From the NCBI GenBank assembly GCA_963674705.1, contig OY771506.1, forward strand, positions 4,096,001 through 4,160,000: 64,000 nt of DNA, written 5' to 3'. Every line of letters starts with the position of its first letter. Positions within the stretch are counted from its first letter, which is position 1. Positions 1 through 64,000 of the stretch are shown here, piece by piece. This stretch comes from Phycisphaeraceae bacterium. GTDB lineage: Bacteria; Planctomycetota; Phycisphaerae; Phycisphaerales; Phycisphaeraceae. The translations under genes were made by a program, and so were the position numbers. The notes beneath the pieces were generated by a model that worked only from the letters and a program-made list of their open reading frames with translations, searched no databases and had not been told where the DNA came from.

Positions 1-78
1 TGACAGCCCCCGTAACGAACCTACGATAAGCCACTTAACCGACAGGACGGAACAAATCGGGACTGGAGACACCTACTG

Positions 79-480
79 ATGGCCGAAAAATCCTTCCGCT
101 GCACCGTAATCACCCCCAATAAGCAGGTATTGGATCAGGATGTCACATCCGCGGTGATCCCCGCCTGGGATGGCGAAATCGGTCTGCTCAAGTCCCGTGC
201 CCCGCTCATGGTCAAACTCGGCCACGGCACGATGCGTCTGGAAGGCACTTCCGGCGGCCCGGATCGGTTGTATGTCGGCGGCGGTTTCGCCCAGATGAAA
301 GGCGATCAACTTACGCTGCTGACAGATGAAGCCCAGGCTGTCAACGAAATCAACATCGAAGAAACCCAGGCCGCCCTGCGTGAAGCAGAGGCATTCAAGC
401 CACAGGACGCCGTCCAGTCTGAACGCCGTCAGCGCGACATCGAACGCGCCAAAGCCATGCTAAAAGCCGCAGGTAGCTAA
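79..480 (+). CDS. atpC: F1F0 ATP synthase epsilon subunit
   Basis: ITP...PAWDGEIGLL..RAP, GGFA motif and C-terminal helical hairpin typical of epsilon; GGAGA RBS upstream. Confidence 0.93.
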   Translation: MAEKSFRCTVITPNKQVLDQDVTSAVIPAWDGEIGLLKSRAPLMVKLGHGTMRLEGTSGGPDRLYVGGGFAQMKGDQLTLLTDEAQAVNEINIEETQAALREAEAFKPQDAVQSERRQRDIERAKAMLKAAGS

Positions 481-628
481 TCTATAAACATCCCAGCCCT
501 CCCACGGCGGAGGCGGCTTAAGCCGCCCGCGTCTTATCCCATACGCACAATTCTTCACGAACCCTGCACTTCCCCTGTTTGTCCAGCCCCGCCTACAATG
601 GAGCCGATAACTACTCGACAGGGGTTTT

Positions 629-2887
629 ATGCGCAGGACACTCCGCAAGCACATTCCGAGCATGTTTCACCGCAGGTTACTGCTGCTGGTAATCGCTGGC
701 ATGTTTGTGCTGATGGTGCTCGGTGCTCAATCTGTCCGCCTGTCCGTGGGTGCCGAGCATGAGCGTCGACGTGTCGCGGCCGAACAGGCCCTTCAGGAAT
801 CCCACCCGATCCCGACCATCCGCGGCCGGATACTCGACCGGTACGACCGCCCGTTGGCGATCGACGAACCCGGCTACGAGGTAGCCGTCCGGTATCGCAT
901 GATCAGCGGGGAATGGGTGTATCAGCAAGCCGAAGCCGCCGCCAAAGAAGCCGCCAAGGAACGCTGGAAAGAGCTGGACACGTACGATCAACAACAACTG
1001 ATCAGCGAGCAATTACCCCAGTTCGAGGCCCAGGCCCAGGAATTCTGGGACCTGCTGTCCGAGATCACCGGTGAACTGCCCGAAGAAATCGCCCGCCGCA
1101 AAGACGTCATCCGCCGACTCGTCCAACGCCGCATCGCCAGCCAGGCTTTACGCAATCAAAAAGAACGAGAAGAAGAGTTCGACGAAAAACTCACCTGGAG
1201 TGAAGCCAGGGAAAGGATCAAGGAAGAAACCTGGGCCCACTCGATCGTCACGAACATCAGCGACCGGACGCGCATCAATATCATGAACTTCATCGCCGGT
1301 TCTGATGAAGACCCGAGCCTGAAGGCATGGGCCGAGGTTGAAATCAGCCAGCCGCGCCAACGCGGTTATCCCAACGAAACCTTTACCGTCAGTGTCGATC
1401 GCTCAACCCTGCCTTCTCCATTACGTCACGAAACACCGCTGGATGTCACCGTCAGTGGTGTGGCACTCCACCACATCGGCCTGATGCGCAGCATCTGGGA
1501 ATCCGACAAGGACCTGGTCCGCTACAGCAAAGACAATCCCAAAGGCTACATGTTCTCCGGCGACCAGATAGGCCGATGGGGCATCGAAAAAGCCATGGAA
1601 GATCGCCTGCGCGGCACACGCGGCCGATTGACTACGCAACTGGATACAGGCGAAACCACACGTATCGAACCGATCCCCGGCAAAGACGTCCACCTTACAC
1701 TCGACATCCAACTGCAGGCGCAGATACAGGCTCTGATGTCGCCGCAGATCGGATTGATGACAGCCCAGCCGTATCAGAAGTACGAAGCGAAAACCAACCG
1801 CCAGCCCGGTTGGCACCTGAACGGTTCTGCCGTGGTGATGGATATCGATTCCGGCGAAATCATTGCAGCCGTCAGCATGCCCGCGATGCCGCTGAAGACG
1901 CTGCGTGAGGATTCGGAAGCCATCTTCGAAAACCACATTGACATGCCTTACCTGAACCGGATCGTTTCCCGGCCCTATCAGCCGGGTTCGACTGTCAAAC
2001 CGATCGTGCTGGCATCATCGGTAACGGCAGGTCGTGTGTCTCTCGGTGAGCAGATCACCTGCAATGGCTTCCTCGACCCCGGTCACCCGGATCGAATGCG
2101 ATGCTGGATCTACAAATCTGAATATCACCTGACGCATGGTCCGCTCTATGGCCACGAAGCCATCATGCATAGCTGCAACATCTACTTCTACACACTCGGC
2201 CGACGTATGGGTCTCTCACGGTTGAGCGAGTGGTACGGCAAGTTCGGGCTTGGTCGCATCACCGAGTGTGGCCTACCCGAAGAAGTTGCTGGCGATCTGC
2301 CAGATCCCAACAAACCCGCAGGTGAACAGGACGTCGCGGATGCAACCTTCATGGGCATCGGTCAAGGTCCGATCCGCTGGACACCCATCCAGGCAGCCAA
2401 TGCCTACGCCACACTCGCACGCGGTGGCATCTGGATGCCCCCGACCTTCATCAAGGATGAAGACCGCAACGAAACGCGTTTACGAACGGATATCCACCTG
2501 AATAAAGCCGGTGTGCGTGAAGCACTCCAGGGTTTGGAAGATGTGTTTAATCACAGCGACAGTACAAGCCGGTACCTGCGTGTGCCCGAAGGCCGTGAAC
2601 CCATCTTCAACGTCGAAGGCGTCAAGCTCTACGGCAAGACCGGCACAGCCGAAGGCGTCCCGCACCGCGTCGACACCAACGGCGATGACCGCATCACACG
2701 TGATGACAGGATCGTCAAATCCGGCGACCACGCGTGGGTTATCGCGCTGATTCAACCCGACAGTCAACCCAAGCCAACATATGTCGTTGTCGTCGTCGTT
2801 GAGTATGCCGGCAGCGGTTCGCAAGTCGCTGGGCCGATCGTGAATCAGATCGTGCACATCATGCAGCGGGAGGGCTATCTGAATTGA
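629..2887 (+). CDS. mrdA: Class B penicillin-binding protein (PBP2/MrdA-like)
   Basis: N-terminal TM, RGRILDR dimerisation motif, SxxK (GSTVK), SxN (SCN), KTG (KTGT); coupled to a SEDS gene. Confidence 0.85.
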   Translation: MRRTLRKHIPSMFHRRLLLLVIAGMFVLMVLGAQSVRLSVGAEHERRRVAAEQALQESHPIPTIRGRILDRYDRPLAIDEPGYEVAVRYRMISGEWVYQQAEAAAKEAAKERWKELDTYDQQQLISEQLPQFEAQAQEFWDLLSEITGELPEEIARRKDVIRRLVQRRIASQALRNQKEREEEFDEKLTWSEARERIKEETWAHSIVTNISDRTRINIMNFIAGSDEDPSLKAWAEVEISQPRQRGYPNETFTVSVDRSTLPSPLRHETPLDVTVSGVALHHIGLMRSIWESDKDLVRYSKDNPKGYMFSGDQIGRWGIEKAMEDRLRGTRGRLTTQLDTGETTRIEPIPGKDVHLTLDIQLQAQIQALMSPQIGLMTAQPYQKYEAKTNRQPGWHLNGSAVVMDIDSGEIIAAVSMPAMPLKTLREDSEAIFENHIDMPYLNRIVSRPYQPGSTVKPIVLASSVTAGRVSLGEQITCNGFLDPGHPDRMRCWIYKSEYHLTHGPLYGHEAIMHSCNIYFYTLGRRMGLSRLSEWYGKFGLGRITECGLPEEVAGDLPDPNKPAGEQDVADATFMGIGQGPIRWTPIQAANAYATLARGGIWMPPTFIKDEDRNETRLRTDIHLNKAGVREALQGLEDVFNHSDSTSRYLRVPEGREPIFNVEGVKLYGKTGTAEGVPHRVDTNGDDRITRDDRIVKSGDHAWVIALIQPDSQPKPTYVVVVVVEYAGSGSQVAGPIVNQIVHIMQREGYLN

Positions 2888-4089
2888 TCCCGCTATCGCA
2901 ACGAATGCAGATGCTGCTCAAACCGCACCCGGGCTGGTACGCCCTGTTCGCGGCGATCGCGCTGTCCTGCATCGGTGTGCTGGCCATCGACACCGCAGGA
3001 CAGGCCGCAAATGCTTCACAACAAGCCCGATTCTGGCTGCCCGTGGCGTTGATGGTTATGGCGGCATGTATCGCACCTCGGCCGCGTTGGATCGGCCACG
3101 CTTCGTATCCGTTATTCATTGCCGTGCTGTTCGTATTGATACTCATGGCATTGCCGTTCATGCCAAGATCTATTGTCCCGGTTCGCAACGGTGCTCGAGC
3201 ATGGATCAGCATTCACAACATCACGCTTCAGCCTTCTGAACTGATGAAGGTCCTGTTCGTTCTATCCATGGCCTGGTACCTGCGATACCGAAGCAGCTAC
3301 CGTACGCTCCGCGGCCTGCTCGTGCCGTTCTTTATCATGTTCATCCCTGTCGCACTGATCCTCAAACAACCAGACCTGGGCACGGCTCTGCTATTCGCCC
3401 CGACATTGTTTGTCATGCTCGTCGCTGCCGGCGCCAAACTCCGGCATCTAGGCCTGTTGCTTGGGCTTGTCATCGTGATGATCGTGGTCAATGTTGCGAT
3501 CGCGCTTTGGGCCCCGGATTCCATGCAGATCCTGCGTCCACACCAACGCCAACGCATTGTCTCCATGGTCAGCCTCGCGCAGGGCGATACACGTTACATC
3601 AAGAGCAGCGCCTATCAGCAGGACAAGGCGATGACACTCGTCAGCGCAGGCGGCATTACCGGCTACGGCGCGGAACGTTCCGAAACCATCGTCAAATTCA
3701 ACAAGATCCCGCACGTCCACAACGACATGATCTTCTCCGTCATCGCCAACCGGTGGGGGGTGTTGGGTGTCTTCGGCGTGCTCGGGCTCTACGGCATGCT
3801 CTGCGGCTCGTTCCTGTTGATCGCAGCTAAGAGCAAGGACCCGCTTGCGCAGTTATCGTGCGTCGGCTTCGCCGGCATGATTCTCACACAGGTCGTTATC
3901 AACATCGGCATGAACCTCGGGATACTGCCGATCACAGGCATCACGTTACCGTTCATCTCCTACGGCGGCTCCAGCCTCGTCGCCACCTTCATCATGGTGG
4001 GCCTGGCGATCAATTTTGCATCACGGAGACCCGCCATGCTCGCACGTCCGAGCTTCGAATTCGACAATCCGGACGCGATCTTTCAGTAA
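2884..4089 (+). CDS. rodA: SEDS family peptidoglycan polymerase RodA/FtsW
   Basis: NGARAW, QPSELMK, QPDLGT, HNDMIF, GITLPFISYGGSS motifs; overlaps the PBP stop codon. Confidence 0.88.
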   Translation: MIPLSQRMQMLLKPHPGWYALFAAIALSCIGVLAIDTAGQAANASQQARFWLPVALMVMAACIAPRPRWIGHASYPLFIAVLFVLILMALPFMPRSIVPVRNGARAWISIHNITLQPSELMKVLFVLSMAWYLRYRSSYRTLRGLLVPFFIMFIPVALILKQPDLGTALLFAPTLFVMLVAAGAKLRHLGLLLGLVIVMIVVNVAIALWAPDSMQILRPHQRQRIVSMVSLAQGDTRYIKSSAYQQDKAMTLVSAGGITGYGAERSETIVKFNKIPHVHNDMIFSVIANRWGVLGVFGVLGLYGMLCGSFLLIAAKSKDPLAQLSCVGFAGMILTQVVINIGMNLGILPITGITLPFISYGGSSLVATFIMVGLAINFASRRPAMLARPSFEFDNPDAIFQ

Positions 4090-4321
4090 TACATTTCTCG
4101 ATCTTGTTAACACCAAGACAAACTGGTGAATCCAGGTAACTTCATCACGAGGTTTCTGCCATCCATTCTCATTCTGTACGGATTTAGCAGTATTTCCACA
4201 TTGTTTTTATAGCCTGACGCACTACACTACGGACTCGTTGGTGTTATTACCTATAGCCCGTTTCGCCTGAGCATTTTTGAAACGGATCAATCATTCGTCA
4301 ATTAGTAAAGGAGGAGGGTAA

Positions 4322-5134
4322 ATGATTAAACAAGCCAAAATCTTGCTGCAATCCGTGTGCACGATGGCAGTCGGACTCGCGATGGCTACAACTGCAGCAG
4401 CCGACAGCATCAGCTTCAGTGCCGCGGAAGGCTACACCAGCGACTATATCAACGGTCAGCCTGGTTCCGGCAGTGTCTGGAGTTCCACCGCTAACGGTAG
4501 TTCCACAATCTTCCGTGTGTACCAGAGTTTTAGCGCACCTCACGTGGATCTGCTGGCTATTAGTCTGTCCGGAGAGCACGGTTCCAGCAGCGAACCGGTT
4601 ACACCCGACTATGCCACTAAGCGTATGGAGCCCGTTACCGGCACGTTCTCCGCCGGATTCAGCTTCAAGCTTAACAGTCAGGGCCAGTTGTATGACAACA
4701 CCAGCATCGCGCTCGGCCAATACGCCGATGCCGACTGGGGTCCGTACTTCGGCTTGAACAAAACCAATATCAAGTCGCTGGCGATCCACGACGGCACGGA
4801 TTGGGTTGAACTCGTTGCCGATCTTGATGTCAGTGATTGGTACAACGTCGAGATCGTCGGCAACGTGGCCGCCGGTACTTTCGACGTCCTGGTTTATCAC
4901 GAAGCGGACCGCAATGAGACTGACGCCGATCTCGGTCTGATCTATGAAGGCACCAATCTTGCGTTCCGTGATTCGCCCTCCGAACTGGCCTACGTCATGC
5001 TGACCAACGAAGGCTCCGGCCAGGATACCGGTGGATATTTTCACCACTACGATGACCTGTACCTCGTCCCCGCTCCGGCAACCTCCGTCCTGCTCACCCT
5101 GGCCGGGCCGATGATGCTGAGGCGCAAGCGCTAA
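4322..5134 (+). CDS. Secreted lectin/beta-sandwich-like protein with PEP-CTERM-like (VPAP) sorting signal
   Basis: AGGAGG RBS, signal peptide, C-terminal VPAPATSVLL...RRKR. Confidence 0.8.
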   Translation: MIKQAKILLQSVCTMAVGLAMATTAAADSISFSAAEGYTSDYINGQPGSGSVWSSTANGSSTIFRVYQSFSAPHVDLLAISLSGEHGSSSEPVTPDYATKRMEPVTGTFSAGFSFKLNSQGQLYDNTSIALGQYADADWGPYFGLNKTNIKSLAIHDGTDWVELVADLDVSDWYNVEIVGNVAAGTFDVLVYHEADRNETDADLGLIYEGTNLAFRDSPSELAYVMLTNEGSGQDTGGYFHHYDDLYLVPAPATSVLLTLAGPMMLRRKR

Positions 5135-5179
5135 CCCAGGATGCTGCAAGGTACCACTCAGCGATCCTGTCATCCTATA

Positions 5180-5214
5180 GAAACGCCCCGTCATTCCCCG
5201 CGGGGCGTTTTTTC
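5180..5214 (+). terminator. Intrinsic terminator
   Basis: aaacgccccg...cggggcgttt hairpin followed by a T run. Confidence 0.75.
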
Positions 5215-5252
5215 ATCCCTGACTCGCCGATTTTCGGTAAACTCCTCGCCCT

Positions 5253-7076
5253 ATGGCGACATTGCTTACTGCCCGTGACCTCTCCAAGACCTACGCGACC
5301 CACACGCTGTTCACCGGCGTGTCGCTGTCCCTTGCCGAGGGCGACCGGCTCGGGCTGATCGGGCCCAACGGCTCGGGCAAATCCACACTCCTGAAGATCC
5401 TGGCCGACATGGTCCAGCCGGACGAGGGCGTGATCACACGACGCAAGCAACTGCACGTCGCCTACGTCGATCAGGATGACCGCTTCCAACCTGACGCCAC
5501 GCCGCTCTCAACCGTGCTCCATGAACTCGGTGGCGACAAGCCCGGCCACGCACTCGACGTCGAAACGCGTGCTGCGATCTCGCTGAGCAAACTCGGATTT
5601 ACTGACATCGAGAAACCCGTCACCGAACACTCCGGCGGATGGCGTAAACGGCTGTCTATCGCCTGCGCCCTGGCTCATGAGCCGGACATTCTCATGCTCG
5701 ATGAGCCGACCAACCACTTGGACCTCGAAGGCGTGCTCTGGCTGGAAAGCTTTGTGCGCCAGGCGCCGATGGCGGTGGTCTTCATCACGCACGACCGCGT
5801 CTTCATCGAGCGTGTGGCCGATCGTGTTATCGAGTTGTCGCGCGCTTATCCGAACGGCCTCTTCGAGGTACGCGGCAACTACAGCGAGTTCGTCCGACGC
5901 AAGGACGAGTTCCTGAGCGCCCAGGCCAATCAGCAGATCGCGCTGGCGGGCAAGGTCCGCCGAGATACCGCCTGGCTTCGGCAGGGCATCCAAGGCAGGC
6001 AGACACGCAACAAGACCCAGGTCGCCGACGCCATCCGCAGACGAGATGAACTCCAAAACACCATCGACCGCAACAAGGCGCCCACACAAACCACCGCGAT
6101 CGAATTCCAGGCGACCGAACGCAAGTCCAACAAGCTCCTTACCGCGCACCACATCGCCAAATCCCTGGGCGGCAAGCAACTGTTCAAGCAGGTCGATATC
6201 AAACTCTCGCCCGGCATGCGGCTGGGTCTGCTCGGACCAAACGGCTCTGGTAAAACCACGCTCATGCGCCTGCTCGCCAACGATCTCGAACCCGACTCCG
6301 GCACGGTCAAACATGCACCGGGCCTGCGCATTGTCAACTTCACGCAACACCGCGAAGACCTTAATCCCACGCAGAGCCTGCGACATGCGCTTTGCCCGGT
6401 CGGCGATGCTGTGGAATACCGAGGCAAATCCGTCCACGTCGCCGGCTGGGCTCGCAAGTTCCTCTTCGATACCTCCAAGTTCAACGTCTCCGTGGGCGAT
6501 CTCTCCGGCGGCGAACAGGCACGCATCCTCATCGCAAACCTGATGCTCAAACCCGCGGACGTGCTCATGCTCGACGAGCCGACCAATGACCTGGATATCC
6601 CGTCGCTTGAGGTACTCGAACAAGCTCTCACCGAGTTCCCCGGCGCGATCGTCCTGGTCACACACGACCGGTTCATGCTCGACCGCCTCAGCACCGAACT
6701 GCTCGCCCTCGACGGCCAAGGCAACACCAAACGCTACCACGCCTACGCCCAATGGCAGGACGACCCCGCCCGCAAACAAGAACCCGCAAAACCCCAGAGC
6801 CAGCCGAAGCAAGACAAACCTATTGCCCAATCCCTGCCCCCCAATCCCAACTCCCCCAAGAAACTGACCTACAAACTCCAGCGCGAACTCGACCAGATGG
6901 AAGAATCCATCCTCAAAGCCGAAACCGAGCACGAGACGCTGCAAGCCCAGGCCGCTGACCCCGCCATCATCGCCGACCGCGAGAAACACGAAGCGGTCTG
7001 CCATCAACTCAGTGCCGCCCAACAAAAGATCGACCAACTCTACGCCCGCTGGCAGGAACTGGAAGCCATGCAGTAA
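5253..7076 (+). CDS. uup: ABC-F family ATPase (Uup-like)
   Basis: Two ABC domains (GPNGSGKS/T, LDEPTNHLD and LDEPTNDLD), C-terminal coiled coil ending YARWQELE. Confidence 0.88.
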   Translation: MATLLTARDLSKTYATHTLFTGVSLSLAEGDRLGLIGPNGSGKSTLLKILADMVQPDEGVITRRKQLHVAYVDQDDRFQPDATPLSTVLHELGGDKPGHALDVETRAAISLSKLGFTDIEKPVTEHSGGWRKRLSIACALAHEPDILMLDEPTNHLDLEGVLWLESFVRQAPMAVVFITHDRVFIERVADRVIELSRAYPNGLFEVRGNYSEFVRRKDEFLSAQANQQIALAGKVRRDTAWLRQGIQGRQTRNKTQVADAIRRRDELQNTIDRNKAPTQTTAIEFQATERKSNKLLTAHHIAKSLGGKQLFKQVDIKLSPGMRLGLLGPNGSGKTTLMRLLANDLEPDSGTVKHAPGLRIVNFTQHREDLNPTQSLRHALCPVGDAVEYRGKSVHVAGWARKFLFDTSKFNVSVGDLSGGEQARILIANLMLKPADVLMLDEPTNDLDIPSLEVLEQALTEFPGAIVLVTHDRFMLDRLSTELLALDGQGNTKRYHAYAQWQDDPARKQEPAKPQSQPKQDKPIAQSLPPNPNSPKKLTYKLQRELDQMEESILKAETEHETLQAQAADPAIIADREKHEAVCHQLSAAQQKIDQLYARWQELEAMQ

Positions 7077-7181
7077 GCCTGGCGTGTCCCTGCGGCCCGT
7101 GCGCAACTGCCCGCGTTGTGTCACAACGCGGCTATGAAAGAAAACCCCCGCCCGAACGATTTTGTAAGATATAGACCCAGC

Positions 7182-7255
7182 GCCCACGTAGCTCAGCTGG
7201 ATAGAGCAGCGGACTTCTAATCCGCAGGTCACAGGTTCGAATCCTGTCGTGGGTA
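7182..7255 (+). tRNA. tRNA-Arg(TCT); integration target (attL)
   Basis: GCCCACG/CGTGGGT acceptor stem, anticodon arm gcgga-ctTCTaa-tccgc, GGTTCGAATCC T arm. Confidence 0.96.
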
Positions 7256-7262
7256 CATTCGC

Positions 7263-7297
7263 AAAACCACCCTAGCTTTCAAGCGGGGTGGTTTTTT
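7263..7297 (+). terminator. Terminator after tRNA-Arg
   Basis: aaaaccaccc...gggtggtttttt. Confidence 0.7.
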
Positions 7298-7389
7298 GTT
7301 GATTTGATAGGGGTTTACGACTCATTGAGTCGAGAAATGTGTCCAAGTTGATGCCCGTTTAATTGCATTGAGTTGCATGCGTTTGTGTG

Positions 7390-7425
7390 CTTGTTGCCGG
7401 AGCTACTACCGGGGCTGTAACCGGG
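7390..7425 (+). repeat. Putative integrase arm-type sites, left arm (3 x 12 bp)
   Basis: cttgttgccgga / gctactaccggg / gctgtaaccggg in tandem, ~135 bp inside attL. Confidence 0.7.
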
Positions 7426-8255
7426 ATCCATAAGATTGAATTCTACGATTGTTGTTTACATCTTCTTGTGTTAACAATACTTGAATCTGCCATTGACCAC
7501 CACATAAATTGTTCCTCTGTCAATATGAGGGGGGAGAGATTTACAGATTTTTCTTGACCGCATCAGCATTGTGTTCTAAAATCGAACAGCCGCCGGTGTC
7601 TAGTACTGTACAGGGACACTGGAAAACAGTCGATGCCTTGTTTAATTCATCAAATGTCAATTATGAAAGGAGATTACTAGCCAAATAGATAAATATGTTG
7701 TCAGGCGTTATCCGTGATTGGCCGACTCGATTTTGCACCCTTAGTTAATTTTCATGAATTCTCCCAGCCATCGCGGTTTTTCCAAGCCACAGTAATGATT
7801 CAAAGTATTAGCGTAAGTGTTTTAGAGTGCATACCGGGTGCGTATGCTCCTAGTTTAAAACTTGTGTTTGTAGAACAGTTAGGAATTATGTGGAGTGGCA
7901 AGTAGACTGTTTTTGTTTGATGTGGGCGTCCGCATGCACGGCACCGAACTCGGCTGATAATCCTAATTCTTGTATGAGGTGAATTTAAACCATAATTCGG
8001 CAATATTGCTATCCGAGTATTTCACTGAGATTCATACGTATATCTTCCGAAAGATCCTCGATAGATGCGGTTTGATGCGTATGAACAGTTATGTGTCCAA
8101 TCAGAAAGGAGGTATTACAGCTCGGATTTATCTAACACGGAGTGGTTCACCGATTATTCATCTCCAATCCGGAGTTTTGATGATCAGTGCGATTCGTCAG
8201 GGTGATTCAAGCATCATTCAATTAGGATAATAAAATGATGAATAACACTCTGTCC

Positions 8256-8385
8256 GCATGGCACCTCAGCGGAGTTTCGGCAGGCTCAAGTCAACGAGCA
8301 CTGCCGAAACCATGCACGCCATTTGGCGGGGCGGTGTTCGATAGTTGTACTTGAGCCGTTAGCCGCAACTATCGATGAGCACCGT
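8256..8385 (+). ncRNA. Candidate structured leader/antisense-type RNA
   Basis: Stems 8274-8283/8301-8310 and 8331-8347/8366-8385; alternative pairing 8283-8295 with 8344-8357. Confidence 0.5.
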
Positions 8386-8659
8386 TACTATGAACAATAT
8401 TATAGATCGTATAAATTTGGCTATTTGTGACATAGATAAAGTCTTGGTTAACCTTGACGAGGGTCTAGAAAAACAAACAATAATGAACCGTAGACACAAT
8501 CTGGTACGTTGCCGTGACAGATGTATCAAGGCGAAAGAATTGGTGCATAATATTGATAATTGTGATGTTCAATTTTCTACGTTGGGTCAAATGTATCGTG
8601 AAATCGCAGAACATTACGACAATGCGTATGCTTCATTAATCGCTTCGATGGAAATCTAG
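8375..8659 (+). CDS. Hypothetical helical protein (start may be 8390)
   Basis: 94-aa ORF co-oriented with the downstream HTH gene. Confidence 0.55.
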   Translation: MSTVTMNNIIDRINLAICDIDKVLVNLDEGLEKQTIMNRRHNLVRCRDRCIKAKELVHNIDNCDVQFSTLGQMYREIAEHYDNAYASLIASMEI

Positions 8660-8676
8660 GGTTCAATGGAAAGCTA

Positions 8677-8979
8677 ATGTGTCAAATGTGTGATGATCAA
8701 ATGGCAAAACTCGGTGTGCATTTGAGAAATAGAAGATGTCAGCTGGGTTTAAGCCAGGATGAGCTTTCGAAGCGCATCCAAAAACCGCGTACTGCTATCA
8801 GTAAAATTGAACAGGGACAGCAACGTATTAGTGTGGATGATTTTATTTCTTACTGTAAGGTATTAGATATATCGGCGCATACGGTACTAATTAATGTTCA
8901 ATTAGAAGCGATGTCATCCAAGTCAAACGAAGCGAAAGTTTTGAGAACTATTCGCAGACTTGCTGAAGAACTTGGTTAG
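8677..8979 (+). CDS. Xre-family HTH regulator
   Basis: LRNRR..LGLSQDELS...RTAISKIEQG. Confidence 0.85.
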   Translation: MCQMCDDQMAKLGVHLRNRRCQLGLSQDELSKRIQKPRTAISKIEQGQQRISVDDFISYCKVLDISAHTVLINVQLEAMSSKSNEAKVLRTIRRLAEELG

Positions 8980-9020
8980 ACGTTGCCCATGTGATGACTA
9001 GTTATGATGATAGAATGCAC

Positions 9021-9052
9021 AATACCCACTGAGCCTATGTTCAGTGGGTATT
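9021..9052. terminator. Bidirectional hairpin terminator between convergent HTH and integrase genes
   Basis: aatacccactga-N8-tcagtgggtatt perfect inverted repeat. Confidence 0.65.
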
Positions 9053-9088
9053 GTATATAGATTTAATACTCGATAATCATCTGATCAT

Positions 9089-10402
9089 TCAAGCATAAGA
9101 TAAAGATCGTGCCTGCTCAAGGTCAATTCCATTACTCCCAGTTGCCAATCTGGGTAGAGATTCTACTGCTCTCCGCGTTTGATCAAGATTCATGCGGTGG
9201 TAATGCTTCTGCAAGATGTCGGTACTACGGTGGCCTGTGATGCGAGTGGCCAAACTCGCTGACACGCCTGCTTGGTCCAGCCAGGTCGAACAAGTTGTCC
9301 GAAGTGCGTGAAAGTCAATGACTCGACCATCCCCATCCACATCAGCGAGAAAGTCCGACTCAGCACGCTTCGCTCGAATCTCCGAAGTTTCACCTTCATC
9401 TATCCATGCCTTCCGTGCTGCCGCCAAGTCCGTCCGAAGCATCTTTGCTGTCTCATAATCCTTCGGCATATTGAAAGCTGATGCGGCGAGTAGTTTTCCC
9501 ACGAATAGTCTGGCGAGTAGTTTTGCTGTCTCAGCCCTTATGGGTATGACGAGTTTCCGAGAGTTCTTGGTGTTGGCCTTGGCTTTGACCGTCACCGTGG
9601 GTAACTCCGACAGATCGAAGTCAATTACCTTAAGCCGCTCGATTGCACCACGCCGCAGCGCTGTTTCTAATGTCAACCTATAGAGCAGGGCACGCTCGAA
9701 ACCTGACATCTCCCAACGGATGTGCTCTGATGGTAGGTCCTGGCCACGGCTAACGAGCCACCTCCCAGTATTCGTCAACCCGCGTTGTGCTGGGCCGGCT
9801 TCGGCAGCCTCAATAAGGCGGGCTGCTTCTTCTGGGGTCAAGGCTCTCCGATATTCAGTCTCTACAACTGATAGACGTTCGACATAGGCGATTGGGTTAT
9901 GTGGGAGGCGACGCATCTTAGTCAGCCAGTTGGCAAAGGCCTTGATCGCAGTGAGATAATCATTTCGTGTCTGAGGGCTCAGGTTGTACTCATCTTTGAT
10001 TTCCCCCAAAGCTCGCTCAATAGTAGGAGGACGTAAGTCAGAAATGGTCGCGAGTTTGCCCACCTTGATGATTCTTTCTATGCGAACGACAAAGGTTTCG
10101 GCATGGCCAACGCTGCATCTACATCGCAAATGGCTGGCATATTCTTTGAAGTGATCATTAATCGGGCGTTTCCCCTCAGCCGCAAAGGCATCGAGTTCCG
10201 GATCAATTACACCTTCACGGCGAAGTGCTTCATCGGCAACAAATTTGGCTAGAATTCGCTCCGCAGTTCGTTTGTCCTTAGTCCGCGTTGACTTCTCTCG
10301 TCGTTTACCTCGATGGTCGTGCCATTGGGCGATCCAGGAACCGGTTCCCTGTCTACGATATATGCTTCCTTGTCCATTTCCTCGCTGTCGTTTTTTTGCC
10401 AT
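9089..10402 (-). CDS. Tyrosine recombinase/integrase
   Basis: N-terminal arm-binding RGNGQGSIY; catalytic R (TALRRG), HxxR (FHALR), GH and Y (KHYH); strong RBS. Confidence 0.93.
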   Translation of the reverse strand: MAKKRQRGNGQGSIYRRQGTGSWIAQWHDHRGKRREKSTRTKDKRTAERILAKFVADEALRREGVIDPELDAFAAEGKRPINDHFKEYASHLRCRCSVGHAETFVVRIERIIKVGKLATISDLRPPTIERALGEIKDEYNLSPQTRNDYLTAIKAFANWLTKMRRLPHNPIAYVERLSVVETEYRRALTPEEAARLIEAAEAGPAQRGLTNTGRWLVSRGQDLPSEHIRWEMSGFERALLYRLTLETALRRGAIERLKVIDFDLSELPTVTVKAKANTKNSRKLVIPIRAETAKLLARLFVGKLLAASAFNMPKDYETAKMLRTDLAAARKAWIDEGETSEIRAKRAESDFLADVDGDGRVIDFHALRTTCSTWLDQAGVSASLATRITGHRSTDILQKHYHRMNLDQTRRAVESLPRLATGSNGIDLEQARSLSYA

Positions 10403-10553
10403 CTATTCTCCTTTCATTTCTTATGTTAGGGTCGTGTTCGTATATTATTGTAGATATATTGCTATGGATATAAACCAAATAATGTCCTAATTATTTAAAT
10501 TCAGATGGTTTATTGTGTTGGCGAGAACTGAAATATTTTGTTAACGTAAAGAA

Positions 10554-10896
10554 ATGAGCGACCGGGAAGATACTGAATATCCGCCGAAGCGGGTACTAGA
10601 TTACAGGCAATACATACGGCAAGTTGATTTCAGAGAGAACATTTCAAATTATGTTGGCTGGGTGTTCATTATCCTTGCCACAGCGTTACCTTTATGGTTT
10701 GTTTACTTAAGTGTTGACGCAATTGCTGGTAAAGAAACGACTTTTGACGTTAAGATCGGAGCTGCGTTTGGGTTTTACTGTTGGAGGCTCGGGATTTACC
10801 GCATTGATAGCTTGGTTCAAAAACCGAAGTCAGAAACGAGAATTGAAACGACTACGTATAAGATGTACTGATTTGGAAAAAAAACTTGGGCTATAA
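10554..10896 (+). pseudogene. Two-TM membrane protein split by a +1 frameshift near 10767-10776 (or sequencing error)
   Basis: Frame 1 ...KIGAAF continues naturally in frame 2 as GFTVGGSGFTALIAWFKNRSQKRELKRLR... across tttgggtttt. Confidence 0.55.
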
Positions 10897-10920
10897 TATT
10901 AGTGGAAGGGGGCGATCAAT

Positions 10921-11499
10921 ATGAACGAATTCTTAGTAGTTGCGATATCAATTGTTTCGGCTTGGCTTGGATTATTTGTTATTACACCAAAGCTGTTCTG
11001 CAGTATCTCACGGCACACGTTGTGGAGGCTAAGAGATAAAATTGCTGATGCAATTATTGGGGAGGAAATTTCCAAGTCTCGAGCCGCATATCGTTTGCTT
11101 GATCGGGTAGAAACGCTCATCCTTCATGCGGATAAGTTAAAAGTGGGCACATTACTTTTTATGCCTGAACCTCCAAAACAATGGATAAAGGAAAGAGAAG
11201 CTCAAGATAAGAAATTTGTCAAGGAGCTTACTGATGGAGATGCAGATCAATTAAAGAAGTTTGAAGCAGAATTCCATATGCTCATGGCAACACATATGCT
11301 TGCCACAAGCCCATTTGGGTGGTTCATATTGATAACTACAATATTAGTAATCATACCAGTAGCGATTATTTGGCGCAGTTGTAGCGAAGCAATTCAATGG
11401 GCTCAATCCGAATTGCAAGGCTTAACGAGTAATAGATTTGATGTGGCGCTAGAAAAGCTTGGGGCTCATGGTAATCATGGTCTTGAGTCATGCAACTAA
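10921..11499 (+). CDS. Hypothetical membrane protein (N- and C-terminal TM segments)
   Basis: 192-aa ORF, G-rich RBS, two hydrophobic segments. Confidence 0.7.
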   Translation: MNEFLVVAISIVSAWLGLFVITPKLFCSISRHTLWRLRDKIADAIIGEEISKSRAAYRLLDRVETLILHADKLKVGTLLFMPEPPKQWIKEREAQDKKFVKELTDGDADQLKKFEAEFHMLMATHMLATSPFGWFILITTILVIIPVAIIWRSCSEAIQWAQSELQGLTSNRFDVALEKLGAHGNHGLESCN

Positions 11500-11629
11500 A
11501 GCAGGATGAGCACATTTTATGGTTGTTGGTACCCTACCCGCTTTATTACTCATATCAGGCTAGGTTTCACCAATGGTTATACTATGCCCCTAGTATCTAT
11601 CGTCGGTAATCTGGGCAGTAAATATGGAT

Positions 11630-11866
11630 TCAGCGCCGCTTCTTCTTCATCTGCACTTGAGGCAGCAGGTCTTCCGGCTGTGCTTCAAGAGCCCGACAAA
11701 GGTCCTCTAGGGTGTTCAATCGAACAACCCGTCCCGCACGCTCAATCAGACTGATATGTGTCCGGTGCAATCCTGCCGCATCCGCCAAATCTTCTTGAGA
11801 CATACCCTTGGCCTCCCGGGCCTGACGGACATTCTCACCAAACTCTCTGATAAACCGGGTGCTCAT
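11630..11866 (-). CDS. Xre HTH resembling restriction-modification controller (C) proteins
   Basis: FGENVRQAREAKGMSQEDLADAAGLHRTHISLIER closely follows the C-protein consensus. Confidence 0.8.
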   Translation of the reverse strand: MSTRFIREFGENVRQAREAKGMSQEDLADAAGLHRTHISLIERAGRVVRLNTLEDLCRALEAQPEDLLPQVQMKKKRR

Positions 11867-11887
11867 TGGTTAAAGAGCATCCGGGTT

Positions 11888-11925
11888 TGTAGACGATACG
11901 GCTACAGACAATGCGCAAAGTCTGT
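11888..11925 (-). promoter_or_regulatory. C-box-like operator
   Basis: Minus strand ACAGACTTTGCGCATTGTCTGTAGCCGTATCGTCTACA: two overlapping inverted repeats just upstream of the C-like gene. Confidence 0.55.
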
Positions 11926-11939
11926 CAAGGAATCGTCAA

Positions 11940-12509
11940 ATGGAATCAGAAGAATCAACCCAACTTGCTATCTACCGCAGGCAGCCGGTCGAACCAGCCG
12001 ATTTCGTCAATTTCTGGGCGGGGCAATACCATGACCCACGGGAGGATTTGTATGAAAACAACATTGGCCGGCCACTGACCCCCGAGAAGGTCAGACAGTT
12101 GTACTTATGGAAGGCGGGTGGGGCGTACAGGTCGAAGCAGCAGAAAGACACCGTCGAAACTAATTTCGTAGGGAGGTTGGATGAACTTGATCGCTTGTCA
12201 GACTCCATGACGCCTGGAGAATTCCTGTCCCGGTTCGACGGGGGCGGGGCGATCTGGCGAATCTTCTGGTTGCATTGCTGGAAGCCAGATGTGTATCCAA
12301 TCTTTGACCAGCATGTATGGCGGGCCCGTTGGTTCTTTGAGCATGGGTCGATTGATGAACTCGGAACCTACTCTGATAAGAAGAAGGTGTCTCTATATCT
12401 GAATTCTTATTTGACGTGGTGTACTTTGTTCGTGAATATGGATCAACGACAAGTAGATCGCTCATTGTGGGCTTGTGGAAAGTTTCTCAAGTCTTGGCTG
12501 CTGATGTAA
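11940..12509 (+). CDS. Hypothetical protein, HhH-GPD/DNA-glycosylase-like
   Basis: LWK..., GGGAIWRIFWLH..KPDVYPIFDQHVWRA and VDRSLW motifs. Confidence 0.6.
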   Translation: MESEESTQLAIYRRQPVEPADFVNFWAGQYHDPREDLYENNIGRPLTPEKVRQLYLWKAGGAYRSKQQKDTVETNFVGRLDELDRLSDSMTPGEFLSRFDGGGAIWRIFWLHCWKPDVYPIFDQHVWRARWFFEHGSIDELGTYSDKKKVSLYLNSYLTWCTLFVNMDQRQVDRSLWACGKFLKSWLLM

Positions 12510-12584
12510 GGTGATTCATGATCAATGGCAGCATGATTCAGCCCGAATTTACTATATCGAATTAATCAGATAGTAATTGAAATA

Positions 12585-13643
12585 CTATGTCGGTTTGCGT
12601 CCCGTTATTTGCTCATACTTGATGGGGTCTGAGAAGGTGACTTTAAGTTTGTCAATCCATGCCTGTGTATACAAATAGTCCTTATGCGGTGAATCGTACA
12701 CACAGTATTTTGATACTGTCTGCTCAGGTTTCTTTGATCCATATATCGGCCTGACCTTGAAATATTTCCACGCATCTGTATGTGTATTCATTGTAAATCG
12801 GTGAGGTATAGCCTCATTAACCTTCGGTACTACTTTCCCCGCCTTGTAGAGGTTTAGGTTAGCAATTGGAATATGTTTTTCCTTTATCAGAACATTGAGT
12901 CGTTCAAGACGCTTTAACTCTTCTTCGCTTTTCTCATCTACACGAAAGAACTCAACTGCCACATCAGCCGCGTTTTCTCGATTAGCAACTTTTGGAACCA
13001 AGAATACACTGAAAGAATATTTCATACTGGACAGTACTGCGCTAGGCAGATTCCCTCGAAATTTCTCAATGTAGTCGGATACCTTCTTAGCACTAGTTGT
13101 GGCAAGTGTTTGAGCTGCTTTTCGCTTTTCGGATGGGGTTGATCTACTGAATTGTAGTGATACTGCAAGTTGATCAAGCAAAGCATACTTCTGGCCGAAT
13201 TCTTGTACTAAAAGATCTTCAAGGTTTTGCAAAGCAGCTTGGCATTCCCCATACAGAGAAGCGTCTAATTCTGGTAGATGTCTGTGCTCGATCTTATTTC
13301 TTAAACCAATTAGGAATTCAAGGTTTTTTCGCTCAGCAGGATTATTACTGCCATAGTATTCATTAATACACTTGGATAGATCCCAATGCTTTGGATCACC
13401 GTCGATCTTCTCATATCGTATAGCGTTCCCTGAACCAGAACTGCGCCTCCGGTACCAAGGACGTTTACCAGTTTTATAGAAGATAGCATGAAATAATGCA
13501 GTCCATGCAATCACAATGAGAACCAGATACTGGGCTGTCCTAAACCTCTTGCCAGGTTTATTATAGACTTCAACCGCAGCTAAAGCCGCTTCTGTGCATT
13601 TCTCGACATTATCCTTGACCCTTTGAGGTAGTTTCTTGGACAT
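12585..13643 (-). CDS. DUF3644-type HEPN-domain protein (putative RNase)
   Basis: AALAAVEVYNKP...IAWT N-terminus and RxxxxH motif RNKIEH. Confidence 0.75.
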   Translation of the reverse strand: MSKKLPQRVKDNVEKCTEAALAAVEVYNKPGKRFRTAQYLVLIVIAWTALFHAIFYKTGKRPWYRRRSSGSGNAIRYEKIDGDPKHWDLSKCINEYYGSNNPAERKNLEFLIGLRNKIEHRHLPELDASLYGECQAALQNLEDLLVQEFGQKYALLDQLAVSLQFSRSTPSEKRKAAQTLATTSAKKVSDYIEKFRGNLPSAVLSSMKYSFSVFLVPKVANRENAADVAVEFFRVDEKSEEELKRLERLNVLIKEKHIPIANLNLYKAGKVVPKVNEAIPHRFTMNTHTDAWKYFKVRPIYGSKKPEQTVSKYCVYDSPHKDYLYTQAWIDKLKVTFSDPIKYEQITGRKPT

Positions 13644-13889
13644 GCTAATCCCCTAAATGTATAGACCATGAATTTGATATGACCCGGCACAGGATAGACG
13701 GGATCTATGAATAGATAATATCATGGTCAGAGACGGGCGTCATGGTTGTGCTTTATTCAAGCTAGTCACTTGCCCGACATCTATTCACTTGTCAAAGAAC
13801 TGCTTTCTCAGCCACAGTGGATCATAATTCCGCTGCCATTCACACTAAACACAAGTTCTGTCTAGGTTTAAGCCAACAACAACATCTTC

Positions 13890-13913
13890 CCCGGTTACAC
13901 TCCCGGCAGTAAC
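13890..13913 (-). repeat. Internal inverted pair of arm-type-like 12-mers
   Basis: Minus strand gttactgccggg-agtgtaaccggg, same motif as the element ends. Confidence 0.6.
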
Positions 13914-13934
13914 CGCGGTTCGATACCTCTCCCT

Positions 13935-15554
13935 CTAGCGAGGGGTGTTCGTCTGTGGGTGTGTAGATACTGAGGATGAATCTGTGACTGTGCCTATAAG
14001 TATCAAGGTGAGAGCTTGGTTTGCTTCACCGGGGATGTCTTCATCCGAGAGGTTGATTGTGTAGATGGTTCTGAATTCGCCTGCTCTGCTCGTGTCGAAG
14101 CGAGCAACGTAGTTCTTTGATGTGCCGGGTGAAAGACCTTTGAAGGTTGTTAAATCCGCAGACAGTACGGCGCTATCGCCCGAGCTAGTAATTGAATCAA
14201 GATCAAGATTGGCAGTGAATCCCGGTGTCTGTACGAGATTACAGATGTCAAACCCGATGTTGATTGCATCGCCGGATGGCACCGCACCAAAGTCTATGGT
14301 CAAGGTGTCCTTCTTGAACTGGGGGGAGAAAGATGCCACGGCATGGTCTAGAACCGTGAGACTAACCGTTATGACATCATTAGCATCTTCAGCACCATGG
14401 CCTTCACCGCTTGAAGTAGGATCAATATTGTCAATCGTGATCGTCCCGCTTCTTGCTCCCGCCTCTGTGGCTTCGGTGCTGAGTCCAGCAAGTAGCAGGT
14501 ATTTTTGTGGCCCCTCACTGAATGCATTGAATCGACCTGTGATGTTTGAATTCGCGACCCCGTCTGTAATGATGGCGAAGTAGGTTGGATTGTTACCCGT
14601 CTTCATGATCTCAATTGGCTGTGATGGTGGGACCGCCGCAACTGTGATGATTCTTCCAAGATCAACCTGTATCGTTGAACCGCCATCAGGTTTGGTTTGA
14701 CCAGCAACGGCGATCTGACTGTCGTTGTTACCTCCACCGTAGACTGCCCAAACATATTCAGGATGATCGATGTAAGCATTCCGGTTATTTTGATAGTACG
14801 ATGGATTTAGTTTTGAACTGTAGATCGTGTGATTGCGGCGTCGTTCAAAACAGTCTGGCGGGTCTTCATAATTCCACCGGATAAGTGTGTGTATGTCTCC
14901 CACCACACCCCGTGAGATATCCTCAAGTGTAGAGTCATAGCGTGTATCTGAGTAAAACAGTGATCTTGCGATATCGCCAATACGGACATCGCCCGGATAC
15001 CATGTTCCGCCAACTTGGATGCCAAATTCCCCCGATGATCCAAGATTACCGAAAAGTTTGCTGCCTCGTTCTTTGTTGGTAGCTGTGTCTGAGGGAAAAA
15101 GAGAAAATGCATCACCAAGATTACCAATCGTATCATTGAAAGCACTGCCTGGCTGCAATATCTCAGGCCAAACATGCTCACGGTTCCATGTATGGCCATT
15201 GTCCCAGCCATATTTAATAGAGGTCCGACTGTAAAGTAGGAGGATGTTACCGGGATTACTGGGGTCAGCATCAGATAAAGCACAGAAGAATCGGAAATCG
15301 CCATATTCCCTTTGGATATGGTCATCGCCCCCGCCAGGCACTCCATCTGGACCATAGGCCATTATCGAACTGAGATGCTTCTTAAGTGTTGCACCTTGGC
15401 CAGTAGCAATATCGTAATAGCCTGCCGGGGCATCATATTTTTCCGCTTGGCTCACTACTGATGAGAAATGAGTCAACAGGAATGATGTCATGAGGTAAGG
15501 CAATACTCGATTGCGATGATGTAATACATTGTTGTGCATCTTCAATTTCTCCAC
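13935..15554 (-). CDS. Secreted endonuclease I-family nuclease with C-terminal Ig-like domains
   Basis: Signal-like N-terminus, PAGYY, WNREHVWP, GDIARSLFY, ERRRNH...QNNRNAYIDHPE. Confidence 0.85.
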   Translation of the reverse strand: MEKLKMHNNVLHHRNRVLPYLMTSFLLTHFSSVVSQAEKYDAPAGYYDIATGQGATLKKHLSSIMAYGPDGVPGGGDDHIQREYGDFRFFCALSDADPSNPGNILLLYSRTSIKYGWDNGHTWNREHVWPEILQPGSAFNDTIGNLGDAFSLFPSDTATNKERGSKLFGNLGSSGEFGIQVGGTWYPGDVRIGDIARSLFYSDTRYDSTLEDISRGVVGDIHTLIRWNYEDPPDCFERRRNHTIYSSKLNPSYYQNNRNAYIDHPEYVWAVYGGGNNDSQIAVAGQTKPDGGSTIQVDLGRIITVAAVPPSQPIEIMKTGNNPTYFAIITDGVANSNITGRFNAFSEGPQKYLLLAGLSTEATEAGARSGTITIDNIDPTSSGEGHGAEDANDVITVSLTVLDHAVASFSPQFKKDTLTIDFGAVPSGDAINIGFDICNLVQTPGFTANLDLDSITSSGDSAVLSADLTTFKGLSPGTSKNYVARFDTSRAGEFRTIYTINLSDEDIPGEANQALTLILIGTVTDSSSVSTHPQTNTPR

Positions 15555-16178
15555 TTAGGTTTGTTCCTGGTCAATGATGTCGAGGTAGGGGGGTTCGTTT
15601 TGCAGATCCGGGTATTTGTGAAGGATGGCAAGCCCGATGTTGATGGCGACGTCTATGCGGCGGTCTTGCCGTGACTGTCGCAACTGTGATGTCAGAGCAG
15701 AAAGTTGCCGAACAAGTCGCCCATGATGACGGTCTGCCTTCTCTAAAGCATGAATGTCTGGCAGATAGGCCCGTTCTTCCCAATACTCGGGACGAGCATC
15801 CATCTCGCCACGCTCCATCTCACGGAACGCACGTCGGTTGGCTGCTTCATGGGCCTGCTTGGTTGTGTTGCGGCGGTATGCACTAACACGCTTCATCAGC
15901 CACATGACCTCTCCAATCTCCTCCACGATTTGATGCTCAAACCCATCCTGCGGATTGAAGTGTTCGACCACACCAGCAAGGTGCGTATTCCAGGCTTCGG
16001 GTGTCTCACCGAGGTGTGAAAGAATGATCTCCTTACTATCCAATCCATGACGGACAGCGTTCTTGGAACTGATCGCCTTACCTTCGGGGGTAATGGCGCC
16101 GGTAGGTAGCTGGGGGCCATCGTCTTCCTCTAGGTCAATACTGGCCGCGATTTCTGGATTGATTTTGACTCGTTTCAT
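15555..16178 (-). CDS. Element protein with GxxTxEGKxxSxxNAxRHG motif (possible small-terminase/packaging-related)
   Basis: GAITPEGKAISSKNAVRHGL; AGGAGA RBS before ATG 16178. Confidence 0.6.
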   Translation of the reverse strand: MKRVKINPEIAASIDLEEDDGPQLPTGAITPEGKAISSKNAVRHGLDSKEIILSHLGETPEAWNTHLAGVVEHFNPQDGFEHQIVEEIGEVMWLMKRVSAYRRNTTKQAHEAANRRAFREMERGEMDARPEYWEERAYLPDIHALEKADRHHGRLVRQLSALTSQLRQSRQDRRIDVAINIGLAILHKYPDLQNEPPYLDIIDQEQT

Positions 16179-16193
16179 GATGCGTCTCCTAAA

Positions 16194-16223
16194 CCCACGC
16201 CAGTCTGTTAAGACTGGCGTGGG
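16194..16223 (-). terminator. Perfect 13-bp hairpin (terminator/attenuator)
   Basis: cccacgccagtct-gtta-agactggcgtggg immediately upstream of the next RBS. Confidence 0.5.
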
Positions 16224-16326
16224 GACTAGTGTGACTTGCGAGCTTGCGTGCTGTGAGGTTTGTCGATCAGACGGGGTTGATGCCGTGCTGGTCCAACAAA
16301 CCGTCTCAGACGCTAAGCTCGCTGGT

Positions 16327-17133
16327 TCAAGCCAGTGGTGCAGGCGATGCGAGGCCATGCAGCGTCAGAGCCGTCTTCAGATCGGGAGCATTTTGGGGAA
16401 GCTCGCCGATCAGTACGTTTAGCTCGCTGATCGCGCTGATAACAGCGGGTTCACCCTGTTCATCTTCTGCCCACCGGGTGCTGATGTGCATTTGGCGTGC
16501 TGCGATAATCAGGTTGAACTTCGCCGTGTCGAGATAGCTAGCCGCACTTCGTAGGTTCTTGAAGACCTCAGGTTGCTGAGATTCTCGCCACAATGCTGTA
16601 GCATTCCTAATGTCTTCGGCGCTGAACATCGACTCTTGAACAACCAGTGGCAAATTGTGGTAGGCCCTGATTATCGACGGATCGCCACTACCAGCAGCAG
16701 CAAGCAGAAGATCACGGCGAATGCGGTATGCAGTTTCGGCATCCTTGTCATGGGTGGCCTGATCCAATAATCCAGCAATTGCGGAGTGCTGGAAGTAGCG
16801 ATTCATGACAGCGGGAACTTCAAGCGACACCGGGGGCAGGGGGGCGGTTGCTTTCGACACACCATCCTTTGTGTGATGCTTGACGAACCGAACCTCGGAC
16901 TGGCTAAGGTCGAGGAATTGCGGATAGGCCTTGTCCTCAATCGCCTGCCGAGCCTCTGCTTGTGCAGCGGGCCTGAACCGAGAGTTAACGTGATCTCTCT
17001 CGGCTACCACGCGGCTGACCATCGCGTCAAGTGCTTTGTTCAGATCGTCGATTCGCCGGTCATACTGGGGAGAGGCGTCGCCTTGAATGAAGCCCAGACG
17101 GTGAGCTTCGACTAAATTTGGTAGTGCGGACAT
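16327..17133 (-). CDS. Hypothetical helical protein of the element
   Basis: 268-aa ORF with AAGGA RBS. Confidence 0.7.
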   Translation of the reverse strand: MSALPNLVEAHRLGFIQGDASPQYDRRIDDLNKALDAMVSRVVAERDHVNSRFRPAAQAEARQAIEDKAYPQFLDLSQSEVRFVKHHTKDGVSKATAPLPPVSLEVPAVMNRYFQHSAIAGLLDQATHDKDAETAYRIRRDLLLAAAGSGDPSIIRAYHNLPLVVQESMFSAEDIRNATALWRESQQPEVFKNLRSAASYLDTAKFNLIIAARQMHISTRWAEDEQGEPAVISAISELNVLIGELPQNAPDLKTALTLHGLASPAPLA

Positions 17134-17176
17134 AGTTTTCCTTTCAAGTTAAATATGCGCTCTATGCGCAAGGTTA

Positions 17177-18022
17177 TTAATCATCGAATACTCGAACCCG
17201 CTTGCTCTTTTTCTTTCTCTTCTTCTTGTTTCTGAGCTGTTTTGCCTTTGCTAGAGCCCATTCTGGATCTTTTAGCGCCTTCCCAGCGATACCACCTAGA
17301 GAGTCGTCGAAGTCACGACGCTCCTTCCGATACTCAAGCCAACGCAGTATCTTTCTGGCAGCAGCGACACCGTGCTCTTCGCAAATGGCGGCCAATTGCC
17401 TGCGAGCCCAACTTCGTTTTGTGACCCCGAATGAATAGGCCCGTGAGGCCAACTCATCCAAGGTTGAATCAGATGGGTTGTAATCACCAAGGCGTTCTAC
17501 GAATTCATCGTCGGAGATCTCTCCAGTCTCAGAATCGATTCCAGACCGTACACCACTACCATCACAAAAAAAAGATTTATCTTTATGGTTATATGAATCT
17601 GTTCTTGATGATGTTCGGTCCCGACCTGGCGGGATATGTGCGCCCGGCTCAGCGGGATATGCCACCCGGCTACGCGGGATATCCCGCTTGGGACGCCCAT
17701 GTTTATTCGGGGGCGGGATTTTAAGTTTTCGACGGGTAGATCGGCCAGGTCCACCAGGCTCGATCACAACAAAGTCACCTACTTCACGTAAGGACTTTAA
17801 TGATTCTGAAACTGTTGACCGCGATACACCAGCATACTCAGAGATCTTGGATACAGACGGGTAGGCAATCCCATCGTGCCAATCAATACAGAACAGCAGT
17901 ACGAGCCAAACCTTGGCCGCTGAACCACTGGTGTGTCTGAGCCTTTCTTTTACGAACTCCGCTAAAATATCGTAAAGAAGAAATCTTTTTGTTGTTTCAT
18001 TCTTGTTGGGCGTATATGACAT
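17177..18022 (-). CDS. Phage-type replication initiator (N-terminal winged HTH)
   Basis: KVWLVL...AYPSVSKISEYAGVSRSTVSESLKSL; internal iterons and AT tract. Confidence 0.7.
   Translation of the reverse strand: MSYTPNKNETTKRFLLYDILAEFVKERLRHTSGSAAKVWLVLLFCIDWHDGIAYPSVSKISEYAGVSRSTVSESLKSLREVGDFVVIEPGGPGRSTRRKLKIPPPNKHGRPKRDIPRSRVAYPAEPGAHIPPGRDRTSSRTDSYNHKDKSFFCDGSGVRSGIDSETGEISDDEFVERLGDYNPSDSTLDELASRAYSFGVTKRSWARRQLAAICEEHGVAAARKILRWLEYRKERRDFDDSLGGIAGKALKDPEWALAKAKQLRNKKKRKKKSKRVRVFDD
17565..17686. promoter_or_regulatory. Putative replication origin inside rep
   Basis: GCGGGATAT at 17629, 17652 and 17674 (23/22-bp spacing) next to an AT-rich tract at ~17565-17610. Confidence 0.6.
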
Positions 18023-18076
18023 TATTGCGTCCTTGTTTGCCCGGGCGGACGGCGCCAACTATCCGCCCGGGCATTT

Positions 18077-18391
18077 TTAATTGTTGATGTTCCAGTTAAT
18101 GAATCCGTAGCGAGCAGCACGATTCCCTACGGCGGGTTCGATTCGCTTTAAAATCTCATAGTCACTCAATTCAAATAGACCTTTCTGTACACTTTCGAGA
18201 GTCAACCCGGTGAGTTGACGAAGCCTCTCTAACGACGCGGTGAACTCGCCTGTGGCATGATCAACAAGACCCAATCCAACGAGGTAGACCTTTAGGCCCC
18301 CTTTACTAAATCGAGGCAATGGCTGACCGTGTAGATAGGCTTGTTGTTTCTTGGTATCCCTGTGTGGTTTCAATTTAGCTGATGTTGGCAT
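18077..18391 (-). CDS. Small winged-HTH protein
   Basis: LKVYLV...TASLERLRQLTGLTLESVQKGLFEL. Confidence 0.65.
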   Translation of the reverse strand: MPTSAKLKPHRDTKKQQAYLHGQPLPRFSKGGLKVYLVGLGLVDHATGEFTASLERLRQLTGLTLESVQKGLFELSDYEILKRIEPAVGNRAARYGFINWNINN

Positions 18392-18402
18392 TGGTAAGTT
18401 TC

Positions 18403-18618
18403 CTAGATGCAATTCCCAAGGTTGTTTGTGAGCCAATCCTCTAATTCTCTTACGGGTAGAAGGACACGACGCCCGACCCGCACGGTCGGAATGCCAGAGT
18501 CACGACTTGCGATGATTTCGTTGAGCTTTCTTGGAGAGAGACCTAGGCTCTCGGCTGCCTCGGTTGGTGACAATGCCAATCGCTTGATTTGCTCATTTGA
18601 TTGGGCCTCCGTTCTCAT
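18403..18618 (-). CDS. Excisionase-like HTH (HTH_17)
   Basis: LSPTEAAESLGLS...IPTVRVGRRVLLPVRELEDWL. Confidence 0.85.
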   Translation of the reverse strand: MRTEAQSNEQIKRLALSPTEAAESLGLSPRKLNEIIASRDSGIPTVRVGRRVLLPVRELEDWLTNNLGNCI

Positions 18619-18878
18619 ACTCCACCTCCCCCTCCCGCAGCACGGCGCTCAGCGTCTGCTAGCTGATCTGCAAAAGCTAGAATCCACTCAGCGGTTGTGT
18701 GGATACGACGACCAATACGAACTGATTTGAGAAATATCCGTTGGCCATCAGCGGCCATAAATCCAGTCTTTGTCCAAGCAACAACAGTTTGTGGATGCAC
18801 CGAATTGGGCAAAAGAGTGACAGCCTCATTGATAGATATCAATCGGGCTAGAACGTCATTTGCGGGTTGTGCTGTCAT
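18615..18878 (-). CDS. DUF1580-type HTH protein
   Basis: LISINEAVTLLP..VHPQTVVAWTKTG...LKSVRIGRRIHTTAEWILAF. Confidence 0.75.
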   Translation of the reverse strand: MTAQPANDVLARLISINEAVTLLPNSVHPQTVVAWTKTGFMAADGQRIFLKSVRIGRRIHTTAEWILAFADQLADAERRAAGGGGGV

Positions 18879-18899
18879 ATCATCGCGTCCTGCCAATAG

Positions 18900-18934
18900 A
18901 AAAAACGACGTAATCAAAAAGATTGATTACGTCG
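18900..18934 (-). terminator. Intrinsic terminator in the leader of the xis/rep operon
   Basis: Perfect 12-bp stem cgacgtaatcaa/ttgattacgtcg followed by T6 on the minus strand, ~22 nt before ATG 18878. Confidence 0.7.
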
Positions 18935-18963
18935 CGTTTAGGCAGTAGCGCGATTATCACTTC

Positions 18964-19060
18964 CTTGCATGCGGTGTTTTGATCACCGATCGCAACGGAC
19001 GACTCCGCCGACGGCCTCACATGCAAGTGAGAGACGACTCATTCACTCTTTCATGAGTCG
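18964..19060 (-). ncRNA. Candidate multi-stem leader RNA (CI/C4-like)
   Basis: Closing stem 18964-18971/19020-19027 with internal hairpins; hairpin 19035-19060; TTGACA upstream at 19100-19105 (minus strand). Confidence 0.5.
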
Positions 19061-19260
19061 GATTAATTGTGAATATATTTAAACACAAACTATGATCGAT
19101 GTCAAATAAGCATTGCCAGTTCTGTATAACCTGAATGAAACACGGCATTATCATAGACAGACAGATACACCGTAGAAAATAAGCGTAATCAATCTAACAT
19201 TTCTACAAACATACAGCGAGGCCATCAGCAATATAGCACTGGGTTGTATTTGATTGTATG

Positions 19261-19284
19261 CTTACTGCCGGGGCTACTGCCGGT
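19261..19284 (+). repeat. Putative arm-type sites, right arm (2 x 12 bp)
   Basis: cttactgccggg / gctactgccggt, ~58 bp inside attR. Confidence 0.7.
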
Positions 19285-19342
19285 GCGGGCATCATTACTC
19301 ACATAACCGAACGTGTAATATATGGTTGTCCAAACAGGTCGT

Positions 19343-19387
19343 GGACTTCTAATCCGCAGGTCACAGGTTCGAATCCTGTCGTGGGTA
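19343..19387 (+). repeat. attR: 45-bp copy of the tRNA-Arg 3' part
   Basis: Identical to 7211-7255. Confidence 0.95.
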
Positions 19388-19417
19388 TTTGATTCTGCTA
19401 TATGTTAGGATGACACC

Positions 19418-19978
19418 ATGCGACGCAAATGGTGGATCGCTGCAGCACTCTGTGCCCTCTACCTGGGCTCTTACCTCTACTTCTCAGTAAACGGGCAATT
19501 CTTAACCGCAGGCCACGGGGGTTCTGATTATTCGCGTGAATGGTCGCCGATGTATCTGGTCATCGATACGACAAACGGCGGCCCGCGGCTGCATCGTGAC
19601 TTTACACCCCTCGGGTACTTCTACCTGCCGTGCATACTGCTTGACCGGCTCGTGTGGCACCCGGGGCCGAATAAATACCTGCCGGGGAAAGTGATCTACC
19701 ACAAAGACGTCAGCGATTGGCCCAGCCACCAGGATCGCACCGGCACATACTGGGTGAAGGACAATATCGAATACGTGGATAATGACAGCGATGGCATCAT
19801 CGATGTCCGAATCGAGACGCGCGAAGCAGGGCAGATCGTCTCGATTAAACGGAATGACACCGACCCCTACTTCATAACAGAAATGCACAGCTCCGACCAT
19901 CCGAGAGTCAACTTCAGATATGTCGACGAAGTGCCTGTCCCGACAACAGGCCAACCGACGCCATCGCCACAACAGTAG
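19418..19978 (+). CDS. Hypothetical exported/membrane protein
   Basis: N-terminal TM; TAGGAT 6 nt before ATG. Confidence 0.7.
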   Translation: MRRKWWIAAALCALYLGSYLYFSVNGQFLTAGHGGSDYSREWSPMYLVIDTTNGGPRLHRDFTPLGYFYLPCILLDRLVWHPGPNKYLPGKVIYHKDVSDWPSHQDRTGTYWVKDNIEYVDNDSDGIIDVRIETREAGQIVSIKRNDTDPYFITEMHSSDHPRVNFRYVDEVPVPTTGQPTPSPQQ

Positions 19979-20016
19979 GATCCCCCTTCATAAATCCGAA
20001 CCGGTTGTCAGCCTTA

Positions 20017-20382
20017 CTACGTGCCTTGACCATATCCACATGCAATAGTTGGACGTCGCTTTTGCACTGATCTGATAACTGCGGTGATCAGACGCCCCCA
20101 GACAATCCACTGAAACCCGCCGACGCAAAACAGATAAAACATGGCAGCGCCATTGGATGGCGCAGCCGCAGCAAGGTAAAAAGCCAACAACCCAATGGGA
20201 AAGTCCACAATCGGCCATAGGAGCCATAGTAATGCGCCATCTTCAAAACCAAACCTGTCAAACGGAACACACAACAGCGCAAACGCGATAAAGAAAACAG
20301 CACGAACCACAAAGAAGATGATTGGCAACTTCCAGGGGTGTAATATTGCACGATCCGGTGTTTGAACATCCAAAGCAATCAA
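20017..20382 (-). CDS. Hypothetical multi-TM protein with decayed Zn-ribbon tail
   Basis: Three hydrophobic segments; ends KRRPTIACGYGQGT. Confidence 0.55.
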   Translation of the reverse strand: MIALDVQTPDRAILHPWKLPIIFFVVRAVFFIAFALLCVPFDRFGFEDGALLWLLWPIVDFPIGLLAFYLAAAAPSNGAAMFYLFCVGGFQWIVWGRLITAVIRSVQKRRPTIACGYGQGT

Positions 20383-20611
20383 TCCCAGAACTCTCGATGC
20401 ATAGTCTTGTTACGACAGTATCAGCGGCCAAGCTCTGAAGCCGTACGCATATCCGGCTTATCAGGTTCATCAGTAATATCTCAACAATGTCAGATTATGT
20501 CTTGTGGATTCCGTAACAGGATTTACAATTATTGTATTGGATATCGCAATTAGGACATGGGCGGGCTGCACAACTCGTAGGCACTTGAACTACAACGGAG
20601 GCCCTTCAACC

Positions 20612-21694
20612 ATGTCAAATAACATCACAAAGCTTTTATGCGTAGCGGTGCTGTGCTATTCAGCCTCAGCCATGGCTTCGTGGAATGTTCTGTTTTCTGA
20701 GAACTTCGAAAGCTATAACAACACAACCGACATGCAAACAGTCTGGACGCCTTATTGGGAAGCCGGTGTATTCGTAACGCAGATCGATGATGATGTAAAC
20801 GGCACGCCGGAGGTCGCTGGCAAGTTCGCGTACCATCCGGGTGGGGGGTATGACTACATCAACCTGCCTTCGTCTGTCGTGCCGACAGACTATCAATGGC
20901 TGCGTCTCTCGGTGGATATCTACGACAACGACACATCACTTGATCCCTACGCACCCCTGAGCCCGGCTGTAAAACGGGCGACGCTGGGCATGAGAAACAG
21001 CACCGTCGGTGAGAATATCCTCGAGTTGGGCATGTATGCCGCCACCGCACACTACGCTTATCGCGCGATTCTCTTTGACGATCCGGGCGCCGAGCCAAAC
21101 TGGGACGCGTGGGACCTCGGCACAGAGCAAGTTGATGGACAGACCTTGCCGGTCAATCGTTTCCGCGGCGCGGGTTGGATCCGCTATACCGTCACGATCG
21201 CTCCGACGATGCTGGTCTTCGATATAGATCTCGGTCGAGACGGCAAGATCGATGGTTCTATCACCTACACAAGCGGCGTCACCACTACCGCCAATGGCTA
21301 CGACCAGATCCGCTTCGGCGGCCCCTCCGGCGTAACCTCCGCAGGCGGCGGCGTCACCTACGACAACATCCTGCTCGAATACATCTCCGCTGCAAACCCG
21401 CCCCCGCCGGGCGACGTCGACCGCGACGGCTTCGTAGGCCTGGCCGACCTGGACCTCGTCTTAAACAACTGGAACCAAACCGTCCCACCCGCCGACCCAC
21501 GAGCCGATCCCAACGGCGACAACTACATCGGCCTGCAAGACCTCGACTTCATCCTCCACAATTGGAACGCAGGCACGCCACAACCAGCCATCATCCCCGA
21601 GCCCACAGCATCATGTCTGCTTGTTTTAAGTGGTTTGGCATTGCTGGGTCGCAGACTACCCAACCACAACAGGTCTGTGAAACTGGAGCATTAG
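20612..21694 (+). CDS. PEP-CTERM protein with dockerin-like domain
   Basis: GGAGG RBS, signal peptide, GDVDRDGFVGLADLDLVLNNWN repeat, IPEP-TM-RR. Confidence 0.85.
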   Translation: MSNNITKLLCVAVLCYSASAMASWNVLFSENFESYNNTTDMQTVWTPYWEAGVFVTQIDDDVNGTPEVAGKFAYHPGGGYDYINLPSSVVPTDYQWLRLSVDIYDNDTSLDPYAPLSPAVKRATLGMRNSTVGENILELGMYAATAHYAYRAILFDDPGAEPNWDAWDLGTEQVDGQTLPVNRFRGAGWIRYTVTIAPTMLVFDIDLGRDGKIDGSITYTSGVTTTANGYDQIRFGGPSGVTSAGGGVTYDNILLEYISAANPPPPGDVDRDGFVGLADLDLVLNNWNQTVPPADPRADPNGDNYIGLQDLDFILHNWNAGTPQPAIIPEPTASCLLVLSGLALLGRRLPNHNRSVKLEH

Positions 21695-21818
21695 TGGGTA
21701 ACCATACGGGCGGTGTTCGAGCAAGGGGTAATATCCGGGGATTCCGGGGGTGGGTAGGACACCCAAATCGACTGAATCCAACCTGCCGATTGTGTAGTTA
21801 CTTTTTCCCAAACCTGGC

Positions 21819-22148
21819 TTATATTACCTCTCCGCATTCTGGGCACTCTAGTCGTGTTAAACCTTTGAGAACGTATCCGCACTTTCGGCAGTGGCACTCG
21901 TTGTGAATCTTCTTCCGAAGAGCTTGACCAATCAACAAAGAAACGACACAACCCACGGCAACCGGCGGAACACAATAACGTGACAGGCTATCAACCAACA
22001 TCCATAAAGAACTCAAGTTGTTGTAGCTAAGTGTCCCAACCGAATACCAGATAATGATATACGCAAGCAAAAACGCCAAAATACCCGATAACACGGCCAC
22101 GATGAATCTAATGGCTGCCCATGTGGTGTGTTGCATGTTTTTATCCAT
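21819..22148 (-). CDS. Membrane protein with C-terminal CxxCGY..CPECG Zn ribbon
   Basis: Two TM segments then CRKCGYVLKGLTRLECPECGEVI. Confidence 0.75.
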   Translation of the reverse strand: MDKNMQHTTWAAIRFIVAVLSGILAFLLAYIIIWYSVGTLSYNNLSSLWMLVDSLSRYCVPPVAVGCVVSLLIGQALRKKIHNECHCRKCGYVLKGLTRLECPECGEVI

Positions 22149-22180
22149 TGAGTTTCATTATCGACTTCAAAGGTTGAGCT

Positions 22181-22651
22181 TTATACCTTCTCCCCACACT
22201 CAGGACAGGCAGCCGATCCCTTGCTGCCGCGCAGGTCGTAGCCGCAGGCGGAACAACATCCGGCCGGATGCATCCCGGGCCGCCAGCGAAACAAAACAAC
22301 CAACGGCCAGGCGTATAGCAGCAGCATCGGCAGCCATAGCGGGATGACATAAACGTAAGCTCCTCCGATATCGACGATCCGAGGCAACCCAAATATCTCC
22401 TCGACCCGTTTGTCACTGCGAGATAGGCGTGTAATCCATAACCCATCCATTCTCTTATGGGGGTCATCTAAGTGAATGAATGCAATATTTGCACGCCCGT
22501 CACCTACCTCTAACTCAAAGCCCGGGTGGTAATAGTGCGTTTTCCAAAAAGGCGAAGTCAACCAACCGGCGTTGACCAAGACCGCCAGCATCAGCACAAA
22601 TATCAGCGCCCCCCGATACACCCACCCATGTTTATCGCGCAACCGACTCAT
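22181..22651 (-). CDS. Membrane protein with C-terminal Zn ribbon
   Basis: Two TM segments then CSACGYDLRGSKGSAACPECGEKV. Confidence 0.78.
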   Translation of the reverse strand: MSRLRDKHGWVYRGALIFVLMLAVLVNAGWLTSPFWKTHYYHPGFELEVGDGRANIAFIHLDDPHKRMDGLWITRLSRSDKRVEEIFGLPRIVDIGGAYVYVIPLWLPMLLLYAWPLVVLFRWRPGMHPAGCCSACGYDLRGSKGSAACPECGEKV

Positions 22652-22719
22652 GACGCTTAATCATCATGGAGACTGCATGTAGAGTCAACATGTCAGCAAG
22701 TAGCATGGGTTGCCGTCCT

Positions 22720-22938
22720 GTAGGGTGGCGTTAAGCGAAGCGCAACCCACCACGGTGAAGTCGTGGCAGACGAATACAGATTCGCCTCGATCGTACGGGA
22801 CGTGTGAAGCTGGTTATTGAATTGTCGTGAGAGAACAACAAAGTAGAATTATAGCGGCACGCTTGGCCGGCAATGAATGGCCTTGTGTAATTGGATGTGC
22901 ATCTGCGGTGGGCTGCGCTTCGCTTAACCGCACCCTAT
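22720..22938. repeat. Inverted pair of GTAG-type REP sequences (REPIN-like)
   Basis: 22720-22751 gtagggtggcgttaagcgaagcgcaacccacc and its near reverse complement at 22907-22938. Confidence 0.75.
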
Positions 22939-22990
22939 GCCGGAGTGGGAACCCATGCTACTTGCTGCAATCAAATCAAGACCCCAGAGT

Positions 22991-23419
22991 CTACCCCTCG
23001 GCACCACCCACCGATTTCTCTGTGATAGCCTCCCCGCACTCCGGGCAGGTGGCCGATTCCTTGCTGCCGCGCAGGTCGTAGTTGCAGGCGGGGCAGTGGC
23101 CAGGGGGAGGCCAACGTCCCGGCCAGAAACGATACGCGATGTAAAACGGGCCGACAATTGGAAAGATCGCAAGCAGAGCCCATAGGACAGCGCCCCGTCT
23201 TGATAACGTAAAGCCGATGCCCCCAACGATTGCGGTGATGGTGCCGACGATCATCGACCAGAAACTGAAGCGGATGATGGCGAACTCTGATGCATGATGG
23301 ACAGAACTGCCCACATGACTCGCAAATACCACGACTACCGTGCTCGTGGCCATTAAGATCAACCACAAGACTGTCCCGGTGGACCAATCAGATTCGGATT
23401 GCTTGTGCTCCCGGCTCAT
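22991..23419 (-). CDS. Membrane protein with C-terminal Zn ribbon
   Basis: Three TM segments then CPACNYDLRGSKESATCPECGEAI. Confidence 0.78.
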   Translation of the reverse strand: MSREHKQSESDWSTGTVLWLILMATSTVVVVFASHVGSSVHHASEFAIIRFSFWSMIVGTITAIVGGIGFTLSRRGAVLWALLAIFPIVGPFYIAYRFWPGRWPPPGHCPACNYDLRGSKESATCPECGEAITEKSVGGAEG

Positions 23420-23720
23420 GGTTGTTCATCATCCCGGCGACAGACAAGCACGTCAACCAGCCCGCCCTCAGCACCTTCGCAGGTCACATAGGCCGGAATT
23501 GGGGCCGCTCGGCAGGCCGCTACCCGGCGCAACCAACTGACACCTTAACGCGCTTCGGCGCAACGAAACGACGTTTACAGAAGGTTTCAGGACGGAACAC
23601 GGAATCACACCATTTCGACGTTAAGCCCCACAACGGCAGCGGCTTAATTGTCATTTGTGTGCAAACACCGCTACGCCTTCTAACCCGCTGGCCACAGGTT
23701 TAAACGCTTTATGACCAACT

Positions 23721-24368
23721 TCAATGCTTCCGCCGACTCAACACACAACCCGCAATCACCGCAAAAACCATAACCGACGCAGGCTCGGGGACGGAACTTG
23801 CCGGGCCGAGGGCGAAGGTGGTCAGGTGGGTGGTTTTGCAGACGACCATCGGTTCGCCTGCGGGGCTTATGCCCGTGGTGCATGTTTCATCTTCGATACG
23901 CCAGACGGAGGGATCAACGCTTTCATCCAGGTAGCCCAGCGCCGCGTTGGCGATGTCGTCGGCGGTCAGGCCGGGGATGACGAAGCCGATCGAGATGCCA
24001 TTGGGGAAGTCGGTGATCGGTTCGTTGGTTGCGATGTCAAACAGTTTGATATCGAATTCGTAGGCGTTGAACGGCTCAGCGATCCCATCATCTAAGAGCA
24101 CATCCATCGCAAGTTCAAAGCGGACGGGTTGGCCCGAGAAGAAGTCGCCGGGGTTGAACACTATCGTCTTCGGCTCGTAAAGCGGGTTCTCGCCTGAGTT
24201 GGTGTTTTCTTCATAGAGCGGATTGGACACGCTCATGGGCTCGTCGATCAATTCATCCCACTCGGCAAGAAGCAGGTCCGGCCGTTTGCGGATCCTGGCG
24301 TCTGCTGAGGATACCGCGACACCCAGAAACAATAAGCACAACGCGTACACGAACGTGCGATAGAACAT
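23721..24368 (-). CDS. PEP-CTERM protein with tandem NPLY and GPS/GAIN-like motif
   Basis: Signal peptide, SNPLYEENTNSGENPLYE, W....C...C.TTHLTTFAL, VPEP-TM-RRKH. Confidence 0.82.
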   Translation of the reverse strand: MFYRTFVYALCLLFLGVAVSSADARIRKRPDLLLAEWDELIDEPMSVSNPLYEENTNSGENPLYEPKTIVFNPGDFFSGQPVRFELAMDVLLDDGIAEPFNAYEFDIKLFDIATNEPITDFPNGISIGFVIPGLTADDIANAALGYLDESVDPSVWRIEDETCTTGISPAGEPMVVCKTTHLTTFALGPASSVPEPASVMVFAVIAGCVLSRRKH

Positions 24369-24535
24369 GGACTTTCTCCCTATCAAACTGGATATGACTT
24401 CCGCCCTATACGCCGGCTAACGAGCCAGCTTCGATAACTACTATACAGATTTATACTTCAGCATCAAAGAAAAAAAACAGAGACCGGTAAGACCGATCTC
24501 TGTAAGCAAGTTGATTTGAGTTTGCCTGATCCAAT

Positions 24536-25165
24536 TCACGCACGGCGACGCAGCAATGCTAAACCGCCGAGTCCGAGCAGAGCCATCGAGGCAGGCTCGG
24601 GAATGACCGAAGCGTCGTCGAGATAGACGTTCTGATTGAGAGCGCCGCCGAAGCTCTGGATCGCGTAGACGACACGTGCGGTATCCGCGCCGGCCGGGAC
24701 GTTATCCGTCAGCGTGATGAGGGTGTATTCACTGGTCAGTGACGGGACGAGGTTTGGCGTACGAGAGATCTCCGTATTGCTGACCGAGTCGCGCCATTCG
24801 ATACGCATCTCCGAACCACCGCTATCCAGACCGACGTTCTTGGCCCAGACGGAGAAAGTGATCTCTTCACCTTCTGACAGACCTTCCACATCCTGGAACG
24901 CGCCGGCGAAGTTGTTCGCCTGATTATCGATCACCAGTTCCAGGTGCTGTGCGCCGCTAAGGGGCATCACCGTGCTGTTGAACGATGCAGCAGTCCCGCC
25001 GCCGCTGAACGCTTCCCAGAAGCCGACGAACGGCGGGCCGTCATACGTCACCGGGTCTTCAAAACCGGCGTTCGACAACAGGTTCGCTTGCACAACGGAA
25101 CCCGAAACCGCAACGACTAAAGCCGAAGCTAGCATTTTCAAATGAGGTACTTTTAATCGCATCAT
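24536..25165 (-). CDS. PEP-CTERM protein (CBM4/9-like jelly roll)
   Basis: GGAGG RBS, signal peptide, NLLSNAGFE, YLDDAS, IPEP-TM-RRR. Confidence 0.85.
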   Translation of the reverse strand: MMRLKVPHLKMLASALVVAVSGSVVQANLLSNAGFEDPVTYDGPPFVGFWEAFSGGGTAASFNSTVMPLSGAQHLELVIDNQANNFAGAFQDVEGLSEGEEITFSVWAKNVGLDSGGSEMRIEWRDSVSNTEISRTPNLVPSLTSEYTLITLTDNVPAGADTARVVYAIQSFGGALNQNVYLDDASVIPEPASMALLGLGGLALLRRRA

Positions 25166-25440
25166 TTCTGCCCTCCAAGCAAATGTGAAAATCAATCACT
25201 CTATGGATTCAACCAAGCATGCGTACAAAGATATGCACACGCTCCTTTATTATCCGAGACGACATCTCTTAGTCAATAGTTATCCGCCATGTAACGAAAT
25301 TACATTTAGACCGATTGCGATACACAGAATCGCTTCTGCATGTGCATCGCGTCTCCTTCTTGCGGCACCTGCTGTCCAATCCGTCAACAACGGACGTATT
25401 AATCTGTTAATCAACATCCTGCGGAAATTGTTTACTCAGC

Positions 25441-26739
25441 TCAATCTACACGCTCGCGTTTTGCAGAAATACCTAATACACCGGCCACCAAAAGCACAAT
25501 ACACGCCGGCTCAGGCACATTGTTCACACGCCAGATACGCTGATCCGTCGTGACAAAATCGCTTGTCTGGAAGGTTAGTTGATCGTTGTTGTTCAGATCG
25601 CCCAGGCGGATGATGGAAAAGAAGTTATCTTCGCCGTTGATGCTGGTGGTGACGCCGGTGCGAACGAGCAAGTCGTTGAAGGGGTCGCCGCCTGTAAAGA
25701 TGCCTGTCTCGAAGACGCCGGGCGATACCTCGACGCTTGCCTGGAAGACGACGGTGCCGTTGTCGTTGAACCGAATCTCATCGAATGAATCGAATGCGCC
25801 GCTGGTATCAGCGATCTTCGTAAAACTGAACGGTGTTCCGAAAGCCGAGGGCGTCGACACATAAATGCCGGGCGTCAGCGACTGCGAGCCGTCGGGCGTT
25901 CCGCCGCCGGGCAGCGGGGGATCGAAGTAGTTGATCGTGATGTTGCTGTAAAGAATGAACGCGACGTCGCCGTTATTGTTCATTGCGAGCTTCGGCTGGA
26001 CACCGACGCTCGTACGCTCGACCGCTGTCTCCATCGTCGCCAGGCCTTCGTTCGGTGAATCGAAGATGAGGATGCCGCGCGACAGGCCGTTGTTCGGATC
26101 GGTGTATTCCATCTGGATCGCGACCGCGCCGCTATTGTTCACATCAAACGGCAGGTTGTTGTAGAAAGTACCGCTTCCCTGTCGCAACACCTGTTCCGGA
26201 TTGCCCTGCGTTGCGGTGTAAAGTGCGCCGTTACCATCCTGAATATTGCTGAACGCGATCGTGCCGTTGCCTGACATCGCTAAACGATTCTGAGGATTCG
26301 GGACCGGCGGCGGGCCAAAGACCTGTTCGACTTCAAAGACGGTTGAGAAAGAAGCGCCCGTTGTATCCGTGCGATACACGCCACGAAAATCATGCGGCGT
26401 AGCGCTGCGCGTGCCGACGAAAGCCAGGTTATTCGCCGAATCAATCTTCACCACAGCAGGATTGATATAACCCGTGGTCGAATAGTCCGCAGCGCTTAAC
26501 GGATTCACACCGTCACCTGAAAAGAACACGGGTGTATTTGTTGAAATAGTTGATCCCGCAAATACAACCTTCCCGTTCTCCGCGATCGATGGCCGGATGC
26601 TGCCATCGATAAAATTCACACCGCCGACAAAGTCCTGTCCGATGATGTCAAAACTCGGTGCCGCCGAAACATTCACTGATGCAATACCCAACGCAACAGT
26701 TACAACCATCGCGCGGCCCGCCCAATTGCCAGTTTTCAC
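25441..26739 (-). CDS. PEP-CTERM protein with repeated NNxGxVAF (beta-propeller-like) units
   Basis: Signal peptide, NNSGAVAI/NNNGDVAF/NDNGTVVF repeats, VPEP-TM. Confidence 0.83.
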   Translation of the reverse strand: MKTGNWAGRAMVVTVALGIASVNVSAAPSFDIIGQDFVGGVNFIDGSIRPSIAENGKVVFAGSTISTNTPVFFSGDGVNPLSAADYSTTGYINPAVVKIDSANNLAFVGTRSATPHDFRGVYRTDTTGASFSTVFEVEQVFGPPPVPNPQNRLAMSGNGTIAFSNIQDGNGALYTATQGNPEQVLRQGSGTFYNNLPFDVNNSGAVAIQMEYTDPNNGLSRGILIFDSPNEGLATMETAVERTSVGVQPKLAMNNNGDVAFILYSNITINYFDPPLPGGGTPDGSQSLTPGIYVSTPSAFGTPFSFTKIADTSGAFDSFDEIRFNDNGTVVFQASVEVSPGVFETGIFTGGDPFNDLLVRTGVTTSINGEDNFFSIIRLGDLNNNDQLTFQTSDFVTTDQRIWRVNNVPEPACIVLLVAGVLGISAKRERVD

Positions 26740-26883
26740 GTGTTACCTCCCGCTGGTTTAGAAAAGAAACAGACGAAGCATCATTGTCTCAACACAATGA
26801 TAAATCGTCAATGTGTTTGCACATTTCTTGCGACAGCCCGATCGTTAATTTTTCATCGCATCCGAGAGGATATTACGATCTGA

Positions 26884-27633
26884 TTACACGCTGTTGTTCA
26901 CCGCACTATTCAATAGCACCCGAGGCCGTTCGATCGTCATCTGATCGACGACTTGCTGCCCGAACTCATCAACGACCATTTGCAAACCATCCAATCGGCT
27001 GGATAGATCACTCGGGCGATGCATGTCGATCGCCATGATCCAGTACCGGCCTTCCTGCAGGAACTGTCGCACCCGCTGGTCAGGCAGGTAACCATCCTCA
27101 CCGGTCATGCACCGGAAGTTGCCTTGCAGCAGCACACCGCGCGCGGTGACTTCATCCAGATGTTTTTCCAGATCCTTCTGCATCCCGATGCGCTCCGGGT
27201 GCGCGAGGATGGGTTTGTAGCCCTCACTCATCAGCCAGTCGAACGTCTTGTCCGCGTACTTCGGCCAATGGTCTTCCCAGAAGTCAGTCAACACATACTT
27301 CGTGTCCCCCAGTGTCTGCACGCCCACCGCCTTCAGCCAGTCGATGCACTTATCAAACAGCCGAAGCTCACCGCCCGGCCAAAGCCTGTAATCGATCCCC
27401 TCATCAGCCAGGTTCTTTGACAACGTCTGGACCCACAATTTCACATTGGCGGGCGTATTGTCCGGAAACAGCTCCGGCAACATGTGCGGCGTGCAGATCG
27501 TGCCGGCGTACCCGATCTTCTTGAGCATCTGGATACTGGCAATCGACTCGCCGACATCCACGCAGCCATCATCCACGCCCGGGATCATGTGGCTGTGAAT
27601 ATCGATTCGTCCGGTAGGGGGGATGGGGGGCAT
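26884..27633 (-). CDS. CpsB/CapC-family PHP tyrosine phosphatase
   Basis: IDIHSH..PGVDDG, TPH, AHPER, DMH. Confidence 0.88.
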   Translation of the reverse strand: MPPIPPTGRIDIHSHMIPGVDDGCVDVGESIASIQMLKKIGYAGTICTPHMLPELFPDNTPANVKLWVQTLSKNLADEGIDYRLWPGGELRLFDKCIDWLKAVGVQTLGDTKYVLTDFWEDHWPKYADKTFDWLMSEGYKPILAHPERIGMQKDLEKHLDEVTARGVLLQGNFRCMTGEDGYLPDQRVRQFLQEGRYWIMAIDMHRPSDLSSRLDGLQMVVDEFGQQVVDQMTIERPRVLLNSAVNNSV

Positions 27634-27706
27634 GGTGTACGTCTTTATCGTTGATTCTCGTGTTAATTAATCTCGCAAATTACCGATTAGTTGGGCCATT
27701 CTAGCA

Positions 27707-27840
27707 GAATGACGAAACTCGAATTCACGAATGACGAAAGAATGACAAATGCTCCAATGTCCAATGGCATGAAGCCGATACTCGGTCATTTGGTATTTGA
27801 ACATTGATTCGTCATTCGAATATTCGTCATTCGTGCATTT
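27707..27840. repeat. Heptamer-built palindrome (GAATGAC family)
   Basis: Degenerate gaatgac units followed by their complements gtcattc. Confidence 0.8.
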
Positions 27841-29140
27841 ACTCCCCGGGGTACGTCCGGTTGATCCATGAAATCCCGGTAAGCGGCTCTTGTGCAAGGT
27901 GCAATCGCGCCATCTGCAGTGCACACATGGCCGACCGTTCACGCACCTGCGGCCGGCCGCCGGGGAACTTCACCATAATCGCCTGCACGCTCGGTTCATC
28001 CGCATGCACGCGCGAAGCCAATCCCAACCAGACCGTACCCACCGGTTTTTCTTCCGTCCCGCCGCCGGGTCCGGCAACCCCGCTGACGGATAACGCGATA
28101 TCCGCACCGCTCCGCTCTAAAGCTCCATCCGCCATCGCACACACCGTCTGCCCGCTGACCGCGCCGTGCGCTTCAAGCACCTCACCAGGCACACCCAACT
28201 GCGCCTGTTTCATTTCATTCGTATACGTCACCCACCCGCCGATGTAGACATCGCTCGAACCCGCGATATCCGTCAGCATCTTGCCGATCAATCCGCCCGT
28301 ACAGCTTTCTGCTGTCGCTATCTTCAGCTTCCGCTTTCGCATTTCTTCGAGCAGAGCGGACGCCACCGTATCTTCATCACGCCCAAATACGATCGCTCCT
28401 AGTCTCTGCTTCACCTGCTCGATCGTCTCATCCAGCTTTGTTTTCGCCTCGGCCGGATCGGCAAACTCGCTGCGGATACGCACAGAAACAATCCCACTGG
28501 CGACCGTCGTACCAACCGTTGGATTCCGCTTGCGATCCATTAAATCTTCGATGATCTGCCCGACGGAAGACTCGCCCAGCCCGAAGGTGTTGATCTTCGT
28601 CGTCAGGATCGTCCGCCCGGCGCCTGCCTTTTGCTTGATCGCCGGTAAAACGCTCTCCGCATACATCGCCTTCATCTCAAACGGCACGCCCGGCATGACG
28701 AAAACCATCGCCTTGCCCAATGTCGCCCGGATACCCGGGGCCGTCCCCCTGGCGTTCGGGATACCCTTTGCCCCGACAGGCAACAATGCCTGCACGCGGT
28801 TCGCTTCGGTGATCGTCTTGCCTCGACCTGCGAAAAACGCCTCGATCGCTTTCAATCCCTCAGCATCTTCTTCCAGGTCAACCCCCATTGCCTGCGCCAG
28901 CGCCTGCCGCGTCAGATCATCCTTGGTCGGCCCTAATCCGCCGGTCACCAGCATGAGTTCCGCCTCGCCGCCTGCACGCACCATCGCCCGAGCGATCAGG
29001 TCCTGATCGTCTGCTATCGTCTCGTGGTAGCGCGTCCAGATACCCAGTTCCGCCAGCTTGGCCGCCAGGTAGGCGGTGTTTGTATCCACTGTCTGGCCAA
29101 GGGCTAATTCATCACCGATCGAGAGAATGACTGCTTGCAT
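27839..29140 (-). CDS. cinA: CinA (MoCF-biosynthesis domain + NMN deamidase PncC)
   Basis: IGDEL..G...DTN, GGLGPTKDDLT, AESCTGG, GAVS, SGVAGPGGG. Confidence 0.92.
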   Translation of the reverse strand: MQAVILSIGDELALGQTVDTNTAYLAAKLAELGIWTRYHETIADDQDLIARAMVRAGGEAELMLVTGGLGPTKDDLTRQALAQAMGVDLEEDAEGLKAIEAFFAGRGKTITEANRVQALLPVGAKGIPNARGTAPGIRATLGKAMVFVMPGVPFEMKAMYAESVLPAIKQKAGAGRTILTTKINTFGLGESSVGQIIEDLMDRKRNPTVGTTVASGIVSVRIRSEFADPAEAKTKLDETIEQVKQRLGAIVFGRDEDTVASALLEEMRKRKLKIATAESCTGGLIGKMLTDIAGSSDVYIGGWVTYTNEMKQAQLGVPGEVLEAHGAVSGQTVCAMADGALERSGADIALSVSGVAGPGGGTEEKPVGTVWLGLASRVHADEPSVQAIMVKFPGGRPQVRERSAMCALQMARLHLAQEPLTGISWINRTYPGE

Positions 29141-29205
29141 GGCCTGATTGTAAGGCCCAAAACCCCGCCGTGCCCGATCACGCTGATACCCCTATAATCC
29201 CAACC

Positions 29206-30081
29206 ATGAGCACAACAACCGAACCTGTCGTTATCAAGGGTAAGCCCATCGCCGACGCCATCCTCGCCAATTGCGAGAAACGCGTGAAGCGCATCATCGA
29301 GCAGACCGGCGTCACGCCGTGCCTCGCCACCGTCCTGGTCGGCAACGACCCGGCCAGCGAAAAATACGTCGACCGCAAGGGCAAACTCTGTGAAAAACAC
29401 GGCATGAAGTCCATCAAGGTCCACATGCCCGAAACGTCTACCACCGACCAAGTCGTCGCCAAGGTCAGTGCGCTGGCTAATGACGACTCCGTCCACGGCA
29501 TCCTCGTCCAGCACCCGATGCCCAAACAGGTCGATGAACGGGAAGTCTTCGAGAGTATCGGCGGGGCCAAGGACGTCGACGGCGTCACTTTCCACAGCTT
29601 CGGCACCATGACCTACTCCCTGCCCGGCTTCGGCTCGGCAACCCCCGAAGGCATTATGCGGCTCATGAAAGCCTACGACATCGACATCCAGGGCAAGCAT
29701 GCCGTGGTCATCGGTCGCAGCGTGATCCTCGGCAAACCCATGGCCATGCTGCTGCTCGCAGCCCACGCCACCGTCACCATCTGCCACTCCCGCACCGTTG
29801 ACCTGCCCAGCGTCGTACGCAATGCTGACATCGTCGTCGCCGCAGTCGGCATCGCCAACTTCGTCAAGGCCGACTGGCTCAAGCAGGGCGCGATCGTGAT
29901 CGATGCAGGCTTCAACCCCAGCCCCAGCGGTAATGTCGGTGATGTCGACTATGATGACTGTGCATCTAAATGCTCGATGATCACCCCCGTCCCCGGCGGC
30001 GTCGGCCCGATGACCCTGGCCGTCCTGATCGACCAGACCTCGATCGGCGCAGCACGTCAACTGGGCGTGGAAGTCGACTGA
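29206..30081 (+). CDS. folD: Methylene-THF dehydrogenase/cyclohydrolase
   Basis: VHGILVQHP, KDVDG, GRSVILGKP, TPVPGGVGPMT. Confidence 0.93.
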   Translation: MSTTTEPVVIKGKPIADAILANCEKRVKRIIEQTGVTPCLATVLVGNDPASEKYVDRKGKLCEKHGMKSIKVHMPETSTTDQVVAKVSALANDDSVHGILVQHPMPKQVDEREVFESIGGAKDVDGVTFHSFGTMTYSLPGFGSATPEGIMRLMKAYDIDIQGKHAVVIGRSVILGKPMAMLLLAAHATVTICHSRTVDLPSVVRNADIVVAAVGIANFVKADWLKQGAIVIDAGFNPSPSGNVGDVDYDDCASKCSMITPVPGGVGPMTLAVLIDQTSIGAARQLGVEVD

Positions 30082-30126
30082 GGTCGAGCCTTTAGCCGTT
30101 AGCCTTTAGCCATTAGCAAGGAAGAT

Positions 30127-30768
30127 ATGGCTCAATTTAACGCCCCGAGTTACGAAATCCCCAAGACCAGCGGTATCTGTGCATCCACCGGCCGGGAGTT
30201 AGCGCCCGGTGAATCGTATTTTGCTGCGCTGATCGAGCTGTCTGAAGAACAGATCAATCAACAGAAGGAAGAACTGAGCAAGGCCAGCAAGGATAAGGCG
30301 GCGGAGACGTTGCTGACACTTGGCCTTTGCCGGATCGATATCAGCACCGAGGCCTGGGAAGGGGGGTACCGGCCGGAGGGTCTGTTCGGCTTCTGGAAGT
30401 CCACCGTCCCCGAGGCTACCGAGAAGAAGAAACTATTCGTCGACGATGCCGTCCTGATGAACCTGCTCGAACGCCTCGCCGATGCAACCGAGCCCGAGCG
30501 GCTTGCTTTCCGCTACGTGCTGACGCTGATCCTGATGCGTAAGAAGTTGCTTCGCTACGATGGCAACAAAGTCCGCGAAGCCGAAGTCGATGAAAAGACA
30601 GTCGAGCAAACCTGGTGGAAACTCACCCCCAAGCTTGACCTGTCCAAGGGCCCGCTTGGCAAATGGAACCCAGATAAATCACTTGAAGTGCTCGATCCCA
30701 AACTCGACGAAACCAAGATCGAGCAGGTCATGCAGCAACTCGGAGAAATCCTCCAGGCGGAGTTGTAA
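30127..30768 (+). CDS. Conserved hypothetical protein
   Basis: 213-aa ORF with AAGGA RBS and host-like codon usage. Confidence 0.75.
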   Translation: MAQFNAPSYEIPKTSGICASTGRELAPGESYFAALIELSEEQINQQKEELSKASKDKAAETLLTLGLCRIDISTEAWEGGYRPEGLFGFWKSTVPEATEKKKLFVDDAVLMNLLERLADATEPERLAFRYVLTLILMRKKLLRYDGNKVREAEVDEKTVEQTWWKLTPKLDLSKGPLGKWNPDKSLEVLDPKLDETKIEQVMQQLGEILQAEL

Positions 30769-30770
30769 CC

Positions 30771-31886
30771 ATGTTCCGGGCTGTTACCCCCGTAGATCCG
30801 GGCAGGCCCGGACAGATGACACCGGTTGCGACCCCATTGTCCGGGCAGGCCTGGACCTACGCGCCTACCCCCCTCTCCCCTCGGGAGAGGGCCGGGGTGA
30901 GGGCCAGCGAGTTTCTCGGCCCGAGCATAAAAACTAAACGCACAATCAAGAACGGCCCTCACCCTAACCCTCTCCCAAGGGGAGCGGGGACCGGAAGGGC
31001 CCTCGCCCTGACATTTGGTCTGTTATTTACTTCAGCACTTCTCCTCCCCGGCTGCAAGCCGGCGCAGCCGATCGTCCCGGACAACCTGCTGCCCGACAAA
31101 ATCGCTAACGAACAGCCTCTGCCCAGCTATCACGACTTAGTCACGCGCTACAACGCAACGACAAAACCACTCGTCCGCGTCTGGGCATCTGCGCGTGTCG
31201 ATCTGCTCTGGCTGGATGAAAATGGTAAGCAGAAGTCCGAGCACGGTGACGGCCGGTTTATGTACCGTGCACCGGACAAGATCGCGCTAGAGATCACCGA
31301 AGCCGGCCGGGGTTTTTGGGCAGGGGGCGATGGCGATCGCTACTGGTTCTTTGATTTGCAGGATGACCGCACGCTTTACGTCGGCCGATTCGACAAACTC
31401 GACGAATTGGATGCGGCCACTTTCCCGTTACCCGTCAGGCCGACGGACCTGCCTTACATTCTGGGGCTGTTGCCGATCGATCCGGATAACGTGCCGGAGG
31501 CGCCTGCCGTGGAAAGCATCGCCGGCCATTACCTGATCGAACCGCCCGGCCTGGGCATCCGCATGCTACTGCATCCCGAGACCGCCCGGCCGGTCCGTGT
31601 CGATCTGATCGGTAGCGTTGGCGAGTCTGCTGTGAAATGTATCCTTACAGAACCGGCTGAACTTGAAAGATCGGTAGAAAACGCCGACGGCCCGGCACCG
31701 ACCATGGCCGGCAAGGTCGAGGTATACGTGCTGGATGAAGAAGTCCGCATGACGCTCAATCTCAAAGGCATGACCACCGACGGCCGGCGTATCAAGGACA
31801 ACCACTTCGATCTGGATATCCTCAAACAGGTCTACAAGCCCGACAAGACCGTCGATCTGGATAATCCGGCCAATCCCGCCCCATAA
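30771..31886 (+). CDS. Putative lipoprotein (LolA/LolB-like), N-terminus contains an in-frame REP pair
   Basis: Lipobox LLLPGC preceded by repeat-derived PLSPRERAGVR...PHPNPLP; start uncertain. Confidence 0.7.
   Translation: MFRAVTPVDPGRPGQMTPVATPLSGQAWTYAPTPLSPRERAGVRASEFLGPSIKTKRTIKNGPHPNPLPRGAGTGRALALTFGLLFTSALLLPGCKPAQPIVPDNLLPDKIANEQPLPSYHDLVTRYNATTKPLVRVWASARVDLLWLDENGKQKSEHGDGRFMYRAPDKIALEITEAGRGFWAGGDGDRYWFFDLQDDRTLYVGRFDKLDELDAATFPLPVRPTDLPYILGLLPIDPDNVPEAPAVESIAGHYLIEPPGLGIRMLLHPETARPVRVDLIGSVGESAVKCILTEPAELERSVENADGPAPTMAGKVEVYVLDEEVRMTLNLKGMTTDGRRIKDNHFDLDILKQVYKPDKTVDLDNPANPAP
30868..30990. repeat. Inverted pair of CCCTCTCCC...GGGAGAGGGCCGGGGTGAGGG palindromes
   Basis: Copies also at 38375-38412 and a degenerate one at ~49722-49771. 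Confidence 0.8.
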
Positions 31887-31940
31887 ACCGTCCGTCCCGC
31901 TATAATGCCCGGCTCGAAATAGTGAGATTGGAGCAAACAG

Positions 31941-32342
31941 ATGGGCGATACCGCACGCGAAACAACCGACAAACTGGACATCAAATTCGACGATAAGGGG
32001 CTCGTCCCCGCTATCGTGCAGGACATCGACACCGGTGAGGTGCTGATGATGGCGTGGATGAACGAGGCCGCCTTGCAGCAGACGCTGGAAGTCAAGAAGG
32101 CGACCTTCTATTCCCGCTCACGTAACAAGATGTGGATCAAGGGCGAAAGCTCCGGCCACGTGCAGGAAGTGGTCGAAGCTCTTGTTGACTGCGACCAGGA
32201 CCTCGTCCTGCTCAAATGCAAGAGCCACGGCCCGTGCTGCCACGTGGGTTACAACTCCTGCTTCTACCGCAAGGTGGATGCAGATGGCAAACTCACTATC
32301 GTCGCGGAAAAAGTGTTCGATCCCGACGAAGTCTATAAATAA
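31941..32342 (+). CDS. hisI: Phosphoribosyl-AMP cyclohydrolase
   Basis: [35 protein letters not shown]. Confidence 0.95.
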
Positions 32343-32382
32343 CATCGATGCGAAAACCAAGTGATGGTGCATTTTGGTTTAA

Positions 32383-32514
32383 AATGGCGAATGACGAATT
32401 CACGAATGTCGAATCAATGTCGAATTCCTAATGACGAGTGAAGCGAATCACAACCATTCGACATTCGACATTTGGACATTCATTCAACATTCGTGAATTC
32501 GTCATTCGTGCATT
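32383..32514. repeat. Heptamer-built palindrome (GAATGAC family)
   Basis: gaatgac/gaatgtc units then gacattc/gtcattc. Confidence 0.8.
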
Positions 32515-32560
32515 AATATCCCACACTGATCTTCAGTCAGTTTGAAAGTGCAAGGAAAAC

Positions 32561-33682
32561 ATGGCTAAAAAGAAGTCAAAGAAAACATCAGCCCCCGCGC
32601 ACCTCGCCGACCGCGTGAAGAACCTTCAGAAACGCCTGCGCCCGACCGGCGCCGATGCCCTGCTGGTCAACAACCCGCGCGACATCCGCTATCTCACCGG
32701 TTTCGTCGGCGACGATTCCTGGGCGCTGATCCCGATGCGCGGCTCAAAGGTCTACATCCTCAGCGACTTCCGCTTCGATGAGCAGATCGAAAACGAAGCG
32801 CCGCACGCTGTCGCGATCATGCGCAAGAAGGGCCTTGCCGAAGAACTCAAGAAGCTGGCTGACAAGATCAAGGCCGACAAGATCATGCTCCAGCCGCAGT
32901 ACACCACGCTCGAATTGCGTAAGACCATCGCCAAGCACGTCGGCGCGCGTTCGCTGATGGTCAAGGATGACGGCCTGCTCAAGCAGCGCGCCATCAAGGA
33001 CGCTGTCGAGGTCAAACAGATCCGCAAAGCCATCGCCATCCAGCAGCAGGCGTTCAAGGAAACGATCAAGTTCCTCAAGCCGGGGCAGAGCGAAAACGAG
33101 ATCACGGCTTATTTGGAGTACCGCATGCGGGCCATGGGTGCCGACGGCCCGGGCTTCCCGTCCATCGTTGCCGCCGATGCCAACGCCAGCCTCTGCCACG
33201 CCATCCCCGGCCCCAAGAAAATCAAATCAGGCGGCATCCTGCTGATCGACTGGGGTGCCTGCTACGGCGGGTACCGCTCGGACATGACACGCGTTGTCGC
33301 GCTGGGCAAGATGAAGCCCAAACTGCGTGAGATCTACAAGATCGTGCTGGATGCCCAACTGGCCGCCATCGACGCGATTGCCCCCGGCGTGAAACTGTCT
33401 GACGTCGACAAGGCCGCCCGCGACGTGATCTCTAAAGCCGGTTATGGCGAGCAGTTCGGTCACGGCCTGGGCCACGGTATCGGTCTGGATATCCACGAAG
33501 ATCCCCGCCTCGCCGCCACCGCTAAGGGCGTCCTGGAGCCCGGCCACATCGTCACCGTCGAGCCCGGCATCTACCTGCCCGGGATCGGGGGCGTCCGTAT
33601 TGAGGATGATGTGCTGGTAACCGCCAAGGGCCACCAGGTCATGTGCGATTTGCCCAAATCGCTGGAATCCGCGATTATTTGA
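32561..33682 (+). CDS. Xaa-Pro aminopeptidase (M24)
   Basis: YLTGF, SDMTR, HGLGHGIGLDIHE, TVEPGIY, GVRIEDD. Confidence 0.92.
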   Translation: MAKKKSKKTSAPAHLADRVKNLQKRLRPTGADALLVNNPRDIRYLTGFVGDDSWALIPMRGSKVYILSDFRFDEQIENEAPHAVAIMRKKGLAEELKKLADKIKADKIMLQPQYTTLELRKTIAKHVGARSLMVKDDGLLKQRAIKDAVEVKQIRKAIAIQQQAFKETIKFLKPGQSENEITAYLEYRMRAMGADGPGFPSIVAADANASLCHAIPGPKKIKSGGILLIDWGACYGGYRSDMTRVVALGKMKPKLREIYKIVLDAQLAAIDAIAPGVKLSDVDKAARDVISKAGYGEQFGHGLGHGIGLDIHEDPRLAATAKGVLEPGHIVTVEPGIYLPGIGGVRIEDDVLVTAKGHQVMCDLPKSLESAII

Positions 33683-33776
33683 GTCTTGTTAAGTCCAGAC
33701 CATCACGCCGATTGAGCGTGATCAACGAACCAGGCCCGCCGTGAAGTGCCACGATGCCGGGCCACAGGAATGTTTC

Positions 33777-34238
33777 ATGGTTGATCTGAAAACACTACGA
33801 CAGCTCATCAAGCTCATGGTCGACAACGACCTGACCGAGTTGGATATCCAGGCCGAGGGCGGTCCAATCAAGCTCAAACGTAACAGCCAAGGTGCGGTCG
33901 TGCCCTCGATGCCCGTGGCGATGCCCGCTGCGCCGACGCAGCAGTCTGCGATCCCCGCCGCCCAAACAGCCCCGGCTGCGGACGATCAGGATGATGACGG
34001 CGAAACCATCGACAGCCCGATGGTCGGCACGTTCTACTCCGCTTCCAGCCCGGACGCCCCGGCTTTCGTCAACGTCGGCGACCGCGTCAACGAAGACACC
34101 GTCGTGTGTATCGTCGAAGCCATGAAAGTCTTCAACGAGATCAAGGCCGAGACCTCCGGCACGATCGAAAAGATCCTGGTCGACAACGGCCAGGCCGTCG
34201 AGTTCGGCCAACCCCTGTTCACGATCAAGCCGGGATGA
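33777..34238 (+). CDS. accB: Biotin carboxyl carrier protein
   Basis: SPMVGTFY, EAMKVFNEI. Confidence 0.94.
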   Translation: MVDLKTLRQLIKLMVDNDLTELDIQAEGGPIKLKRNSQGAVVPSMPVAMPAAPTQQSAIPAAQTAPAADDQDDDGETIDSPMVGTFYSASSPDAPAFVNVGDRVNEDTVVCIVEAMKVFNEIKAETSGTIEKILVDNGQAVEFGQPLFTIKPG

Positions 34239-34341
34239 GGGTCTGGGGTCTAGGGTCTGGGGACTAGCCGGATCTATGACCTCGACCGCATTGCGCTTGT
34301 TTCGTTTCTGACCAGACCCAAGACCCTGGACCCCAGACCCC
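34238..34341. repeat. Heptamer-built palindrome (GGGTCTG family)
   Basis: agggtctggggtctagggtctgggg ... ccagacccaagaccctggaccccagacccc. Confidence 0.75.
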
Positions 34342-34345
34342 ACTT

Positions 34346-35689
34346 ATGTTTTCACGCATACTCATAGCAAACCGAGGCGAAATCGCGGTACGGATCATCC
34401 GCGCCGCCCACGATCTGGGGATCGAAGCGGTCGCTGTCTATTCGACCGCCGACAAGGACTCCAAGCACGTGAAGATCGCGGACCAGGCGATCTGCATCGG
34501 TGCGCCTTCACCGGCCGAGTCATACCTGAACATCGCCCGGATCATTGCCGCCGCCGAGGTCGCCAACGTCGACGCGATCCACCCCGGCTACGGCTTCCTC
34601 GCTGAAAACGCACACTTCGCCGAGGTCTGCCGATCCTGCAACATCGAATTCATCGGCCCCAGCGTCGAGTCCATGCGCCTGCTCGGCGACAAGGTCCAGT
34701 GCAAGCAACTGGCCATCAGCACCAAAGTCCCGACCAGCCCCGGCTCGAAGGGTGAAGTTGAGGAAGAGGACGAAGCGATCAAGACCGCCAAGGAGATCGG
34801 CTATCCCGTCATCATCAAGGCGGCCGCCGGCGGTGGGGGACGCGGGATGCGCGTGGCGCACAACGACATGTCCCTGCGTTCAGGGATGAAGGCCGCCAGG
34901 CAGGAAGCCGAAGCCGCCTTCGGCAACGGCACCGTCTACCTTGAAAAGTTCATTGAACACGCTCGCCACGTCGAGGTCCAGGTCATCGGCGATATGCACG
35001 GCAACGTCTGCCACCTCTACGAACGCGACTGCACCATGCAGCGCCGCAAGCAGAAGCTCATCGAAGAATCTCCCTGCCCCGTCTTGAGTAAGGACGAACG
35101 CGAGAAGCTCTGTAAGTCCGCCGCACGCCTCTGCAAAGCGGCCGGCTATTACTCCGCAGGTACCGTCGAGTTCCTCATGGGTTCCGACAAGCAGTTCTAC
35201 CTCATGGAGGTCAACACCCGCGTCCAGGTCGAACACCCCGTCACCGAACTCGTCACCGGCGTCGATATCGTCAAGGAACAGATCCGCATCGCCACCGGTG
35301 AAAAACTCTCCTTCACGCAGAAACAGATCAAGCAGACCGGCCACGCCATCGAGGTCCGTATCAACGCCGAAGACCCGGCCCGAAACTTCGCGCCCTGTGC
35401 CGGCACGATCGAACACTTCGACGCACCCGGCGGCCCGGGCGTCCGCCTCGACACCCACTGCCACGCCGGCTACCGCATCCCGCCAAACTACGACTCCATG
35501 ATCGCCAAACTCATCGTGCACCAACCCACGCGCGACGAAGCTATCGCCACGCTCAAGCGTGCCCTCGCCGAGTTCACGATCGACCCGATCAAGACCACCA
35601 TCCCCCTGCACGCCGACCTCGCCCGCAACGGCAACTTCATCCGCTCCGACATCGACATCAACTTCGTCGAACGCTTACTGGGGCTTTGA
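34346..35689 (+). CDS. accC: Biotin carboxylase
   Basis: [49 protein letters not shown]. Confidence 0.95.
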
Positions 35690-35694
35690 GTGTA

Positions 35695-35822
35695 AATGAC
35701 GAGAACGAAACTCGAATGACGAATCAATGTTCAATGACGAGTATCAAATACCCATACTTTGACATTCGTCATTTGAGCATTGGTTATTGATTCGTCATTC
35801 GAACTTCGTGCATTCGTCATTC
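35695..35822. repeat. Heptamer-built palindrome (GAATGAC family)
   Basis: Between convergent accC and dapF; supplies the dapF stop codon. Confidence 0.8.
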
Positions 35823-36695
35823 GGGAATTTCCCCCACAAACACTTCCACCGCCGGCCCCGTCATGTACACATGATTGTCCGCCTCACGCCACTCTAAAAG
35901 CAGCTCCCCGCCCGGCACGTGCGCCTTGATCTTCCGTTCACCCTTGCCTGTCAACACCCCCGCCACGCACACCGCGCTCGATCCCGTCCCACACGCAAGC
36001 GTGATCCCGCTGCCGCGCTCCCAGTGACGGATCTTCACCTCGTCGCGTGAAAGCACCTCGACAAAATGCACGTTCATTCGGCTGGGAAACGCGCTGAACC
36101 ATTCCAGCATCGGCCCGACACGCTCAAGCTCCACCGCGTCCACATCATCGACATAAATCGTCACGTGCGGGTTGCCCGTCGAACAGAACGTCCCGGTAAA
36201 ACTCTCGCCCGTTTCCGTCAGCTTGAAACCAAACGTCTGCGGCTGCTCCGTGCTCGTCATCTGATCCGCATCGATCGGCACAAGCGCCGGATCAAGCTTC
36301 GGCTCGCCCATATCCACCGTCACCTGCTTGACCTTGCCCGCATCATCCAGAGCGTAATCCAGCGTCAGCACGCCGTTGCCTGTCTGGATTTTCATCGGGT
36401 TCGCTGTCACCACACCCCGGTCGTGCGCGAGCTTGCACACGCAGCGGATCCCGTTGCCGCACATCTCGCCTTCCGACCCGTCGATGTTGAACATCCGCAT
36501 CCGACAATCCGCATCCACACCGTCCTCCGCCGGCAGCAGCAGGATCAATCCATCTCCGCCGATCCCGAAGTGGCGGTCCGACACCTGTTTAGCAACCGCG
36601 GACGGATTGTCTAATACATCACTTCCGTGGGAGGGGTCGAATCCGTTGATGTAGATGTAATCGTTGCCGCAGCCGTGCATCTTCGTGAAGCGCAT
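35817..36695 (-). CDS. dapF: Diaminopimelate epimerase
   Basis: FTKMHGCGND, EMCGNGIRC, GNPH, ERGSGITLACGTG. Confidence 0.95.
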   Translation of the reverse strand: MRFTKMHGCGNDYIYINGFDPSHGSDVLDNPSAVAKQVSDRHFGIGGDGLILLLPAEDGVDADCRMRMFNIDGSEGEMCGNGIRCVCKLAHDRGVVTANPMKIQTGNGVLTLDYALDDAGKVKQVTVDMGEPKLDPALVPIDADQMTSTEQPQTFGFKLTETGESFTGTFCSTGNPHVTIYVDDVDAVELERVGPMLEWFSAFPSRMNVHFVEVLSRDEVKIRHWERGSGITLACGTGSSAVCVAGVLTGKGERKIKAHVPGGELLLEWREADNHVYMTGPAVEVFVGEIPE

Positions 36696-36766
36696 ATGGG
36701 TCTCTCTTGTGTTCGGTGAAGCTCAGGATTATAACGAAGTCCAAACAACACAACTTCGGGCATATC

Positions 36767-36848
36767 GGGTGCCACATCTTGATCGCGCAGCGACAAGGTG
36801 TGCTGTCACGATCACACTTTGCCCCTGCGGTGTCAAAGTGCGGCACCC
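36767..36848. repeat. Inverted REP-like doublet (GGGTGCC-type)
   Basis: gggtgccacatcttg..caaggtgtg and cacactttg..caaagtgcggcaccc. Confidence 0.65.
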
Positions 36849-36875
36849 ATCCCATACGCCGTAAGTCGCCCCGGC

Positions 36876-38354
36876 TCAGCCGAACCAGCTATGCAGCAGC
36901 ATCGTCACGATCACCACCAGCACCGCCGCCACATTCACCCACATCATCAGCCGATCGATCGCAAGCCCATTGATCGGCTTACCCGCCAGCGTTTTCAGAT
37001 AATCCTGCCTCCACTTGATCGAACCGTGTCGCCAACTGTGCTTGTCTATACGGATGCTGTTCAAACCCGCCACATGCTGTAGCGCATCGATCATCGTTTG
37101 CGCATCTCCCTCGTCGATCGTATCGCTGTTACGTTCCATCGCCAGGTGCACGACTGCGAACGTGTCCGCCTGCCGTTCGATCCGCCGGGACACCCAGCCG
37201 AACCCCACAATCCACGCCAACACCGCCGCCGCCAGCGTGCCGATCACCAGCAGTGTCCTGTCATCGAACAAACCCAGCCCCGCAAGTACCGCGCCGCTGG
37301 AATCAGTCGACACACTCAACATCTGATCGATCTCCCGCCCGCCGATTCCGTTCGTGGCAAGAAACACAACTCCCAACACCTCGACTGCGCTCAGTAACGC
37401 CACCGCCGTCACCAGCAGCCAGATCATGTGCTTCTTGCGCACGTGCCCAAGCTCATGCGCCATCACCGCCTCGATGTGATGCATGTGCATCTGCTGGAGC
37501 AACCCATCCGTAATCAGGATGTACCTCAGCGGCCCGATCAGCCCCATCACCGCCGCGTTAATCATCCCCCCGTACGTCCGCCATAGCAGCAACTCCCGAA
37601 TCCGCACATTATGTGTTCGGCACATCTCAAGCAGATGCTGACGTAAAGCCCCCTCGGGTATCGGCGCTGTATCCCACGCCATCCGGATCATCACCGGAGC
37701 AAACAGGAAGATCGTGATGCTGCCTACCAGCGTCCACGCGGTCTGCGTCAGCTCCGTCGTCCCCGCCCAGCCCTGTCGGCCCATCCACTGCACAACCTCG
37801 TTCCACGTGATCACACCAAGCAGCGGCAGAAGGATCAACAGAATCTGATACCGATACTGCGATGTCACAAACTGCCACCGCGACCAGATCGGATAGATCG
37901 GCAACCCCTCATCCAGCCTGCGATTGATCGCCGCATCGCGCAGCCGCCGTTCGATCGGGTAATAAACCCACCACCCAATGCCCCACATCACAAGCGTCGG
38001 CAGCATCACCGCCAGCTCATCGATCAGGATCGGATGCTCAATCCCCGTAGCCGCTTCGATCCAGTTGCGTACCAGCACCAGCAGACCCAGGTATAGATCC
38101 AGCGAAAACAGCACCAGTACACCAACACGGTAATACCCCCCGAATCGCTCGATCCGCCGCAGGTCTTTCTTGTCAGGCGCCTCCAGCAACCGCCGAAACG
38201 TCACCCGACACGCCGCCGCGTATCCCCCGGCCAACAAGACCTTCAACCCAAACACCACCAACAGGATCAACCACCCGGGCAAATCCCGCACGAACACCAA
38301 CGCCTCGTCGTGCAGGAACAAAATCAGTATCAGCCCAAGTACCAGTAGCTGCAT
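36876..38354 (-). CDS. M48-family membrane metalloprotease
   Basis: Multiple TMs, INAAVMG, HELGH, ERQADTFA, HGSIKWR. Confidence 0.88.
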   Translation of the reverse strand: MQLLVLGLILILFLHDEALVFVRDLPGWLILLVVFGLKVLLAGGYAAACRVTFRRLLEAPDKKDLRRIERFGGYYRVGVLVLFSLDLYLGLLVLVRNWIEAATGIEHPILIDELAVMLPTLVMWGIGWWVYYPIERRLRDAAINRRLDEGLPIYPIWSRWQFVTSQYRYQILLILLPLLGVITWNEVVQWMGRQGWAGTTELTQTAWTLVGSITIFLFAPVMIRMAWDTAPIPEGALRQHLLEMCRTHNVRIRELLLWRTYGGMINAAVMGLIGPLRYILITDGLLQQMHMHHIEAVMAHELGHVRKKHMIWLLVTAVALLSAVEVLGVVFLATNGIGGREIDQMLSVSTDSSGAVLAGLGLFDDRTLLVIGTLAAAVLAWIVGFGWVSRRIERQADTFAVVHLAMERNSDTIDEGDAQTMIDALQHVAGLNSIRIDKHSWRHGSIKWRQDYLKTLAGKPINGLAIDRLMMWVNVAAVLVVIVTMLLHSWFG

Positions 38355-38423
38355 CTATGTTTCTCAATATCTAATCCCCCTCTCCCCCTGGGAGAGGGCC
38401 GGGGTGAGGGCCGGATACCTGTC

Positions 38424-38550
38424 AATGCACGAATGACGAAGTCGCGAATGACGAGAGAATGACCAAATCCAAATGACGAATACTGTTTACACATTTGTAA
38501 TTCGTCATTTGAGCATTCTTTCGTCATTCATCATTCGTGAATTCGTCATT
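38424..38550. repeat. Heptamer-built palindrome (GAATGAC family)
   Basis: aatgcacgaatgacgaa ... ttcgtcattcatcattcgtgaattcgtcatt. Confidence 0.8.
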
Positions 38551-38579
38551 TACACCTATCTGTGGCTAAAAACAGCTTT

Positions 38580-39491
38580 TCAATTCGCTCTGCGCATCTC
38601 CTGCAGCGTCACTGCATCCGCCGCACGTCCCGCTTCGGCCAGCATTGGATCGTCGCTCGCAATCGCCGTCTGGATCGCTTGATTCATCGCACGACGGTTC
38701 CCGCGATCCACCGTGTATCGCTGAATCCCCAGCTTCAACGTCGCCTCGATGCGGAACATCCGGTCCTGATCGTTCAGCGCGATATTCACCAGATCGCCCG
38801 GGTGCGGCTCAACACCCATCATCACTTCCAGCTTCGGCTGCCACTCACGACGGATCTCACTTAACGCAGCCGCCCATTTACTTAGCGCTTCGCGATCCAG
38901 CGTCTCATCCTTTTCCGCCAGCAGAACCAGCATCGTCCCGGCCGACTCCATCATGTCCAGCCCCGTATTCTTGTGATACAGCCGGTCACTGTGATCAAAC
39001 AGCCGTTGGCCAAACAACCACACCGCCAGCGCCAGGTTACGCGCCTCGTCCTTCTCGCCCTTGGAATACACCATCACCGCATGCTTCAGTACCCATTCAT
39101 AAATACTTTCGACCGCTTCGCCGTAATCTGGGTCTGCCCCGTTTGCCACCGCGATATGCCCATCCAGAAAGCCGTCATCGATCTGTCCCGCATCCGCCGC
39201 CAGTAAGAGCAGTTCGCTTAATCTGTCCACCATTTCATCATGCTCGCGCGTCCGCTCCAACACACGTGGATTCTGATTAAACAGCTCGATCGCCTGCTCG
39301 TAATACGCCCCCGCATCCGCTTGCGGTTTAGCAGGCGTCACCAACGCGGGCAAATCCCCAGGCAATGTCTGCTTCACCAGCGCTGATTCACTGGTTACAG
39401 AAGTAGGCGGATCGGCAAAGCCATACATAAACACGACCAACGCAAGGGCCATCACCAGTACAACCAGCGTGATCACATAAACAGGCTTCAT
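38580..39491 (-). CDS. Hypothetical membrane-anchored helical protein
   Basis: N-terminal TM; ATGA overlap with larC stop. Confidence 0.75.
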   Translation of the reverse strand: MKPVYVITLVVLVMALALVVFMYGFADPPTSVTSESALVKQTLPGDLPALVTPAKPQADAGAYYEQAIELFNQNPRVLERTREHDEMVDRLSELLLLAADAGQIDDGFLDGHIAVANGADPDYGEAVESIYEWVLKHAVMVYSKGEKDEARNLALAVWLFGQRLFDHSDRLYHKNTGLDMMESAGTMLVLLAEKDETLDREALSKWAAALSEIRREWQPKLEVMMGVEPHPGDLVNIALNDQDRMFRIEATLKLGIQRYTVDRGNRRAMNQAIQTAIASDDPMLAEAGRAADAVTLQEMRRAN

Positions 39492-40417
39492 GAAGTTGCA
39501 GGCTCCGTCACTTCAACCTCGCCCGGTGTCAGCCTTCCGACCGGCTCCACTACGCCGAGCATCAACCTCAATAAGTTCGGCACTTTCGGGTCCTGACGAT
39601 CACCCGCGCCATAACCCACCGCTTTCAGCGTCATCGCAGGCGGGGGCCCGAGCGTCTCACACAGCGCCTTCACGATCGCCGCACCTGTCGGCGTGACCAG
39701 TTCGCCCGTCCGATCCACGCCCACCGTCGGCAAGCCACGCATCAGGTACGCTGTCGCAGGCGCGGGCACAGGCATCAATCCGTGATCGCACTTCACAAAC
39801 CCACGCGATATCGGCAATGCCCCGCAACTGAGCGTGTCCACCTCCAACAATTCCAGCGCCACCGCCGCGCCCAGCATGTCCACGATCGAATCGATCGCTC
39901 CGACCTCATGGAAGTGCACCTTCTCGATCGGCATCCCGTGCACCTCCGCCTCGGCTTCGGCCAGCGCAGTCGTAATCCGCCTGGCACGCTCCCGGGCCCG
40001 CTCGGATGTGTCCAGCTTGTCTATCATCGCCATGATGTCGCGGTAGTGCGTGTGGTGATGATGGTGATGACCGTGGTCGTGGTCATGTGAATGGCCGTGA
40101 TCGTGCGTATGGCCGGGATGCTTATGATCGTGGTCATGTCCGTGATGATGGTCATGGCTATGACCGTGTCCGTGGGGATCATGTTCGTGGTGATGATGGT
40201 GCTCGTGGTCCGACTGACCGTCCAGCACCTTCAGGTCCACCGCGCCGATCCCGTGCCGCTGCACGCGCTGCGTTGTGATCCGGCACTTCTCGGACACGCC
40301 CAACGGCTCAAACGCCTTGGTGATAGCCTCCACCGCCACACCCAGATCCACCGCCGCGCCCAGGAACATGTCCCCCGCGATGCCGCTGAAGGGGTCGATA
40401 TGCAAATGTGTTGTCAT
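39488..40417 (-). CDS. larC: LarC-family nickel insertion protein (N-terminal domain only)
   Basis: DPFSGIAGDMFLGA, His-rich linker, AEAEVHG..VHFHEVGAIDSIVD, HG.MPVPAPAT, ELVTPTGAA. Confidence 0.87.
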   Translation of the reverse strand: MTTHLHIDPFSGIAGDMFLGAAVDLGVAVEAITKAFEPLGVSEKCRITTQRVQRHGIGAVDLKVLDGQSDHEHHHHHEHDPHGHGHSHDHHHGHDHDHKHPGHTHDHGHSHDHDHGHHHHHHTHYRDIMAMIDKLDTSERARERARRITTALAEAEAEVHGMPIEKVHFHEVGAIDSIVDMLGAAVALELLEVDTLSCGALPISRGFVKCDHGLMPVPAPATAYLMRGLPTVGVDRTGELVTPTGAAIVKALCETLGPPPAMTLKAVGYGAGDRQDPKVPNLLRLMLGVVEPVGRLTPGEVEVTEPATS

Positions 40418-40604
40418 GCCGCCATCATAGCCCGCCCGAAGGCCACGCTCCACGATTTGATAAATCTATTAACAATCGCATGTTCTGAATCCACGGATGT
40501 TGCAGGAAGTGCCCCGGATTGACCGATCAGGTTAGAGGGCTACGCTTACCCATGGATAAGCCGTATCAGCAAACCCCCATGCAGAATCCACCGAGGTAAC
40601 CTCA

Positions 40605-41711
40605 ATGTCTGAAGACCATAATCCCAACCAACCGCCCCAGCCTGAGGGTCGGCCGCCCGTCAACCCATCCTACTCCGCTCCGCCGCCTCCGCCGCCTCCG
40701 GGATATCCTCCGCCATACTACGCCCCGCCTGCCGCTAAACCCGCCGGCGGCGTAATCACCAAGGTCGCGACATCATTAGTCGCCACCATCTTTATCTCCT
40801 CGCTGTTCCTGAACCTGTACCTCGGCTGGATCGTTTCCCAGCAGGTCTCGCTCTCGCCGGTTGTCGAACAGAGCTATCAGGACGGCGAAACCACCGAACG
40901 TATCGTGATCCTGCCGATCAACGGCATGATCAACGACGAAACCGCCAGCTTCGTACGCCAGGCGATCAAGGCATTGGATGAGAATCCACCGGCCGCAATC
41001 GTCCTGCGTGTCAACTCCGGCGGCGGCGGCGTCGGCGCTTCCGACCGCATCTGGCACCAGATCGATCAGTACAAGCAGAAGCACCCGAACGTGAAAATGG
41101 TCGCCAGCTTCGGCTCATACGCAGCCAGCGGTGGATACTACGTCTCCACCCCTTCCGACCACATCATCGCCGAGACCACCTGCATCACCGGCAGCATCGG
41201 CGTGATGGGCCAGCTCTTCACCTTCGAGGGCCTGCTCGACAAGGTCGGCGTCGATCCGATTACGATGGTCGCCACGGAAAGCCCGAACAAGGACACCGCT
41301 AACAACCTCACGCGCACCTGGACCGAGCAGGACCGCGAAGTGCTGCAAGTCTTGCTGGATAATGCTTACGAGCGTTTCCTGGAGGTCGTCGTGCAGGGCC
41401 GTGACGGCATCCTCGACGAAGCCCAAGTCCGTGCAATCGCAGACGGCCGCGTCCTGACCGCCCAGCAGGCGCTGGATGCCAAGATCGTGGACGAGATCGG
41501 CTACCTCGACGACGCCATCGTCAAGGCCGCCGACATGGTCCAGCTCGATCCCGCCAAGGTGCGCGTAACCGTGCTCGGGCCCAAACCGACGTTCATGCAG
41601 GCACTGCTCGGCGCGGATACCAAGCTGCCTGAACTGAACGCCGAGCAGGTCCGCTCCGCCATGACGGAGATGGGCACGCCCCAGTTGAACTACCAGATGA
41701 TGCTGCGATGA
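40605..41711 (+). CDS. sppA: Signal peptide peptidase SppA (S49)
   Basis: RVNSGGG, AASGGYYVS, TGSIGV. Confidence 0.87.
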   Translation: MSEDHNPNQPPQPEGRPPVNPSYSAPPPPPPPGYPPPYYAPPAAKPAGGVITKVATSLVATIFISSLFLNLYLGWIVSQQVSLSPVVEQSYQDGETTERIVILPINGMINDETASFVRQAIKALDENPPAAIVLRVNSGGGGVGASDRIWHQIDQYKQKHPNVKMVASFGSYAASGGYYVSTPSDHIIAETTCITGSIGVMGQLFTFEGLLDKVGVDPITMVATESPNKDTANNLTRTWTEQDREVLQVLLDNAYERFLEVVVQGRDGILDEAQVRAIADGRVLTAQQALDAKIVDEIGYLDDAIVKAADMVQLDPAKVRVTVLGPKPTFMQALLGADTKLPELNAEQVRSAMTEMGTPQLNYQMMLR

Positions 41712-43138
41712 GAACCTCGCCTTTCATAGTGCTATTCATGGCAGCGATGGTCGGCTGGCTTCCGGGTTGTGCGACCGGGCCGGTGGATGATCCGCTGGCG
41801 GTGATGGTCGACCGATCGCGCGATCCGTCTCAGCGTATCGCGGCGGCCGAGCAGCTTGGTGCGATCAATACCACGCACAACCCCAAGCAGGTCACCATAA
41901 CCCTGCACAACCTGCTTTGGTCCGATGGCGAACCGACCGAACTACGCCTGCTGGCAATGGACCGGCTCATCGAGGACGACGCTGACGCGTTCTGGACGGT
42001 AGCGCTGAACAGGATACGTGAAGTCGATAACTGGGAAGTGCTGAACCCGCTGATCGACCGCATGGTCGAGCAGGGCGATCCGGCATTCACGGTGACGCTG
42101 ATCCGCAGCTATGTGCGTGAATCACAAGTCCTCAGCGATTCGAATCGTCCGGAATACAAGGCGATTGCCGCGCTGAATCCGGGCAAAACAGTAGATCAGG
42201 CGATCTGGGAAGTGATCGACAGCGATGACAACGATATCGACCTGACGCTGCGCGTCGATGCCTGGACGCTGTACAACCGCCTTGCCGGCGAGGACCAGGC
42301 AAGACAGCAACTGATGCACGTAAGCAGCACGCACCCGCTGATCCTGAACCTCCAGGATGCGGCGTGGCTCGATCACATCCCCGCCAACCGCGAGGGCGTA
42401 CTCTGGCTGCTGGAACTGCGCAGCAGTCAGCACATGGACTTCTGGCAGGCTGCCAGACAGCGGGCGCAGCAACTTAACGCTGAGCAGCAAGACGGCCTGT
42501 CGCTGAGGCATCTGCCTGTGTTGATGGAAGCCAGCGACGAGCAACTCACCACGCAGCGATACCAGATGCTTGAGCGGATCAATGAGCGTGTGCCTGATCA
42601 GTCGTATCAGTTGACACAGTTCAAGCAACCGCCGCTGCATCTGCTGGGCGCAACGCCGTTGATGTTCAAGAACGCAACGCAGCAGATCGATTACCTGGGC
42701 AAACTCAGTTGGGCCGACATGCTCGCACTGGAGTTCATCCTGGATGCGCTGGAAGACAAGGCGTTTGTCCAGGAGGTCTTCCGCCAGGCTGACGCAGACA
42801 TGGCCGACACCGAAACCGAGCACGGCGGCGTCATGATCTATCGCGACGGCAAGCTGCACCCGATCATCTTCCCGCCGGACCTGAAGATACACGACCGCAA
42901 GTTCTACTCATCCGATGCGCTGATCCAACGCATGTACACGAGCTTCTTCCATTACCACTATCACGTACAGGAATACCGCAACACGCAGTACGCGATCCCC
43001 GGCGACGGCGACATGGCGTTTGCTCAGCGTGTCGGGCCTTCCGCATTGGTGTTCACCTTCATTAACCGTAACACGATCGATGTCGATTACTACCAGCCCG
43101 ACGGCCTGATCGTCGACCTCGGCAACATCCGGCGGTAA
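41708..43138 (+). CDS. Lipoprotein with helical repeats and a C-terminal JAB/MPN-like motif
   Basis: Lipobox WLPGC; EHGG...HYHYH...PGDGD. Confidence 0.7.
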   Translation: MRTSPFIVLFMAAMVGWLPGCATGPVDDPLAVMVDRSRDPSQRIAAAEQLGAINTTHNPKQVTITLHNLLWSDGEPTELRLLAMDRLIEDDADAFWTVALNRIREVDNWEVLNPLIDRMVEQGDPAFTVTLIRSYVRESQVLSDSNRPEYKAIAALNPGKTVDQAIWEVIDSDDNDIDLTLRVDAWTLYNRLAGEDQARQQLMHVSSTHPLILNLQDAAWLDHIPANREGVLWLLELRSSQHMDFWQAARQRAQQLNAEQQDGLSLRHLPVLMEASDEQLTTQRYQMLERINERVPDQSYQLTQFKQPPLHLLGATPLMFKNATQQIDYLGKLSWADMLALEFILDALEDKAFVQEVFRQADADMADTETEHGGVMIYRDGKLHPIIFPPDLKIHDRKFYSSDALIQRMYTSFFHYHYHVQEYRNTQYAIPGDGDMAFAQRVGPSALVFTFINRNTIDVDYYQPDGLIVDLGNIRR

Positions 43139-43147
43139 TACGAATAA

Positions 43148-43981
43148 TCAATCAGTATTACAGTGTTTGACCGCAAAGTTACAGACCGCGTCGAACATCT
43201 GCTGGGTTTCCGCCGGCGGCGTCTGATCCATCGGCAGTGGATTCGGACAGTTGAAGGTGTGGCCGGCGCCTTTGATGATGAGCAACTCGGCGTTCGGTTG
43301 AGCGGCGTGAAGTTCGCGAGCTTCGTCTAAAGGGACGGTCGGATCGTCGCTGCCGTGGATCAGAAGCAGGGGTTTTTTGATCGCCGCGGCGGCCCGGCAG
43401 GGGTCGTGCCAGAGCGGATCGGCGTCTATCTCATCTTGCCAGATTTTGCCAATGTAGAGTGTCTGTCCCGTGCGCGCAGACATGGTCGGTGCGCGCGATG
43501 TGCGCATGAGTTGGTCCTTTTCTGTCCCAGAAATGCGACTACATGCGCTGGGCGCCGCGGCGGTTACCACGGCCGCCAACTGATCCTGAATCTCAGCTTC
43601 GCGCCCCGTTAAAAGTGTTGTGATCCCGCCGCGACTATGCCCGAACAACACCATTGGCAAACCGATTTGTTTCTTCGATTCGATCACCGTCCGCAGGTCC
43701 GCCGACTGTTTACGCCAAGTGTCCAACTCGAAAAGGTCGGGCCGTTCGAAGGTGTCGATGTTGTTGGTCATGCCGGAGTGGGAGAAGTTGAAGCGATGCG
43801 CGATAAGACCGACAGTTGAAGCCGCCTCCGCCAGAGCGGGGAAGAATCCGTAGTCTTTGTAACCCTTGAATCCGTGGCTGATGATGAGGATGCCGATTGG
43901 ATCAATGTCCGGCATGTGCGTGTTACCGAGGATTGTTTCGTTGTTTGATCCGGGAATAGACCAGCTTGTTATCTTGGACAT
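43148..43981 (-). CDS. Alpha/beta hydrolase
   Basis: HGFKG, GHSRGG, HGSDD, GHTF. Confidence 0.88.
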   Translation of the reverse strand: MSKITSWSIPGSNNETILGNTHMPDIDPIGILIISHGFKGYKDYGFFPALAEAASTVGLIAHRFNFSHSGMTNNIDTFERPDLFELDTWRKQSADLRTVIESKKQIGLPMVLFGHSRGGITTLLTGREAEIQDQLAAVVTAAAPSACSRISGTEKDQLMRTSRAPTMSARTGQTLYIGKIWQDEIDADPLWHDPCRAAAAIKKPLLLIHGSDDPTVPLDEARELHAAQPNAELLIIKGAGHTFNCPNPLPMDQTPPAETQQMFDAVCNFAVKHCNTD

Positions 43982-43990
43982 GACTTCTCC

Positions 43991-44518
43991 TTACGTGGCG
44001 GACTTTATCGTAAGTGTATCCCAATCTTCGGTGGTTATGGCGTAGCGCTCGTGGTCGCGCCATTGGTTGTCGATGAAGAGGTAACGCGGCGAGTAACCTT
44101 CGTGGCGGAAACCCAGTGACTGCACGAGTTTAATTGAGGGGCGATTGTCCGGCTGGATGTTGGCTTCGAGTCGGTGCAGGTCGTGCGTGTCGAAGGCTTG
44201 GGTGATGACTAGCGACATCGCTTGTTTCATCAGGCCTTTACCGACGAAGGGGACGAAGCCGTAATGGCCTAGGAATGCGGAGCAGAATCGTCCGCGGACA
44301 ATCTCGTTGATATTGATGCAGCCGACGAGTTGATCTTCATCGCCGACGGCCAGGTAGCTGATGTTGTTTTCGCTTTGATATTTTTCGATGTATGCGACAA
44401 ACTCGTCGTGAGTCTGCGGCGCGGATATCCAGGGATGTAGAACGTCCTGGCTGCGTTTTACCGCTTCGATGAAAGGCATTTCGTCTTCGGGTTGTGGGGG
44501 GCGTATGGTGATCGACAT
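43991..44518 (-). CDS. GNAT acetyltransferase (RimJ-like)
   Basis: GKGLM, LHRLEANIQPDN, GFRHEG, WRDHERYA. Confidence 0.88.
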   Translation of the reverse strand: MSITIRPPQPEDEMPFIEAVKRSQDVLHPWISAPQTHDEFVAYIEKYQSENNISYLAVGDEDQLVGCININEIVRGRFCSAFLGHYGFVPFVGKGLMKQAMSLVITQAFDTHDLHRLEANIQPDNRPSIKLVQSLGFRHEGYSPRYLFIDNQWRDHERYAITTEDWDTLTIKSAT

Positions 44519-44525
44519 CGGTAAA

Positions 44526-45758
44526 TCAGGGCGCGTTGTCGTAGCCGGTCCATTGCTGGTAGTAGGGCGTCACGTCCTCGCCGGCGGCCAGTGACATGTA
44601 CTTCATGAGTTCGGCTTTGGTCATATGGCGGCCGGGGGTGAAGTCGAGTTTGCCTTCTTTTCCCGCATCATAACAGAGGTGGAAGAACTTCTTGAAGAGG
44701 TCCGGGCCGAACTTCATGCGCAGCGCGTACTGGATGTCGTCGACACTTTCGAACTTGTTGTTCGGGTTTTCGAGCACGGCTCGGCCGCGCTCGACGCACT
44801 GTCGGTAGTACGGGTTATCCATCGGCTTTTCGTGTTGCGGGAAGAGCGTCGGGGCCCAGTCGAATGTCGTGAGCATCCGGATGGACGACTCATCGAACCA
44901 CCACGGGAAGTGGGCCTCGTAGAAAAGGTGTGTCATTTCATGACACCAGTTGCCTTGCTCGGTGGGCATGATCTCGGCGCGGAAGAAGACGCCCCATTGG
45001 TTCTGGTAGGACGTCGCGCCGGGATTATCCCAGCGGGCTTCTTCGATCAGGTGGATCAAGATCGGTGTTTTCGGGGCCCATCCCATGTACTGTTTGTAGT
45101 GTTCGTAGATACGGCCGAAGTGTTTGAAGAGTTTGTCGGGCGGCATGTTCAGCTTCACGCCGGGCGTTGCACGGATCTCGAACCTTTGGTTTTCAGACCG
45201 TGCCAGTGCGGTGCTCTGCATGGCGGGGGGTAGGATGCCGCCTTGGTCAGGCATAACGAAGAAGCAGTCGATGTTGGTCGTGCTGTGTTCGGCGGGGCTT
45301 TGCAGCGTGAATGTATGTTCACCTTTATCCAGTTTGGGCAGATCGATGAAGATCGTTTTGAAGAGGTCCCACCAGCCGGTGTCGGGGACGTGGACTTCGA
45401 CGGGATCATTATTGTCAACGGTGAGTGTCAGTGCGCGTGGTGATTCTTTGATATTCGCGTAGTGCAGATAGTCGCCTTCGGCAAATGAATAACGGATGCC
45501 GAGTCGTGGAGAAGTCATGGTCTGCTCGATGGTAACATTAAATTGGATTCTGTCGCCCACGGCGCGGCCCCAGAAAGCCGGCGTGATCGCACCATTGCTG
45601 GCCCAGATGGTCGGATGAGCTTGCGAACCGGCGGCGCACTGGATCGCGGACTGTTCGGCTTCGATGACCTGGATCGGTATCGCCTGCTGCGCGGACACGG
45701 ATCGAATCAGCGAGAAGACGATAGTCAGACTGATTAAAAAAAGCCGTGCAAGTCTCAT
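44526..45758 (-). CDS. Secreted zinc metallopeptidase-like protein with CBM6/35-like domain
   Basis: Signal peptide, IEAE/DTGWW/NIDCF, HEMTH...WFDE. Confidence 0.7.
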   Translation of the reverse strand: MRLARLFLISLTIVFSLIRSVSAQQAIPIQVIEAEQSAIQCAAGSQAHPTIWASNGAITPAFWGRAVGDRIQFNVTIEQTMTSPRLGIRYSFAEGDYLHYANIKESPRALTLTVDNNDPVEVHVPDTGWWDLFKTIFIDLPKLDKGEHTFTLQSPAEHSTTNIDCFFVMPDQGGILPPAMQSTALARSENQRFEIRATPGVKLNMPPDKLFKHFGRIYEHYKQYMGWAPKTPILIHLIEEARWDNPGATSYQNQWGVFFRAEIMPTEQGNWCHEMTHLFYEAHFPWWFDESSIRMLTTFDWAPTLFPQHEKPMDNPYYRQCVERGRAVLENPNNKFESVDDIQYALRMKFGPDLFKKFFHLCYDAGKEGKLDFTPGRHMTKAELMKYMSLAAGEDVTPYYQQWTGYDNAP

Positions 45759-45934
45759 ATCTACCTCCGAATCTGGTGAATGATGTATGCGTGGCATCAG
45801 ACGTGCATCATGATAGACGGTTCCCCGGAGGGTGGTGGTTAGGCGCGAAAACAGAAGATGAGTAATAAAGAAACCCGGCCAAACCCCTCGGGTATGACCG
45901 GGCTTTGGGTTGTTGAATCTTGGATTGTGGATAG

Positions 45935-46963
45935 TTAGCCGATGCGTTCAATGACGGCGTCGGCGAACTGGTCGGTGCCGAGGGTGCCGCCGAGGTCGCG
46001 GGTTTTTTGTTGGTCTTCGAGTGCCTTGTCATAGGCGGCTTTGATAGCTTCGGCGGACTGTTTGCAGGCGTCGTCCTTCTTGGTCTCGGCGAGGTGATTG
46101 AGCATCATCACGGCGGACATGAGCAGGGCGAGCGGGTTGGCGATGTTTTGGCCGGCGATGTCCGGGGCGCTGCCGTGGACGGCTTCGAAGACGGCATCTT
46201 CATCACCGATGTTGGAGCCGGGCACGACACCGAGGCCGCCGACGAGGCCTGCGGCGAGGTCGGAGACGACGTCGCCGTAGAAGTTTTCCATGAGCAGGAT
46301 GTCGAACTGTGTCGGGTCTTGGACGAGTTTCATGCAGCCGGCGTCAATGATGCGTGCGTCGTAGGGGATGTTCGGGAATTCCTCATCGTGGACCTTCTGC
46401 ACGCAGTCGAGGAACAGGCCGTCGGACATCTTCATGATGTTGGCCTTATGGAAGACGGTGATCTTCTCGCGGCCGCGGCGTTTGGCGTAGACAAAGGCGC
46501 GGCGGGCGATGCGTTCACAGGCTTTGGTCGTAGCAACCTTGAGGCTGGTGACAACGCCGGGGGTGATCATGTTTTCGACGCCGGAGTAGAGGCCCTCGGT
46601 GTTCTCGCGGAAGATGACGAGGTCGACATCTTCGAAGCGTGTGGGCACGCCGGGGAGGCTGCGTACGGGGCGGATGGCGGCGAAGAGGTCCAGGCGTTTG
46701 CGTAGCTGGACGTTGACGGAGGTAAAGCCTTTGCCGACGGGCGTGGTGCATGGGCCCTTCAGCGCGACGTGATGCTCGCGGATAGCGTCGATCGTCGATT
46801 GGGGCAAAACTTCGTTGCCATCTTCGAGGGCGATGAGGCCCGCGTGGTGTTCGTGGAAGCGGACGGGGGCTTTGGCGGCCTCGAGGACCTTCTGCACAGC
46901 GGCGGAGACTTCGAGCCCGATACCGTCACCGGGGATCAATACGGCGTCGTGAATAGTTGGCAT
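45935..46963 (-). CDS. Isocitrate/isopropylmalate dehydrogenase family (NAD-dependent Icd-like)
   Basis: IPGDGIG, RENTEGLY, HKANIMKMSDG, FEAVHGSAPDIAG. Confidence 0.88.
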   Translation of the reverse strand: MPTIHDAVLIPGDGIGLEVSAAVQKVLEAAKAPVRFHEHHAGLIALEDGNEVLPQSTIDAIREHHVALKGPCTTPVGKGFTSVNVQLRKRLDLFAAIRPVRSLPGVPTRFEDVDLVIFRENTEGLYSGVENMITPGVVTSLKVATTKACERIARRAFVYAKRRGREKITVFHKANIMKMSDGLFLDCVQKVHDEEFPNIPYDARIIDAGCMKLVQDPTQFDILLMENFYGDVVSDLAAGLVGGLGVVPGSNIGDEDAVFEAVHGSAPDIAGQNIANPLALLMSAVMMLNHLAETKKDDACKQSAEAIKAAYDKALEDQQKTRDLGGTLGTDQFADAVIERIG

Positions 46964-47091
46964 GGGGGGAGTATAAATAGTAAAGGCACGAATTACGAAT
47001 GCACGAATGACGAAAAGCGCGTATCAAATAACCGCGTGCTGAAGCACGCTCGCCATAGGGATTTTAAAGATGTTGGGGTACGTCTGATGAG

Positions 47092-48135
47092 TTAGACGCT
47101 TTGGGCGGCTTGTTGGCCGGCGGCGCGTTCGCGTAGGCCGTCCATGTAGTCGCGGGCTTCCTGGGCCATGCGGGTGTTGGGGAACTCGCGGATGATCTGT
47201 TCGCCGACGCGGATGGCCTTGACCCATTCCTTGTCCTGGACAGCCATTTTGTACTGGACGCCGAGGTTATCGCGTTTCTTGCCGATCACGCCGCGGGCGA
47301 TTTCACGGAAGGGTTCGGCCTCACGCTCGGAGAGGTAGCCGTCCAGTTGCTTGAGCAGTTCGATCGCGCCTTCGACGTCGTCCTTCTGAGCGGCGGCGAG
47401 GAAGTCGCGTTCGAGTTGATGCTTGTAATCTTCCTGAGCCTGGGCGACGACCTTGTCCAGTTCCTGGACGCGCGTATTATCAGGATAAATCCGTTTGATT
47501 TTCAGAGCGTCGGTCATCGCCTGCTTGTAGTCGTGTGCGGCGATGATCTGATCGAGGCGCTGCAGCAGGACGGTGATACGGGCGTCGATTTCGCTGCTGC
47601 GTGCGGTAGCGATCTGTTCGCGGAATTCCTCGGCCTCTTCGCGGTAGCCGAAGGTCTGACTCATTTCCTGGACCAGCACGAGCGCGGCGTCGAAGTCCTT
47701 CTTCTGGATGTCTTCACGGATCGCTTCGCGCAGGGCGTTGACGTCTTCATTGCGGTAGGCGATGCGCTTGGCGGTATCGCTGAGCAGCATGCGGTCGGCG
47801 ATGATCTGGAGTTGAGCCATCAACTCACCCTGGTCGCCGGATTCAACGCGTGCTGGTACGCCACGGCTCGCCCGGCCGTAGACGCCGCAACGGACGCCGC
47901 CGGCGATGAGGCAGTAGACGCTGGCCATACCGAGAATCACGCTGCACAGGTAGGCGATGTAGGAGATGACCAACTCCGCGGCCGGCTGCTCGAAGGTAAC
48001 TTGCGTAAGCGCGACGCTGGCGGCAAGTGCAACGACGGCAGAAGCGACCATCAACAACGCGGCGGCGGCGAACATGCCGTCGGGTGTTGCGAAGAATGAC
48101 GGGCTCTTGCTGCTGGCTTGTTCTTCCTGGCTCAT
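47092..48135 (-). CDS. Conserved hypothetical membrane protein with helical C-terminus
   Basis: Two N-terminal TMs; GAGGA RBS. Confidence 0.78.
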   Translation of the reverse strand: MSQEEQASSKSPSFFATPDGMFAAAALLMVASAVVALAASVALTQVTFEQPAAELVISYIAYLCSVILGMASVYCLIAGGVRCGVYGRASRGVPARVESGDQGELMAQLQIIADRMLLSDTAKRIAYRNEDVNALREAIREDIQKKDFDAALVLVQEMSQTFGYREEAEEFREQIATARSSEIDARITVLLQRLDQIIAAHDYKQAMTDALKIKRIYPDNTRVQELDKVVAQAQEDYKHQLERDFLAAAQKDDVEGAIELLKQLDGYLSEREAEPFREIARGVIGKKRDNLGVQYKMAVQDKEWVKAIRVGEQIIREFPNTRMAQEARDYMDGLRERAAGQQAAQSV

Positions 48136-48215
48136 GGTTCGGTCCTCATCGGTGTACGTGCTGCAACCGTCTATGGCTAAGGTTTGACGAAGTCCCGCTC
48201 ATGGTGATGCGAAGC

Positions 48216-48605
48216 TCAAAACGATCCCGGCGTGGGGGAGACGGTCCCGCCGCAATCAAACTCGGTGGGGACGAAGCACATGAATTTGAGCACGTCGTCG
48301 CCGGTGTTGCGGAACTGGTGTGTCTGGTTTGCCGGGATGAAAAGCACATCACCCGCTTTGGCGGGTGCGTCGTTGCCCTGATCGTTGTCCTTGCCAACCA
48401 TGGCCTGGCCCTGGAGGATCATGACCTCGTGCTCGTAGTTGTGGCTATGACGGGGGGTGCATCCGCCGGGTTGTACCTCGAAGAGGCGCATGGCGAAGTT
48501 GGGTGCACCATCATCGCGGCCAACCATCAGCCGCATCGTGACACCTTCGGCACCGGGCATATCCATCACGCGAGCATCTACGTCCTGTGGCTTACGAATC
48601 AACAT
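48216..48605 (-). CDS. Cupin-domain protein
   Basis: PRHSHNYEHE...HQFRN. Confidence 0.85.
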   Translation of the reverse strand: MLIRKPQDVDARVMDMPGAEGVTMRLMVGRDDGAPNFAMRLFEVQPGGCTPRHSHNYEHEVMILQGQAMVGKDNDQGNDAPAKAGDVLFIPANQTHQFRNTGDDVLKFMCFVPTEFDCGGTVSPTPGSF

Positions 48606-48951
48606 GTGTGGGTCCTTCCAGAGGGCAGTCCCTGATCAGTACAAGGTATTGTAATCTTTGGGTCGGTTAAAAGCGACGCGCGGAACAGTCAAATCATGTC
48701 AGGCAAGAGGTTTGGGCCTAAAAGCAGGCGGATGTGGGGGGTGTAGCGGTGGTAGGGGTTGTGGGGACGGGGGGAGGATGAGCGGGGGACGGGGGAGGAT
48801 GTTGGATAAGTTTGGACCGCGTGCTGAAGCACGCTCGCCGGGAGGGGGGAGTGAGTAAGGGGGAGCAGTGGGAAGGCGACCCCGGCCAAAGCCCTGCGGG
48901 CTATGACCGGGCTTTGGGTGCGGGCTATGACCGGGCTTTTTTTGGTGGGGA

Positions 48952-49659
48952 TTATTTGCGGAAGAGGATGTGCATCTGGATGGTGAGGTTGCAGGCTTTG
49001 CAGCGGGTTTTGCCGGTGATTTTCTTTTTATCCCATTGGAGTGGGCCGTCGTTGAGCATGGCGGCGGCGGCGTGGACGCAGAAGCCTTCTGGGGTGGTTG
49101 GGCCGAAGGTGTATTCGTTGTTGGTGGAACAGCCTGCGAGGCATTTGCGGTTGGGGCCGGAGAGTTTGGCGGTCCAGCAGGGGGTTGAGGGGGAGGTTTG
49201 AGGCTTGAGGGGTGAGGCTTGAGGGGGGGAGCTTTGGGGGGTCTCGGTGGTGACGTCGGATTTGTGGTCCATGGCGAGGTTGGCCAGTTCGTCGGCGCGT
49301 TGGTTTTTGTCGCGGTAGACGTGTTGGATCTTCCAGTCGGTGAAGTCGGCGAGCAGTATTTTGGCTTGCTCGTAGAGGGGTTTGAGGTCGGGGGATTTGA
49401 CGCGATATTGGCCGGTGATCTGGCGGACGAGTAGTTCGGAGTCGCTGTGGATGTCGAGTTTTTCGCCGCCGAGGGTTTTGGCTTGTTCGAGCGAGCGGAT
49501 GAGGCCTTGATATTCGGCAACGTTGTTGGTGCACTTGCCTAAGAAGTGGCCGGCTTCGTAGAGGGTTTTGTCGGTGTCAGCATTGCGGATGACGATGCCG
49601 GCGGAGGCGGGGCCTGGGTTGCCGCGTGAGCCGCCGTCGAAGTGGATGATGAGGTTCAC
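48952..49659 (-). CDS. Ribonuclease HI-family protein with Cys-rich C-terminal extension
   Basis: DGGSRGNPG, TNNVAEY, DSELLV, NQRADELAN. Confidence 0.87.
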   Translation of the reverse strand: MNLIIHFDGGSRGNPGPASAGIVIRNADTDKTLYEAGHFLGKCTNNVAEYQGLIRSLEQAKTLGGEKLDIHSDSELLVRQITGQYRVKSPDLKPLYEQAKILLADFTDWKIQHVYRDKNQRADELANLAMDHKSDVTTETPQSSPPQASPLKPQTSPSTPCWTAKLSGPNRKCLAGCSTNNEYTFGPTTPEGFCVHAAAAMLNDGPLQWDKKKITGKTRCKACNLTIQMHILFRK

Positions 49660-49796
49660 GGTTGAGTGGTCCCGGAGGTTGGTATCTGGGTGGACTTGTT
49701 GTTATTAGAAACGCAAGGAATCCGGCCCTCATCCTAGCCATTTCCGGGGGGACTCCCGAGGGGAAAAGGGACCGGAAAGAGGCTTACAACCGGGAT

Positions 49797-50549
49797 TTAC
49801 TTCGCGCCGATCTCTGCTTTGAGTTCCTGCTTGATGAAGAGGAAGCGGTTGCAGCTTGGGCAGGTGACCAGCTCATCGGGCTTCATCATCAAGGCGTTGA
49901 CGCGCTCGATAGGCAGTTCCATGTAGCAGCCGCCGCAGGTGTATTCGCGTCGACGGCGGTCCTGTTCTTCGATCTCGCCCATGGCTTCGCCGTCGTAGTG
50001 ATCGGCGAGGCGTTCAAAGACGGAGATGATGTCGGCGGGGAGTTCGGCGGCGGCGGCGTTACGCTTGGCGGTGGCGTCGGCCAGTGATTCACCGACCTCT
50101 TCCTTGGCGCTTTGGACTTCGGCCTCGGCGGACTTCACGAGCTTGGACTGGTTCTCGACCTGCGCCTGCACTTCCGCGACACGCTGTTTGAGATCGTCGA
50201 CCGCGGACATTTTTTCCAGGGCCTTATCTTCCAGCTTCGATTGCTCGACCTTGAGGGAATTCACCTCGACGAGCATGGCGGAGTATTCCTTGTTGCTCCG
50301 CACACTGTTCATCTGTTCCCGGAGCTTGTTTACACGCCCATTGGCATCGCCGGCCTGGTGTTCGAGGCTGGAGACCTCGGCCATGGCGTGCTTATGCTGA
50401 TCGCTCAGTTCGTTGTGTTGTTGGGTGAGTTGGTCGAGCTTGGTGCTCTGCAGCTTCAGCCGACGCGTCGCCGCGTCCAGCCGGGTTCGCAAGCCACGTA
50501 CCTGTTGGTCAAGCAGGTAAAAGTCGTACAGCTTCTCTTGTAGCGACAA
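49797..50549 (-). CDS. Coiled-coil + C4 zinc-ribbon protein (DUF164-type)
   Basis: Long coiled coil, NKEY, CGGC...CPSCNRFL; sits upstream of the RNase HI-like gene. Confidence 0.85.
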   Translation of the reverse strand: MSLQEKLYDFYLLDQQVRGLRTRLDAATRRLKLQSTKLDQLTQQHNELSDQHKHAMAEVSSLEHQAGDANGRVNKLREQMNSVRSNKEYSAMLVEVNSLKVEQSKLEDKALEKMSAVDDLKQRVAEVQAQVENQSKLVKSAEAEVQSAKEEVGESLADATAKRNAAAAELPADIISVFERLADHYDGEAMGEIEEQDRRRREYTCGGCYMELPIERVNALMMKPDELVTCPSCNRFLFIKQELKAEIGAK

Positions 50550-50911
50550 TTCGCATCTCCATGAATATTCTCCGAAGAGGTCAATGATAACAAATGATTG
50601 TGCGATGGGGAATTCGGGGTGGAGGGAAGGAAAAGCAGAAAAGCAGGAAATTGGGAAAGCAGGAAATTAAGGCAGGGGGCAACGCCGGTCCTGAGCGAAG
50701 CGAAGGGACGGGTTGATTGATGAATCGTTAATCGCTGATCGTTAATGGCTAATTGGTTGTTGCGGCGGGTTTTGGGGAGGCTGTGAGTAGGGAATCGGGT
50801 GTGATTTTGTGGAGATTGGGGTCGGCGTGCCGATGTATGGGGGGTGGCTTGTGGGCCGCTTGCCGTAGACGTTTGTGGGGTTTATACTTCCGGGCTCGGG
50901 GCAGACAATTT

Positions 50912-50984
50912 GGGGCTGTAGCTCAGTTGGGAGAGCGCTTGTATGGCATACAAGAGGTCAGGAGTTCGAGCCTCCTCAGCTCCA
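50912..50984 (+). tRNA. tRNA-Ala(GGC)
   Basis: GGGGCTG/CAGCTCC acceptor with G3:U70, anticodon arm cttgt-atGGCat-acaag. Confidence 0.96.
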
Positions 50985-51143
50985 CTTGGATAGGTCACTG
51001 GATCCGAGCCGTTAAAGGCTTGGCGGGGGATCGGGGGCCGAAACGAACGCTAAACGGCTCTTTATGGGCCGTTTTTTTATTTGCTTTAACCACATATCCC
51101 TTATACAGCCGTAGCCCCAAATCGATGAAAAGGCTCTCAGTTT

Positions 51144-51554
51144 ATGAACGACCAGCAAATTGATGTGACATCGAAGTCCCGTGTGCCGTATCCATATCAT
51201 GCCTGGCTTGCACCGCTCGCCGGTTATGCCGCCGCAGTGATCCTGAACATCGGCATGACCATGACTATCGGTGGCGAACAACAGCAATCACGGATTCTGC
51301 TCTTGATCGCTGGGCTTGTCCCATTATGTGGGTGGCTGGCCTGTCACGTGCTTGGTTATGTCAAGAGTATCCAATGCCTGATCGGTAAACGGCATCTGGC
51401 GCATGGCATCGTGGGACTAATTGTCAATACGTTGTCGGTGATATTCATGGTACTGATGATTATCGCCTTGCTCGTTGCACTTAACACCGCAAGGCAGAAT
51501 GCGGCACAGCAACAGGGCGCACAATCCCAGAATCAATACCAAACTTCACCGTAA
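51144..51554 (+). CDS. Hypothetical three-TM membrane protein
   Basis: 136-aa ORF with three hydrophobic segments. Confidence 0.7.
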   Translation: MNDQQIDVTSKSRVPYPYHAWLAPLAGYAAAVILNIGMTMTIGGEQQQSRILLLIAGLVPLCGWLACHVLGYVKSIQCLIGKRHLAHGIVGLIVNTLSVIFMVLMIIALLVALNTARQNAAQQQGAQSQNQYQTSP

Positions 51555-51755
51555 CCGTTCGTGGTTTGCTGGATGTTAGAGCAAATTCGGCGCATGAAAA
51601 ACTCCCGGCGCTTGTGCATCGCACCGGGAGTAAGTAACGGTTGCGTCAGGTGAACGAAACCTGACGAACCTCTATAAACGACACCGATCGGTACAAAACG
51701 ATCGGGGGTTGTCACAACCCGCACGGACCCTCCCAGCCGGCGGGTGTGTACTAAA

Positions 51756-52646
51756 TCAACGGCGTCGGCCCAGCAGGCTTGCCAGCCCGGTGCCGATCAG
51801 CATCATCGTTGCTGGTTCCGGGATGACCGGGGATTCTGTCTGCTCATCACTGGCATCGAACCAGCCGTGGAACTGTTCGCCGAGGTCGGCGTAATCGTTC
51901 CAGGACAGGAAGCTGTCACCGGAGGCGTCGGGCAGGAAGAAACCGTCCGCGCCGTATTCCGGATTCAGAAGCGAGTAGGTGTGCAGCCAGATACCGATGG
52001 TCTCTTCGAAGCCCATGCCGAACCAACTGGCGTCGTCGCCATACATGGGGCTGTGGTCGACCAGCGGTGAGACATCGATCGTGAATGACAGAATACGTGT
52101 GTTGCTGTTATCCACGCTCGAGGCAGAAATGACCCAGCTTGAATCGTTGATCGATGAGATGATCGGGTCAGGCGTCTGATTGCCTGCCGCGAGTTGCCCA
52201 TCGAAGAACGAATCCGCACCGTTTTCGCCGTTGTAGGCGTAGGCGGATAGGATGGGGCTGGAGTCCGACATGGCATCGAAGTAGAGGACGGCGTATTCGC
52301 TGTCGATGCCCTTTGGATCGGGTCCGTCGTTGACGACCAGGAAGAAGCCTACGGGCAACTGTCCTGTGCCTGCCTCGGCTTCAAAAGAAGCGAGGAATGT
52401 CAACTGGTTGGTGTCGGTGTCGAACTCTGCGGTGACGCTGAGAACGGTCCCCGCCTCATCGCTGACATAGGTAGGACCGACGGTGCCGTCGAAGCCGTCA
52501 GGCCGATCCCAGTGGTAGCTATAGACGTCCGCGTTAGCGGAAGCGGTGCCAAGGAGTCCGGTTGTTAAAAGTGTCGATGCGGTGGTCGACAAAAAAACGC
52601 GAGCGCGCCTGTTGCGCGAACGCGTGCCGCTAAAGATACTGCCCAT
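51756..52646 (-). CDS. PEP-CTERM protein
   Basis: AAGGAG RBS, signal peptide, IPEP-TM-RRR. Confidence 0.85.
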   Translation of the reverse strand: MGSIFSGTRSRNRRARVFLSTTASTLLTTGLLGTASANADVYSYHWDRPDGFDGTVGPTYVSDEAGTVLSVTAEFDTDTNQLTFLASFEAEAGTGQLPVGFFLVVNDGPDPKGIDSEYAVLYFDAMSDSSPILSAYAYNGENGADSFFDGQLAAGNQTPDPIISSINDSSWVISASSVDNSNTRILSFTIDVSPLVDHSPMYGDDASWFGMGFEETIGIWLHTYSLLNPEYGADGFFLPDASGDSFLSWNDYADLGEQFHGWFDASDEQTESPVIPEPATMMLIGTGLASLLGRRR

Positions 52647-52914
52647 CAGGACTTCTCCTTCACTCCACGCTAGAGAGCGTTCAGGTAAGAAGTCCCCTCC
52701 TATTACGTTGAGACAAGTATACCCCGGGAGGTCCGAAATGCACGCCCTAAAATCGCGCCAGAAGGCCCGAAAACTCTACAAAATGTATAAGTGTATGAAT
52801 GGATTGAGGATGTTAAAAAAAATAATTTCGTATGACCATCCGGGCGCGTTAAGCTGGGCAAGATAAGCAGGTAACAACCCTAACAGGATTGGCTTATGCT
52901 GCCCTCAAAAGGGC

Positions 52915-53820
52915 TCAGGATTTGAGCCAGGCATCGATCGCCTCGCGGAAGGCGCGGATGTGCTCGGGGGTGCTGCCGCAGCAGGCGCCGATGATGTTCA
53001 CGCCGGCATCCAGCAGGGGAACGACGCCCGCGACCATCTGCTGCGGCGTCTGGTCGTAGACGACGGTTGTACCTTCGAGCTTGGGCTGGCCGGCGTTGGG
53101 CTGGGCCATGATTGGCAGGTCGGTGACCTTGCGGTAGGCCTGGACGACCTTCAAAGCGTTGGGCATATCCATGCCGCTGCCGCAGTTCAAAGCGACGATA
53201 TCGACGCCTTTTTCAGCCATGAACTTCGCAGCTGACTCGGGGTCGACTCCCATCATCGTGCGCAGCGACCCGCCATCGGGTGAAACGTCATACGCCATCG
53301 ATCCGATGACGCAGGGGGCAGCGGCGCTGCGGGCAGCTTCGATGCCGATCGCCAGCTCTTCCAGCGAGGTCTGTGTCTCGACGATCACCGCATCAGCACC
53401 GGCATCGACCAGTGCCTTGGCCTGCTCGTTAAAGGCAACACGGACGTCTTCTTCCGCGACGTCGCCATAGGGCTCCATGAAGCCGCCGAACGGACCAATG
53501 TCGCCGATGACGAAGCCGCCGGTATCACCGATGGCCTTACGTGCGATTTCGACTGCGGCCTTGTTGATCTCGGGGGCTCGGTTTCCGAGATTATGACCGG
53601 CCAGCGTGATCCGGCAGCCGCCGAAGGTGTTGGTGATGATGCAGTCGGCGCCGGATTCGACGTAGCGTTTTTGTATCTGGAGGACCTTGTCCGGGTCGGT
53701 CAGGTTCCACTGCTCGCCACACTGTCCCTGGGCCAGGCCCGCAGCCATGAGTTGGGTTCCCATCGCGCCGTCACCGAGCAGAGGGCGTTGCTTGATCGCT
53801 TCGAGCAGAGTCTGTGACAT
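52915..53820 (-). CDS. Homocysteine S-methyltransferase domain protein (split MetH-type)
   Basis: DGAMGT, TNTFG, LNC, PNAG, GACCGSTPEHI. Confidence 0.9.
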   Translation of the reverse strand: MSQTLLEAIKQRPLLGDGAMGTQLMAAGLAQGQCGEQWNLTDPDKVLQIQKRYVESGADCIITNTFGGCRITLAGHNLGNRAPEINKAAVEIARKAIGDTGGFVIGDIGPFGGFMEPYGDVAEEDVRVAFNEQAKALVDAGADAVIVETQTSLEELAIGIEAARSAAAPCVIGSMAYDVSPDGGSLRTMMGVDPESAAKFMAEKGVDIVALNCGSGMDMPNALKVVQAYRKVTDLPIMAQPNAGQPKLEGTTVVYDQTPQQMVAGVVPLLDAGVNIIGACCGSTPEHIRAFREAIDAWLKS

Positions 53821-53862
53821 GCGGATTTCCTCCGTGAATTGCTGGCACGAACAGGATTAGAA

Positions 53863-53935
53863 TGGCCCTGGTGGGATTCGAACCCACACTGTCGCGATTT
53901 TAAGTCGCGTGCCTCTGCCGTTGGGCTACAGGGCC
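53863..53935 (-). tRNA. tRNA-Leu(TAA) with short variable loop
   Basis: GGCCCTG/CAGGGCC acceptor, cgcga-ctTAAaa-tcgcg, GGTTCGAATCC. Confidence 0.92.
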
Positions 53936-54276
53936 GACGCCGACAAGTGCTAAGTCTAACCTGAGGCGGGACCTGTCGCGAATAACCGGTGCAATACGTA
54001 TGCGGATACGCTTGTTGGCAGTTATGCGCTGATCACAACTGTGCTTACAGCGGGTCAGCATATCCGCAATCGTTGAACGGGTCCGTTTGTAACGATTATC
54101 TGCGGGCTTCTTGATTCAATATCCACCCATCTACTGGACGCCTCGCAGGGCCGGGGCAGACTTCACACATCTCTTGGCTGCACAAGCCCAGGGGATTAGT
54201 CCAGCAATAGTCGGCCGCGGCGTGTGCCAGGCCGACGGCGGGGCGGTGGGAAGAAAACAAGAGGCGGAGTAATACC

Positions 54277-54969
54277 ATGCAGACTTGGAAGATCGCAACA
54301 GCAGTTCTGGCCGGATGCCTTGTCGGTGCGGCAAGCACACAGGCGGCGAGTATTTCGTACCCCGGCACGGTCGTGGTGCAGGATGGGTATTACGACAACG
54401 TTGTTGAAACCTCCATCACCGACACATTGCCTTTGTATGGCCCGCCAACCGCGGGTGCCGGCAACAGCCTTGTTTATCACTTCTCGAGCTTCAGCGCCTC
54501 GGCAAGCGACAGCAACTCCGACATCACATCCGGCGCGCTGGAAATGACGTTTGATGCCGATCCGGGCCAGTACATCCAGAGTTTCTCTCTGACAGAATCC
54601 GGCACGTACACGATCAGCGGAACCGGCGAAGTCACCGCCGGCGGGACGCTGACGATCCGCTACTACGACGACGTGGCCGGTGAATTTGTCACGCTGGCCG
54701 ACCCGATCGAGATGTCCGTTGCATTCCCCATGGATACGCCCGACACGAACGGCACATGGGAAGGCTTTGCGCTGATCGACCTGAATGCGTTAGGCATCCA
54801 GACCTCGCACATCATCATCGCACTGGATAACAACCTGATCGCCGGTGCTGGGGCAGGTGGCAGTGCGACGATTACGAAAGACACGATGACCATTAACCCG
54901 GTCGTTCCCGAACCGGCAAGCATGGTGTTGATGGGACTGGGTTGCTTGATGATTTTGAGGAAGCGGTAG
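54277..54969 (+). CDS. PEP-CTERM protein
   Basis: GGAG RBS, signal peptide, VPEP-TM-RKR. Confidence 0.85.
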   Translation: MQTWKIATAVLAGCLVGAASTQAASISYPGTVVVQDGYYDNVVETSITDTLPLYGPPTAGAGNSLVYHFSSFSASASDSNSDITSGALEMTFDADPGQYIQSFSLTESGTYTISGTGEVTAGGTLTIRYYDDVAGEFVTLADPIEMSVAFPMDTPDTNGTWEGFALIDLNALGIQTSHIIIALDNNLIAGAGAGGSATITKDTMTINPVVPEPASMVLMGLGCLMILRKR

Positions 54970-55052
54970 TATCGGGTATCGGGTATCGGGTATCGGGTAT
55001 CGGGTATCGGGTATCGGGTATCGGGTATCGGGTATCGGGTATCGGGTATCGG
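54969..55052 (+). repeat. Perfect tandem repeat (GTATCGG)x12
   Basis: 84 bp of exact heptamers starting at the stop codon. Confidence 0.95.
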
Positions 55053-55094
55053 AATGATCATATCTGTGATGTTTTCCGGCGGGATTTAAACTTG

Positions 55095-55230
55095 CAAAAA
55101 AACAACCGGCCGCGTGGGAGTGCGGCCGGTTGGTTTGTTTTTTAGGTTGTGTTATTCGGTTTTAGTGCTTGCCGCGCCGTAGCATGGCGAGGCCGCCGAG
55201 GCTCAGCAGCGCGAGGCTGGTGGGCTCGGG
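55095..55230 (-). repeat. Copy 1 of ~135-bp PEP-CTERM tail + terminator
   Basis: Near-identical to 57703-57836. Confidence 0.93.
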
Positions 55231-57441
55231 GATCAGACTTACTTCAGCCGTAGGAGGTGTGCCAGCATTCCAATTATTCAACACAGCATCCATATCAGCA
55301 AGCCCAACGATACCATCACCCGAGGCATCACCTTGTGCATGATTGGTAACCCCCACAGTCGTGTTCCAGTTTGCTAGAACAAGGTCAAGGTCATCCAATC
55401 CCACATAACCATCATGGTCCATATCCCCAGCCAGCCATGTCACGAGCTCCAAGGAATAGGTGTTGTACACCAGTTCGAGCATGGCGGAATCATCGGCTGA
55501 TATCAGCCCGCTTGCAGAAGCGAATTCGCCCGTCAAGGTCCCGGTCCACGTCAGCACCTCATAGACGTCCGGATCCGAGGTACTAGGCGTGAAGCTGCCC
55601 AAATCAATCGCCAATTCACCATCCAGATCAACATCACCATAAATATCGACATCGTCGTAGTTGTCGACGTCGTCATCTGAGTCGGCAATGGTGATTTTTA
55701 GTGTACCTGTGCTCCCCTGAGTGTAACTACGACTGTCTGTACTGCTGCCAATTGTCAGGGTCCTCGCATCAGAGCCGACAATGTCAAGTATGCCATCATT
55801 GTCAACATATACTGCTAGATCAACACCATCACCATTAACTTCGACGGTAGCTCCGCTAGCTATTGCGATCGTTCCAAGTCCTGAAAAAGATATGTATTTA
55901 CCAATCGCCAACGAATCATTTATTACCAATTCACTACCAGATGCCAGAAGGGGATTGTTGTACCTAAAAATTGTTGACGCTTCATTAAGCTCAAGTATCG
56001 CATTACCGTACAAACGGATTCCAACCCCCGGGCTTCCAGAAGTATGAGCGGGTAAATGCAATCCCATGTCAAGTTCATTTTCCACATTCAGATTAACATA
56101 TACACCGTTTGCATATAATTCAGATGCCACTACAGATGCAGAAGATGATTCAAATGTCAATACGCCATCAATATCAAGAATTGTAGGCGTTGCGGACGAA
56201 ATCTCCAATGCATTCAGACTTCCTGCCAAATGAACGCGACCGCCCACGACAACGCCATCCACATGATTTGTTCTGAGGTTTACTTCTCCGCTAGATGCGA
56301 TTTCAAGATCGTCTAACTCTGAACCGGTAAAAGATGTTCTATTTACATTCATGGTACCAGCGACATATGTATCGTAACCAACATTCATTGTTACCCCTGT
56401 GTTGAAGCTCGTAACACTCTGGGAAGCAATACTGAGGTCGTGTATAGTTACTGAACCACCATTAAACGTTGCATTGTTCTCGAGATAAAGATCTCCCACA
56501 TCCATTGTGCCACTATTGTATGTTGTGACACCTTCTAATGTTAATGAATCTGATGTTTCGGCAGTATCGATCGTAACAATCCCATCGACCACCAAGTTAG
56601 ATTGAATAGTTGAATTATCTACAATATCAAGATCAGCATAACTAGAGAGTGTCAGAGTCCCACCTTGTATCTCAGCATCATCAAGGCTAATTGTGCCGGT
56701 CGCTGTCCACGATAATGGGTAGTAAAAGGTCGACTCATTTTGCATAGTAAGTGTGCCGTCGAATGTTCCGGAAGTCATCAAAGCGTTGTGTGTGAGTGAA
56801 TCTGAATACGAGATAATCACTTCACCACCACCTGAAGTCCCCCCAAGATCAAATGATCCGCTGTCAGCCCCCAAAACAGCATCACCTTTAACTTCAAATA
56901 TGCCATTATTTACAAAACTACTCGCCCCGCTATCCAAGAAAATGGTCCCACTGTAAGTATCAAGTGTACTATTTTGATCAATCGTTGCGGTTGACCCGAT
57001 ATGCAACTCTCCGCTGCTAAGATGCAACAAACCACCGTTTGTTAGTGATAACTGGCCCGTGGTAAGTGTCGAATTGGATGAATTAGAATATGTAGCATTA
57101 TCAATGCTAGTGAGATTTGTTACTGTTAAGTTGCCCGCTGATAAACTTGAACTACCAGCCAATGTCAGAGACTGGATTGTTCCCCCTCCATTAATCACCG
57201 AGGCTGGAACCAGATACGGGCTCACACCAATAATAACATCGTCATTTGAACCCGGAGTTCCGGGTAAGTACCAATTATCCGATCGAGTCCAATAATGCTC
57301 GTATGGAAAACTTGCAGTACCCATGAATCCTTTAGTCGCAGCCTGTGATGATGGCGCATCATACAGGCTTATGAATGCAATCGTCCCTACCGTAAATGCT
57401 TTGCCAAACATATAGAACTTGGAGTGCTCATTCATGCGCAT
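55162..57441 (-). CDS. PEP-CTERM protein with beta-helix-like passenger and dockerin-like domain
   Basis: AAAGGA RBS, signal peptide, Ser/Thr/Gly-rich strands, GDMDHDGYVGLDDLDLVLANWN, IPEP-TM; AT-richer body. Confidence 0.85.
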   Translation of the reverse strand: MRMNEHSKFYMFGKAFTVGTIAFISLYDAPSSQAATKGFMGTASFPYEHYWTRSDNWYLPGTPGSNDDVIIGVSPYLVPASVINGGGTIQSLTLAGSSSLSAGNLTVTNLTSIDNATYSNSSNSTLTTGQLSLTNGGLLHLSSGELHIGSTATIDQNSTLDTYSGTIFLDSGASSFVNNGIFEVKGDAVLGADSGSFDLGGTSGGGEVIISYSDSLTHNALMTSGTFDGTLTMQNESTFYYPLSWTATGTISLDDAEIQGGTLTLSSYADLDIVDNSTIQSNLVVDGIVTIDTAETSDSLTLEGVTTYNSGTMDVGDLYLENNATFNGGSVTIHDLSIASQSVTSFNTGVTMNVGYDTYVAGTMNVNRTSFTGSELDDLEIASSGEVNLRTNHVDGVVVGGRVHLAGSLNALEISSATPTILDIDGVLTFESSSASVVASELYANGVYVNLNVENELDMGLHLPAHTSGSPGVGIRLYGNAILELNEASTIFRYNNPLLASGSELVINDSLAIGKYISFSGLGTIAIASGATVEVNGDGVDLAVYVDNDGILDIVGSDARTLTIGSSTDSRSYTQGSTGTLKITIADSDDDVDNYDDVDIYGDVDLDGELAIDLGSFTPSTSDPDVYEVLTWTGTLTGEFASASGLISADDSAMLELVYNTYSLELVTWLAGDMDHDGYVGLDDLDLVLANWNTTVGVTNHAQGDASGDGIVGLADMDAVLNNWNAGTPPTAEVSLIPEPTSLALLSLGGLAMLRRGKH

Positions 57442-57702
57442 GTGACATCCTTTCACATTAAACAGGTGAAGAAACAGTACGGACGGACCTACCGCCCGAT
57501 GATGATTAACATTTTCTAGTTAGCGATGGTCCCTCGGCCCCATAGAATTTCCCCTGATTTGTTCAACTCAAAACACATTGTGTTTACGAGTGGAACAGTT
57601 GTTGTATTAATCGCAGACTATCAGATCAGTATCTCATGTCAAGAGAAAATGTGTTACTTGATCGTAAATAACTTTAACCACAAGATTGACTGGCGTATCG
57701 AA

Positions 57703-57836
57703 CAAAAAAAAACAACCGGCCGCGTGGGAGTGCGGCCGGCTGTTTTTTTAGGTTGTGTTATTCGATTTTAGTGCTTGCCGCGCCGGAGCATGGCGAGGCC
57801 GCCGAGGCTCAGCAGCGCGAGGCTGGTGGGTTCGGG
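57703..57836 (-). repeat. Copy 2 of ~135-bp PEP-CTERM tail + terminator
   Basis: Near-identical to 55095-55230. Confidence 0.93.
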
Positions 57837-59075
57837 CAGGGCGGCTTGATTACGGAATTCGTCCGTGTAATCGATGCCGAAGGTGTTACCTAATCCCGTA
57901 TCGAAACCCCAGTATCCGACATCGCCGTCGGTACCCATGTCACCAAATCCCATGAGTGATCTGCCGGTCGCGCCATAGTTACTGACCGGGATATAACGGG
58001 GGACGGTGATCGTCGCATCAGCGGCCGCATCGGGGTCCGGATCGGGCTTCTCAACTTCAACGATCGTCCAGAGCGCGAGGTTCTGGCGGAAGTCACCACG
58101 GCCATTGAGCGCTTGGATATTTTGCCTGATCCAGTTGTAGTGAGTCGCGATCGGGGTGTAGTAAGCCTTACTGAAGTATTCGGAATTTGCGCGACTGGTC
58201 CACGAGGTGATGCCCGCCAAGACCTTGTCGCGAACAAAAAGCCCGCCGCCGCTGTCGCCGAGCGCGGGCATGTATTCGCCTGCCACAGGGATGTCATCCT
58301 CATCAATGTTGAACTCACCGGTAAACGGGTTGTAAATACTGCTGGGGAGACCAACAGTATCTAAGCTGCTGAGCCGATACGGCTCAACGTCGAAGTCGGT
58401 CACGAGCTGGTTAGCCATGCTGACGCCGGCCTTTTCAATCTTGTTGTAACCCGCAAGCTTCACGCCGAACAAACTGGTTACATCGGAGCCGTCCGCACCA
58501 TTGCCGGCAGCACCGTAGCCTACAATCGTGCCGACCTCGCCGGTCGCACGTGCAGAATTGCGGAGAAGCTTGGCTTTGATATTTTTGGCCCCTGTGATAC
58601 GCGTGTCTAACTCGATGATGGCAATGTCGTGTCCCTCTTCAAAGCCGCGAGAAGTAATCGCAGGGAAGGGGTTGTAATCTTCATCCAAACGGTTTCGGTT
58701 CACATCGCTAAAATCATAATTGTAGTGGCCCTTGTGAATCACCCAGCGGCTGGCGTGGTAAGACTTGCCTTTGACTTTCACTTCGATATTCGAGGCGGTG
58801 TCAATATTATGAGCAGCTGTGACCAGGAACCGACCACCTACCACCACACCGGATGCGATGCTGTAGCCGAAGCTTGTATTGTCGTTGTCGCCCTCATGCG
58901 TGATATTCAATTGAGCGACGCAGTCGTAATCGGGGCTCGATGCAATGTTCTGGTGCATGTTGTAATGAAAATCAGTCGCCATCGTCCCGGCCACAGCGGG
59001 GGCGGAAAGGGCTCCGGTTACGGACAAACTTGCGGCGATCGCTACGGCCTGAAGGCGGGTCGGTGTCAAGTTCAT
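57768..59075 (-). CDS. Trypsin-like serine protease with PEP-CTERM
   Basis: VTAAH, DIAIIEL, GDSGGGL triad motifs; LPEP-TM. Confidence 0.88.
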   Translation of the reverse strand: MNLTPTRLQAVAIAASLSVTGALSAPAVAGTMATDFHYNMHQNIASSPDYDCVAQLNITHEGDNDNTSFGYSIASGVVVGGRFLVTAAHNIDTASNIEVKVKGKSYHASRWVIHKGHYNYDFSDVNRNRLDEDYNPFPAITSRGFEEGHDIAIIELDTRITGAKNIKAKLLRNSARATGEVGTIVGYGAAGNGADGSDVTSLFGVKLAGYNKIEKAGVSMANQLVTDFDVEPYRLSSLDTVGLPSSIYNPFTGEFNIDEDDIPVAGEYMPALGDSGGGLFVRDKVLAGITSWTSRANSEYFSKAYYTPIATHYNWIRQNIQALNGRGDFRQNLALWTIVEVEKPDPDPDAAADATITVPRYIPVSNYGATGRSLMGFGDMGTDGDVGYWGFDTGLGNTFGIDYTDEFRNQAALPEPTSLALLSLGGLAMLRRGKH

Positions 59076-59207
59076 GTTACTACTCCCTGAACTGAGTACT
59101 GGGTGGGCCCCCACTGGGTCAATTCACGTTTACTACTATGCACGGTTGTTCGCTTTTTAGGCAATGTAAGTTGTAACAGCACGCGGGTTTGCTGTCAAAG
59201 GGGAATG

Positions 59208-59317
59208 TCGGGGTTCGGGTATCGGGATTCGGGCATCGGAAAAACGGCAATGGTGGGCGATGACCCGGGTCAAAACTGCGATTCTTCCGATACCCGAGAC
59301 CCGAATCCCGGTACCCG
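59208..59317. repeat. Heptamer-built palindrome (GTATCGG family)
   Basis: gggttcgggtatcgggattcgggcatcgg ... ccgatacccgagacccgaatcccggtacccg. Confidence 0.75.
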
Positions 59318-59320
59318 TCC

Positions 59321-60577
59321 TCACGTCGTGTAATCCGCGTTAATGGCGATGTATTCTCGGCTTAGGTCACAGCCCAGCCAGGTGACGGCGGCGGTACCTC
59401 GGCTGAGGGTGAGTGTGAAGTGAACTTCTTTCTGTTTCATTGCCGTGTCGAGGCGCTTGGATTGGGCCGGGGTGAGGACGCGGGGGACGCCTTGATCGAA
59501 GACGGTAACGGCTTGTTTGCCGGGTTTTCCGATGGTCAATGAGAGTTTGTTGGGGGTGATGGGGACGCCGCAGTAGCCGGCGGCGGTGACGATACGGCCC
59601 CAGTTCGGGTCGCAGCCGTGCACGGCGGTCTTGACCAGCGGGGAATTAACTACCGCCTTGGCGACGCGGTCGGCCTCGGTTTCGCTGCGTGCTTCCTGAA
59701 CGTGAACATGGAAGATGCGTGTCGCACCTTCGCCATCCTTAACGATCTGGAAAGCAAGGTCTTTACAGAGTTTTGTAAGTTGCTCGGTGAAGGCGTCGTA
59801 GGCCTTGCCGGCGGGTTTATTGATCGGGCTGTTTTCAGCGAGGCCGGAGGCGAGGATGGCGACGGTGTCGCTGGGGCTGGTGTGCTGGTCGACGCTGATG
59901 CGGTTGAAGCTCGACACGGCGGCGGTGCGCAATGCTTGGGCAAGTGCGGCGGAACCGATCGCGGCGTCGGTGGTGATGAATACGAGCATGGTCGCGAGGT
60001 TGGGGGCGATCATGCCGGAGCCTTTGGCGATCCCGCCGATGCGGACGGTTTTGTCATCGAGATTGAAAGAGGTGCTTGCAGTCTTGGGGACAAGGTCGGT
60101 GGTCATGATGCCGCGTGCGGCGTCGGCATCCGCTTGTTTGCCGGAGGAGAGGCCTGCGACGAGTTGCTCGACACCTTTGGCGATCTTGTCCATCGGCAGT
60201 TGCGGGCCGATGACGCCGGTGGAGCTTGGGATGACGTCGCGATAGGACAGATCGATACCGATACCTGCAAGCTGCTGTGAAACAAGTTTACAGGTGGTGG
60301 TTGCGTTATCGATGCCTTCCTGGCCGGTCGCGTCATTGGCGACGCCGGCGTTGACGACGAAGGCCTGCGCGGTGCCGTTTCGCAGGTGTTTTTTGCCGAC
60401 CATGATGGGCGCGCCGGGCAAGCGGTTTTTCGTGAAAACCGCGGCGGCGGTGCATGGTTTTTCAGCGACGATCAAGGCCATATCCGGCTTGCCTGACGGC
60501 TTGATGCCACAGGTGGTGCCGGCGGCACGGAAGCCTTTGGGGAAGGTGACGGAGCGTGGTAGGGAGGGTGTTGGCAT
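59321..60577 (-). CDS. argJ: Ornithine acetyltransferase
   Basis: STGVIG, IMTTD, KGSGMIAPNLATML, KDGEGAT, DPNWGR, INADYTT. Confidence 0.95.
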   Translation of the reverse strand: MPTPSLPRSVTFPKGFRAAGTTCGIKPSGKPDMALIVAEKPCTAAAVFTKNRLPGAPIMVGKKHLRNGTAQAFVVNAGVANDATGQEGIDNATTTCKLVSQQLAGIGIDLSYRDVIPSSTGVIGPQLPMDKIAKGVEQLVAGLSSGKQADADAARGIMTTDLVPKTASTSFNLDDKTVRIGGIAKGSGMIAPNLATMLVFITTDAAIGSAALAQALRTAAVSSFNRISVDQHTSPSDTVAILASGLAENSPINKPAGKAYDAFTEQLTKLCKDLAFQIVKDGEGATRIFHVHVQEARSETEADRVAKAVVNSPLVKTAVHGCDPNWGRIVTAAGYCGVPITPNKLSLTIGKPGKQAVTVFDQGVPRVLTPAQSKRLDTAMKQKEVHFTLTLSRGTAAVTWLGCDLSREYIAINADYTT

Positions 60578-60903
60578 GGTGGGATTTGTAGCGGAAAGGG
60601 TGGCTGGTGGCTAGTGGTTGGTGGGGGGATTGGGGATTGGGGATTGGAGAAGAGGGAGTGTTGAGGTTTGAGCGCTGAGGGATGCGGAAACTCATACCTC
60701 ATACTTCAGCGTTTGTTCTTCCCAAATCCCTAATCCCCAACCCCCAATCCCCACCTCACCATCATCAGACCGGTTTGGCCGATGGATCGGGGAGCGTTAT
60801 ACTATTGGCCCGCTCGGGGTTCGTCCTCGGGCCGCGCCGGCCGCGCGGGTCGGCAATCCATAGTTCCCCAAACCAACACGAACCGTTTAGAAAGAGGCGA
60901 TCC

Positions 60904-61938
60904 ATGCCGGTACCTGATTACAAGACCTACTGCAAGATGCTGGACAATGCTTACGAAAAGAAGTTCGCATTTCCTGCTATTAACGTGACCAGCGAAGTCA
61001 CCGCGAACGCGGCGCTGAAGGCTTTTGCCGAGTGCAAGTCCGACGGCATGATCCAGGTGTCGACCGGCGGCGGCGCGTTTGCGTCCGGCCAGGGCCTCAA
61101 GGACATGGTCCTCGGTTCGATCAGCATCGCCGAGCACATCCACCGTGCCGCTGAGAAGTACAACGTGTATGTCGCACTGCACACCGACCACTGCCAGCCG
61201 GACAAGGTCGACAGCTACCTGATCCCGCTGATCGAAGAATCCGAAAAGCGCGTCAAGGAAGGCAAACTGCCGCTGTTCTCCAGCCACATGATGGACGGCT
61301 CGGCCTCCCCGCTGAAGGACAACATGGACGTGGCGGTCCCGCTGCTCGAGCGGATGAGCAAGATCGGCCAGATCCTTGAAGTCGAAGCCGGCGTCGTCGG
61401 TGGTGAAGAAGATGGTGCCGCGGGCAGCGAAGACACCCCGGACGAGAAGCTGTACACCACGCCCGCTGACATGGTGGAAGTGTATCGTCGGCTCAGTGCG
61501 GTTAAGGACGGCAAGTACATGTTTGCCGCGACCTTCGGCAACGTCCACGGCGCGTACAAGCCCGGCGTTGTGAAGCTGAAGCCTGAAATCCTCAAGCAAG
61601 GCCAGGACGCGATCAAGAAGGAATTCGGCCCCGATGCCAAGTTCTGGCTCGTCTTCCACGGCGGCTCGGGCTCGGAAAAGAGCAAGATCGAAGAAACCCT
61701 CGGCTACGGCGTGGTCAAGATGAACGTCGACACCGATACGCAGTACGCCTTCACCCGTGGTGTCATCGACTACATGATGAAGAACTACGACGGCTGCCTG
61801 AAGATCGACGGCGAAGTCGGCAATAAGAAGGTCTACGACCCGCGTGCGTGGATGAAAGTCGGCGAACAGGCTATGTGCGAGCGCGTCAAGGAAGCCTGCG
61901 AAGACCTGCACAGCGTCGGCAAGAGCCTGCTGGCCTGA
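60904..61938 (+). CDS. fbaA: Class II fructose-bisphosphate aldolase
   Basis: PAINV, LHTDHC, GGEEDG, GNVHG, FHGGSG, KMNVDTD, YDPR. Confidence 0.94.
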   Translation: MPVPDYKTYCKMLDNAYEKKFAFPAINVTSEVTANAALKAFAECKSDGMIQVSTGGGAFASGQGLKDMVLGSISIAEHIHRAAEKYNVYVALHTDHCQPDKVDSYLIPLIEESEKRVKEGKLPLFSSHMMDGSASPLKDNMDVAVPLLERMSKIGQILEVEAGVVGGEEDGAAGSEDTPDEKLYTTPADMVEVYRRLSAVKDGKYMFAATFGNVHGAYKPGVVKLKPEILKQGQDAIKKEFGPDAKFWLVFHGGSGSEKSKIEETLGYGVVKMNVDTDTQYAFTRGVIDYMMKNYDGCLKIDGEVGNKKVYDPRAWMKVGEQAMCERVKEACEDLHSVGKSLLA

Positions 61939-61967
61939 GTCAGTTAACCGAAAATCAAAGACTTACG

Positions 61968-61996
61968 AGCCCCGGACCCTGTGTCCGGGGTTTTTC
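61968..61996 (+). terminator. Intrinsic terminator
   Basis: cccggac-cctgt-gtccggg followed by ttttt. Confidence 0.7.
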
Positions 61997-62114
61997 ATTG
62001 GGGGGTGGTTGGAATGTCGATTATAAAATGCAGGCTGAACCCCACGCTTCCGCGTGGGGCTATTGCTTAGCCTGATATTTGTAACGATTATGTGATGGCA
62101 AAGGAGTGCGTGTT

Positions 62115-62528
62115 ATGTATCAGGCCATTCAAGCTGCGATCGTCGTGGTGATTCTTCTGCTGCTGGCGGGTTGTGGCGGTGATCGTGAACACCCGATCGC
62201 GAAGAGCGAATCCGACCAGCTTATGGAATCGTATCTGGCAAACGTCGAAAAGATCGGGACCGTGTTGTCGCGCGTAAATAGCGAATCCGAAGCAGAATCG
62301 GTGAATGCAGAGGTGCTTCTGATCGTGGAAGACATGCGCAAGCTTGTGCCGAAGATGCAGGCGATCGACGAAAAGCAGCAGGCTGACACGATGAGTAAAT
62401 ACCGCGTGAAGATCAACAAGGTCAACGAGCAATTCACGAAGGACGTGACGCAGTTTGTGGAGGTGCCGGGGGCGAGCGAGGAGTTGATCGAGCAGTTGAA
62501 GAGTTTGCCGAAGTTCGAGCAGGAGTAA
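62115..62528 (+). CDS. Hypothetical lipoprotein
   Basis: AAGGAG RBS, lipobox LLAGC. Confidence 0.75.
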   Translation: MYQAIQAAIVVVILLLLAGCGGDREHPIAKSESDQLMESYLANVEKIGTVLSRVNSESEAESVNAEVLLIVEDMRKLVPKMQAIDEKQQADTMSKYRVKINKVNEQFTKDVTQFVEVPGASEELIEQLKSLPKFEQE

Positions 62529-62554
62529 GTAGAATAGGAGAGCAGCAGAGGGGG

Positions 62555-62998
62555 TTAGAAGCCGGCTTGTTTGGCGGCGCTTTCGAGGGCGTCCACAAAG
62601 CTTTCTGTCATGGGCATCGCATCGGGATGTTCATGGACTTGCTGGCGAGTGAGCCAAAGTACATCGGCGACTTCGTATGGATCGGGCACGAGTGGTGCGT
62701 CGACTTGCTCGGCCATGAAACCCCAGAGGATCAGCGGGCGGTCGTCGAAGGTGTGGTCCCAGACGGGGCCGGTGAGTGAGACATCGATACCGAGTTCTTC
62801 CTTCATTTCGCGAGCGGCGGCGAGGGTTTTATCTTCACCGGGCTCGACAGCCCCGCCGGGGAAACAGACCTGACCGGGCGCGGCGACCTTTTCGCTGCGA
62901 CGGATGAGCAGCCATTCGGTTTGGCCGTCCTGAGTTGTACGCGGGCATCCGACGATGACGCCGTGTACCAAACCATCGGACTGCCTGGGCCTGTTCAT
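62555..62998 (-). CDS. NUDIX hydrolase
   Basis: PGGAVEPGE....AAAREMKEELG Nudix box. Confidence 0.88.
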   Translation of the reverse strand: MNRPRQSDGLVHGVIVGCPRTTQDGQTEWLLIRRSEKVAAPGQVCFPGGAVEPGEDKTLAAAREMKEELGIDVSLTGPVWDHTFDDRPLILWGFMAEQVDAPLVPDPYEVADVLWLTRQQVHEHPDAMPMTESFVDALESAAKQAGF

Positions 62999-63086
62999 AG
63001 GAGGATTGTAGCGGATGGATTGGGTGTTTGGGTGGGGTGAGAGGGCCGCAGGCTGCCACATCGACGAGGTGGATGAGATCTAATAC

Positions 63087-64000
63087 CTACTTTTTCGAAA
63101 CGCAAAGCGCTTCGGCTACAGCGAGCGTGTTTTGCATGCCGGTTTGCCCCTGATCATTTAACCAGTTTCGCTCGAGTCGGCGGTAGAGTATGGCTTGCTG
63201 GTGGCGCAGCTCCTCGACAAGGTCTCGCAAACCCATGCAACGCTCTTCGTAGCCGCTGTTGATATTACCTGCGAGTTCACCGGCCTCTTTCAGATCATTC
63301 GACCAGGCATTCGCTTGATGGCCGATGCAGCGGAGCAGTTCTGTTTCGAGGACTTGTCTATCGCGTAATTCCCCCAACAAGTCCTGCAACCGCCTGACTT
63401 CGCTGACCGCATCGGTTGCCCGTTCATCGGATTTGCGCATGGGTTCAAGGATATACCGGAGTTGTTTCGCGGCCAGGCGGGCGCGGTGGGCGGCGTCATG
63501 CGCTTCGAGGTTGTCAATCCTGGCCAGGCAGTCGGCTAGCATGGCCGATACCTGCTGGATCTTCTTCCCCGCCAGCCTGTCAAAAGCAATTTGTGCCTGC
63601 TTGGCTTTATTGTCTTTGCTTTGGGGTCGGCGTCCAGCCAACTGTGTACTGAGTTTTTTTGTGGTCTTACGCAGTTGCTTAGTGAGATACCTGGTGTTCA
63701 GCGAGGATGGGCCGTTAGAGCTTGTAGCAAGATGTTTGGTCATCCAACGGGCGGCGTCACGTGAACGTGGCTTGAGACGTCGGCAGGTCAAGGCCCGATC
63801 GAGCCAGATGAGTTGAACTTGCAGATCGCGGCTTGTATTGGTGATATCGATGAGTTTACCGAGCCGGACGATCGGTTTTTTCAGTTGCTTGCCGCCCAAT
63901 GACTTGCGATATGTTTTCAGGAAAGCTCGAAGTCTTCGAACACGTATCCGAAAACGGTGCAACGACTCATCATCATCGTGTGTTTTAATTTGCACGGCCG
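63087..64000 (-). CDS. CHAD-domain protein (5' end outside window)
   Basis: LHRFRIRVRRLR, HRARLAAKQLRY, LQDLLGELRD. Confidence 0.85.
   Translation of the reverse strand, partial: AVQIKTHDDDESLHRFRIRVRRLRAFLKTYRKSLGGKQLKKPIVRLGKLIDITNTSRDLQVQLIWLDRALTCRRLKPRSRDAARWMTKHLATSSNGPSSLNTRYLTKQLRKTTKKLSTQLAGRRPQSKDNKAKQAQIAFDRLAGKKIQQVSAMLADCLARIDNLEAHDAAHRARLAAKQLRYILEPMRKSDERATDAVSEVRRLQDLLGELRDRQVLETELLRCIGHQANAWSNDLKEAGELAGNINSGYEERCMGLRDLVEELRHQQAILYRRLERNWLNDQGQTGMQNTLAVAEALCVSKK

Follow-up and report, generated by a model that had tools for sequence, protein, structure and literature searches.

The gene P0001 encodes what is likely an exosortase-anchored surface protein, in which a ZU5/GAIN-like domain is predicted to self-cleave at L182|T183 and afterwards to hang on the cell by one clipped-in strand, and whose N-terminus would be a copy of an amoebozoan-type integrin-beta tail, likely displayed as bait toward amoeboid protists. 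Taken as a whole this reading is tentative, a little short of an even chance. The gene was located in a 64,000-nucleotide stretch of contig OY771506.1 from a Phycisphaeraceae bacterium (hereafter the window), and its features are listed in Table 1. Sequence and profile comparison established which parts the protein has, how far they are conserved, and that they are akin to single-pass GPS receptors and integrin-beta-like tails. It is likely that protists grazing on the bacterium or hosting it are the source of pieces that it displays and sheds.

Table 1. Features of P0001 and its surroundings in the window.
Feature	Position	Strand	Basis or remark
P0001, whole gene, 215 aa	23721..24368	-	reading frame also intact in the contigs of three further runs
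Predicted Sec signal peptide, residues 1-24, ending A-D-A	24297..24368	-	by inspection; relatives carry A-x-A at the same place
Putative integrin-beta-type cytoplasmic-tail copy, residues 25-66	24171..24296	-	Integrin_b_cyt match below cut-off; tails of P0083 and P0132
First NPLY, residues 49-52	24213..24224	-	invariant in alignment A1
Second NPLY, residues 61-64, 12 residues past the first	24177..24188	-	invariant in alignment A1
ZU5/GAIN-subdomain-B-like beta-sandwich, residues 67-189	23802..24170	-	models, fold searches, HHalign to TM-GPS receptors
GPS motif, residues 143-189 (LGYLDE..W..C..C..HLTTF)	23802..23942	-	Pfam GPS match below cut-off; identity to receptor P0009
Predicted autoproteolysis triad H181-L182|T183	23820..23828	-	H[LF][TS] in 33/35; seven GAIN/FIIND alignments ending at 182
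PEP-CTERM sorting signal, residues 192-215	23724..23795	-	TIGR02595 match; three exosortase genes in genome
Sigma-70-like promoter match, 9/12	24440..24467	-	upstream of P0001; consensus match only

All motifs quoted in the initial annotation were recovered in the P0001 ORF, namely a hydrophobic N-terminus (signal peptide) ending in S-A-D-A (residues 1-24), RIRKRPDLL (25-33), W37, the NPLY pair, YLDE (146-149), W156, C163 and C177, then H181-L182-T183-T-F-A-L, VPEP (193-196), a hydrophobic helix and RRKH. The PEP anchor, said to follow immediately, is present; it does not directly adjoin the GPS-like site and begins 11 residues past the cut. Pfam and NCBIfam scans of the whole protein matched PEP-CTERM as the sole family, with 16.3 bits for TIGR02595 (cut-off 16) and 20.2 for PF07589, just under its cut-off of 20.7. 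The exosortase genes were detected as PF09721 matches over the cut-off. Judging by PEP-CTERM biology, P0001 would very probably be exported by Sec and anchored by an exosortase.

Among the 380 PEP-CTERM-like ORFs of this genome, counted by a regular expression, an NPLY pair was expected 1.4e-4 times and H[LF][TS]xF shortly before PEP 0.11 times, and each was observed once, in P0001. The frame was intact in the contigs of three other runs (two samples), where substitutions spared NPLY and HLT, and a 98%-identical copy was detected in Phycisphaeraceae bacterium. GC and GC3 of the tail segment were the same as in the remainder of the gene. Four promoter-like matches were found versus 1.4 +/- 1.4 in shuffles (consensus match only); the promoter match of P0001 follows closely on a terminator-like hairpin (24477-24503) that belongs to the PEP-CTERM gene upstream, and further PEP-CTERM genes are among the neighbours. 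No RNA holder of P0001 was listed.

A word-indexed search with P0001 retrieved four relatives with 45-53% identity. A profile search of 1.84 billion representatives yielded 161 matches at E<=0.001, the best 150 of which were examined. Alignment A2 comprised P0001, the four relatives and 30 PEP-CTERM-type matches picked by eye (35 in total, a few truncated), the members being 22-50% identical to P0001. The H[LF][TS] triad was kept in 33 of the 35, in agreement with the earlier suggestion of a GPS-like cleavage site. The NPxY pair, which had been expected to be conserved in homologues, was kept in only 19 members; three had a single motif and 13 none. The RIRKRPDLL helix was present in 5/35, and tyrosine-kinase snippets were rarer still (HRD[IL]A in 3/35, DFG in 1/35). 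The only PEP-CTERM subfamily matched across the 35 members was NF038129, in two of them (E<=1e-5), and no named subfamily fits the family. In this P0001 differs from the described PEP-CTERM/exosortase system (PMC1569441, as far as its account extends), with which it shares the signal peptide, PEP motif, TM helix and basic end, together with exosortases in the genome.

The family is sparse, since no second full-length member was found in 301 genomes of the class searched with P0001, where one tail-only match (G116) appeared, or in 401 genomes of the phylum, where the tail matched G116 only and the core gave two weak matches. The genome of P0001 itself contained no second member. The genome search with the A2 profile covered the best 7 candidates per genome, which were dominated by PEP tails. 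No relative of A1 or A3 was found in viral contigs and no match in plasmids; P0001, A1 and the tail, searched against PDB sequences, gave nothing usable. In the ESM Atlas all matches of P0001 were under 0.82, and the P0083 tail had none.

Model 2 of P0001, built from 35 sequences, had a mean pLDDT of 85.6, mostly >90 over residues 68-189. In the structure search with model 1, 14 of the 21 chains at Z>=5 were GAIN, ZU5 or FIIND entries, the best GAIN match reaching Z 7.0 (rmsd 4.5 over 145 residues). The ZU5/GAIN-type matches of the two models lay at a middling Z of 5-7, all below 8; scores as high as those of GAIN went to axonemal chains and GH66 sandwiches, and the top VIA values (Z 7.5-8.0) belonged to unnamed axonemal chains, within the tool's range for a common arrangement. 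Foldseek returned the BAI3 GAIN domain as the best match of model 1 (E 3.6e-3) and a dextranase as the top match of the better model, and no match at E<=0.001 for either. The register is more telling than these fold scores. In both VIA searches seven GAIN/FIIND chains (5kvm, 6v55, 7qu8, 8hc0, 8vti, 6x6c, 7crv) stopped aligning at model residue 182, which is the Leu of HL|T in P0001. These alignment ends are presumably the known scissile residues, the chains being N-terminal products of cleavage.

The sequence evidence for GPS kinship is also stronger than the fold scores. The only Pfam match of the segment 143-189 was GPS (PF01825, E 0.05, below cut-off), and against receptor P0009 this segment showed 37% identity over 57 residues in P0001 and 58% in the relative P0006. 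GPS followed by a hydrophobic helix was found in 68 proteins among the matches listed (P0009, P0061-P0158), and the closest non-family relatives of P0001 among the matches listed were such single-pass GPS receptors. Family A2 aligned to profile A3, made from 39 of the 68, with an HHalign value of 99.8% (E 4.5e-29, 90 columns), and the best PDB match of A3 was latrophilin-3 (ADGRL3, E 0.015), with HLTNFAVL in register. Together with the matches at Z 5-7 and the seven chains ending at 182, these alignments support the GPS/GAIN-like fold and register proposed in the initial annotation. The 68 TM-GPS proteins form a large, unnamed family of single-pass receptors in their own right, with mucin-like or Cys-rich ectodomains and short tails.

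A eukaryote label was found for one of the 14 TM-GPS receptors looked up, from the amoebozoan Clastostelium recurvatum; from their architecture, we infer a eukaryotic origin for the remaining, unlabelled ones. A quick tree placed the PEP clade nested among the TM receptors, and a careful, unrooted tree (59 of 143 segments, 89 columns) contained one PEP clade (96/82) beside the amoebozoan P0145. The careful tree, having no root, shows no direction of transfer, and no donor is claimed. A third group without an anchor (P0017, P0019, P0021 and others, L017, L018) consisted of 2-6 tandem ZU5-GPS repeats, each ending in an HF|TNFAILL-like motif. Anchorless GPS proteins also occurred in bacteria, in 4 of 301 genomes from the phylum of a Polyangiaceae genome, three of them with the full GPS motif.

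A GAIN domain consists of a six-helix subdomain A and a 13-strand subdomain B, about 320 residues altogether, and latrophilin cleavage needs subdomain A. Two conserved GPS disulphides define GAIN in the account given by PMC3321182. In P0001, H-L|T/S lies at the turn before the last strand; the core spans ~125 residues with no helical subdomain in either model, and C163 and C177 are the only Cys in the domain. With subdomain A missing and no more than two Cys, P0001 does not count as a GAIN member, though it likely works like one. Compared with the GAIN/GPS of adhesion GPCRs and PKD proteins (PF01825; PMC3321182, within the structures described there), it appears to have the same beta-sandwich topology and shares the W...C...H-L|T-x-F register and the position just before the membrane anchor, but is shorter (~125 versus ~320 residues), has no helical subdomain A and two Cys instead of four, and carries a bacterial PEP-CTERM anchor instead of a 7TM receptor.

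Given the GAIN mechanism of H-L-T self-cleavage (described in PMC3321182) and the conserved triad, a His-assisted attack by Thr183 would probably cleave the L-T bond. We consider it very unlikely that the domain merely keeps its fold as a plain, stable scaffold without cleaving: the lack of subdomain A and a Cys pattern that is reduced and shifted one residue relative to the family would agree with this, as would the GAIN domain of BAI3, reported as crystallised uncleaved (PMC3321182), but 33 of the 35 divergent members retain both His and Thr/Ser. The initial annotation had supposed that cleavage releases a peptide. A cut at L182|T183 would instead split a 158-residue ectodomain from an 11-residue stub, and the halves of GAIN domains are described as staying bound after cleavage (PMC3321182). 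Since the cut strand stays clipped in, the predicted cut would make a latch and free no peptide. Possibly, and with slightly less than even likelihood, the halves would remain together until the anchored strand is displaced, be it by force, by unfolding or by a competing strand, whereupon the 158-residue ectodomain would be shed with its tail.

The segment forming that tail (residues 25-66) consists of the basic RIRKR run, an acidic helix with W37 and the two NPLY motifs; model 2 placed a helix at residues 34-41. Its only Pfam match was Integrin_b_cyt (PF08725, E 0.048, below cut-off). The 12-residue distance of the NPLY pair is the integrin spacing, and the pair aligns without offset to PF08725 positions 28-44. 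Among 34 tail copies the second NP came 12 residues on in 13 and 11 in 4, and 15 had none. In a type I receptor the tail is cytoplasmic and directly behind a TM helix; in P0001 it follows the predicted signal peptide. The proteins P0083 and P0132 have DxCGxCGG stalk repeats and a GxxxG-bearing TM helix, after which the tail segment makes up the whole cytoplasmic C-terminus. This type of stalk pattern is that of amoebozoan type I integrin beta as presented in bioRxiv 2020.04.29.069435, and by sequence both proteins resemble amoebozoan-integrin-beta-like receptors. Neither has a taxon label, the NPxY Tyr is absent from their tails (NPLA/NPLQ, NPLA/NPLL), and a Cys pattern similar to their stalk was also seen in a viral protein. 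In P0083 and P0132 the segment comes directly after the TM helix, so RIRKR can be read as a stop-transfer run; in several other tail copies the end of a TM helix, its final hydrophobic turns, is still present ahead of RIRKR. No further full-length integrin-like holder of the tail was found, the search giving two non-receptor proteins only.

The integrin-tail likeness is thus stronger than had been claimed, the whole segment lying behind a membrane helix in both proteins, and amoebozoan type I integrin beta is a closer model than the Sib proteins first named (Sib being compared by its published description). With amoebozoan type I integrin beta (bioRxiv 2020.04.29.069435) and Dictyostelium SibA (PMC9197732, PMC12686525), in the features those sources describe, P0001 shares a charged membrane-proximal segment followed by NPxY motifs. 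It differs in that its tail is N-terminal, is exported and lies on the membrane's outer face, and in having neither a vWA head nor a stalk, nor a TM helix ahead of the tail. SibA has two NPxY motifs, the proximal one being reported as required for talin binding (PMC9197732, PMC12686525). Because SibA binds talin through this motif, binding of the P0001 tail to a talin-type FERM/PTB domain in vitro is plausible, with an even chance in our estimate. Talin is cytosolic, and no route was found that would deliver the tail to it; for these reasons we consider it unlikely that the tail has a real role in encounters with grazers or host cells, such as might come once the bacterium is engulfed.

The tail segment was also found as an insert in 27 proteins outside the family, which fall into 19 unrelated clusters; several of these proteins match tyrosine kinase, Hcp, eCIS-core, phage-baseplate OB, VgrG-type or EF-Tu profiles or motifs in short fragments. 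Its presence beside bacterial Hcp, VgrG-type, eCIS-core and EF-Tu fragments would fit an ordinary microbial self-cleaving (ZU5-type) surface module, in which the tail, once captured, would serve the structure or a bacterial partner and have no eukaryotic target. Such domains are described as widespread in bacterial surface proteins (PMC3482391), and residues 45-48 formed a strand in both models. We nevertheless find this account rather doubtful. The W-to-NP distance was 14 in 22 of 34 tail copies and 12 in 4; that helix, Trp and NP spacing are held this tightly across unrelated scaffolds suggests a specific binding partner. Moreover, tail, GPS and kinase loops are three separate parts of the family that resemble eukaryotic signalling or adhesion proteins.

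A wider reading is that surface proteins of scattered bacteria are assembled, like collages, from short amoeboid-protist adhesion and signalling peptides (integrin tail, GPS stub, tyrosine-kinase loops) and from bacterial injection-system pieces, and that the PEP-CTERM family mounts them on a self-cleaving latch and sheds or polymerises them by strand exchange, as a decoy against grazers or hosts. We hold this to be rather unlikely. In a genome of the same family, G116 (L004:1345-1974) encodes a 209-aa PEP-CTERM protein combining the NPLY pair with tyrosine-kinase fragments (PK_Tyr_Ser-Thr in Pfam, E 1.2e-13, in two pieces). In a blind count of shared peptides, nine six-mers occurred in >=3 of the 19 clusters, versus control medians of 4 (95th percentile 21) and 65. 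Because this count did not exceed the controls, the collage is an observation from Pfam fragment matches and inspection, not a tested enrichment, and the motif list was drawn up after inspecting the sequences.

The patchwork proteins vary in size. P0050 and P0060, each ~5,000 residues long, combine the tail with kinase loops and fragments resembling Hcp; P0050 (Planctomycetales bacterium, 5053 residues) bears the NCBI label 'type VI secretion system tube protein Hcp'. Large lipoprotein-like sequences (P0008, P0010, P0013, P0014, P0162, L006:4485-7598, L007:2271-5300) contain the tail helix and other short fragments in unrelated scaffolds.

Most family members display another element where P0001 has its tail. 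In 24 of the 35 (25 regex matches, one doubtful one dropped) the predicted mature chain opens, right at the A-x-A site, with T/S-x-F-[ASG]-[VI]-L. This TNFAILL-like strand corresponds to the one that lies after the cut in the TM receptors, where F stands at +3 and L at +6 in 68/68, and it often brings along the Gly-rich linker and Cys that come next. The last strand of the members themselves has drifted from this form, and the P0001 clade has the integrin helix in place of the N-terminal strand. Since the N-terminal strand copies the post-cleavage strand and the members' own last strand has drifted, the arrangement suggests strand exchange in the family; in cis this might lead to release, and in trans to a fibre. 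When relative P0018, cut at the GPS site, was predicted as a two-copy complex, the score was 0.03, which is no evidence either way.

Read as a donor-strand system, self-cleavage would loosen the anchored last strand, and the TNFAILL-like N-terminal strand made by signal peptidase would fill the groove in the same molecule, giving a clean release, or in the next one, giving a fibre, with P0001 as a cap or stand-alone member. The 24 members with a spare strand agree with this, and the tandem ZU5-GPS proteins offer a parallel, each repeat starting with the post-cleavage strand of the preceding one. However, P0001 has no such strand and its genome no second member, nor was a PEP-CTERM donor-strand precedent found in the literature searched; the reading seems improbable.

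The preferred reading, a latch carrying an integrin-type tail, has precedents for some of its parts. ZU5-superfamily domains in bacterial surface proteins were proposed to self-process (Zhang et al. 2012, PMC3482391), and the presumed self-cleaving part of P0001 is thus of an already known kind. As these domains are presented there, the likeness lies in a self-cleaving-type module beside a C-terminal sorting signal, proposed for shedding; unlike them, the P0001 family has no enzyme cargo, its GPS is nearest to single-pass eukaryote-type receptors, and its N-terminus carries an integrin-type tail or a duplicated post-cleavage strand. Symbiont eukaryotic-like proteins, such as the ankyrin-repeat proteins altering amoebal phagocytosis (cited in PMC11706023), are comparable, so far as that source describes them, in using eukaryote-type parts proposed to act on phagocytes. 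P0001 differs from them in having short linear motifs and a predicted self-cleaving latch instead of repeat domains.

In a literature search that covered few subscription papers, no paper was found on the P0001 family, the RIRKRPD segment or bacterial NPLY-tail mimicry, and a captured integrin-type tail, a duplicated post-cleavage strand or a closeness to amoebozoan-type GPS receptors was not found described. If it cleaves, the ~125-residue domain would be a minimal bacterial model of a GPS latch resembling that of single-pass, eukaryote-type receptors, and strand exchange could be tested directly in the relatives with their own spare strand. Should the tail bind talin, bacteria would be imitating that part of a protist adhesion receptor which faces the cytosol, a mimicry not found described. 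The shared insert points to an undescribed set of patchwork proteins, including the 5053-residue protein annotated as Hcp.

Several other features were noted in the window. An integrative element (7211-19387) is located at tRNA-Arg (7182-7256) with a 45-base perfect duplication at 19343-19387. It has low GC and encodes a tyrosine integrase (9089-10402), a DUF3644 protein, an endonuclease I-like secreted protein and an HTH protein, and it is missing from the same site in L005. P0001 lies outside 7211-19387, and its being cargo of this element was ruled out. Three small membrane proteins (21819-23419) carry a C-terminal CxxCGY-L-G..CPECG-like zinc-ribbon motif, which was found in 35 ORFs genome-wide; this stretch is rearranged in L005. 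The upstream PEP-CTERM gene (24536-25195) keeps its anchor and has a different body in run X6, apparently in L005 too, as if cargo had been swapped. A CpsB/CapC-type phosphatase gene (26884-27633) is located just upstream of a three-gene PEP-CTERM run.
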